In this document: piece after piece, positions 1 through 32,000 of the stretch
Layout of the letters: the number at the start of each line of letters is the position of its first letter
Numbering within the stretch: position 1 is the first letter of the stretch
Assembly (NCBI RefSeq): GCF_003231495.1
Contig: NZ_PQWO01000008.1
Location: forward strand, 120,001 to 152,000
Direction: 5' to 3'
Length of the DNA stretch: 32,000 nucleotides
Origin: Acaryochloris thomasi RCC1774
GTDB lineage: Bacteria; Cyanobacteriota; Cyanobacteriia; Thermosynechococcales; Thermosynechococcaceae
Notes under the pieces: model-generated
Seen by the model: only the letters and a program-made list of their open reading frames with translations
Told to the model about the DNA's origin: nothing
The model's database searches: none
Program-made: the position numbers and the translations under genes

Positions 1-1259
1 TGCCGTTCTATGTGATGGAATGCATTGAAGGCATCAACCTTGAACAACTCTTGCAGGTGAAGTCGCTCTCATTAGCCCGATTTTTGAAATTGATGGGGCA
101 AGTCTGTTCTGGCCTGCACTGTGCCCATCAAGGCATCAATGTAGATGGCAACCTCTATCAAGTCATTCATCGAGACATTAAGCCCAGCAACATTTTCGTC
201 ACCCACAACGAGAGCCTCGGGGAGCTGGCAAAACTCCTAGATTTTGGTATTGCTGATTTTCTGAATCAAACCCTTAAAGATGGCCCAACCCAGCCCTTCA
301 TGGGCACCCTCGCCTACGGTTCTCCCGAACAGATCTCAGGGCAGCAACCGGACTCACGCTCAGATATTTACAGCCTTGGCGTCACAATGTTTGAGTCGCT
401 GACGGGAGACCTGCCCATCAAAGCAGAGGTGGACACCTTTGATCTATGGCACCGCGCCCATTGCCAGCAGCAGCCTCGCCGCTTTTCTCAGGCAGATCCC
501 CACCTAGAAATTCCTGCGCCCCTAGAAGAAGTGATCATGGCTTGCTTAGCAAAGCAACCTGAGCAGCGTCCCCAGAACGTTGAAGAGATTCGAGAGGTCT
601 TGAGAACAGTCAGTCAATCTGGCATTGCCAAACTGTCTCAACCAACAGATACCATCCCTGAGTTAGTCAAGATTGCAGCGCAGATAGAGCAGCAGCAGCA
701 GTCGCCCGCCCATCAAACCCTGGTCACCTTTGAGTCAGCAGAGGATGTGGCTTGGCACTCAACTTGGCCCGAGAACATACCGCAGGCGAAGATCGCCTTC
801 CCTCAGACGTTGAAGTGTGCACAACAAGATGCCGCAGCTTTATGGGTAATGCTTGCCCCAGAGGAAATTCAGCAGCGGATGCTGAATACTCGTCACTGCC
901 ATTTTTTATGTACGTTTGCGCCCCATCCCATGTTGCTGTGGATTACGTCTATCTTCAGCCGTGAGCAGGGGCCCAAATGGATGCCCTGTTATATCGATCT
1001 CAAAGATCAGCAGGGACGCTATATGACTCAGCTCTTGAGCTCTGCTGGCTACTATCATCTACTGATGTTTGGGCTGCAGTCACCCAGCCGCCCCGCTAAT
1101 GTAGCAACGGTCAGTATCCCTGAGCCGCAGCGGAAGCATCTTTCTGATTGGCTGACAATGGCCCACGGCAAAACCTCAACGGGCACACCGGCCCAGAGCA
1201 AGCAGTTTTTGCGCGAGAAGTATCAAAGCGTCAAGGCAAAGATTCAGTCAAGGCTCTAG
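1..1259 (+). CDS. Ser/Thr protein kinase (Hanks type), 5' end cut by the window edge, with an uncharacterised ~200-aa C-terminal domain
   Basis: The frame is open from the window start. Catalytic loop HRDIKPSN, LDFGIA (DFG) and activation-segment GTLAYGSPEQ are all intact. Stop TAG at 1257-1259. Confidence 0.85.
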   Translation, partial: PFYVMECIEGINLEQLLQVKSLSLARFLKLMGQVCSGLHCAHQGINVDGNLYQVIHRDIKPSNIFVTHNESLGELAKLLDFGIADFLNQTLKDGPTQPFMGTLAYGSPEQISGQQPDSRSDIYSLGVTMFESLTGDLPIKAEVDTFDLWHRAHCQQQPRRFSQADPHLEIPAPLEEVIMACLAKQPEQRPQNVEEIREVLRTVSQSGIAKLSQPTDTIPELVKIAAQIEQQQQSPAHQTLVTFESAEDVAWHSTWPENIPQAKIAFPQTLKCAQQDAAALWVMLAPEEIQQRMLNTRHCHFLCTFAPHPMLLWITSIFSREQGPKWMPCYIDLKDQQGRYMTQLLSSAGYYHLLMFGLQSPSRPANVATVSIPEPQRKHLSDWLTMAHGKTSTGTPAQSKQFLREKYQSVKAKIQSRL

Positions 1260-1291
1260 AGCCTTGCTCTTGGCGCTGTTTTTGAGGCCAG

Positions 1292-2494
1292 TTAGAAAAG
1301 CAATTCCTCGGCCAGAATAGCGGCGATCCGTTCTGATGCGCCGCTGCGCCCCATGCGTTGCAGGCCGTTTTCATACCACTGCTGCGGGTCTGCTTGGTCA
1401 ATCTGCTGGAGAGCCTCAGGTACCTGGTGCGGATGCTCTAGGTTGAAGATGGAGTGGCCCAGCAATCGAGACTGCGCTTCGGCAAAGGCTGCGGTGAACT
1501 GCGGTCCTTTACCCGGTAGTGTAATCACAGGGATTCCCAGGCCAACGCATTGCTCAGTGGCGGTGCCAGCGGTTGCGATCGCAACTCCCACTCGCCCCAA
1601 ACAATCATTAAAATGCTCGGTCAACACCAGCCTTGCCTCTTCCTGAATCCAAATATTCTCAGATAAGCAGTGCCAACCAGACTTCTCTAACATTTCTGCC
1701 AGTGGCGCTCGCTCTAACCCTGGCGCGACGGCTGCCAGGAAGAGCCGGTTTTGAAGAAGAGATGTAACAGCCTCTAAGATCAGCTCCCAGTTTTGATAAG
1801 CCTCCGGTGGACGAGAACCCGGCAGCAGCAGAATAGCCCGCTGCGGCTGATGCTTCACCGCACTTAAATCAAGCTGACCCGTGGGCTGCAGATTATCCAT
1901 CATGGGATTGCCAGCATCGAACACCGATATCGGCCATTCTTGAAGGGTCTTAGCCGTTAACGAATCACGGGGGAACACAGCGCAAGCCTGCTGCATCAGC
2001 CAGCGCTCCCAAGGCAAATAAACTGAAGCGCTGAGCCACCAGGGATGTCCCACGTTTGGTAAAGGAGTACCTCGTTCATCGCGCAGATAATAATCAGATT
2101 TAGCGGTACCGACAAAGGCATAGGGTGCTCCGCTCCACCAAGCGAACAGCAGCGGAACAATGTCGCCCACCGCCAGGATTTTGCCCCCTTGTTTCGCCCA
2201 CTGTCGGACTTCTCGAAGCTGTCTGCGCGTGAGCTGCCAGAGGCCACCCTGCAAATCACGGAGCGTTTGGCGGCCATCCATGTATATAAACCCACCAGAC
2301 GGCATTATTTGAACAGCGTCTAACAGTTGAATATGCTGCCGCCGGTAGGCATACCCCTCCCCCACAATCGGCAATGCTTTGATCTCGAGAGAATGAGGGA
2401 GCTTTTTCAGAGACTGTACAATGCGAACAGCCACCTGATCCTCACCATGACCATTACTGAGAACCAGCAAATTTGAAGGTGTTCGGCTCAGCAT
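1292..2494 (-). CDS. Lipid-A-disaccharide synthase-related glycosyltransferase (cyanobacterial LpxB-like family)
   Basis: 400-aa ORF with an ATG start (CAT at 2492-2494). N-terminal LVLSNGHGEDQVA and C-terminal ATAGTATEQCVGLGIPVI resemble GT-B LpxB-related proteins. Family name recalled, not searched. Confidence 0.6.
   Translation of the reverse strand: MLSRTPSNLLVLSNGHGEDQVAVRIVQSLKKLPHSLEIKALPIVGEGYAYRRQHIQLLDAVQIMPSGGFIYMDGRQTLRDLQGGLWQLTRRQLREVRQWAKQGGKILAVGDIVPLLFAWWSGAPYAFVGTAKSDYYLRDERGTPLPNVGHPWWLSASVYLPWERWLMQQACAVFPRDSLTAKTLQEWPISVFDAGNPMMDNLQPTGQLDLSAVKHQPQRAILLLPGSRPPEAYQNWELILEAVTSLLQNRLFLAAVAPGLERAPLAEMLEKSGWHCLSENIWIQEEARLVLTEHFNDCLGRVGVAIATAGTATEQCVGLGIPVITLPGKGPQFTAAFAEAQSRLLGHSIFNLEHPHQVPEALQQIDQADPQQWYENGLQRMGRSGASERIAAILAEELLF
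1575..1582. repeat. HIP1 (highly iterated palindrome GCGATCGC), first of at least 12 copies
   Basis: Hand-located copies: 1575, 5255, 11095, 12366, 14646, 15562, 15899, 17419, 19979, 22085, 23241, 31500 (each is the start of the 8-mer). About 0.5 copies would be expected by chance in 32 kb. Confidence 0.9.
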
Positions 2495-2630
2495 AAAAAA
2501 CTCATTACAGCAAACGTAGAAAGCACCTCAATCACAATATTGACACCGATCGCATGATTGAGAATCGATTCATCCTACATTGGTTCCGATCCACGATCCG
2601 AATCTAATTCATCGCTTGCCCATTAATCCC

Positions 2631-4061
2631 ATGACCCAAGCAAAGAAACAGCATCAGACTCAAGCCCTTCACCCAGAGTCAGCTCACGCTATCGTCATCG
2701 GCGGCAGTATTGCAGGACTCCTGGCTGCGCGTGTGCTGACCGACCACTTTGAACGGGTCACTATCGTAGAACGCGATCCGCTCCCCAGTGAACCGCAGGC
2801 TCGTCCAGGGGTACCCCAATCTCAACATACCCATATCTTACTAACCCAGGGATATCACTCCTTAGAGACCCTATTCCCAGGAATTGGCGACTCTTTAGTG
2901 GCACAGGGGGCAACTCGCATAGATTGGTTAGCAGAGTGTCCCATTATGTTCCCCTCGGGCTGGGCACCTCGGTTTCCCTCTGAGATCAAAGCTCCCCTCT
3001 GTAGTCGCACCCTGCTAGAACAGGTAATCCGTCAGCAACTTGAGCGCAACGATCGGATACGCTGGGCAACGCCCTGCACCGTCACTCAATTCATCCCCCA
3101 TCCGCAACGAGCAGCGCTGCATGCCGTTCAGATCAAAGATGCTCAGGGAAAGATCGCTGAGTTGTCCGCTCAGCTCATCGTTGATGCCAGCGGACGCAAT
3201 TCTCATGCCCCTCAGTGGTTGCAACATCTCGGCTATGCACCGCCTCAAGAAACCATTATTGACTCTGGCCTCGGCTATGCTAGCCGTTGGTATCGGCGTC
3301 CGTGCGAATTCTTTGAAGACTGGAAAAGCATCTATGTCATGGCTCAGGCTCCAAACTATCCTTGTCTAGGAGCGCTATTTCAACTGGAAGACGATCGCTG
3401 GCTGGTCACCCTAATGGGCATCAATCACAATTATCCCTCTACAAATGAGGCCGGATTTCTCGACTTTGCCAGTCATCTCAGGAGTCCTGTTATTTATGAG
3501 GCCATCAAGGCTGCTGAACCTCTCTCTAAGATTTATTCTTATCGCGGGACAGCCAATCGCCAGCGGCACTATGAGAAGCTAACTCAGTTACCGGAAAATT
3601 TCATCAGCATCGGAGACGCCATATGCGCCTTCAACCCTGTTTACGGTCAGGGTGTGACTATTGCCGCAGAAAGCGCCATTGCCCTTGGCCAGTGCCTGCA
3701 GCATCAGCACAAACGATACGGCGCAGGCCAATGGACAGGGTTCTCTCGATATTTTCATCAGCAACTGGTCTCTGTGACCCGTACCCCTTGGCTGATGGCA
3801 ACAGGGGAAGATCTGCGCTGGCCTCAGACCGTGGGGAATCAACCGGACCTCATTACAAAACTGTTGCAGTGGTACATGGATCAAGTGGTAAGTCTAATTA
3901 ATGAGGAAGGTGATGTCTACCAAGCCTTTTTAGAAGTCGTACACCGACTGAAGGCCCCTACTTCTCTTTTGCATTCTCAGATTCTGAAGAAAGTAATTGC
4001 GAAACGAATTAGCCACCCATCAGGGGAAGTCTCCACCTCCTCGGTACGAGGTCAGCTTTAA
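2631..4061 (+). CDS. FAD-dependent oxidoreductase/monooxygenase
   Basis: Rossmann dinucleotide fingerprint AIVIGGSIAGLLAARVL...VTIVERD near the N-terminus. Later DASGRNS and GDAICAFNPVYGQG motifs are typical of flavin monooxygenases. The track ORF starts at TTG 2580; the first ATG is 2631. Confidence 0.75.
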   Translation: MTQAKKQHQTQALHPESAHAIVIGGSIAGLLAARVLTDHFERVTIVERDPLPSEPQARPGVPQSQHTHILLTQGYHSLETLFPGIGDSLVAQGATRIDWLAECPIMFPSGWAPRFPSEIKAPLCSRTLLEQVIRQQLERNDRIRWATPCTVTQFIPHPQRAALHAVQIKDAQGKIAELSAQLIVDASGRNSHAPQWLQHLGYAPPQETIIDSGLGYASRWYRRPCEFFEDWKSIYVMAQAPNYPCLGALFQLEDDRWLVTLMGINHNYPSTNEAGFLDFASHLRSPVIYEAIKAAEPLSKIYSYRGTANRQRHYEKLTQLPENFISIGDAICAFNPVYGQGVTIAAESAIALGQCLQHQHKRYGAGQWTGFSRYFHQQLVSVTRTPWLMATGEDLRWPQTVGNQPDLITKLLQWYMDQVVSLINEEGDVYQAFLEVVHRLKAPTSLLHSQILKKVIAKRISHPSGEVSTSSVRGQL

Positions 4062-4102
4062 GCATCATTTGCGTAACCAAAACCTGAGCGTCGTTTTCTA
4101 TG

Positions 4103-7100
4103 TCAAAGGTGAGACATATGCGCTATGTCTGATGCAGTTCTCTCAAGCTCTTCAAGACGAGTACGGGCGGCTTGTAAATCGGGAGACTCCAATCCCTCAG
4201 TAAATCGGTCGTAAATCTCTGACAAGAACTGGTGTGCGTCTTGAGCTTTGCCTTGGCTTTGCCATAATCGAGTTAATCCCACTGCGGCTCTTAATTCCAG
4301 CATCAGAGCATTCTGCGTATGAGAGAGATCTAAAGCTTGCTGGAAAAGACTCTCCGCCTCTTGTAGAGCTGTAGATAGACTTAATGAAAAAGAAAGCTCA
4401 CCAGCAACGCCTTCGGCTGTCATTGCTTCCGTCATTAGAATCTCAGCATTAAGACGATAAAGCTCTGGTTCCATATGGTGTTCTTGACGACGACTGGCCT
4501 CCTGCATCCCCTCATTCAAAATGTCGAGGGCTTCCTCTATGCGACCTGCTGTCCAGAAGGCTTCTGCCATCATCACCATAATGTGAGGCAAAGTGATGGA
4601 ACTCCCTGTCTTCCGAAATAGAACGACGCCTTCCTCAATTTCTTTGATGCCAGCATCAATTTTCCCCTGGATTGTCAGCGACCAACCGTGATAGATGGCA
4701 GCGACTGCAACCCACAACAAGAATCCCTCCTCCCGTGCACTTTTGAGCAAAGCTTCTGTGTTCTCTCGGACCCACTTAGAATCCTGTGCGTAGTGGTAGA
4801 AGAAGCAACTTGTCCCTAGAAGCAGGGCACCACTGGCGGGATGGCTCAATTCTGCTGATCGTTTAAATCCAGTCTGGATTTGCGCTTCAGCCTGTTCTGG
4901 ATATCCTTGCATCCACAGACTTCCTGCTAAAAAGATTCGGAACGCCAGAAAGGAAGCCATTTGAAAGGTGCGGATAATCTCCTGTTCGGTCTCTGGATCA
5001 TAGAGTGCAAGTCCTTGTTCTGCATGGGCTTGGGCCTGGGAAAAGTTGCCTTGGTAAAAGGCTGTATACCCAAGAGCATGGTGTGCCAGGATCGCTAGCT
5101 TGGGGTCACCAGAGGATGTTGCCCTTCGTTGAACATCACGGGCAGTGTTGAGGGCTTTATCAAAGTCACCTCGCATAAAGTAATTTGTCCACAATCCCCA
5201 GAGAGCAGTGGCAAGGGTCTCACTATTGCTTAAAGTCTGACTGAGGGTACGGATGCGATCGCAAGTTTGTTCCACCTCTGTTGCCGCCCATCCTCTCGTT
5301 GCCATATAAGCCGGTGCGAGATAAATTTGTAGCTCTAGCTCCCGCTGATCACGATCAGGTGTGTATGGCAGCTTCTGCAATAACGTCAATCCCTGAGTGA
5401 GGTGACTAATGGCCTCCACGCAGGCAGACCGAAGAACAGCTCTTTTGCCAGCCTGCATGTAGTAGAGAACTGCCGAGTCGTCCCGACCGGCCTCCTCATA
5501 ATGATGGGCCAATAATTCTAAACGCCCTTCAAGAGCATTCGGCAGCTGAGTTTCTAGCACCTCAGCAATATGGAGATGATAGCTTTGCCTACGACTTTTA
5601 AGTAAAGACTGGTAAGCCGCGTCCTGAATCAAAGCGTGCTTGAAGTGATACGACGCCTGAGGCGGTATTCCCTGCTGATAGAGCAAGCCAGCCTGAACCA
5701 ACTGCTCTAAGCCATGACGTAAAGCACCCAAATCCCAAGAGGACGCCGCTGCAATCAGCTCGTAGTTGAACTCGCGCCCAATTGTTGCCCCTAGTTGGGC
5801 AATCTCCTTAACCCGCGAGAGACGATCGAGCCGCGCAATCAGAGAATCCTGTAACGTTGCAGGAATAGCCAACAAAGAACGTTCTGAAACCTCAACTTCA
5901 CCGCTGTTTTCGCCCGGGAGGAAATTGAACTCTAGGACTGTTTTGGTCAGTTCTTCTAGATAAAGGGGGGTACCATCTGTCTTCGCCACAATTTGATCCA
6001 CCACCTTGCCCGGCAAAACTTTTGATCCAGCCATCGTGCCCACTAGAGTTCCTGCCTGTACGGAGGTTAAGGGCATCAGAGGGATAGAAACAAGGCGAAG
6101 GGAATTCTCCCACGACGGCGTGAATTCAGGCCGAAAGGTAAGCAGGATTAAGATAGAATGCTGTGCTCCTTTATCGATCAGGTGATTCAGCATATTCAAG
6201 GTGGAAGCATCCATCCAGTGCAGATCTTCAATCACCAGCAGGACAGGCTGTTGTGCAGCCCGCAACAATAGCACCTGCACCATCAGTTTTATTGTTTCCT
6301 GCTTCTGTCGCTCGGGGGTGAGAGCTAAGGGTTCATAACTAGGCTGAAAAGGAACCGAAAGCAGCGAGGCCACTAGAGGAACGCCCTGCTCTAAAGGCAG
6401 CCCATACTGGGTCAAAAACCCTTCAATTTTAGCGAGCTTTGCCTGCGTATCTTCCTCTCGCCCAAATCGGAGCACAACCTGCTCTAGCTGCTCAATAATC
6501 GAGTAAAAAGAGCTATTGCGATAGTAGGGTAAACCGCGAAGCTCTGAAAGCCATGCATTGGACTCATCTGCGACCTGTTCTTTCAGAGCCCACACCAAGC
6601 GAGATTTACCGATCCCTGCATCTCCCCCAAGCTCAACGATACGTGAGTGTCCACGTTTAGCTTGCGCCCAGCAGTCCAATAGAAGTGCCAACTCTTTGTC
6701 TCGACCCACCAGCGGAGACAAACCAGATTGTTCAGCCACATCAAGCCGACTTTTAGCCGTACTCTCATGCGTAACTTGGTAGGTACTAATAGGTTTAGAA
6801 ATTCCCTTCAGAATCGTTTCGCCCAGAAATTGGCACTCAAAGAAGCCCGCAATGAGTTGTTTCGTTGCCTTGCTAATCACCAACGTATTGGACTGAGCAA
6901 CCTCCTGCAGCCGAGCGGAGATATTAGGCGCTTCTCCCACGATCGCCATAGGCTCGCGTAAATCTCGGTTGCCCATTTCTCCCGCAACAACCAACCCAGT
7001 ATGAATACCGATCCGAACCGCTAATGTCGCTCCCCATCTATCCTCAAGCCGCCGATTTAACCGTTCAATCGCTTCCAGAATACCTAAGCCGCCTCGAACC

Positions 7101-7618
7101 GCGCGCTGAGCATCATCTTCATGGGCCTGAGGATAACCAAAATAAATTAAGAGTCCATCCCCCAAAAACTTAGCAATATGGCCCCCGAACAAAGCAGTTA
7201 CCTTACCAATCGAATCCTGGTAAGCCAGAAAGATCTCACGGAGATCTTCAGGATCAAATTGTTCAGACAGAGACGTTGAATTGACCATGTCACAAAACAT
7301 GACCGTAAGCTGGCGGCGCTCAGCAGCAGCACTTGGCGAACGCTCAATGGCTGAATAAAGATTCGCCGTCACCGGAACAGGCTGGAGCGACGGATGCACT
7401 TTTATCTCAGTCGCTCCAGAGCTATCGGCCTGTCCTTCCCAGATCAGCATGATGCCATCTTTATCCGCAGCAACCTCTAGAACCTGAACCAGCTCAAAGA
7501 CTAAATCCGCGAGCCAATCATCATCTAGATCAAACTGACGTTTGAGTGCCCGGTAGGAGATTCGTTCTCGACGCTGAAGGAGCGCAAGGGTCTGATCTAA
7601 TAATTCTTCAAAGGTCAT
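4103..7618 (-). CDS. Multidomain signalling protein: class III adenylate/guanylate cyclase domain + P-loop AAA/STAND ATPase + C-terminal TPR-like helical repeats
   Basis: 1171-aa ORF with an ATG start. Cyclase core at aa ~101-283 (LTVMFCDMVNST..., FLGDGLLIYFG, RIGIHTGLVVAGEMG). Walker A GGDAGIGKSRL at aa 331-341, Walker B-like LLVIEDLHWMD. The long C-terminal helical repeat region contains many A/L/Y/W-rich pairs. Confidence 0.85.
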   Translation of the reverse strand: MTFEELLDQTLALLQRRERISYRALKRQFDLDDDWLADLVFELVQVLEVAADKDGIMLIWEGQADSSGATEIKVHPSLQPVPVTANLYSAIERSPSAAAERRQLTVMFCDMVNSTSLSEQFDPEDLREIFLAYQDSIGKVTALFGGHIAKFLGDGLLIYFGYPQAHEDDAQRAVRGGLGILEAIERLNRRLEDRWGATLAVRIGIHTGLVVAGEMGNRDLREPMAIVGEAPNISARLQEVAQSNTLVISKATKQLIAGFFECQFLGETILKGISKPISTYQVTHESTAKSRLDVAEQSGLSPLVGRDKELALLLDCWAQAKRGHSRIVELGGDAGIGKSRLVWALKEQVADESNAWLSELRGLPYYRNSSFYSIIEQLEQVVLRFGREEDTQAKLAKIEGFLTQYGLPLEQGVPLVASLLSVPFQPSYEPLALTPERQKQETIKLMVQVLLLRAAQQPVLLVIEDLHWMDASTLNMLNHLIDKGAQHSILILLTFRPEFTPSWENSLRLVSIPLMPLTSVQAGTLVGTMAGSKVLPGKVVDQIVAKTDGTPLYLEELTKTVLEFNFLPGENSGEVEVSERSLLAIPATLQDSLIARLDRLSRVKEIAQLGATIGREFNYELIAAASSWDLGALRHGLEQLVQAGLLYQQGIPPQASYHFKHALIQDAAYQSLLKSRRQSYHLHIAEVLETQLPNALEGRLELLAHHYEEAGRDDSAVLYYMQAGKRAVLRSACVEAISHLTQGLTLLQKLPYTPDRDQRELELQIYLAPAYMATRGWAATEVEQTCDRIRTLSQTLSNSETLATALWGLWTNYFMRGDFDKALNTARDVQRRATSSGDPKLAILAHHALGYTAFYQGNFSQAQAHAEQGLALYDPETEQEIIRTFQMASFLAFRIFLAGSLWMQGYPEQAEAQIQTGFKRSAELSHPASGALLLGTSCFFYHYAQDSKWVRENTEALLKSAREEGFLLWVAVAAIYHGWSLTIQGKIDAGIKEIEEGVVLFRKTGSSITLPHIMVMMAEAFWTAGRIEEALDILNEGMQEASRRQEHHMEPELYRLNAEILMTEAMTAEGVAGELSFSLSLSTALQEAESLFQQALDLSHTQNALMLELRAAVGLTRLWQSQGKAQDAHQFLSEIYDRFTEGLESPDLQAARTRLEELERTASDIAHMSHL

Positions 7619-7648
7619 ACCGAATTACGCATTCATCCGTAGGGGAGA

Positions 7649-9622
7649 CTATGGAATCACAATCTTCATGATACCGGTCGGATCTTCCCAAGTCTCTTCC
7701 CAAGTCAGACCTTTTTGGTAGCCCAGCTGATCGTAGAGACGTAAGGGAGCGAAAATCTTCGGCTCGCAAATATCCCAAATTCGGCAGGGTCTAGCGGTGG
7801 AACCTGAGCTCTTTAGAATAGCGTTGACGGCCCGACGGGCAGCCTCATTCGCGCCTTCCATTGTGGCCAAATCTGTATTGGTCTGGACGTAGTCTGAGGC
7901 GAGCAAGAGGTTAGGTATCTGCGTTGTAGCTTGAGGACGTAACTTCCACGTATCGACAAGATTGACCAACAGCGGTTCTAGATTGATTTTCAATTGATTT
8001 TCAGAGATTGGGAGCAAAAGGTTATAGGTCTTTTTGCCATTGTTATTAATAATCTCTTCAATAAATCCGAGTTCAACCAAAGCATCAAGTTCAGCACTAA
8101 TTTCCTCTAAGCCCATGTCCGTCGCTTGAGCGATCTCCTCTGCTGTTTTATCTGCTTCAATCCAGCGATAAAGTTCTCGATCTAGATTAGGGCTAGGAAG
8201 CTGGCTCTTTTCAGGAAATAGCTCCCCATGAATGTCAACGATATCAGGATCTAGGAAGGTCAAATCATCGAGTAAATGCTCATCCTTAAGAACTTCGTAG
8301 CCCCCAACATTGAGACTTTGTTTTAACTGCTCCCAAACTTCTTCCTTAATCTCAGCATCTGTACAGTCTCGAGCGAACTTCTTAATTTTGATACCCTGGC
8401 TTTCTCCTCGATTCTCATCGAGGCCAGGGAATGGCCCCCAATCAGAGATATCGACGGAGAGAATTCCCTTGACCCGACCATCACCATATTGGCTAAGGTC
8501 AACATCAGGCCAAAATTGCTTTTGCGAAATAGCCGTCAGTGCCCAAGGTGTATCCACTAACAAGATATGGCCTTTAGCAATTCGTACATCTTCACTCAAA
8601 TAGAACTGAATGCCGTTCATCCAAGCGACGCTCTCCGTTAGCTTAGTAATATTGGCAAGCGCTCTATCGTGTTGACCTAGGTTCGACTTAATGACGAGTT
8701 TGGCCATCACCTCCACGGGCAGGGCCGCAATGAAGTAATCAGCCTGCACCTCATATTTTTCGTTGGTCTCAATATCTTTGATCGTGGCGCTTTCGATCTT
8801 GCCTGCTGCATAGTTGAGGCTAGTCACCAGGTTATTAAGGTGATAATTCACGCCTAGAGACTGCAAATAACTCAGCCAAGGACTCAGCCATGTCTTGTTA
8901 GTTGGGCCCGACAATAAGCGATCAGTCGTGATTGTGGGGTTAGCGAGATCTAACAATAATTCCAGAAGAATATCCCCGACTGTTTTAGTACTCGCTAGTT
9001 TGGCTTTGGAAGCAACTAAAGATTCTGTTAGACCTTTGACCAATAGATTGACATACTCAGAGTCAGAAGACGCGAACTTGTCAGCTTCAAGGAAATTCCA
9101 CCAGTCGATTTTTTCATATTCGGCTAGTCGCCGTTCTTTACAGCTCGTGATAATTTTCCACAGCTTTTGCGTAAAGAATGAAATCTCTTCTTCAGAGATC
9201 TGAATTTGAGTTTTGCCTTGGTTTGAGAGCAGTTGCAATAAGACATTCACAAGTAACCGTACATCTGTGAGGCTGGTGACAGACTTAGCAGGCATGACAA
9301 TGGTCTCCTTGCCCAGCCTGGGAATGGAGATTTGAGTTGCATCAACTAAATTATCAAAGACTGACGACCCATTTATATAGGGAATCCGCTTCATCGTATC
9401 GGTCACGTGCTGATAAAAGCCAGGGAAAAAGCGGAACCCATGTTCTCCAGGTAAATCGAGCTTGCCATTTTTACCAGAATCTGGAACTGGGATACTTCTT
9501 GCTTTTCCTCCTGGAAGATCGCGGGCGTCATAGACTGCGACATCAAAGCCCCGTTCAGCTAATTCGTGAGCCGCGCTCATACCCGCAACTCCGCCGCCCA
9601 AGACAACAACTCTCTTTTTCAT
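7649..9622 (-). CDS. Amine-oxidase/phytoene-desaturase-superfamily FAD-dependent oxidoreductase with an internal winged-helix-like insertion
   Basis: 657-aa ORF with an ATG start. N-terminal KKRVVVLGGGVAGMSAAHELAERGFDVAVYDARDLPGGKARS (GxGxxG + acidic end + GG motif). C-terminal FAD motif LLLASDYVQTNTDLATMEGANEAARRAVNAIL. The inserted segment is aa ~466-548. Confidence 0.8.
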   Translation of the reverse strand: MKKRVVVLGGGVAGMSAAHELAERGFDVAVYDARDLPGGKARSIPVPDSGKNGKLDLPGEHGFRFFPGFYQHVTDTMKRIPYINGSSVFDNLVDATQISIPRLGKETIVMPAKSVTSLTDVRLLVNVLLQLLSNQGKTQIQISEEEISFFTQKLWKIITSCKERRLAEYEKIDWWNFLEADKFASSDSEYVNLLVKGLTESLVASKAKLASTKTVGDILLELLLDLANPTITTDRLLSGPTNKTWLSPWLSYLQSLGVNYHLNNLVTSLNYAAGKIESATIKDIETNEKYEVQADYFIAALPVEVMAKLVIKSNLGQHDRALANITKLTESVAWMNGIQFYLSEDVRIAKGHILLVDTPWALTAISQKQFWPDVDLSQYGDGRVKGILSVDISDWGPFPGLDENRGESQGIKIKKFARDCTDAEIKEEVWEQLKQSLNVGGYEVLKDEHLLDDLTFLDPDIVDIHGELFPEKSQLPSPNLDRELYRWIEADKTAEEIAQATDMGLEEISAELDALVELGFIEEIINNNGKKTYNLLLPISENQLKINLEPLLVNLVDTWKLRPQATTQIPNLLLASDYVQTNTDLATMEGANEAARRAVNAILKSSGSTARPCRIWDICEPKIFAPLRLYDQLGYQKGLTWEETWEDPTGIMKIVIP

Positions 9623-10327
9623 AAAAAATTCTGCCCCCAGGATGTGGAAAGTTTAATGCAACAAAGAAGGATTCGTTAGAGTCTTGGCTCATTGTAGAGA
9701 CCCTGCCACTGAAAATCTACTCTAGGTAACGCTCAACCTTCCTTTGATCAACAGATTTGTCAACAAAGCTCAAAATTCGGCCCTGGTTAAATTTCACCGG
9801 CAAAGGCGGCACCAGGACTGTTCGAGAGAAAGGACCATCCATTGCCGTAGGCAACGACAATGAAAGTAAGGGAAATAGATAACAGGATCAGTGTCTGAAC
9901 GTCTTAGCAAACTTATCAGGGTTCTAAACAAGTTATACGCAGACCTGATCGCTTTCTTTGATCTATGGGCACAATTACGTAGTAACACTACTTCTACAAT
10001 TAGTGTTTCTAGCTAAGTGCTACCCAGGACTGTCATCAGCCTTCATTAGACAAATGAGCTGCGCTGATGAAGCATCCCCATCTTGCATTGAACCACTTCT
10101 TCGAACCGTCAGATCAATCTGTTGAGTGGTTTCCCCAACAAAATTCATCAGCAATCGCCAAAGAAATCCACAAGATTTTTGGCCAGATTTTCGTCTTTTT
10201 TCATAAGACATAAGGCACACCAAGTTGGTGCTGACTTCTTGCTGCTTCTGAATACTTACTGAGTCTCATTGAGACCGCATATTTTTTCATTTATTTAGAT
10301 CGCTTAAATGCGTAGGTAAATTTTCCT

Positions 10328-10861
10328 ATGATTATTCCGCACGTCAATCTCCTCGGTTTTCTAGCATTATGCTGCTATTTCCTAACACTTTTTCCTACGC
10401 TGGTTAAGATTATCATTCCTCGTTTCAAGCGAGAAAAACTAGTCCTTCTACTACAAAGATATCGACGACAGGTAGGCATACTTGTCTTCTTGCTATCGGT
10501 GGGGCATGGGTTATCTTGGCTGATAATGAACCATAAGGATATTTTTGAACCAAATTTTCTTTGGAATTGTTGGCACGGAATACTGTTATTGGTTATTTTT
10601 GGCCTGTTGGCGGCTACATCTAATAACTGGAGCATAAAGATCATGAAGAAAAACTGGAAGCGACTTCATGCATTGACGTATGTCGCGATGTTTGTGATGG
10701 GTCTACATGTCTGGGATAAAATGTCCATTCGCTGGAGCGTCTTAACACCATTTTCTTTTTGCCTTGTCTTGGCGAGTATCGGTCTGTTCGGAATACGTGT
10801 TTGGATTCAAAGAACAACCAAAAAGCTTAATGTGGATCCGGCCTCTTCCTCATCAGTGTAG
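10328..10861 (+). CDS. Ferric-reductase-like / MsrQ(YedZ)-like heme-b transmembrane protein
   Basis: 177 aa with about 5-6 hydrophobic helices. RRQVGILVFLLSVGHGLSWL and TSNNWSIKIMKKNWKRLHALTYVAMFVMGLHVW match the RR..G...H and W..LH..Y....H pattern of the ferric reductase TM domain. AT-rich gene, ~38% GC in a sampled line. Confidence 0.55.
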   Translation: MIIPHVNLLGFLALCCYFLTLFPTLVKIIIPRFKREKLVLLLQRYRRQVGILVFLLSVGHGLSWLIMNHKDIFEPNFLWNCWHGILLLVIFGLLAATSNNWSIKIMKKNWKRLHALTYVAMFVMGLHVWDKMSIRWSVLTPFSFCLVLASIGLFGIRVWIQRTTKKLNVDPASSSSV

Positions 10862-10929
10862 TTTTCATTACGCCTTGCTCTCGTTTCCAATTTGGTAACT
10901 CCTGAGTAAACAAGATTGAGCGGGCTAGC

Positions 10930-12324
10930 ATGAGGCAACCGAACTGGAACAGAACCATGATTTTTCCTCGCTTGTGCGCCAGCCTGATGGCTATCGCGCT
11001 CACTTTCCTATGGATTGCGCCTCCGGCCCAGGCATTCTGTGGATTTTATGTGGCAAAGGCCGATACCAGTCTCTATAACAAAGCTTCACAAGTTGCGATC
11101 GCACGTGACAACAACCGCACCGTCGTCACCATGGCCAACGACTTCCAGGGCGACATCCAAGACTTTGCGATCGTGGTGCCGGTGCCCACTGTTCTTCAAG
11201 AAGATCAGGTCAATGTGGGCGACCCAAAAATTCTAGAGAAGCTCGATGCCTTTAGCGCGCCTCGTCTTGTGGAGTATTTTGATGACGATCCCTGTCAAAT
11301 CAGACCTGAGTTCGATGGTCGCTTGAGAGTACCCACTAGCGGCATTCAAGAATCTGCCGTGAGTGGTAATCGTTCAGATAAAAGCTTGGGAGTTACGGTT
11401 GAAGCCAAGTTCACGGTAGGTGAATACGACATTGTCGTTCTAGGAGCCAAGGAATCTAGCGGCTTAGAAACTTGGCTGAGGCGCAACGGCTACAAAATTC
11501 CGCAGGGCGCTCAGTCTTTATTACGGCCCTATATTCGCCAAAACATGAAGTTCTTTGTGGCGAAGGTCAATCTTGAGGAGTTTGCCAAATCAAAGACCCA
11601 ATTCCTACGCCCTATCCAGATGGCCTACGAGTCACCGAAGTTCATGCTGCCGATTCGTTTAGGCATGATTAATTCTGAGGGTGAGCAAGACTTAGTGGTC
11701 TATATCCTTTCGCCCAAAGGCCAAGCAGAGCTGACCAATTACCGGACGGTTAATATCCCCACAGACAGCGAGATTCCGGTGTACGTCAAGGAAGAATTCA
11801 ATGACTTCTACCCGGCAATGTTTAAGACGGCCTACGAACGCGAAGGCAAAAAGGTGGTTTTCCGTGAGTATGCCTGGGATATGGCAAACTGCGATCCCTG
11901 TTCATCGACACCCTTAACCCGTGAGGAACTGCGGCAGGCCGGTGTTTTCTGGCTCACGGAGCGCTCCCGCAATAGCTTAGTGGTGCCCCCTAGCTCTACC
12001 GGCGTGTTTATTACTCGTTTGCACGTTCGCTACAGCCGCAATCAGTTTCCTGAAGATCTGAAGTTTCAAGAGACAGCCAATCGTCAGCTTTTTCAGGGGC
12101 GTTATGTTCTGCGTCATCCCTTTGAAGGTGACGTTGATTGTGCTGAAGGACGAAGATATAAACGATCGCTCCCAGCCCGCTTTGAAAAAGAAGCCCAGAC
12201 CCTGGCAAAGCTCACCGGCTGGAATATCTCTGACATCCGCAGCAAAATGGGCTTTGACCAGCCTCAACCGACCCGCTGGTGGAAAAATCTCTGGAACTTT
12301 GTGTTTGATCACCCTGTGGCGTAG
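10930..12324 (+). CDS. Secreted conserved hypothetical protein (DUF2330-like)
   Basis: 464-aa ORF. Signal peptide MIFPRLCASLMAIALTFLWIAPPAQA|FCG begins at the alternative ATG 10957. The mature N-terminus FCGFYVAKAD... resembles DUF2330 proteins as I recall them. Host-like GC, ~58% in a sampled line. Confidence 0.5.
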   Translation: MRQPNWNRTMIFPRLCASLMAIALTFLWIAPPAQAFCGFYVAKADTSLYNKASQVAIARDNNRTVVTMANDFQGDIQDFAIVVPVPTVLQEDQVNVGDPKILEKLDAFSAPRLVEYFDDDPCQIRPEFDGRLRVPTSGIQESAVSGNRSDKSLGVTVEAKFTVGEYDIVVLGAKESSGLETWLRRNGYKIPQGAQSLLRPYIRQNMKFFVAKVNLEEFAKSKTQFLRPIQMAYESPKFMLPIRLGMINSEGEQDLVVYILSPKGQAELTNYRTVNIPTDSEIPVYVKEEFNDFYPAMFKTAYEREGKKVVFREYAWDMANCDPCSSTPLTREELRQAGVFWLTERSRNSLVVPPSSTGVFITRLHVRYSRNQFPEDLKFQETANRQLFQGRYVLRHPFEGDVDCAEGRRYKRSLPARFEKEAQTLAKLTGWNISDIRSKMGFDQPQPTRWWKNLWNFVFDHPVA

Positions 12325-12460
12325 TCTCTTCATGCACCTTAGTTTTGGGATTCTACACGCCTCATGCGATCGCAGTTTCTCTCGTCGCTTGGTTCATCGC
12401 TGCCAAAAATTGACTTCAACCCGTTAAGGTTGAGGTGAGTGTATTCTGCGTTGTGTCACC

Positions 12461-14203
12461 ATGCGGATTGAGTCGCTAAGCGTCAAAAACTTCAAAGGCT
12501 TTGAGGAGCGATCGTTTGAGTTCCCGCATAGCTTCACACTAGTTGTAGGTGAAAATGCTTCTGGTAAGACTTCGATACTAGAAGCAACCACAGTTGCCTT
12601 GCAAAATATGTTCACAAAACTGCAAGGTGTTAATGCTTTGTCTGATAGTGAATTTGGTATTTCTGAAGAGCAGGTGCAGATTCGGAAGGAAGTCTATGGA
12701 AATTCTATTCGCTTTGAGCCTCAGCACCCTTCTTGGGTAGATGCTACCTTTAGTCATTTAGGGGAAAAACTTCAAAGCTATAGCAGTTTTAATACTACAT
12801 CTAAGAATGAGTTCGATGTATATTTTAGCTATAACCACTCAGACAAAAAAATTGTTCATGCAATCGCTGAAGACTTAAGGAATAAAGGAGTTTCTGTATG
12901 GCTAGATGATTGGGAGATATTACCAGGAAGGCCATGGAAGCAGGCTATTAAAGGTGCAATAAAAACTACTAGAAGTGTTGCGGTTTGCATTGGAGAACGT
13001 AGTATTTTAGGATGGCAAGGGGAGGAGCTTCAGTTATTCATAGATGAGTTCTCAAGTCGGAACATACCTATTATTCCAATCTTGTTGCCAAGCGCTTCTG
13101 CAAAAGAAATTGATCTACCTTTATTTCTCAGGAACTTTGCTTGGGTAGATATGCGAAAAGAGGGATATACAACTGATATCCTGAGGCGAATTCATTTGGG
13201 TATCGTCGGTGAGCTAGACCTTAGAGAAAAGTTGCCATTAGCTGATTATCAGACTCAAAATGGAGAGGTTATCCCTTTAGCTGATATTTTTGAGCGAATA
13301 AGTCAGTTTCCCCGCATTCCAATGCCTGTCATCGCTTTCTATAACTCTAATCGTTTACCTCCGAATCAAAAAACTACCCTTTCAGTAAATCGTTCCAAAA
13401 CAGATCTATCCCGACGCTATGGCTATCAGGATTGTCTGAAGGGTAAATTAGCTATTCCAGACATTTTTTCTTGGTTGCGTGACGAACAGTTTTCTGGCTT
13501 GCAAGAAAATACTGAAAGCCTCTTGTTCCAAACAGTGACTTATGCGATGTGTTCATGCATTCCAGGAGCAACGAGCATAGAGTATAGCATTCGGCAGTAT
13601 GATCTGGTTGTTGAGTTTGATAATGGCGATATCAAGCCCTATGGAAGCCTAAGCGATGGTCAGCGCATTATGCTATCTCTTGTCGCTGATATTGCCTATC
13701 GTGCTGCCTGGATGAATCCCCACCTTGAAGATAAAGTGCTGCAGGAAACTGATGGTGTAATACTTATTGATGAACTTGATTTACATCTCCATCCAAAATG
13801 GCAGCGTCGTGTAGTTGACGACCTCAAGCGAACCTTTCCAAAAATTCAATTTATTGTCACCAGTCATTCCCCTTTTATCATTCAGTCTCTTGAGCCGGGA
13901 GAACTGATTGTCCTAGATGATGAACCGCAAATTGAATATGCTAATCGCGGCGTTGAAGAGATTGCCCGGTTTATCCAGGGAGTTGATCAACCTTATACTA
14001 GCCAGCGATATGTGGATCAAAAAGCAGCATCAAAACGTTATTTCTCCCTTCTCCGTGAAGGTCGTTCAGAAGATGACCCTGAACTACTGGAAGCGAAGCG
14101 AAAATTAGATGAGCTAACCGCTCATTACCCTGATAATCCTGCCTCCGATGCGTTTCTAGAAATACAGCGTCTAGCAGCACAGGGGAACAATCACAACGAA
14201 TGA
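12461..14203 (+). CDS. SMC/ABC-type (COG3950, AAA_15/AAA_21-like, PtuA-like) ATPase with an embedded TIR domain
   Basis: 580 aa. N-terminal MRIESLSVKNFKGF...LVVGENASGKTSILEA (Walker A, aa 30-37). TIR-like block at aa ~117-250. ABC signature-like SLSDGQR (aa 396-402). Walker B VILIDELDLHLHP (aa 432-444). H-loop FIVTSHSP (aa 464-471). Confidence 0.85.
   Translation: MRIESLSVKNFKGFEERSFEFPHSFTLVVGENASGKTSILEATTVALQNMFTKLQGVNALSDSEFGISEEQVQIRKEVYGNSIRFEPQHPSWVDATFSHLGEKLQSYSSFNTTSKNEFDVYFSYNHSDKKIVHAIAEDLRNKGVSVWLDDWEILPGRPWKQAIKGAIKTTRSVAVCIGERSILGWQGEELQLFIDEFSSRNIPIIPILLPSASAKEIDLPLFLRNFAWVDMRKEGYTTDILRRIHLGIVGELDLREKLPLADYQTQNGEVIPLADIFERISQFPRIPMPVIAFYNSNRLPPNQKTTLSVNRSKTDLSRRYGYQDCLKGKLAIPDIFSWLRDEQFSGLQENTESLLFQTVTYAMCSCIPGATSIEYSIRQYDLVVEFDNGDIKPYGSLSDGQRIMLSLVADIAYRAAWMNPHLEDKVLQETDGVILIDELDLHLHPKWQRRVVDDLKRTFPKIQFIVTSHSPFIIQSLEPGELIVLDDEPQIEYANRGVEEIARFIQGVDQPYTSQRYVDQKAASKRYFSLLREGRSEDDPELLEAKRKLDELTAHYPDNPASDAFLEIQRLAAQGNNHNE
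12809..13210 (+). other. TIR domain inserted within the ATPase (domain-level feature)
   Basis: FDVYFSYNHSDKKIVHAIAEDLRNKGVSVWLDDWEILPGRPWKQAIKGAIKTTRSVAVCIGERSILGWQGEELQLFI follows the TIR pattern F(D/I)xFxSYxxxD...G..V(W/F)xD......G......I...I..S...(V/I)......S.W...EL. The putative catalytic Glu is retained (E188/E189, codons 13022-13027). Confidence 0.8.
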
Positions 14204-14889
14204 GGCCCGTTGAACGAGGTGATGCCCCTCAAACCTTCAGTGACTATAGAGCAGCTAAACCATTCCTGGTCAACCGTTTGGGAGACTATTGTAGCTATTG
14301 TGAACGCCCCATCAAGACAAATCTGGCTGTTGAACACGTTCGCCCCAAAAATCTCTACCCTGAGCTACGAGAAGACTGGGGTAACTTCTTGTTGGGGTGT
14401 GTAAACTGCAACTCGACAAAAAGCGATAAGGATGTTTCTCGCGACAAAGTTCTACTGCCCGATCAGGACAACACGTTCTTGGCCTACGTCTATACCCGCG
14501 AAGGTCAGGTACTACCTAACCCTCAATTGGGTGACGTGCTTCAAAAAAGGGCTGAAGCAACGCTTGCATTGACGGGTCTGGATAAATTTCCAGATGAGTT
14601 TGATACTGATGCTTCGGGTTCCGCTGCATTGGAAAGATGGCAACAGCGATCGCGAGCGTGGCAGGATGCACAGAATTGCTTTCATGCACTCTCTCAAAAC
14701 GATTCAGAAGAGATACGCAAACTCATCATTGTTGCAGCCCGTAACACGGGTTTCTTTTCGGTATGGATGATCGTTTTCAAGAGTGATCCCATCATGCTTC
14801 AAGCCTTTATTCAAGAATTCCCTGGCACGTCACCCAAATGCTTTGACACAACTGGCAGTCCCATCAACCGTCCAGGCGGGCATCTCTAA
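14200..14889 (+). CDS. HNH endonuclease (PtuB / TIGR02646-like), Cys4 zinc type
   Basis: 229 aa. C31-x2-C34 ... E45-H46 ... N62 ... C67-x2-C70-N71..K74 (CSYCERPIKTNLAVEHVRPK...GNFLLGCVNCNSTKSDK). The start ATG 14200-14202 overlaps the upstream TGA 14201-14203. A purine-rich AGGGGA lies ~14 nt upstream. Confidence 0.85.
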   Translation: MRPVERGDAPQTFSDYRAAKPFLVNRLGDYCSYCERPIKTNLAVEHVRPKNLYPELREDWGNFLLGCVNCNSTKSDKDVSRDKVLLPDQDNTFLAYVYTREGQVLPNPQLGDVLQKRAEATLALTGLDKFPDEFDTDASGSAALERWQQRSRAWQDAQNCFHALSQNDSEEIRKLIIVAARNTGFFSVWMIVFKSDPIMLQAFIQEFPGTSPKCFDTTGSPINRPGGHL

Positions 14890-14927
14890 AATTGCAGTGG
14901 AAAAGAGTGTTGCTGAGGAGAAAGTCA

Positions 14928-17900
14928 CTATCCCTCATGAATCAGGCGCAGCAGCTCATCGGTAGAGATCTTGCCGCTCATCTCTGCTCCTTCCAATAAA
15001 CTATCCGCCAGATCGCGTTTGTGCTGATGGAGATCGACGATTTGCTCTTCAATGGTGCCCTTAGCAACGAGGCGATAAATCGTTACCGGACGCTGTTGCC
15101 CAATGCGGTGTGCCCGATCTGATGCCTGATCTTCCACGGCTGGGTTCCACCAGGGGTCCATATGGATCACGTAATCAGCGGCGGTCAAATTTAGCCCGGT
15201 GCCCCCTGCTTTGAGGCTGATTAAAAAGACATCTCCCTCCCCGGCCTGGAAGGCATTGACGCGCTCCTGACGTTTTTTTGCGGGTGTACTGCCATCTAAA
15301 TATTGGTAGGCAATCTTTTGTTTGTCTAAATACTGTCGCAGAATTTGGAGATGATCCACAAACTGGCTGAATACAAGGGCTTTGTGATGGTTGGCCAGCA
15401 GCTCTGCTAAGGTTTCGCTGAATAGCTGCAGCTTGGCACTCGGAGGTGGAGCTTTGGGGACAACAAGCTGAGGATTGCAGCAGGCGCGACGCAGCTTCAT
15501 GATTTCAGCCAAAACCTGAAGATGCTTGGCTCCGGCTTCGGAATCGCTTTCGGTTAGCTTTGCGATCGCATCCCTCCTCAGCGCTTCATACAGCGCCATC
15601 TCTTCTTGACTCAGCTCCACCTGTAGCGTAATTTCCGTACGAGAGGGCAGCTCTTCTAAAACCTGATTTTTAGTTCGCCGCAACAAGAACGGCTGGATCA
15701 ACTTTTTTAAGCGATGGCGAGCCTGGTGATCCTGATATTTCTCAATGGGTGTAGCAAACCGTTGATTGAAGCGATCCAGCGATCCCAATAGACCCGGATT
15801 AATAAATCGAAAGAGATTCCATAGCTCCCCGAGATGATTCTCAATCGGCGTGCCCGTGGTCAGAATCTTGAACCCAGCCTGGAGATTCATGGCCGCTTGC
15901 GATCGCTTTGTCGCCATATTCTTGATCGCCTGGGCCTCGTCCAGAACAGTGGTTTGCCATTCGACCTTAGCCAGCATCTGAGCCACGTCTTCCTGCTGCA
16001 GAAGACCATAGCTACACACCAATAAATCAAAGGGCTGGAGCTGATCCAATAGCTGCTGTCGGTCACTGTTCCCAAACTGCAGCGGCTTCAGCGTAGGCGC
16101 AAACCGCTGGGCCTCGCTGAGCCAGTTCATCCCCACAGATGTAGGTGCAATCACTAACGTGGGTCCCTGGGGTGCACGAGTGAGAATCACCGCCAGCGCC
16201 TGTAGCGTCTTACCTAAGCCCATATCATCAGCCAAGCAAGCCCCGACGCCCCAGTGAGAGAGTCGCGCTAGCCACTCAAATCCTTCTTCTTGATAATCTC
16301 GCAGCTCTGCCTGCAGCGTTGAGGGAAGTTTCGGCTGAAATTTTTTGACATCCTTCAGTTTTTTGACGTGGGCTTTCCAATGCTTGTCTGCCTTGAGTTG
16401 GCCCACATCATCGACCATATCCTCAAGAGCCACTGCCGTCAGGGGGTGAAAGCGGAGGCCATCCCCCTGTGTTTCAGAGTAGGCCCGCAGCTCATCGAGG
16501 CGCTTGCGAAATTCCTGGGTCAGGGCCACAAACTGGCCGTCGCCAAGGGGGATAAAGCGGCTGGGGGTTTGCTCTAGCAGCTTCAGCAGTGCCTGCATGT
16601 CTAGCACCTCATCGTCAGCAAGCTGCAGTTCACCGCTAGCGGCAAACCAGTCCCGCTGACGCTTGATCTGAAGCTGAAACTGACCGACATCGGCTCGGTG
16701 GCTGACGCGCAGCTTCTCGCCCTCTGGCCACTCCAGGACGATATGGTCACCTAAATCCTGCAGCTCTAGCAATAGCTCTAGACAGTTCTCGGGCTCTTCT
16801 AATAGCCACTCACTCTCTTGGCCCTCGTGTCGAAGCAGCGTCGGGCAGGCCGATATCGCAGTCTTAGACAATTTCCGTTCTTGTTTCAAATCGCGAGTGG
16901 TTTGCAGTCGCCGATCGCCAATTTCAGCAATGACGGTTTCGCCACCGCTGCCGGGTCGATAGTAGGGGCCTCCTTCAGGGAACGGGCGTGAAAAAACCGC
17001 CACCTTGAGACCTTCTCCAGCGGGCAATAGGTGAACATGGGGCGTTGCTTGAGACGGCACCTCTGTCGCACTAGCCACGCCGCCGCCGATATCAGACTGG
17101 ACGGTGACCAGATTAGAGACGGCGTTAATGGCCGCGAGCACCTGCTCCTTCGCTCGTTCCGGCACTGTAAGGCGATTCTTCTGGCCCAGAATCGTGGCAA
17201 TTTGATGATGGTCTGCCTGAATCTTAATCACCTTAAGCCGCGTCGGGGTTTCTTTAATCACTACAATTTCGTCATTTGACTTAAAGTTTGGCGTTAGAGT
17301 CAGCGCTAGTTGACCCGCTTTTTCTTTTTGAATCAGCAGTTCAGGTTCCCCTTTAACGACCTCAATAGGGATGGTAGGGGTCTCTTCCCAGAAAACATAG
17401 GGATGGCCGATGAGAGTTGCGATCGCACACTCTGCAAACCGATACTCAGTTCCGCTGTGGTAGCCATAGGTGGAGTAGGTTTCAATTTGATTGCAAATCC
17501 GCAAATCCTGAGCAGAGAGGTACTCCAACTCACCCGACGGATTCTTATAGAGACGCTTCATGGCAATGGGACGTCCCTTACTCCAGCCTCCCTTTGCACT
17601 CAGCTTTTGCTCACGGGGCTGCAGGGACCAGTTTTTGCCATATAGAGTGATAAACCAAGCCATCCTAAAATCTGAGGCTACGGGAGAGACTGGCTCTTGA
17701 TGGAGCTTGGCCAACGCCTTGAGGCTCATCTCCCAAGGCTCCAGAGTGTGAATAATATTCACGAGCGGTTGAATGCCGCTGCCCTGTCGCAAAATCTCGG
17801 ATTGGGTCTCATAAGTGGCGTCAGGCTCTAGCTTGGCCAGCAGTGACGCCACCTCCATCGCCACCCAGTGATATCCCGATCGCATGGCCTGTTGATAGAG

Positions 17901-19142
17901 GGGCATCAGTATGCGGGGCAGTTTTTTCTGGGCACGATCGGCATTGACCCAGTACTGACACAGCGAGCCAAAGAGAATATCTAGGCTATGGTGTCCCTCG
18001 TAGGGATGGATGTAGGCTCCTAGTAGAGAGGCTTTTGATGATAAATCACCCTGCTGGAGTTGTAGAAATTGATTGAGCCAGACATAGGTGGTTCGCAGCC
18101 AGTAGTGCTTGGGCTGACGAACCATCTGCTGGGTATAGCTCTGGGCTTCCTGGAGTCGTTCTGGAGAGCCGTCCTGGAGCAGCGCCAGAATAAAGAATAA
18201 ACCACTGATGTTGCCAAAGTAGGCCTTACGTTTCTTTTTGACTGCCCGGAGGTGGGTCAGCGCCCGAGTGTAGTGGGCAATGGCCTTCGAGGTGTCTCCC
18301 TGTAAGAACGCCAGCCAGCCCCAATAGGTGGCTGCGCTGTCTTCTGAAAGCTGAGCGAGTGACTCCAGCACCGCAGGAACCTCTTCGACATCGCCACGCA
18401 ACAGAAGCTGTTCCGCCAGCATCAGCTTTAAAGCCGCGGAACAGCGAGAATTCTCAGCCACAGACTCTTCCAGAAGCATCTCAAAGGCTTCTTCGCAGTT
18501 TGCCAACGTCAAGACAGAATGGTCGAAAATACCGTAGAGGCCAAGCTCATAGAAGTTCGGAGACAGCGATTGGAACCATTCAGCATCAAAGGGATTACTG
18601 CAAATCGTAGCGATCACCTCTGCCTGAGTCAGTTTGTCCTGAGGGTATTTAGCTTGGTGGTAGTCTTTGATCTGCGCTTCAAAAGAAGCGAAGTCCTGCC
18701 GATAAAAGTCAATACGGGCCTCACGAAGGAATTGTGCTTCACTCTTAAATCGCCGAGGAGCATTTTGATGAGGGTAGTAAATTGGGATTGCCTTTTGGAC
18801 CACCCGGGCGTAGACAGCAAACCGCCCTGCCTTCACAGCATCACGAGTTGCGATCTCTGCAATGAATGGATGACACTGTGGTCCCTGACCACGCTCTTGC
18901 AACAATAATCCTGCATCGAGCAGCCCATCAATATACGGCTTCAGATTTTTACTAATAAAGGGGGCTTGATCAAGATCTCGAATCCCCAGCTTGTTAAGGC
19001 ACTCCATGATGGTGGTGCGATTAACCGGTTCATAAACAACGGCAAGAAGCTGCACAATCTCTTGTGCAACAGCAGGGCAGGCATTGTAAAGATCTTGAAG
19101 CTGACTACGTTGCTTATCGATCTTGAGATCGGAATCGAACAT
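14928..19142 (-). CDS. SNF2/RapA-family DEAD-like helicase with a large N-terminal helical extension and a SNF2-associated middle region
   Basis: 1404 aa with an ATG start. Helicase motifs [15 protein letters not shown] (I), [10 protein letters not shown] (II), [18 protein letters not shown] (III), KALVFSQF (IV), [39 protein letters not shown] (V-VI). The N-terminal ~480 aa is helical/TPR-like with no motif I recognise. Confidence 0.9.
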   Translation of the reverse strand: [1404 protein letters not shown]

Positions 19143-19357
19143 GGCAAAGTCTTTGGCTAGCAGCGATGACGCATCTTAAAACCAGTATTGTCCAGAACCT
19201 CTATTTAAAGCGAGTTGACAAAAAAAAGCCGAAAGGATTCACGACAGGCACTTCTGGCTGACGACACAAAAAAGTAGAGTGAATCAAGACACCACCCTAA
19301 AATCGCCCGTCTAGAGTACAAAATAGAGATGGTTGTCCTGTAGGAGCATCCGAATCT

Positions 19358-20179
19358 TTGTCCAAGCAACGCCTTGACACTTTACTGGTTGAGCTAAATC
19401 TTTGTAATTCTCGTCAGCGTGCCCAGCGCCTGATTCGTGCGGGTGAAGTGAAAGTCAATCAGCAGCTGGTTGATAAACCGGGCACTCAAGTGCCCACTGA
19501 TGCCAAAGTAACGGTCAAAGAACGGCCTCCTTACGTTTCGCGGGGCGGAGAAAAACTAGTTCAGGCTCTGCAAACGTTTCCAATTCAGGTTAAAGATCGT
19601 GTTGCTCTCGATGGCGGTATCTCCACAGGTGGCTTCACGGACTGTCTATTGCAGAACGGCGCCCAACAGGTCTACGGGGTTGATGTCGGCTACGGACAAG
19701 TGGCCTGGAAGCTGCGCACAGATCCCCGCGTCATTCTCAAAGAGCGCACGAATATTCGCTATCTGAAGCCGAATGATCTCTATGCTCCTGATGCCCAGGT
19801 TCCTGATTTGGGAGTGATGGATGTTTCGTTTATTTCGTTGACGAAGGTGCTGCCTGCTTTTTGGGCGCTGCTGCGGCCGCCCCGTGAAGTGGTGCTGCTG
19901 GTCAAGCCTCAGTTTGAGGTGGGTCAGGAGCGGATTGGGAAAAAAGGCGTGGTTAGGGATCCAGTAGCTCAAGGAGATGCGATCGCAACTGTCCTCACAG
20001 CAGCCGAGACCCTGGGCTGGCAGTACGCCGGTCTTACCTGGTCTCCCTGTCCTGGTCCTGCGGGCAATATTGAGTTTTTGCTCTGGATGCAGATGCAGCA
20101 GCAAGCAGACCGTCCTGAAGCAACAGATCTGATTCAGCTTGCCAAGACCGCACAGCAGCAGTTATTTAAGGCTTCCTAG
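19358..20179 (+). CDS. tlyA: TlyA-family rRNA (cytidine-2'-O)-methyltransferase (S4 domain + FtsJ fold)
   Basis: N-terminal SKQRLDTLLVELNLCNSRQRAQRLIRAGEVKVN (S4). LDGGISTGGFTDCLLQNGAQQVYGVDVGYGQVAWKLRTDPRV (SAM-binding). The start is apparently TTG at 19358, because the nearest upstream ATG hits a stop. Confidence 0.85.
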   Translation: MSKQRLDTLLVELNLCNSRQRAQRLIRAGEVKVNQQLVDKPGTQVPTDAKVTVKERPPYVSRGGEKLVQALQTFPIQVKDRVALDGGISTGGFTDCLLQNGAQQVYGVDVGYGQVAWKLRTDPRVILKERTNIRYLKPNDLYAPDAQVPDLGVMDVSFISLTKVLPAFWALLRPPREVVLLVKPQFEVGQERIGKKGVVRDPVAQGDAIATVLTAAETLGWQYAGLTWSPCPGPAGNIEFLLWMQMQQQADRPEATDLIQLAKTAQQQLFKAS

Positions 20180-21116
20180 CGACAATCGTCCGATGGCGCG
20201 GGTCGCTAGCCACCGTCACGACGGCTTCAAACCCCGTTGCTTCAAGAGCTGACTCCACATCAAAGGTGTAATAGTCATCACTCCAGGGCTCTGTACTCTT
20301 CATCAGAGTAAAAAGTGCGGGCGGTAAATTCTGAATCACGGGTGACTTTGGATTGTTGTCTACCAGGGCAATGCATCCCCCTGAGTTCAGCAGACGATAG
20401 ACCTCTTGAAAGATCTCTGCGGTGGCCTGTCGTGGCAGCTCATGAATCACAAACTGAAGGGTAACCAAATCAAAGGACTGGCTCTCAAACCCAGTTTCCT
20501 CAGCCTTCGCATGTCGCCATTCAGCGATCTCCTGGTGCGTATCTCGAAGTTTCGCCACGCTCAACATATGGGGCGATAAATCGAGACCGATTGTTTTCGC
20601 CTGAGGATAAAAGCGTTGAAGCATCAGGGTCGAGACGCCCACAGAGCAACCAATATCAAGGATTCGCTCCACTTGACGAGGTCCATGCTCCGCTAAAACC
20701 TGATGGAAACTGGAGCGTAGGCGAGCCTGAGCATCTTCCCAGGTTAAGTCTTCTTGCGGCCACACTCGAAGCGCCATTGAATAGGTGGCAGACTCGGCTT
20801 CAAAGGCAGCGGGCCAACAGAGATTTCCCTCAGCGTAGGCATGGAAAGGCACTTGATAGTAGTCAGGATAGGTAACGGGCCGCTCTACGGTCTCCAAAAG
20901 CAATTTGACATTGGATGCCTCTAGCTGCTCATAGTTCTGACGCCAGGGGATGCCGTTCGTTTCAGCCGTTTTGATCAGCACCCGACGGGCCTGCTGCTTC
21001 ATGACTGAATAGATAGGCTTCGTCTGGATTAACAGATTCACAAATCGGGAGAGCCAGTCGCCCCCCGCCCAGTCTGGCTTAATTTTATCGGTTGCGTCTA
21101 ACGTAGATGTGCCCAA
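20166..21116 (-). CDS. Class I SAM-dependent methyltransferase
   Basis: Motif I ILDIGCSVGVSTLML, post-I TIGLDLSP, and later GGCIALVDNNP. TTG start at 21116. The 3' end overlaps the tlyA 3' end convergently by 14 bp. Confidence 0.75.
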   Translation of the reverse strand: MGTSTLDATDKIKPDWAGGDWLSRFVNLLIQTKPIYSVMKQQARRVLIKTAETNGIPWRQNYEQLEASNVKLLLETVERPVTYPDYYQVPFHAYAEGNLCWPAAFEAESATYSMALRVWPQEDLTWEDAQARLRSSFHQVLAEHGPRQVERILDIGCSVGVSTLMLQRFYPQAKTIGLDLSPHMLSVAKLRDTHQEIAEWRHAKAEETGFESQSFDLVTLQFVIHELPRQATAEIFQEVYRLLNSGGCIALVDNNPKSPVIQNLPPALFTLMKSTEPWSDDYYTFDVESALEATGFEAVVTVASDPRHRTIVARKP

Positions 21117-21167
21117 ATCGACCTCGAATTGACGTCAATGTTCTCTATTTTAGGAGTTTCTGTATCT

Positions 21168-22310
21168 TCATTCACTTGTTGGAATGGCACGGGTTAAACA
21201 AGGGACAGCAACAACGGTCCCCGTGGCCTCTCCAATTTGAACCTTAAGGCCCGCTCCACCTGCTTTTGTTTTGATATAGCCCAACCCGAGGTAGCCATCA
21301 GCCGTCTGAACCTGGCTGGTGAGTATGCCAACTTTCCGATCTTCCAGCAGCAGGGAAGCACCGGGTTCAGCAGATTCTTCAAGCTGGATACCCCAAAGCT
21401 GCTGCTTCACGCCGTTGTAAGTGTTAAGACGGGCAATTGTCTCCTGGCCAATGTAGCAGCCTTTATCTAGAGAGATTGCGTGCCAAAGTCCAGCCTCTAG
21501 GGGGTTATAGTCTTCTGTGAGCTCGGCATCTGGGGAGGGTCGACCTTGCTGTACTCGAAGCTGCTCCCAGGCTTGAGTGCCCATCGGTACCGCTCCAGCT
21601 TGTCTGCACATCTGCCATAGCTCAGCAGCCTGTTCATACGAAACAAGTAGCGTATAACCCGGAGTCGAGAGTCCGCTGCCCACTGCAATCCGCAGAGTAA
21701 TGTCCTCGACGGTGACGGTCTGATGTTGGTGCAGCTCGGTAGGTAAAGCTAATCCCCATTTCTCTAGCAGAGCCTGGGATTCAGGACCGAGAAGACTAAA
21801 GGTAGCTAGGGTATGGGTGAGATCGCAACATTCAACCTTGTCCCCAAAAAAAATATAGCGGTCAAACCACTGCAGCAGCTGCTCTCGGCGGCTAGGAGAC
21901 ACCAATAACAAAATCGAATCTTCAGTGACATAGGCACTCACCAAATCGATCGTGCGGGCTGTAGAGGTCAAAATCACGGTGTCGCAGCCCTGCCCAACCT
22001 TCAGAGCCTTCAAATCATTGGTGCTCTGGTTGTGCAAAAAGCTGAGACGGTCTGCTCCTTTGAGTTCTAGAAGACCCCAGTGGGTGCGATCGCAAATCGC
22101 TACGCCAGAGCTAGCTGCAATCACGGCCTCCTGATCTTGCCCAAAACTCTTCACCATCGACGGCTCGCCCTCCAACTGAGCGCCGTCTGTCTGCTGACTA
22201 TCTCGCAACTTCTGAAGCATCATATTCACGGGTCTATTCAACAGTGCCTCAAACATCTTAGACCGACCTACTATTTTCTTGACACTTAAAAATCCGATCT
22301 TAGAAAACAA
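21168..22310 (-). CDS. ygfZ: YgfZ/GcvT-family folate-binding protein
   Basis: Hallmark DKGCYIGQETIARL (K-G-C-Y-x-G-Q-E) plus an aminomethyltransferase-like N-terminal half (LLELKGADRLSFLHNQSTND). The track start is TTG 22310. An ATG at 22256 (MFEALLNRP) is a more likely start. Confidence 0.8.
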   Translation of the reverse strand: MFSKIGFLSVKKIVGRSKMFEALLNRPVNMMLQKLRDSQQTDGAQLEGEPSMVKSFGQDQEAVIAASSGVAICDRTHWGLLELKGADRLSFLHNQSTNDLKALKVGQGCDTVILTSTARTIDLVSAYVTEDSILLLVSPSRREQLLQWFDRYIFFGDKVECCDLTHTLATFSLLGPESQALLEKWGLALPTELHQHQTVTVEDITLRIAVGSGLSTPGYTLLVSYEQAAELWQMCRQAGAVPMGTQAWEQLRVQQGRPSPDAELTEDYNPLEAGLWHAISLDKGCYIGQETIARLNTYNGVKQQLWGIQLEESAEPGASLLLEDRKVGILTSQVQTADGYLGLGYIKTKAGGAGLKVQIGEATGTVVAVPCLTRAIPTSE

Positions 22311-22495
22311 AAAGGGAGCCCATTTTTGTAAAGAAACAAGAAGAAAGATCCATCTGACTTAGCAATTCGTTGCAATTGACAGATGGCAACAAGTTGTATG
22401 CGATGATTTATGCGAGAGAAATCTAAAATTTTCACTGTCACCCCTGCTTTGAGACGACTGCGAGGGGCTGTCCGATTTGAGAGGAGAACAACTTC

Positions 22496-22987
22496 ATGAC
22501 AATGGATATGGTTCAAGCTGGTGGCGATCCCCAGGTGGGAAACCTCGCAACTCCAGTCAATTCTTCAGGTATTGTTAAAACTTTTATCAACAATCTACCT
22601 GCTTACCGCAAGGGACTTTCGGCCAACAGCCGCGGCCTAGAAGTGGGTATGGCTCACGGCTATTTTCTCTATGGTCCTTTTGCGATTTTGGGCCCCAACC
22701 GGGGTGCTGAGATCGGCGATATCGCAGGTGCTTTAGGGGCGGTTGGGTTAATCAGTGTATTGACCATCGCTTTGTCTCTTTACATCAGTGCGGGCGTCAG
22801 CCAACCTGCCGCAACCTGTACAACACCTAATCCTCCTTCAGAGTTAGGTACAAGCGAAGGCTGGAGTTCTTTCTCTAACGGGTTCTGGATTGGCGGCTGT
22901 GGCGGCGCTGTTTTTGCCTTCGCCATCTGTCAAATGCCTTTCCTAACTCCACTTCAGGACATCATCCGCGGCATCTGGCCTGCATAG
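22496..22987 (+). CDS. psaL: Photosystem I reaction centre subunit XI
   Basis: GNLATPVNSSGIVKTFINNLPAYRKGLSANSRGLEVGMAHGYFLYGPF is the conserved PsaL core. 163 aa, followed by a strong intrinsic terminator. Confidence 0.95.
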   Translation: MTMDMVQAGGDPQVGNLATPVNSSGIVKTFINNLPAYRKGLSANSRGLEVGMAHGYFLYGPFAILGPNRGAEIGDIAGALGAVGLISVLTIALSLYISAGVSQPAATCTTPNPPSELGTSEGWSSFSNGFWIGGCGGAVFAFAICQMPFLTPLQDIIRGIWPA

Positions 22988-23043
22988 GCTGACAGTCATA
23001 GCCCCTTCTCCAAGAGGCCTTCTCTGACTGAATCATGCTCTTC

Positions 23044-23079
23044 AAAAAAGCGTCCTTGCTGTAGCAGGGGCGCTTTTTT
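23044..23079 (+). terminator. Rho-independent terminator downstream of psaL
   Basis: AGCGTCCTTGC (23049-23059) pairs with GCAGGGGCGCT (23064-23074): 11 bp including 2 G-U pairs, loop TGTA. A T6 run follows at 23074-79 and an A6 run precedes it, so it could act bidirectionally. Confidence 0.8.
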
Positions 23080-23313
23080 AGGGCCGAATTTCAGATTAAA
23101 GCGTTGACGGGCCAATCCCAGCGGCCATCGCTTGATTGCCAATCCCCCTGACTAATCGGTGATGCCTGTCTTTATCCGAGAAAAACTGTACCGTGAAAAG
23201 GGAGGCGTCCTGTACAGCCGGTGAGGGTGAGTTTAAGTTTGCGATCGCAAAAGAAACGTAGCCCCGAGCACAGGTATTACTCTGCGGGTCAAGCCTCTAA
23301 ATCTAATCCACCC

Positions 23314-24054
23314 ATGGAGGTGAACAACGTGAAAGCGCTCATGTTGCCCCTGACAACCTTACTCGCCCTTTCGACATTAGAAGCAGTTCAAGCTTCAGAA
23401 GGGCACCTGCTCAACGCATCGTTGAAAGTGCATTCGTCTCAACTTAGGGGGCGACGTCGGCACTCTTCTCCCCAACACTTTCATCGTTTTAGACCACATC
23501 CCTTCAAGCAACGTCGGCTGCGCCGAAAGTTCCCATTCAAGCGCAAACGAGTCTTTCTCCAGCCCCATCCAGGAATTCATTACCGGCAATATATTCGTCC
23601 ATTCCCCTCCCTGAAAAATTCTCACCATTCTCATCGAGAGTTTTATCCACACGATTATCATCCTGTGCGCAGGAAAATTCGCATTCGTCCTGGCCGCGTC
23701 ACCGTCAACCCAGAAGAAGCCAAGACTCCTCGGCGCATTTACGTTAACTCTGTTCCCGAACTAGAGCCAATCCATACCTTACCGGCTGAGTTTGTGGGGC
23801 CAGACGGCCAGTATGACCGGCAAGGATTGGCAAAGCAGATCACGCTCAAAATGGGGCAAGATCCTGAGCTAGAGCCGCTCTTGAAGACATTAGAGATCAC
23901 TCAACAGGACAGTCGGGTCATCTTTAAAGGCCAGCTCCCCAACCAGACCGTGCTAGATAAGCTTGTCGCTATTTCCAAAGCAACGCGAGGCGTTCAGACT
24001 ATCGAAACACAGCAAGTCGTTATCCTGGCTACCAACCAAAGCCAGCTAGAATAA
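23314..24054 (+). CDS. Secreted protein with an Arg/His/Pro-rich basic low-complexity region and a C-terminal BON-like domain
   Basis: The track ORF starts at 23221 (GTG). ATG 23314 gives the signal peptide MEVNNVKALMLPLTTLLALSTLEAVQA. The C-terminus ITQQDSRVIFKGQLPNQTVLDKLVAISKATRGVQTIETQQV fits the BON pattern. Confidence 0.6.
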   Translation: MEVNNVKALMLPLTTLLALSTLEAVQASEGHLLNASLKVHSSQLRGRRRHSSPQHFHRFRPHPFKQRRLRRKFPFKRKRVFLQPHPGIHYRQYIRPFPSLKNSHHSHREFYPHDYHPVRRKIRIRPGRVTVNPEEAKTPRRIYVNSVPELEPIHTLPAEFVGPDGQYDRQGLAKQITLKMGQDPELEPLLKTLEITQQDSRVIFKGQLPNQTVLDKLVAISKATRGVQTIETQQVVILATNQSQLE

Positions 24055-24216
24055 AGGCTTTCTTGCGTGCAGGGAAAATTGAAATGCGCCACAATCTCCG
24101 GTTGACGGTCCCTTAGAAAAACGTTTTGATAACAACCATCGCCACCCAGAATTTCGGTCCCCGATGCATGTTAAGATACATATCGATTATACAAGCTGTG
24201 TTGGAAGGAAAATTCG

Positions 24217-24354
24217 ATGGAAGCAGCCCTGCTGGTGGCAAAATTACCGGAAGCCTACTCCGCATTTTCTCCCGTAGTGGACGTAATGCCAGTCATTCCC
24301 GTGTTCTTTTTCTTGTTGGCCTTTGTCTGGCAAGCTGCGGTTGGTTTTAAATAA
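24217..24354 (+). CDS. psbK: Photosystem II reaction centre protein K
   Basis: Hand translation gives [45 protein letters not shown], 45 aa with TAA at 24352-54. This matches the conserved PsbK sequence (KLPEAY...[19 protein letters not shown]). It is absent from the ORF track because it is under 60 aa. Confidence 0.9.
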
Positions 24355-24398
24355 ACCCTTAACCCAACGACCATTTACATTACATATTTCAAAGTTCA

Positions 24399-24423
24399 GG
24401 GAAACAAGCAATGCTTGTTTCCC
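24399..24423. terminator. Perfect 11-bp hairpin between convergent psbK and the downstream minus-strand gene
   Basis: GGGAAACAAGC (24399-24409), loop AAT, GCTTGTTTCCC (24413-24423), followed by TATTT on the + strand. It sits 45 nt after the psbK stop and 16 nt after the minus-gene stop. Confidence 0.65.
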
Positions 24424-24438
24424 TATTTAGTCTGTAAA

Positions 24439-24876
24439 TCAACTCAACCAGAGCGGGTTGCTAGGGAAGAAGTACATCCCAACCAACCAACCACCGCTAA
24501 ACGCTGTACTCGAGATAGATAAAAGAATCACAAGCGTCACGACACGACTAAATCCAGCCGTTTGAAACTCCAATCGGGCAAACAGCTGAGTCAAGACCAA
24601 AATGAGAACCTCAACAAACGCTGTTGGAGCAGAAGCCGCCAGAGTCAGCGACAAACTGAAAATGAGCATTGTAATCACACCCCGAGGACCAATCCGCATC
24701 ATACGGCCCATCAGTCCGCCACCCCACATTAGGGCGATCGTAGAAGCGCAAATGCCAATGAGTGCCCCAACAGACCAGAGAATATTCTGTGCAGACAACT
24801 GCCAGCCGAGCAGACCGTAAGCCAAACTCACCGTCAACAGAGAGACCCATAGCGTTGGGCGAACATCAACCGTCAT
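24439..24876 (-). CDS. Hypothetical integral membrane protein (about 4-5 TM helices)
   Basis: Strongly hydrophobic ORF (LWVSLLTVSLAYGLLGW, ILWSVGALIGICASTIALMWGG, VITMLIFSLSLTLAASA, VVTLVILLSISSTAF). The track start is TTG 24888; the first ATG is at 24876. No family recognised. Confidence 0.55.
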   Translation of the reverse strand: MTVDVRPTLWVSLLTVSLAYGLLGWQLSAQNILWSVGALIGICASTIALMWGGGLMGRMMRIGPRGVITMLIFSLSLTLAASAPTAFVEVLILVLTQLFARLEFQTAGFSRVVTLVILLSISSTAFSGGWLVGMYFFPSNPLWLS

Positions 24877-25006
24877 TCCAGATATCAAGCTCCCCAGAGA
24901 ACCTCAGCTTCAGTGTGCTGGCTTATGTAATAGAAGTCCAGGGTAGCTCTTGCATTAGAATTCATTAGAAGCGGCAAAGCATCGCATAGGGCAATAGAGC
25001 ACAGAC

Positions 25007-26146
25007 GTGACAGACATTCAACCAGAAGGGTTAGAGACAGATATCGTCCCCCCCAAAGAGATACAGCAACATCAAAAGATGATGCAGCGCTGCCTAGCGC
25101 TTGCTCAACAAGCTGCAGGTCGCACCGCCCCCAATCCACTCGTTGGCTGCGTCATTGTTCGTGACGGAGAGATTGTCGGCGAAGGCTTTCATCCTCAAGC
25201 CGGAGAGCCCCATGCCGAGGTTTTTGCGCTACGGGCAGCAGGCAAGCAAGCCACTGGAGCCACCGCCTATGTCAGCCTAGAGCCATGCAACCATTTCGGA
25301 CGCACGCCACCCTGCACCGAAGCTCTCATTAACGCTCAGGTCGCCCGAGTCGTTGTCGGCATGGTCGACCCCGACCCGCGAGTTTCAGGTCGCGGCATTG
25401 AACGGCTGCGGTCTGCCAATATCCGAGTGATCGTAGGTGTCGAAGAGCAAGCTTGCCAAGACGTTAACGAAGCATTCATCCACCGCACCCTGCATCAACG
25501 TCCTTTCGGTACCCTCAAATACGCCATGACCCTTGATGGTAAGATTGCCACCTCTCAAGGTCACAGCGCCTGGGTGACCCAAGAAGCCGCTCGCACCCAC
25601 GTTCATCAACTCCGATCAACCTGTGACGCTGTCATTGTGGGCGGCAACACCGTACGCCACGACAACCCTCGCCTCACAAGTCACGTCGGTGGTAATTCCC
25701 CCAATCCCTTACGAGTGGTGATGACCCGCTCCCTCCAACTACCGAAAACAGCCCACCTTTGGGATCAAGAGGAAGCAGCGACTCTAGTCTTAACCGAAGG
25801 CAATCCCAACCCCCAGTTTCAAACCGAACTCATTGAGCAAGGCGTAGAAGTGGTCAATCTAGAGTCTCTAACTCCGCTTCACGCCATGAACTATCTCAAT
25901 CAGCGAGACATCCTATCCGTTCTCTGGGAATGTGGAGGAACCCTAGCAGCCCCTGCAATCGCAGATGGTGTTGTACAAAAAGTCCTAGCATTTGTAGCTC
26001 CAAAAATTGTAGGCGGCCTCAGTGCTCCTTCTCCCGTTGGCGAGCTAAACCTCAACAAAATGACCAGCGCCATCACTCTAGAAAGAGTTCACTGGCGCAC
26101 CCTAGGCCCTGATCTTTTGGTAGAAGGGTATCTCTCATCAGATTAG
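25007..26146 (+). CDS. ribD: Bifunctional riboflavin biosynthesis protein RibD (pyrimidine deaminase / uracil reductase)
   Basis: Deaminase zinc motifs HAEVFAL and PCNHFGRTPPCTEAL. Reductase half LKYAMTLDGKIATSQGHSAWVT...GGNTVRHDNPRLT. The track start is GTG 25007; a tandem ATG at 25079 (MMQRCLALAQ) is an alternative start. Confidence 0.92.
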   Translation: MTDIQPEGLETDIVPPKEIQQHQKMMQRCLALAQQAAGRTAPNPLVGCVIVRDGEIVGEGFHPQAGEPHAEVFALRAAGKQATGATAYVSLEPCNHFGRTPPCTEALINAQVARVVVGMVDPDPRVSGRGIERLRSANIRVIVGVEEQACQDVNEAFIHRTLHQRPFGTLKYAMTLDGKIATSQGHSAWVTQEAARTHVHQLRSTCDAVIVGGNTVRHDNPRLTSHVGGNSPNPLRVVMTRSLQLPKTAHLWDQEEAATLVLTEGNPNPQFQTELIEQGVEVVNLESLTPLHAMNYLNQRDILSVLWECGGTLAAPAIADGVVQKVLAFVAPKIVGGLSAPSPVGELNLNKMTSAITLERVHWRTLGPDLLVEGYLSSD

Positions 26147-26170
26147 ATGGCCCATCTTCAGATTTTCACA

Positions 26171-26190
26171 TCAGACGACAGCACGTCTGA
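26171..26190 (+). terminator. Candidate hairpin downstream of ribD
   Basis: TCAGACG (26171-77) / CGTCTGA (26184-90), a 7-bp stem with 6-nt loop, 25 nt after the ribD stop. No convincing U-tract follows (TTGCC). Confidence 0.3.
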
Positions 26191-26425
26191 TTGCCATACG
26201 CCTAAAAGAGGCCTCCAAGTTCATTGGCGTAATCGCCGCGGGCATACTATCAGTGTTCAAATCGTGAAGAAGATCACACATCCATTGACACAAAAATGAT
26301 AGTGTGATTTCCTGAAGCCCAAGCACCCACCACTTTTGAAGCACAAGCTCCACAAAATCACGTGGCACCAGCTTCCAAAAGCGTCTCTGTTGCCGGCCTG
26401 TGCAATCCCACCCTAGACAAAAAAC

Positions 26426-28057
26426 ATGAGTTCAGCACTGACCCCGGATGTTTTTCTCACTGGTACAACTCTCCAGCAGGGTAAATACCGTCTAGATAGC
26501 ATTCTGAGCCAGTCCGACAGCCTAATTATCTATCGTGCGACCCATCGTTGCTTAGACAAAACTGTTACTATTCAGACCCTCCGCAACCGCCCTGAATTAA
26601 ACCCCAATCAGCCCAGGATAGTACAGCGATTCATCTCTGCGGCTCAGAGAGCGGCGCAAGCATCTCACCCTCATCTCATCCACATCAACGATTTGTTCGT
26701 GGAATTAGAGTTACCCTTCCTGGTCATGGATCATCTCGTTGGAGAATCTCTAGGGGAACTTACGGCGAAGCACTCCTTTTCAGAGGAAAAAGCGGTTGAA
26801 TATATTTTTCAGGTTGCTCCCGCTCTAAGTGCCCTGCACCGGCAAAATTGTCTGCACGGATCTCTACAGCCCGAGCATCTGCTACTGCAGGCAGCAGACA
26901 ACCGCATCGTTCTTACAGACCTCGGTCTGGAGAAGTCACTGATGTCAGGGTCGCTAAACTCAGGCTCAGCAGGTTACATCGCGCCTGAGCAATACTCCTC
27001 CAATCAGGGTTTAAGCCCCGCTACTGACGTCTACGCCCTTGCGGCCACTTTTTACACCCTATTAACCGGCCATCGGCCTGTGTGTGCAACATCAAGGCAG
27101 CAAACGTCACTGCCTTCACCTCGTCAATTTTATCCACAACTGAGCCATGCCAGTGAGCAGGCAGTCTTCACTGGCATGGCGCTGAGAGCTTCAGAGCGTC
27201 CTCAATCAATTGAGCAGTGGCTGGCGCTGTTGAGGCCAATGCCTCCATCTAAACCACCAAAGATCAAAGCAACCGTTACACACCTTCAGAAGACGACCCA
27301 GCTCCAGGGTGCTTCGACCGCAAAGCCCTCCTCTGCCCCCCTAAAGCCCCACAGACAAGTTCCTAACGCAACCGCCGAGGCTGAAGTGGCGGCATCTCTC
27401 CTAGTACCGCCGTCTACCCCCCTAAAAGACATGTCTACCCGTTCAAAGCCCCTGACTCATCCAAATCATCCAAAATTTCCGACACGCTTTCTTTGGCTCA
27501 CTAGCGCCATTGCAGGCGTAATGGGACTAGGCTTCGGCTTTGTACTACGGTTTAACTACCTTTCTCAATTTTCAGCCCCCCAGGCTGTCAGTCCCAAAAG
27601 TACAAAAGTTCAAAAAGAATCTTTCCCTCCCAGACCAAAGGCTGAGAGTTCAGACCTTAACCCAACAAATAATGCAGTAGGCAATCTCGCTCCAGAACCA
27701 GGCCCTAGACCACAAGATTTTGCAAACGTTGAGGAACCTGTCAAAAGAGAGAACATCACAGGCACAGCAGGCAGACAGACTCTACGCTCAAGTCAGCCTG
27801 CCCCCAGAGACTCAATTGTAGAGTCTGAGATCGGTGAAATACCTCATGAGTTGACCCCTGCAGGACTAGCGATTCCTCAAGAAGATAACAGCCCTGCACT
27901 GAGTGACTGGGCTGACATCGTCCCCAGCCAGTCAGCTTATCAAACAACATCGCCGGTAGATGAAGAAGCAGACCGCCCCGCAGAGGTCTCACCCCTACCC
28001 GAAGACTTCGATCTGTCTGATGCCCCCGACCGCGAGTTTCTAACACCACAAATTTGA
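26426..28057 (+). CDS. Kinase-fold protein lacking catalytic residues (predicted pseudokinase), with one TM helix and a Pro/Ser-rich tail
   Basis: Hanks-kinase fold is recognisable (HPHLIHINDLF, FLVMDHLVGESL, GYIAPEQ, DVYALAATFYTLLTG). However, the Gly-loop is SQSDSL, VAIK is VTIQ (aa 47-50), HRDxKxxN is HGSLQPEH (aa 144-151) and DFG is DLG (aa 165-167). TM helix FLWLTSAIAGVMGLGFGFVLRF at aa 355-376. Confidence 0.75.
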   Translation: MSSALTPDVFLTGTTLQQGKYRLDSILSQSDSLIIYRATHRCLDKTVTIQTLRNRPELNPNQPRIVQRFISAAQRAAQASHPHLIHINDLFVELELPFLVMDHLVGESLGELTAKHSFSEEKAVEYIFQVAPALSALHRQNCLHGSLQPEHLLLQAADNRIVLTDLGLEKSLMSGSLNSGSAGYIAPEQYSSNQGLSPATDVYALAATFYTLLTGHRPVCATSRQQTSLPSPRQFYPQLSHASEQAVFTGMALRASERPQSIEQWLALLRPMPPSKPPKIKATVTHLQKTTQLQGASTAKPSSAPLKPHRQVPNATAEAEVAASLLVPPSTPLKDMSTRSKPLTHPNHPKFPTRFLWLTSAIAGVMGLGFGFVLRFNYLSQFSAPQAVSPKSTKVQKESFPPRPKAESSDLNPTNNAVGNLAPEPGPRPQDFANVEEPVKRENITGTAGRQTLRSSQPAPRDSIVESEIGEIPHELTPAGLAIPQEDNSPALSDWADIVPSQSAYQTTSPVDEEADRPAEVSPLPEDFDLSDAPDREFLTPQI

Positions 28058-28180
28058 TGGTTTGAGACAGCCGCCTCTGATAGGTTTGTTTTAAGAGCAG
28101 AACTGAGCAGTGCCTGATTGAATTAAGCACTCTTGGAAAACTTGGAGCGTAAGTTAGGTGGGGATAGGGAGCGAGCAAGC

Positions 28181-28186
28181 TATAAT
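28181..28186 (+). promoter_or_regulatory. Candidate -10 box (perfect TATAAT) upstream of the small ORF / ABC1 kinase pair
   Basis: TATAAT lies 30 nt upstream of ATG 28216. There is no good -35 at 17-bp spacing. Confidence 0.3.
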
Positions 28187-28215
28187 TTTTGTAAAGCCCA
28201 ACCAAAATATTCCCC

Positions 28216-28527
28216 ATGAGCAATCCTTTAATCCATGCTTTTTTCCTTGGCAGAGCCACGGCAGAAGTTTTCTATGAAGCGGTTGAGCAAACGCTAACAG
28301 AAACGGTGAGCAACGCTGGTAAATTTGATGCTGAGCAGCGAGAGCGCCTGCGACAGTTCACCAGCCAAGTTATGGAAAGAGCTCAGGCCGCCGAAGCAAC
28401 CGCTGGGACTGGAGAAGCAACAACTGTCCATCAACCTGCAGATCTTCAGGAAACGATTGACGATCTACGAGCTGAGATTGCTCAGCTCCGTTCCGCTCTG
28501 CAAAAATATCGCAGCCATTCTGAGTAG
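28216..28527 (+). CDS. Small conserved hypothetical protein (helical, C-terminal coiled-coil-like)
   Basis: 103 aa with an ATG start and clean protein-like composition (MSNPLIHAFFLGRATAEVFYEAVEQTL...IDDLRAEIAQLRSALQKY). Its stop lies 5 nt before the ABC1 kinase start, suggesting co-transcription. Confidence 0.6.
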   Translation: MSNPLIHAFFLGRATAEVFYEAVEQTLTETVSNAGKFDAEQRERLRQFTSQVMERAQAAEATAGTGEATTVHQPADLQETIDDLRAEIAQLRSALQKYRSHSE

Positions 28528-28532
28528 CCTCA

Positions 28533-30257
28533 GTGTCAATTTTGTTGGCTTCTTTGGTGACCACGAAAGAACAACGTCACGCCTATCGTTGGAATCGAGA
28601 GCGATACTCCCACAGGCGGCGATTCATTGATATCTGGACCTTCGTGCTTCAGTTACTAGCCTCTCGCTGGTGGATGAATCGAAGCTGGAGCTACAGAGGC
28701 GAGAACCTCGAAGGGCAGAGGGCTCAGCGGCGTCGAGCTCAAGCCATTTGGATTCGAGAGACGCTGCTAGAGCTTGGCCCCACATTCATCAAGATCGGCC
28801 AACTGTTCTCGACCCGGGCCGATTTATTTCCGGCAGAATATGTCGAAGAATTAGCTAAGCTTCAAGACCGGGTCCCCGCCTTCGGGTACGAGCTAGTTGA
28901 AAAAATCATCTTGCAGGATTTTGGGAAGACCATTCCCCAACTTTTTAGCTCTTTTGATCCTGTACCGCTTGCCGCAGCTAGTCTAGGACAGGTGCATCGC
29001 GCCCAGTTGTCCTCAGGAGAGACAGTTGTTGTTAAGGTGCAACGACCAGGTCTCAAGAGATTGTTTTCGATTGACCTGCAGATCCTGAAGGGCATCACCC
29101 ATTACTTTCAAAATCATCCTAAATGGGGGCCTGGGCGCGACTGGCTGGGTATCTATGAAGAATGCTGTCGCATTCTCTACGAAGAAATCGATTATCTCAA
29201 CGAGGGGCGCAACGCTGATACCTTTCGGCGAAACTTTCGTGAATATGCCTGGGTCTATGTACCTCGTGTATTTTGGCGCTATTCCACGCCGCGGGCTTTG
29301 ACCCTTGAGTATGTTCCTGGCATTAAGATTAGCGATTATGAAGCCCTTGAAGCGGCTGGCCTCGAGCGCAAGGTCATTGCTCAACTAGGGGCTAAAGCTT
29401 ACTTCCATCAGCTGCTCGATCATGGCTTCTTTCATGCTGATCCCCATCCCGGCAACTTAGCCGTGAGTCCTGAAGGGGCCCTAATTTTTTATGACTTCGG
29501 CATGATGGGCCAGGTCGTTTCCGTCACCCGAGAGAAACTCTTAAATGTATTTTTTAGCATCACCAACAAGGACGCCAATCAACTGATCATTGCTCTGATA
29601 GACTTAGGGGCACTCTCACCTGTCGATGACATGGGTCCCATCCGCAGATCTATGCAGTATATGCTCAATAACTTCATTGATCAGCCCTTTGAAACCCAAT
29701 CAGTCGCCCAGATCGGAGATGATCTATTTGAGATTGCCTATGACAAGCCCTTTCGGTTTCCTGCCACCTTCACCTTTGTGATGCGTGCATTTTCTACGAT
29801 AGAAGGTGTGGGGAAAGGGCTAGACCCTGAATTTAACTTTATGGAGGTTGCACAACCGTTTGCGACAGAGCTTATGACACGTGGAAGCTTTTCTCAAGAT
29901 CAACAAAGTGGCTTGTTGAACGAATTAAGTCGACAAGCAGCACAGGTCAGCAATACTGCAATCAATTTACCCCGTCGTGTGGAGCAAACCCTCGATAAGC
30001 TAGAGCAGGGCGATCTGCGCATGCGAGTCCGTTCTCAAGAAACAGATCGTATTCTTCGACGGCTCAGCTACACCGTGATGGGAACAAACTATGCTCTTCT
30101 GATGGGAGCATTCATTCTCTCAGCCACTATTTTATTAGTTAACAAATACCTCTGGTTGGCAGGAATTGCGATATTCTTCTCTGGGGTCATTGGGATTGGC
30201 TTTCTACGGATGATGAGACGTATTAACCGCTATGATCGCTACGAACGGATGCTCTAG
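28533..30257 (+). CDS. ABC1/UbiB-family atypical kinase with C-terminal TM helices
   Basis: LGPTFIKIGQLFSTRADLFPAEYVEELAKLQDRVPAF, AAASLGQVHRA, VVKVQRPG, FFHADPHPGNL, YDFGMMG are canonical ABC1 motifs. GTG start at 28533. Two hydrophobic helices at the C-terminus. Confidence 0.9.
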   Translation: MSILLASLVTTKEQRHAYRWNRERYSHRRRFIDIWTFVLQLLASRWWMNRSWSYRGENLEGQRAQRRRAQAIWIRETLLELGPTFIKIGQLFSTRADLFPAEYVEELAKLQDRVPAFGYELVEKIILQDFGKTIPQLFSSFDPVPLAAASLGQVHRAQLSSGETVVVKVQRPGLKRLFSIDLQILKGITHYFQNHPKWGPGRDWLGIYEECCRILYEEIDYLNEGRNADTFRRNFREYAWVYVPRVFWRYSTPRALTLEYVPGIKISDYEALEAAGLERKVIAQLGAKAYFHQLLDHGFFHADPHPGNLAVSPEGALIFYDFGMMGQVVSVTREKLLNVFFSITNKDANQLIIALIDLGALSPVDDMGPIRRSMQYMLNNFIDQPFETQSVAQIGDDLFEIAYDKPFRFPATFTFVMRAFSTIEGVGKGLDPEFNFMEVAQPFATELMTRGSFSQDQQSGLLNELSRQAAQVSNTAINLPRRVEQTLDKLEQGDLRMRVRSQETDRILRRLSYTVMGTNYALLMGAFILSATILLVNKYLWLAGIAIFFSGVIGIGFLRMMRRINRYDRYERML

Positions 30258-30301
30258 ATTTTGACTGTAGGCCACCACACTATCAATAATTTGATTCGGG
30301 T

Positions 30302-31063
30302 ATGAAACGCCAATTTTTTGGATTAAGTGATCAGGGATTGGTGAGATCTGCCAATCAAGACTCTTACTACATAGATGATCCAGAGGGTCGCTTTTTTATC
30401 GTTGCTGATGGCATGGGCGGACATGCGGGAGGTGAGGAGGCCAGCCGGATTGCGACGGAGGCGATTCAGGATTACCTCTGTGCTCATTGGAGCACTCAGA
30501 TTGAACCCACGACATTTCTCAGAGATATGCTTCTAGAAGCTAACCGGCATATCTTGGACAATCAGCAGGCTCATCCAGAACGCTCTGATATGGGCACAAC
30601 AATTGTTGTCGTTATTTTTCCAGAGGCCGATCCGCCTTGGTGCGTCCATGTTGGCGACTCTCGGCTATATCGCCTTCGAGAGCAACAGCTTGAGCAAATT
30701 ACAAAAGACCATACCTGGATTTCGCAGGCTGTAGGTTCAGGGTTATTAACGCCGGAGCAAGCCCGCGTCCATCCCTGGCGGCATGTGCTAGCCCAATGCT
30801 TGGGCCGTGAAGAACTCAATCAGATTGATATTCAACCTCTCGATGTGCAGCAAGGAGATCGACTGCTTTTATGTAGCGATGGTCTAACCGAAGAGTTATC
30901 AGATGACTTGATTTCGCCCTATCTCAGCAAAGACTATTCCTGCAGCCAAGCTGCTGAGGCACTGGTGGAGGCGGCAAAGGAAAAAGGAGGACAGGACAAC
31001 ATCACGGTCGTCATTGTTGAAATGGATGCATCTGTAGACGATTCTCCGTCAGACGAGGGCTAA
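30302..31063 (+). CDS. PP2C-family Ser/Thr protein phosphatase (Stp1/PrpC-like)
   Basis: [65 protein letters not shown] are the PPM motifs with metal-binding Asp residues. Confidence 0.9.
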
Positions 31064-31113
31064 AGGAACGTCAGTATGAGGGCCGTAATGATCAGAGGCG
31101 GGTTACCCCTTCG

Positions 31114-31923
31114 TTAAATCGTGGCTCGAAGGAGACCTTGATTGAGCTTGCCGCTGCGAAAGCCCTCTAAATCAAGAGTAACGTAGACAAAGCCATAGCT
31201 CTGTAGAGCTTGGACCAGAGCAGGTACGTCGGTCCCAGTGACAAAGTCTTGAATCTGCTCTGCCGGTAATTCAATGCGGGCGGTATCGCCATGAGAGCGA
31301 ACCCGTAGCGTGCAGTGTCCCAAGTTGTGAAGATAGCGCTCTGCTTGCCCAACCCGCTGCAGCTTTTCTGCGGTGATCGTCTCACCATATGGAAATCGAG
31401 AGCTGAGACAGGGCTGTGCAGGCTTATCCCACCAAGGTAATTCAAGGAACCGAGCAAGTTGACGGACTTCTAGCTTTGTTAAGCCAACTTCAGCCAAGGG
31501 CGATCGCGTTCCTCGTTCCTTGGCTGCCTGGATTCCGGGCCGATAATCCTGCAGATCATCGGCGTTGACGCCATCAACCACATATTGATATCCCAACTGC
31601 TGCGCTAGGGGCTTTAGAGTATCGTACAGCTCACTTTTGCAAAAATAGCAGCGGTTGATCGGGTTAGCAGTGTAGTCGGGATTGTCCATTTCGTGGGTCT
31701 CGGTGACCCGGTGGAGAATGCCAATAGTTGCAGCCTGTGCTTTAGCGGCTTCAAGGTCTTCGGACAGCAGAGAAGGAGAAACAGCGGTGACGGCTAGAGC
31801 GCGGTCTCCCAAAACGTCGTGGGCGACTTTGGCCACTAAAGTACTGTCGATCCCTCCTGAGTATGCGACAAGGGCTCTGTCCATCTGAGAAAATATAGCC
31901 TGTAGCGGCTTGAGCTGCTGCAT
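31114..31923 (-). CDS. larE: PP-loop ATP pyrophosphatase, LarE-like sacrificial sulfur transferase family (TIGR00268-like)
   Basis: PP-loop VAYSGGIDSTLVA. Also CYFCK, and PCLSSRFPYG with the LarE-type Cys region. ATG at 31923 (MQQLKPLQ); the track start is TTG 31953. Confidence 0.75.
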   Translation of the reverse strand: MQQLKPLQAIFSQMDRALVAYSGGIDSTLVAKVAHDVLGDRALAVTAVSPSLLSEDLEAAKAQAATIGILHRVTETHEMDNPDYTANPINRCYFCKSELYDTLKPLAQQLGYQYVVDGVNADDLQDYRPGIQAAKERGTRSPLAEVGLTKLEVRQLARFLELPWWDKPAQPCLSSRFPYGETITAEKLQRVGQAERYLHNLGHCTLRVRSHGDTARIELPAEQIQDFVTGTDVPALVQALQSYGFVYVTLDLEGFRSGKLNQGLLRATI

Positions 31924-32000
31924 GAAAACGTGATTTTTTGAGCGACGATCCAACTACAGCCTAGCGAACTTTATGGCAGTTCATGTCTCACGGAGGTCTA

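What the first reader, a model, noticed from the sequence alone, without database searches (positions are those of the whole stretch)
12461..14889. Septu-like two-gene cassette whose ATPase carries an embedded TIR domain, paired with a Cys4 HNH nuclease
Seen in sequence: gene 1 has a complete SMC/ABC-type ATPase head. It carries Walker A GENASGKTS, signature-like LSDGQ, Walker B ILIDELDLHLHP and H-loop TSHS. Gene 2 is a compact HNH nuclease (CxxC...EH...N...CxxCN..K). Established knowledge: an AAA_15/21 (COG3950-type) ATPase followed by a ~220-aa TIGR02646-type HNH protein is the PtuA/PtuB architecture of the Septu anti-phage system, which also serves as the effector pair of Ec78-type retrons. 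TIR domains are NAD+-consuming or signal-producing modules in Thoeris, CBASS, Pycsar and Avs-type immunity. What is unusual: a ~134-aa TIR domain sits inside the ATPase. Removing it leaves ~446 aa, which is the normal size of a COG3950 ATPase. I am not aware of a described Septu/PtuA variant with an internal TIR. Inference: the locus could be a dual-effector abortive-infection system, in which one ATPase sensor controls both TIR NADase or signalling activity and HNH DNA cleavage. No RT or ncRNA partner is evident, so it is not a retron.
Basis: partly seen in the sequence, partly recalled or inferred. Interest (0 to 1): 0.88.

Follow-up and report, generated by a model that had tools for sequence, protein, structure and literature searches.

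The report
Septu defence ATPase with inserted TIR
A known type of two-gene bacterial anti-virus system (Septu) in a marine cyanobacterium carries a second immune 'TIR' domain spliced into the middle of its ATPase; I found this in no relative, and it may add a second way of stopping infection, but that has not been tested.

Summary
ORF 12461-14203 (580 aa) is a PtuA-type ABC ATPase (PADLOC PtuA E 1.9e-111; the Foldseek top 50 are all solved PtuA chains). A complete TIR domain (Pfam TIR_2 E 4.5e-24) interrupts it; a separate model has pLDDT 84 and its Foldseek top 50 are all TIRs. ORF 14200-14889 overlaps by 4 nt and is PtuB (E 4.7e-82). There is no reverse transcriptase, no Rfam RNA, and none of the retron-type PtuA extensions, so this is stand-alone Septu.

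New points:
- The TIR replaces a length-variable surface loop directly after the N-lobe hairpin. That is the DNA-facing 'm-loop' side, not the coiled-coil site.
- The catalytic-position Glu (E189) is kept, but the TIR is a long, divergent branch. It keeps 68% of clade-conserved positions against a median of 95%.
- The nearest relatives have the same operon without the TIR.
- No other PtuA-TIR fusion appeared in any search, but several searches failed their positive control, so the result is 'none found', not 'none exist'.
- The cassette is low-GC and sits among housekeeping genes.

Verdict: a new variant of a known system. The anatomy is solid; dual-effector function is plausible but untested.

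The parts
12461..14203 (+). ptuA-TIR gene (580 aa): a Septu ABC ATPase with an internal TIR domain
   Evidence: ORF. PADLOC PtuA PDLC00278 E 1.9e-111 in 2 stretches. Foldseek top 50 are all PtuA chains, best 8eea_D at E 7e-25. 100% identical to an NCBI protein of Acaryochloris thomasi RCC1774 that is annotated 'RecF'.
12461..12790 (+). PtuA N-lobe (aa 1-110): beta1-beta2, Walker A helix and the antiparallel 'helix-grip' sheet, ending in hairpin 91-110
   Evidence: AF2 pLDDT 87-97 and DSSP strands. Aligns to homologs and to 8ee4 residues 1-~106.
12548..12574 (+). Walker A GENASGKTS (aa 30-38, K36)
   Evidence: G30, N32, G35 and K36 are invariant.
12806..13216 (+). Inserted TIR domain (aa 116-252)
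   Evidence: Pfam TIR_2 E 4.5e-24. AF2 pLDDT 83.9. Foldseek top 50 are all TIR domains. 37-46% identical to 80 TIR proteins.
13025..13027 (+). Codon of E189, at the catalytic-Glu position of the TIR (W185-x3-E189)
   Evidence: Aligns with the Glu of AbTIR 'DWTNYEL', Cat1 'DWCWDEL' and PdTIR 'EWPQKEL'. W185 and E189 are invariant in 81 TIR sequences.
13217..13276 (+). Low-confidence linker (aa 253-272) between the TIR alphaE helix and the resumed PtuA helix. It contains a 12-nt direct repeat (13235/13274) encoding PLAD...PLAD.
   Evidence: pLDDT below 50 for 245-264; repeat D8; codon view.
13277..14200 (+). PtuA C-terminal two-thirds (aa 273-580): Q-loop strand, helical region, signature, Walker B, H-loop and C-terminal helical domain
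   Evidence: pLDDT mostly above 90. 66% identical to P0002 and P0003 over this half. PADLOC stretch 278-575.
13649..13663 (+). ABC signature LSDGQ (aa 397-401), with the canonical Gln401
   Evidence: Per PMC12819146, E. coli Septu PtuA has Leu at this position and lacks ATPase activity, whereas Ec78 PtuA has Gln and is active.
13760..13795 (+). Walker B / D-loop ILIDELDLHLHP (aa 434-445; D437, E438)
13859..13870 (+). H-loop TSHS (aa 467-470, H469)
13952..14182 (+). C-terminal helical domain (aa 498-574), the part that clamps PtuB in solved complexes
   Evidence: Helices 498-505, 515-532, 540-553 and 560-574. The PtuA CTD-PtuB interaction is described in PMC12673091 and PMC13376987. Binding was not tested here.
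14200..14203 (+). ATGA start/stop overlap (translational coupling of ptuA and ptuB)
   Evidence: The same 4-nt overlap occurs in the TIR-less relatives L001 and L002.
14200..14889 (+). ptuB gene (229 aa): HNH nuclease partner
   Evidence: PADLOC PtuB PDLC00315 E 4.7e-82, covering 1-223 of a 227-position model. Pfam HNH E 1.3e-7. 61% and 59% identical to the PtuB of the nearest TIR-less cassettes.
14290..14421 (+). HNH core (aa 31-74): C31xxC34, E45-H46, C67xxC70-N71, K74
   Evidence: All these residues are invariant in alignment A5.

Best explanation
SHOWN. This is a horizontally acquired, stand-alone Septu (PtuA-PtuB) anti-phage cassette. Its ABC ATPase PtuA carries a complete TIR-fold domain inserted into the surface loop that follows the N-lobe beta-hairpin. 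All ATPase motifs, the C-terminal PtuB-binding helices, the HNH centre of PtuB and the catalytic-position Glu of the TIR (E189) are intact.

INFERRED. In characterised Septu and retron PtuAB systems, ATP/ADP-bound PtuA oligomers hold PtuB quiescent. A phage trigger or a fall in ATP then releases an active PtuA2:PtuB DNA-nicking complex. Here I propose the same PtuA scaffold also positions one TIR per subunit on the groove-facing side. A change in PtuA conformation or oligomeric state on infection would let TIR domains pair and cleave NAD+, causing depletion or making a signal. That would add a second growth-arresting effector alongside the HNH nuclease.

Confidence in the anatomy and the Septu identity is about 0.95. 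Confidence in the dual-effector mechanism is about 0.45.
For: - Septu identity: PADLOC PtuA E 1.9e-111 and PtuB E 4.7e-82. The full-length AF2 model has an ATPase core with pLDDT above 90, and its 50 best PDB matches are all PtuA. Motifs are intact.
- Same operon in relatives: identical geometry, with the 4-nt overlap, in the nearest TIR-less relatives. PtuB identity (59-61%) tracks the PtuA core (53-57%).
- TIR: Pfam E 4.5e-24, a confident TIR-only model, and a Foldseek top 50 that is all TIR domains, including the NADases SARM1, AbTir and SPARTA.
- Catalytic position: E189 and W185 align with the catalytic WxxxE of AbTIR, Cat1 and PdTIR and are invariant in 81 clade members.
- Insertion site: a length-variable loop immediately after the residue equivalent to Ec78 PtuA R163, an msDNA-contact residue on the central groove (PMC12819146). 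TIRs of neighbouring subunits could therefore plausibly meet there.
- Age of the fusion: the TIR's GC3 (0.32) matches the rest of ptuA (0.35-0.38) and not the flanking genes (0.57). The fusion therefore pre-dates, or arrived together with, the cassette.
- Published mechanism of PtuAB: PMC12819146, PMC13376987, PMC12673091 and PMC12065111.
Against: - The fusion is a singleton in everything I could search, so there is no evidence of selection for the architecture.
- The TIR is divergent. It keeps 44 of 65 clade-conserved positions (68%, against a median of 95%). The clade's 'GxGPW' motif just before the catalytic helix has become 'SILGW'. Its nearest relative is 48% identical, whereas clade members typically have a 75% neighbour.
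- There is a mechanistic tension. TIR NADases are usually switched on by assembly, whereas PtuAB is reported to be switched on by disassembly (PMC13376987).
- The locus is not in a defence island.
- No multimer model, expression data or enzymology was available.
Confidence: 0.5

Rival explanations
1. The TIR is non-catalytic. It acts as a protein-interaction, sensor or oligomerisation module that changes how PtuA assembles or what trigger it recognises. It could, for example, occupy the DNA-facing groove as an auto-inhibitory plug or a trigger-binding surface. PtuB remains the only effector.
For: - The insertion is in the loop that PMC12819146 calls the m loop region. That loop is already longer in stand-alone PtuA and is said to obstruct DNA binding.
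- The region varies in length among homologs: P0003 carries an unrelated ~70-aa insert there.
- The PtuA family also accepts sensor-like fusions, such as the N-terminal LRR in P0105.
- The TIR has diverged around the active-site loop.
- Many TIR domains, such as MyD88 and the TLRs, which are the top Foldseek hits, are scaffolds and not enzymes.
Against: The catalytic-position Glu and the preceding Trp are retained. The donor clade has an invariant Glu, as expected for enzymatic bacterial TIRs.
Confidence: 0.25
2. It is an evolutionary accident. A TIR-coding segment was inserted in frame into a permissive loop of ptuA in this one lineage, and it is neutral or mildly deleterious. The cassette may work as ordinary Septu despite it, or may be on its way to decay.
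For: - Singleton status in all searches.
- The TIR is a long branch with reduced retention of conserved positions.
- Solo cassette in a housekeeping context.
- No promoter or terminator signal above chance.
Against: - Both ORFs are intact across 2.4 kb, with every catalytic motif preserved and the coupling overlap kept.
- The TIR still models confidently as a complete domain.
- Its composition has equilibrated with the rest of the gene, so it has persisted for some time without acquiring stops or frameshifts.
Confidence: 0.2
3. It is an assembly or sequencing artefact that joins a TIR gene fragment to a ptuA gene.
For: Only one genome carries it.
Against: - The reading frame is kept at both junctions and the PtuA sequence resumes exactly where homologs continue.
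- The contig is 226 kb, from an isolate genome.
- Composition is uniform across the gene.
- No repeats flank the insert that could mislead an assembler.
Confidence: 0.02
4. It is the effector pair of a type I-A retron (Ec78/Ec83-like).
For: The NCBIfam best hits are the retron Ec78 PtuA and PtuB models.
Against: - Those hits are far below their cut-offs: 200 against 500 bits, and 44 against 150.
- No reverse transcriptase domain was found in any neighbour scanned.
- No Rfam family was found in the 32 kb window.
- The protein starts where Ec78 PtuA residue ~65 aligns, so it lacks the N-terminal extension. It also lacks the helical flap (Ec78 ~247-303) that binds RT and msDNA (PMC12819146, PMC12673091).
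Confidence: 0.01

Closest known systems
Stand-alone Septu, PtuA/PtuB (E. coli structures 8EE4, 8EE7, 8EEA, 8SUX; Doron 2018; Li et al. 2024)
   Same: - Two-gene ptuA-ptuB operon.
- An ABC ATPase of ~430 aa (once the insert is discounted) with a C-terminal helical domain.
- An HNH partner of ~229 aa.
- No N-terminal extension and no helical flap.
- Best structural match 8eea_D at E 7e-25; profile alignment to 8ee4 at E 4.8e-70 over residues 1-372.
   Different: - A 137-aa TIR domain plus a ~20-aa linker replaces the loop equivalent to ~residues 108-120 of E. coli PtuA.
- The signature motif keeps Gln (LSDGQR), whereas E. coli Septu PtuA has Leu there and is ATPase-dead (PMC12819146).
- Sequence identity to the solved protein is only ~19%.
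Type I-A retron effectors PtuAB (Retron-Eco7/Ec78, Ec83; PDB 9KJX, 9NNB, 9E8Z, 9VH1)
   Same: Homologous ATPase core and HNH partner. They share the logic that PtuA oligomers sequester PtuB until a trigger arrives.
   Different: - No RT, ncRNA or msDNA here.
- This protein lacks the N-terminal extension and the helical flap.
- The groove-facing loop that contacts msDNA in Ec78 (around R163) is where this protein carries a TIR.
Bacterial enzymatic TIR effectors mounted on a sensor scaffold (SPARTA TIR-APAZ/Ago, TIR-SAVED in CBASS, Cat1 in type III CRISPR, Thoeris ThsB, AbTir)
   Same: TIR fold with the WxxxE catalytic-position Glu. The TIR is physically tethered to an oligomerising sensor, which is the usual way these enzymes are gated.
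   Different: - In those systems the TIR is a terminal domain or a separate protein. Here it is an internal insertion within an ABC ATPase head.
- No activity has been shown here.
- No ThsA-like or other signal-receiving effector lies nearby.
Other ABC-ATPase + nuclease defence pairs (PARIS AriAB, Gabija GajAB, Menshen NsnBC, HEC-01..03)
   Same: An ABC ATPase homodimer or oligomer regulates a bound nuclease. Payne et al. [quoted passage not shown]
   Different: No TIR insert is reported for any of them in the literature I could search.

Membership tests
Septu (PtuA/PtuB) | PtuA is an ABC/OLD-type ATPase with Walker A, signature, Walker B and H-loop | tested here: met
   Motifs at aa 30-38, 397-401, 434-445 and 467-470, invariant in the alignment. 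Pfam AAA_15, AAA_21 and SMC_N are above their cut-offs.
Septu (PtuA/PtuB) | Sequence membership in curated PtuA profiles | tested here: met
   PADLOC PDLC00278 E 1.9e-111 (371 bits), and all but one of the 25 best PADLOC models listed are PtuA (the exception, ATPase_I-A, is the retron type I-A ATPase). The NCBIfam PtuA model, a retron Ec78 equivalog, gives only 200 bits against a cut-off of 500; that model targets the retron subtype.
Septu (PtuA/PtuB) | PtuA fold as in the solved structures | tested here: met
   The 50 best Foldseek PDB matches are all PtuA chains, probability 1.00, TM (target-normalised) 0.45-0.80.
Septu (PtuA/PtuB) | HNH nuclease PtuB encoded immediately downstream | tested here: met
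   PADLOC PtuB PDLC00315 E 4.7e-82, full length. Pfam HNH. 4-nt overlap. A PtuB-like ORF is present in 75 of 83 related loci.
Septu (PtuA/PtuB) | PtuA C-terminal helical domain that clamps PtuB; 6:2 assembly; ATP-inhibited nuclease | not testable with these tools
   C-terminal helices 498-574 are predicted and are homologous to relatives. Complex formation and ATP regulation need multimer modelling or biochemistry.
Septu (PtuA/PtuB) | Protects against phage | not testable with these tools
   Requires an experiment.
Type I-A retron (Ec78/Ec83) | Adjacent reverse transcriptase and msr/msd ncRNA | tested here: not met
   No RT domain in any neighbour scanned. No Rfam family at gathering threshold in the 32 kb window.
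Type I-A retron (Ec78/Ec83) | PtuA N-terminal extension and helical flap that bind RT and msDNA | tested here: not met
   The alignment starts at Ec78 residue ~65-68, and the Ec78 ~247-303 segment has no counterpart. The elements are defined in PMC12819146 and PMC12673091.
Enzymatic (NAD+-cleaving) TIR domain | TIR (flavodoxin-like) fold | tested here: met
   Pfam TIR_2 E 4.5e-24. AF2 pLDDT 83.9. Foldseek top 50 are all TIR domains.
Enzymatic (NAD+-cleaving) TIR domain | Catalytic glutamate in the alphaC 'WxxxE' position | tested here: met
   E189 aligns with the Glu of AbTIR, Cat1 and PdTIR and is invariant in 81 clade members. That the AbTIR residue is the catalytic E208 is from my own knowledge.
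Enzymatic (NAD+-cleaving) TIR domain | Retention of the clade's other conserved positions (no sign of decay) | tested here: inconclusive
   44 of 65 (68%) retained against a clade median of 95%, second lowest of 81. Nearest relative 48% identical. This could reflect an unsampled subclade or altered selection after insertion.
Enzymatic (NAD+-cleaving) TIR domain | NAD+ cleavage that depends on TIR-TIR assembly | not testable with these tools
   Needs enzymology or multimer modelling.
Thoeris-like TIR signalling system | A partner effector that reads a TIR-made signal (ThsA SIR2/SLOG, Macro, etc.) encoded nearby | tested here: not met
   Pfam and PADLOC scans of the neighbouring genes show none.

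The most novel reading that the evidence does not exclude
One ATP-gated ABC-ATPase scaffold controls two chemically unrelated effectors in a feed-forward loop. Phage sensing lets the groove-facing TIR domains of PtuA pair and burn NAD+. The resulting collapse of energy charge lowers ATP/ADP, which lifts the nucleotide inhibition of the PtuA-bound HNH nuclease. A small initial signal would thus be converted into irreversible DNA damage. This would be the first case of an immune effector domain working from inside an ABC ATPase head.
Probability: 0.15. Interest if true: 0.8.

Novelty: new variant of a known kind. Interest (0 to 1): 0.55.

Why it matters
Septu is among the more frequent bacterial defence systems in genome surveys, and its activation logic is only now being worked out structurally. 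This natural variant carries a second, independently assayable effector domain. The domain is wired into the groove-facing loop of the ATPase, the surface that binds msDNA in retron-associated PtuA. If the TIR is active, NAD+ loss becomes a built-in reporter of PtuA conformational state. It would also show that ABC ATPase heads can host effector domains internally, not only as terminal fusions, which widens what defence-system finders should look for. If the TIR is inactive, the variant still marks a permissive insertion site that could be used to engineer PtuA. It is one gene in one genome, so its general importance is limited until siblings or a phenotype are found.

Tried and rejected
1. 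Combined PtuA+TIR alignment for a full-length model (A3). MAFFT aligned the TIR 'FDVFLSHNSKDK' onto the Walker A 'FTLVVGENASGK', so I discarded the alignment. I modelled the TIR alone instead. The full-length model therefore has low confidence in the TIR (pLDDT 42-73) and says nothing reliable about TIR-ATPase orientation.

2. Word-indexed protein searches with the TIR segment and with a purpose-built chimeric TIR+PtuA-motif profile. Both returned only TIR-only proteins. The window's own protein (P0001) was missing from both lists, so the positive control failed and these negatives cannot exclude other fusions.

3. Exhaustive phmmer of aa 1-330 against 1.84 billion cluster representatives. The top 150 were all TIR-only, which I verified locally. 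The query's own cluster did not appear, so fusions may hide behind TIR-less representatives.

4. Scan of species-representative genomes.

5. Metagenome scan with the TIR+junction segment. The best hit is 41% identical, and none of the 62 loci contains PtuA-like sequence.

6. Promoter and terminator scan: counts are at the chance level. Search for flanking repeats or an insertion scar: nothing convincing.

7. Hma embedding or a defence island. The downstream SNF2 gene hits the DpdE and ZorD models strongly, but no partner genes are present, so I rejected it as a defined system.

8. The primary Septu structure paper (PMC12318543) is not held. I took the mechanism from papers that cite it.

9. 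The idea that the TIR sits at the SMC/Rad50 coiled-coil insertion point: rejected. It maps to Ec78 ~164-173 in the N-lobe, not to the CC domain at 255-310 (PMC12673091).
Full report
**Observation.**
The window comes from Acaryochloris thomasi RCC1774: the 580-aa product is 100% identical to an NCBI protein of that strain that is annotated 'RecF'. ORF 12461..14203 (+) and ORF 14200..14889 (+) exist as described and overlap in ATGA. In gene 1 these are Walker A 30-38 (K36), LSDGQ 397-401, Walker B 434-445 and TSHS 467-470. In gene 2 they are C31xxC34, E45-H46 and C67xxC70-N71.

**Identity of the two genes.**
Pfam places TIR_2 at aa 120-237 (E 4.5e-24), with the AAA_15, AAA_21 and SMC_N matches split on either side. 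PADLOC gives PtuA (PDLC00278, E 1.9e-111, two stretches) and PtuB (PDLC00315, E 4.7e-82, full length). The NCBIfam PtuA, PtuB and TIGR02646 matches are real but below their curated cut-offs; those models are built on retron-type proteins. An AF2 model of the whole protein is confident for the ATPase (pLDDT mostly above 90), and its 50 best PDB matches are all PtuA chains from E. coli Septu and from retrons Ec78 and Ec83.

The TIR was poorly modelled in that run because the alignment held only five TIR sequences. I therefore modelled aa 108-270 separately with 80 TIR homologs. That model has mean pLDDT 83.9, and all 50 best PDB matches are TIR domains: MyD88, SARM1, AbTir, BtTir, TIR-STING and SPARTA. 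The finding's own refutation test ('aa 117-250 is not a TIR fold') is therefore passed.

**Where the TIR sits.**
An alignment with the nearest TIR-less relatives shows that the PtuA sequence stops after the N-lobe hairpin (aa ~102-110). It resumes at the helix before the 'PVIAFY' strand (aa ~273). In between, homologs have a short segment of variable length, and one homolog (P0003) has an unrelated ~70-aa insert. A profile alignment to solved chains puts the break at about residues 108-120 of E. coli PtuA. That is directly after the position equivalent to Ec78 PtuA R163.

R163 is one of the residues shown to contact msDNA on the central groove. The neighbouring 'm loop' is reported to be longer in stand-alone PtuA (PMC12819146). 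So the TIR is not at the Rad50/SMC-type coiled-coil site, which is Ec78 residues 255-310 (PMC12673091). It lies on the groove-facing side of the N-lobe. The statement that TIRs of adjacent subunits could meet there is my inference; I could not run a multimer model.

**Is the TIR likely to be active?**
The second Glu of 'GWQGEEL' (E189) aligns with the Glu of AbTIR 'DWTNYEL', Cat1 'DWCWDEL' and PdTIR 'EWPQKEL'. W185 and E189 are invariant across 81 sequences of the clade.

Against this, the inserted TIR keeps only 44 of the 65 positions that are at least 85% conserved in the clade. That is 68%, against a median of 95% and a 5th percentile of 86%, and it ranks second lowest of 81. The clade's 'GxGPW' motif ahead of the catalytic helix has become 'SILGW'. 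Its nearest relative is 48% identical, whereas clade members typically have a neighbour at 75%. The TIR is therefore an isolated long branch. This fits either an unsampled donor lineage or changed selection after insertion, and I cannot tell which.

**Relatives and uniqueness.**
- The 119 best PtuA homologs are mostly 421-485 aa. The exceptions are two terminal fusions of 770 and 890 aa. None has a TIR.
- The two nearest homologs, P0002 and P0005, sit in the same ptuA-ptuB operon with the same 4-nt overlap. Their PtuB proteins are 61% and 59% identical to this one, so the cassettes are orthologous and the TIR is the only gain.
- None of the 154 nearest TIR relatives contains PtuA sequence. Their 'extra stretches' are tandem TIRs.
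- tblastn found 131 plasmid records and 8 phage records with PtuA-like genes, and none covers at least 80% of the query.
- Eighty genome loci are all TIR-less in length. A TIR profile hits none of 83 related loci within ±3 kb.
- Sixty-two metagenome loci that match the TIR+junction segment are at most 41% identical over the TIR core and contain no PtuA sequence.
- Literature searches for PtuA or Septu together with TIR found no description.

There is one important caveat. In some searches the window's own protein or genome did not come back, and its cluster was not represented. These negatives therefore mean 'none found', not 'none exist'.

**Context.**
The cassette's GC3 is 0.32-0.47, against about 0.57 in the genes on either side. 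The TIR segment (0.32) matches the rest of ptuA (0.35-0.38). This suggests the cassette is foreign to the genome and that the fusion is not a very recent local event.

The neighbours are mainly housekeeping or signalling genes: DUF2330, a ferric-reductase-like membrane protein, an amine oxidase, PsaL, RibD, Ser/Thr kinases, an ABC1 kinase and PP2C. The window has no RT, no Rfam family and no tRNA. The convergent downstream gene is a 1404-aa SNF2 helicase. It hits the PADLOC DpdE and ZorD models strongly but has no partner genes nearby. The nearest TIR-less cassettes are likewise solo insertions among housekeeping genes, which is common for Septu (10.1101/2024.01.29.577857).

**Mechanism.**
What is shown is a complete stand-alone Septu pair with an intact extra TIR-fold domain in PtuA.

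From published work, ATP/ADP-bound PtuA oligomers bind PtuB through the C-terminal helices and are quiescent. High ATP or ADP inhibits DNA cleavage, and a smaller PtuA2:PtuB complex is thought to be the active nuclease (PMC13376987, PMC12819146, PMC12065111). This PtuA keeps the canonical LSDGQR signature. E. coli Septu PtuA has Leu at the Gln position and lacks ATPase activity, whereas Ec78 PtuA has Gln and hydrolyses ATP (PMC12819146).

My preferred reading, at roughly 45%, is that the PtuA scaffold also gates TIR-TIR contacts. Infection would then trigger both NAD+ cleavage and DNA nicking. The main tension is that TIR enzymes are normally activated by assembly, while PtuAB is reported to be activated by disassembly.

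The alternatives are a non-catalytic regulatory or sensor TIR that plugs or decorates the groove (about 25%) and a functionally irrelevant insertion in a permissive loop (about 20%). An assembly artefact and a retron association are both very unlikely.

**Comparison and novelty.**
The cassette meets every testable membership criterion for Septu and fails those for type I-A retrons. It differs from all described Septu and PtuA proteins by an internal effector-type domain. Defence ABC ATPases are known to diversify through their inserts and terminal fusions (10.1101/2024.01.29.577857). This is therefore a new variant of a known kind, not a new kind of system.

**Verdict.**
Interest is moderate (0.55): the arrangement is unusual, cleanly defined and experimentally tractable, but it is a singleton with a divergent TIR and no phenotype.

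Noticed in passing
window 14928-19142 (-): A 1404-aa SNF2 helicase, convergent with ptuB and only 38 bp from it. It hits PADLOC DpdE (E 4.4e-195, near full length) and ZorD (E 3.6e-117), but no other Dpd or Zorya genes are nearby. It may be a solo defence-type helicase or a housekeeping SNF2 protein.
   Followed up: partly
window 4103-7618 (-): A 1171-aa protein with a class III nucleotidyl cyclase domain (PycC-like, E 6e-20) followed by an AAA_16 STAND NTPase and TPR repeats. This is a signalling or possibly immune-type architecture.
   Followed up: no
window 12461-14889 versus flanks: The cassette's GC3 is 0.32-0.47, against ~0.57 in the flanking genes (DUF2330, SNF2). This points to horizontal acquisition. 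No flanking repeats, tRNA or integrase were seen in the window.
   Followed up: partly
window 13235-13246 and 13274-13285: A 12-nt direct repeat (11 of 12 bases identical), 39 nt apart, sits exactly at the C-terminal junction of the TIR insert and encodes LPLAD / IPLAD. The second copy starts the resumed PtuA helix (compare Ec78 'LADIW'). It may be microhomology left by the insertion event, or chance.
   Followed up: partly
P0003 (alignment A1, columns ~137-245): A close TIR-less PtuA homolog carries an unrelated, internally repetitive ~70-aa insert at the same loop ('LVDRGTERNPTVPTIEE...LVDRGTVRTPTEV'). The site therefore appears to be a hotspot for insertions.
   Followed up: no
P0105 (770 aa) and P0066 (890 aa): Two PtuA-family proteins carry large N-terminal additions: leucine-rich repeats in P0105 (Pfam) and NACHT/AAA-type NTPase domains in P0066 (precomputed Pfam). 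PtuA therefore accepts sensor-like fusions elsewhere too.
   Followed up: partly
P0002 / L001 6001-7266: The nearest relative has Lys in place of the Walker B catalytic Glu ('LIDKLDLHLHP' versus 'LIDELDLHLHP'), so it may bind ATP but not hydrolyse it. A phage-integrase-family gene lies ~2.5 kb downstream of that cassette.
   Followed up: no
window 12461-14203: The public annotation of this protein is 'DNA replication and repair protein RecF'. That is a mis-annotation driven by the shared SMC_N/Walker A region.
   Followed up: yes
tools: The window's own protein or genome failed to come back in four large-database searches in which it should have been the top hit. Negative results from these searches should be read with that in mind.
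   Followed up: yes

What the first reader, a model, noticed from the sequence alone, without database searches (positions are those of the whole stretch)
12809..13210. The TIR module is a clean insertion between Walker A and the rest of the ATPase, and is the most AT-rich part of the window
The insertion point is after the Walker A beta-alpha unit and before the PVIAFYNSNR / signature / Walker B half. This is topologically where SMC/Rad50-like ATPases place their coiled-coil or dimerisation insert. TIR self-association could therefore be gated by ATP-driven head engagement (inference). The W...EL motif (GWQGEELQLF) retains the Glu that is catalytic in TIR NADases. Hand counts of GC on 60-nt lines give 30% for 12781-12840, 33% for 12841-12900 and 35% for 13741-13800. 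This compares with 58% for 11881-11940 in the upstream gene and 48% for 14221-14280 in the HNH gene. No HIP1 octamer occurs in the ATPase gene, whereas the HNH gene has one at 14646. This pattern is compatible with recent horizontal acquisition or domain shuffling of the ATPase/TIR part.
Basis: partly seen in the sequence, partly recalled or inferred. Interest (0 to 1): 0.65.

Follow-up and report, generated by a model that had tools for sequence, protein, structure and literature searches.

The report
TIR domain nested inside Septu ATPase
A cyanobacterial copy of the two-gene Septu anti-phage system carries a complete TIR (NAD-cleaving type) domain spliced into a surface loop of its ATPase, an arrangement I found in no other sequence, so it is a rare variant of a known defence system and not a new kind of system.

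Summary
ptuA (12461-14203, 580 aa) is a Septu PtuA ABC ATPase, and a Pfam TIR_2 domain (aa 120-237, E 4.5e-24) interrupts it. ptuB (14200-14889) is the HNH partner.

A profile built from 227 TIR-less PtuAs matches both flanks with contiguous profile coordinates. With aa 112-266 removed, the protein aligns in one stretch to solved E. coli PtuA (8EE4). The insertion is therefore clean, spanning about aa 112-270 (nt 12794-13270).

Across 251 homologs this loop is 22-81 aa long (median 39). Here it is 183 aa. No other internal insert turned up, although N-terminal TIR-PtuA fusions with a PtuB partner do exist.

- The site is not the SMC/Rad50 coiled-coil site (IS2, about aa 329-349). It lies upstream of the Q-loop strand, at the IS1 loop.
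- GC does not separate the TIR from the rest of ptuA (P 0.17-0.49), and the missing HIP1 is uninformative (P 0.52).

Synonymous codon use does mark the insert: 6 of its 10 Arg codons are AGR, against 0 of 25 in the rest of ptuA. The whole cassette is absent from the related loci examined.

The catalytic Glu (E189) is kept. The likely function, which is inferred, is a Septu system with a second, NAD-depleting effector gated by PtuA assembly.

The parts
12461..14203 (+). ptuA: Septu ABC ATPase gene (580 aa) carrying the nested TIR
   Evidence: PADLOC PtuA PDLC00278 E 1.9e-111. Pfam AAA_15, AAA_21, SMC_N and TIR_2. PDB sequence hits to PtuA 8EE4 and to retron Ec78 and Ec83 PtuA.
12461..12793 (+). 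PtuA Walker A lobe, aa 1-111. Includes Walker A GENASGKT (aa 30-37, nt 12548-12571) and the four-strand antiparallel sheet (aa 73-110).
   Evidence: Alignment A1. Matches positions 11 to about 120 of the TIR-less PtuA profile. Secondary structure from the AF2 model.
12794..13270 (+). The whole insert, aa 112-270 (boundaries good to about 5 aa)
   Evidence: Profile coordinates are contiguous across the gap (135|135). Deleting aa 112-266 gives a single alignment, 1-331 to 8EE4_A 1-369. The loop is 183 aa here against a median of 39 (range 22-81) in 251 homologs. All six AGR codons of ptuA lie inside it.
12809..13201 (+). TIR domain proper, aa 117-247 (betaA to alphaE)
   Evidence: Pfam TIR_2 aa 120-237, E 4.5e-24. 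AF2 model of the insert: mean pLDDT 73.7, with beta-alpha units in TIR order. Foldseek PDB hits to TIR domains with probability 1.00, TM 0.76-0.81 normalised to the target, including AbTir 7uxu, MyD88, SARM1 and SPARTA.
13025..13027 (+). Codon GAG for E189, the putative catalytic Glu of the W185-x3-E189 motif
   Evidence: Invariant W and E in alignments A2 and A4. Aligned with the W-x3-E of PdTIR, AbTIR and Cat1.
13202..13270 (+). Linker between the TIR and the resumed ATPase, aa 248-270. Modelled at low confidence.
   Evidence: pLDDT below 50 at model residues 146-157 (aa 250-261). No match to either the TIR or the PtuA profile.
13271..14200 (+). Rest of PtuA, aa 271-580:
- helix 273-282
- strand PVIAFYNSNR, aa 289-298 (nt 13325-13354)
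- short IS2-equivalent, about aa 329-349 (nt 13445-13507)
- signature LSDGQR, aa 397-402 (nt 13649-13666)
- Walker B VILIDELD, aa 433-440 (nt 13757-13780)
- TSHSP, aa 467-471 (nt 13859-13873)
- C-terminal helices that bind PtuB in solved complexes
   Evidence: Profile positions 135-432 match aa 275-577 (score 406 bits). Invariant columns in A1. Motif positions. IS2 mapping from the alignments to Ec78 PtuA together with the domain limits given in PMC12673091.
14200..14889 (+). ptuB: HNH nuclease partner (229 aa). Its start overlaps the ptuA stop by 4 nt.
   Evidence: PADLOC PtuB PDLC00315 E 4.7e-82. Pfam HNH E 1.3e-7, covering the full profile 1-47.

Best explanation
This is a type I Septu defence cassette (PtuA ABC ATPase plus PtuB HNH nuclease). 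It is accessory to this cyanobacterial chromosome.

A complete TIR domain of the NAD-hydrolase type, together with a linker of about 25 aa, has been spliced in frame into a variable surface loop of the PtuA head. The loop lies between the antiparallel sheet of the Walker A lobe and the helix and strand that lead to the Q-loop position. This is the 'IS1' or 'm loop' position. Every ATPase motif is left intact.

Shown here: the architecture, the exact site, the retention of the TIR core motifs including the catalytic Glu, the rarity of the arrangement, and a codon signature that marks the insert as a separate piece of DNA.

Inferred: the protein still assembles as PtuA head-to-head dimers and higher oligomers that hold PtuB. 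The IS1 loops of a dimer face the same groove, so the oligomer brings two or more TIR domains together. TIR NADases need TIR-TIR contacts to form an active site. A change in assembly or nucleotide state triggered by phage would therefore switch on NAD+ cleavage alongside the HNH nuclease. The result would be a Septu system with two effectors.
For: Identity as Septu:
- PADLOC PtuA E 1.9e-111 and PtuB E 4.7e-82.
- PDB sequence hits to PtuA structures.
- Walker A, signature, Walker B and His-loop residues all lie in invariant columns.

Clean insertion:
- The profile of 227 TIR-less PtuAs is matched contiguously on both sides.
- The deletion construct aligns in one stretch to 8EE4_A, with the junction at K109|R110.
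- Loop length is 183 aa against a median of 39 aa in 251 homologs.

Site:
- The junction maps to K177|P178 of Ec78/Eco7 PtuA, between the msDNA-contacting residues R171 and K180 (PMC12673091).
- The coiled-coil domain 255-310 maps about 60 residues downstream.
- IS1 faces the msDNA cavity (PMC12475279). The m loop is longer in stand-alone PtuA (PMC12819146). IS1 is proposed for trigger recognition in AriA (PMC11464382).

TIR competence:
- TIR_2 E 4.5e-24.
- Confident TIR fold.
- 20 of 30 highly conserved family columns are kept, including S123, D128, VWLD.WE, G156, W185, E189 and P206.

Recurrence of the combination:
- Two independent clusters of N-terminal TIR_2-PtuA, each with an overlapping HNH gene.

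Mosaic origin:
- AGR codons are 6/10 in the insert, 0/25 in the rest of ptuA (P 1.3e-4) and 58/507 in the other ORFs.
- The codon-adaptation index of the insert is 0.692, against 0.777 +/- 0.021 expected. None of 3000 simulations reached the observed value.

Accessory status:
- No Septu in any of the 79 related DUF2330 loci. In the nearest relative the flanking genes are directly adjacent.
Against: - No activity was measured. NADase function, oligomer state and gating are all inference.
- The protein is a singleton: a cluster of one sequence on one contig. There is no evidence of purifying selection on the fused form.
- The TIR departs from its nearest relatives at 10 of 30 highly conserved columns, including H124Y and R195D, which are 100% conserved elsewhere.
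- The full-length AF2 model has pLDDT below 50 across aa 99-283, so the position of the TIR relative to the head is not modelled.
- The residue-level mapping of the junction onto Ec78 PtuA lies in a poorly aligned stretch. The region alone finds no PDB hit.
- A bulky domain at IS1 could block PtuA assembly or DNA access instead of being regulated by it.
Confidence: 0.5

Rival explanations
1. The TIR is not an enzyme here. It acts as a protein-interaction module at the IS1 loop. Either it is an extra oligomerisation surface that reshapes the PtuA assembly, or it is a sensor or bait that recognises a phage factor and so changes what triggers this Septu system.
For: - IS1 is the loop implicated in ligand or trigger contact in related ATPases (PMC12475279, PMC11464382, PMC12819146).
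- PtuA homologs carry many N-terminal sensor-type domains: LRR, TPR, REC and HARE-HTH.
- One N-terminal TIR-PtuA (P0255) appears to lack the W-x3-E Glu in a weak pairwise alignment (E 0.15).
- The window TIR deviates at several conserved columns.
Against: W185 and E189 and the other core motifs of a catalytic-type TIR family are intact. The closest solved sequence relatives are NAD-cleaving TIRs: Cat1, PdTIR and AbTIR.
Confidence: 0.2
2. The insertion is a recent, neutral or mildly harmful accident. The gene is intact, but the fused protein has no selected function, or the Septu system is inactivated.
For: - The protein is a singleton.
- No second example was found in the top 120 word-based hits, the top 150 representatives, the metagenome, viral, plasmid or phage scans, or the TIR-profile search.
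- The unassimilated codon signature suggests a recent event.
Against: - The reading frame is open across 580 codons with a 4-nt overlap to ptuB.
- The insert lands exactly in a loop that tolerates length changes.
- It brings a full domain plus a linker and breaks no motif.
- TIR plus PtuA has arisen independently at least twice more.
Confidence: 0.15
3. The TIR makes a signalling nucleotide (a cyclic ADP-ribose isomer, as ThsB does in Thoeris). That signal activates an effector encoded elsewhere, or PtuB itself.
For: Bacterial TIRs of this general type include signal-producing enzymes (established knowledge of Thoeris). AbTir, a cADPR-isomer producer, is among the structural and sequence hits.
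Against: No ThsA-like, SIR2, SLOG or Macro receptor gene appears among the window ORFs scanned with Pfam or PADLOC. No TIR-signal-binding domain was detected in PtuA or PtuB.
Confidence: 0.07
4. The nested TIR is an assembly chimera and does not exist in the organism.
For: It is a single contig with a single sequence. The insert has a different codon signature from its flanks.
Against: A chimera would have to join in frame at both ends, inside a permissive loop, and deliver exactly one complete domain. The composition changes gradually and there are no repeats of the kind that cause mis-assembly at the junctions.
Confidence: 0.03

Closest known systems
Type I Septu (PtuA/PtuB), e.g. E. coli PtuAB, PDB 8EE4/8EEA
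   Same: - Two overlapping genes.
- PtuA ABC ATPase with all motifs, no N-terminal extension and no coiled-coil flap.
- C-terminal helical region.
- PtuB HNH nuclease of about 229 aa.
- With the TIR removed, the protein aligns end to end with 8EE4_A.
   Different: - About 159 extra residues (TIR plus linker) in the loop after the strand equivalent to 8EE4 residues 101-109.
- The signature motif is LSDGQR, with Gln as in retron-type PtuA, where E. coli Septu PtuA has Leu (PMC12819146).
N-terminal TIR_2-PtuA fusions with PtuB (P0246, P0255; loci L144-L146)
   Same: TIR plus PtuA in one polypeptide, followed by an overlapping HNH gene.
   Different: - The TIR is placed before the ATPase, not nested in it.
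- Their TIRs show no significant similarity to the window TIR (E 6.2 and 0.15), so these are independent acquisitions.
- I found no paper describing them.
Retron type I-A PtuA (Ec78/Eco7, Ec83; PDB 9KJX, 9NNB, 9E8Z)
   Same: The same ATPase family. The equivalent loop (IS1 or m loop) is functionally used there to contact msDNA (PMC12673091, PMC12475279, PMC12819146).
   Different: - Retron PtuA has an N-terminal extension and a coiled-coil (IS2) flap, and it depends on an RT and msDNA.
- No RT domain was found in the neighbouring ORFs scanned and no Rfam family is matched in the window.
- IS2 is short here.
Oligomerisation-activated TIR NADase effectors (AbTir, SARM1, SPARTA TIR-APAZ, Cat1)
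   Same: TIR fold with the W-x3-E catalytic motif. The proposed logic is that a sensor-driven assembly brings the TIRs together.
   Different: In those systems the TIR is a terminal domain or a separate protein. Here it is nested inside the nucleotide-binding domain of an ABC ATPase.
PARIS AriA (ABC ATPase with IS1 and IS2 inserts)
   Same: A related ABC ATPase in which IS1 holds an inserted element near the nucleotide-binding domain that is proposed to recognise the trigger (PMC11464382).
   Different: AriA IS1 is three helices, not an enzymatic domain. The partner is a TOPRIM nuclease.

Membership tests
Septu type I (PtuA/PtuB) | PtuA-family ABC ATPase with intact Walker A, signature, Walker B and His-loop | tested here: met
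   PADLOC PDLC00278 E 1.9e-111. The motifs lie at aa 30-37, 397-402, 433-440 and 467-471, in invariant columns.
Septu type I (PtuA/PtuB) | Adjacent co-oriented PtuB HNH nuclease gene | tested here: met
   Gene 14200-14889 overlaps the ptuA stop by 4 nt. PDLC00315 E 4.7e-82. Pfam HNH covers the full profile.
Septu type I (PtuA/PtuB) | No reverse transcriptase or msDNA partner (this separates it from retron I-A, also called Septu type II) | tested here: met
   No RT domain in the neighbouring ORFs scanned. No Rfam hit in the window. There is no N-terminal extension and only a short IS2.
Septu type I (PtuA/PtuB) | PtuA6:PtuB2 assembly, ATP-inhibited nuclease, anti-phage activity | not testable with these tools
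   Needs biochemistry, cryo-EM and phage assays.
TIR-domain NAD+ hydrolases | TIR fold (flavodoxin-like, betaA to alphaE) | tested here: met
   Pfam TIR_2 E 4.5e-24. AF2 insert model with mean pLDDT 73.7. 74 Foldseek PDB matches at E <= 0.001; the 50 listed are essentially all TIR-domain (or related SEFIR) structures.
TIR-domain NAD+ hydrolases | Catalytic Glu in the W-x3-E motif of helix alphaC | tested here: met
   W185 and E189 are invariant in A2 and A4 and align to PdTIR, AbTIR and Cat1.
TIR-domain NAD+ hydrolases | NAD+ cleavage activity that depends on TIR-TIR assembly | not testable with these tools
   Needs an enzyme assay.
SMC/Rad50-type coiled-coil insertion site (IS2) of ABC ATPases | The insert lies between the Q-loop and the signature motif | tested here: not met
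   The TIR (aa 112-270) lies upstream of the PVIAFYNSNR strand (aa 289-298). The Ec78 coiled-coil domain 255-310 maps to about aa 329-349 (PMC12673091).
IS1 / m-loop insertion site of OLD-SMC-like ABC ATPases | The insert lies after the antiparallel sheet of the Walker A lobe and before the helix and strand that lead to the Q-loop | tested here: met
   Secondary structure: strands 73-110, then the insert, then helix 273-282 and strand 290-294. The junction maps to 8EE4 K109|R110 and Ec78 K177|P178. Equating this with the published 'IS1' and 'm loop' rests on position and on residues R171 and K180 (PMC12673091, PMC12475279, PMC12819146). It was not checked on coordinates.
Thoeris | The TIR protein (ThsB) is accompanied by a ThsA-type effector (SIR2 or TM with SLOG or Macro) | tested here: not met
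   No such domain in any window ORF scanned.

The most novel reading that the evidence does not exclude
A natural Septu system in which an NAD-depleting TIR effector has been grafted onto the sensor loop (IS1) of the ABC ATPase. One ATPase assembly would then control two different effectors, the HNH nuclease and the TIR NADase. TIR activity would report directly on the head-engagement or oligomer state of PtuA. If true, it is a ready-made probe of how Septu senses infection.
Probability: 0.35. Interest if true: 0.65.

Novelty: new variant of a known kind. Interest (0 to 1): 0.45.

Why it matters
Septu is one of the commonest defence systems, yet how PtuA senses infection is still unsettled. 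ATP level and phage proteins have both been proposed (PMC12819146, PMC12673091).

A PtuA with an enzymatic TIR nested in the IS1 loop would give a built-in readout of PtuA conformational state. It would also be an example of an ABC ATPase head tolerating a whole-domain insertion at a site other than the classical coiled-coil site.

The finding adds TIR to the accessory domains fused to PtuA. It suggests that TIR plus Septu is a recurrent combination, with at least three independent joins. I found no paper describing this in the searchable library.

The practical limits are that the nested form is a single sequence and that nothing about its activity is known.

Tried and rejected
1. A word-index search with the TIR segment alone found nothing. 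A profile of metagenome relatives was needed instead.
2. Exact look-up of the window protein in the contig index found nothing on record.
3. The full-length AF2 model built with a PtuA-only alignment gave pLDDT below 50 over the TIR. A mixed PtuA plus TIR alignment (A3) was misaligned by MAFFT and was discarded. Only the insert was then modelled, so the orientation of the TIR relative to the head is unknown.
4. I tested whether the 81-aa loop of the closest homolog P0003 is a degraded TIR. It shows no similarity and was rejected.
5. I looked for flanking repeats or target-site-like duplications around the insert. Only short matches of doubtful significance turned up.
6. I looked for nested-TIR PtuAs in metagenome contigs, viral contigs, plasmids and phages. 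There were none.
7. GC and GC3 as markers of the TIR were rejected. HIP1 absence was rejected as uninformative.
8. Li et al. 2024 (PMC12318543) and Krishnan et al. 2020 (PMC7544218) are not held. The IS1/IS2 definitions and the Septu biochemistry are therefore taken second-hand from papers that cite them.
9. A PDB search with the junction region alone gave no hit.
Full report
WHAT IS THERE

The finding lies in an ORF at 12461-14203 (+) of 580 aa. The next ORF, 14200-14889 (+, 229 aa), overlaps its stop codon by 4 nt.

Pfam places a TIR_2 domain at aa 120-237 (E 4.5e-24). ABC-type ATPase models (AAA_15, AAA_21, SMC_N, AAA_23) are split on both sides of it.

Against PADLOC, the ATPase is PtuA (best model E 1.9e-111, matched in two stretches) and the downstream gene is PtuB (E 4.7e-82). 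This is therefore a Septu cassette.

Solved-structure sequence hits are E. coli Septu PtuA (8EE4) and retron Ec78 and Ec83 PtuA for the ATPase, and Cat1, PdTIR and AbTIR for the middle part.

IS THE INSERTION CLEAN, AND WHERE EXACTLY IS IT?

The closest homologs are 421-470 aa long and have no TIR. In the alignment, the extra segment of the window protein lies between the N-terminal roughly 110 residues and the conserved PVIAFYNSNR strand.

I built a profile from 227 TIR-less homologs. It hits the window protein twice: profile 11-135 on aa 1-138 (the reliable part ends near aa 112) and profile 135-432 on aa 275-577. The profile is contiguous across the gap and nothing is missing from it.

Deleting aa 112-266 turns the fragmented PDB matches into a single alignment, 1-331 to 8EE4_A 1-369. 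The junction falls at K109|R110 of the E. coli protein.

I measured the length of the segment between the equivalents of residues 104 and 287 in 251 homologs. The median is 39 aa and the range is 22-81. The window protein has 183.

The insert is therefore about aa 112-270 (nt 12794-13270).

A model of the insert alone, built with 49 TIR homologs, has a mean pLDDT of 73.7. It shows the TIR order of beta-alpha units, followed by a low-confidence linker (aa 250-261) before the native PtuA helix resumes. Foldseek finds TIR structures with probability 1.00, including AbTir, MyD88, SARM1 and SPARTA.

THE TOPOLOGY CLAIM

It is not that site.

In retron-type PtuA the ATPase domain is residues 64-254 plus 311-442, and the coiled-coil domain is 255-310 (PMC12673091). 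The alignments put Ec78 residues 174-235 opposite window aa 268-328, and Ec78 309-437 opposite aa 350-479. The coiled-coil (IS2) site is therefore about aa 329-349 here. It is short, as expected for stand-alone Septu PtuA, which lacks the flap (PMC12673091, PMC12819146).

The TIR lies upstream of the PVIAFYNSNR strand, directly after the four-strand antiparallel sheet of the Walker A lobe (strands 73-110). Its junction maps to K177|P178 of Ec78 PtuA, between R171 and K180. Both of those residues contact msDNA (PMC12673091).

Three published descriptions fit this position:
- the IS1 loop, whose basic residues face the msDNA cavity (PMC12475279);
- the 'm loop', which is longer in stand-alone PtuA (PMC12819146);
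- IS1 of PARIS AriA, which lies near the nucleotide-binding domain and is proposed to recognise the trigger (PMC11464382).

The residue-level mapping lies in a weakly aligned stretch and was not checked on coordinates.

THE TIR ITSELF

Its nearest relatives are at most about 45% identical. In the metagenome scan the TIR sits at or near the N-terminus of most of them, in small proteins or in proteins of 1000-1200 aa. The best profile-search hits are small TIR proteins and TIR-WD40 proteins. None of the 63 metagenome loci has PtuA halves next to the TIR.

The insert begins within a few residues of where the start Met of those relatives aligns. This fits capture of the N-terminal domain of such a protein.

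W185 and E189 (W-x3-E) are invariant in the family and align with the motif in PdTIR, AbTIR and Cat1. Of the 30 columns that are at least 80% conserved among 49 relatives, the window keeps 20. It departs at F121Y, H124Y, S125N, S126H and R195D, among others.

The enzyme-type core is therefore intact, but the domain is somewhat divergent.

HOW UNUSUAL IS IT?

The protein forms a cluster of one sequence on one contig. No other protein had a TIR nested in PtuA in any of these searches:
- the best 120 hits of a 5.8-billion-protein word search;
- the best 150 of 1.84 billion representatives scanned by HMMER;
- the best 120 TIR-profile hits;
- the plasmid, phage and viral collections.

These lists are only the top of much larger hit sets, so rarer or more distant examples cannot be excluded.

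By contrast, 23 of 251 homologs carry N-terminal extensions. Among those annotated are TIR_2 (P0246, P0255), REC, LRR, EAD1, PNP_UDP_1, Metallophos, TPR and HARE-HTH. Both TIR_2-PtuA genes are followed by an overlapping HNH gene. Their TIRs show no significant similarity to the window's.

TIR plus Septu has therefore arisen at least three times, but only here by nesting. I found no paper describing any of these forms.

COMPOSITION AND HISTORY

- ptuA as a whole has the lowest GC3 of 21 ORFs (0.346, against 0.449-0.584 for the others). Without the insert it still differs from the pooled other ORFs at P 4e-11.
- Insert versus the rest of ptuA gives P 0.49 for GC3 and P 0.17 for all positions.
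- One would expect 0.65 HIP1 sites in ptuA, so finding none has P 0.52.
- At the 60-nt scale the most AT-rich spot of the window is 10277 (25% GC).

Synonymous codon choice does separate the insert.
- The reference for the codon-adaptation index was the 19 other ORFs. Given the insert's own amino-acid sequence, its index is 0.692. The expectation from the usage in the rest of ptuA is 0.777 +/- 0.021, and none of 3000 simulations was as low.
- The rest of ptuA (0.789) matches the host median of 0.792.
- The main driver is arginine. All six AGR codons of ptuA lie at aa 140-255. That is 6 of 10 Arg codons in the insert, against 0 of 25 in the rest of ptuA (Fisher P 1.3e-4) and 58 of 507 in the other ORFs.
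- I picked out the AGR contrast after seeing which codons drove the index, so its P value is optimistic. The index test was chosen beforehand.

The cassette as a whole is accessory. The search returned 79 related DUF2330 loci (the best 80 of 561 matches), and none carries Septu. In the nearest relative (87% identical DUF2330) the SNF2 gene that follows ptuB here lies directly upstream of DUF2330, in the opposite arrangement. Septu therefore sits at a rearrangement breakpoint. The neighbourhood is housekeeping (PsaL, TlyA-like, RibD, kinases), not a defence island.

HOW IT PROBABLY WORKS

Established for relatives, as reported by the papers cited:
- PtuA forms head-to-head nucleotide-bound dimers and higher assemblies that clamp PtuB through C-terminal helices.
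- In stand-alone Septu, ATP binding restrains the nuclease, and infection relieves that restraint (PMC12673091, PMC12819146, PMC12065111).
- TIR NADases need TIR-TIR assembly to form their active site. This is established knowledge for SARM1, AbTir and SPARTA.

Inference: the IS1 loops of a PtuA dimer face the same groove, so the nested TIRs would be held close together or kept apart depending on the assembly or nucleotide state of PtuA. That would give an NAD-depleting output in addition to the HNH nuclease.

The signature motif keeps Gln401 (LSDGQR), as in the hydrolysing retron PtuA. E. coli Septu PtuA has Leu at this position (PMC12819146). ATP turnover is therefore possible but unproven.

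The rival explanations are:
- a non-catalytic scaffold or sensor role at the trigger loop;
- a recent insertion with no selected function;
- a Thoeris-like signalling role, for which no receptor gene is present in the window;
- an assembly artefact, which is very unlikely given two in-frame junctions.

VERDICT

The feature is real and the architecture is described precisely. It is a new variant of a known system, not a new kind of system.

Its coiled-coil analogy and its GC and HIP1 reasoning do not. Its suspicion of domain shuffling is supported, but by different evidence: codon usage and synteny.

Function is inferred only, and the nested form is known from a single sequence.

Noticed in passing
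window 14928-19142 (-); L002 5495-9712: The 1404-aa SNF2 helicase next to ptuB scores very strongly against PADLOC DpdE and ZorD models (E 4e-195). It is nevertheless conserved (78% aa identity) in the nearest relative, where it lies directly upstream of DUF2330 in a divergent arrangement. It is probably a core gene. Septu sits at the rearrangement breakpoint.
   Followed up: partly
window 12485-12497 and 12765-12777: There is an exact 13-nt direct repeat, AAAAACTTCAAAG. The second copy ends 17 nt before the N-terminal junction of the insert. Only 1.6% of mononucleotide shuffles contain any 13-mer repeat. It may be chance or a trace of the recombination event.
   Followed up: partly
window 13235-13246 and 13274-13285 (aa 259-262 and 272-275): The linker and the resumed PtuA helix both encode (L/I)PLAD, 13 aa apart (a 12-nt repeat with one mismatch). 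By my own estimate a match of this size is expected by chance (about 2.5 in the 1.5-kb region), but it lies at the C-terminal junction.
   Followed up: no
window 14200-14889 vs 12461-14203: ptuB and the ATPase part of ptuA differ in composition. GC3 is 0.47 against 0.355 (P 0.0045), and AGR codons are 4/16 against 0/25. The operon may be mosaic in more than one place, or the two genes may be under different constraints.
   Followed up: partly
P0003 aa ~93-178 (closest homolog, 470 aa): The closest TIR-less homolog has an independent expansion of about 40 aa at the same loop, with an internal repeat (LVDRGTERNPTVPT / LVDRGTVRTPTEV). It shows no similarity to TIR. The loop looks like a hot spot for length change in this subclade.
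   Followed up: yes
P0124, P0125, P0129, P0140, P0164, P0202, P0217, P0228, P0246, P0255; loci L144-L146: PtuA homologs carry many N-terminal accessory domains: TIR_2, REC, LRR, EAD1, PNP_UDP_1, Metallophos, TPR and HARE-HTH. The two TIR_2 forms keep an overlapping PtuB gene. I found no paper describing this diversity.
   Followed up: partly
window 13649-13666 (aa 397-402): The signature motif is LSDGQR, with Gln as in ATP-hydrolysing retron PtuA (Q361). E. coli stand-alone Septu PtuA has Leu at this position and is reported to lack ATPase activity (PMC12819146).
   Followed up: no
window 4103-7618 (-) and 26426-28057 (+): A 1171-aa adenylate/guanylate cyclase-AAA_16-TPR protein gives weak PADLOC Pycsar-cyclase hits, and a Ser/Thr kinase gives PD-T4-6 hits. 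Both look like generic domain matches, not defence systems.
   Followed up: no
window 10236-10350: The most AT-rich 60-nt stretch of the window (25% GC at 10277) is here, at the 5' end of the ferric-reductase-like membrane protein gene and just upstream of it. It is not in the TIR.
   Followed up: no
L001 8001-9949: The closest PtuAB pair (P0002; about 61-66% aa identity) sits in a 62% GC genome with ptuA GC3 of 0.69, next to a transposase and an integrase-family gene. The window's 42% GC ptuA is therefore compositionally far from its nearest known relatives.
   Followed up: no
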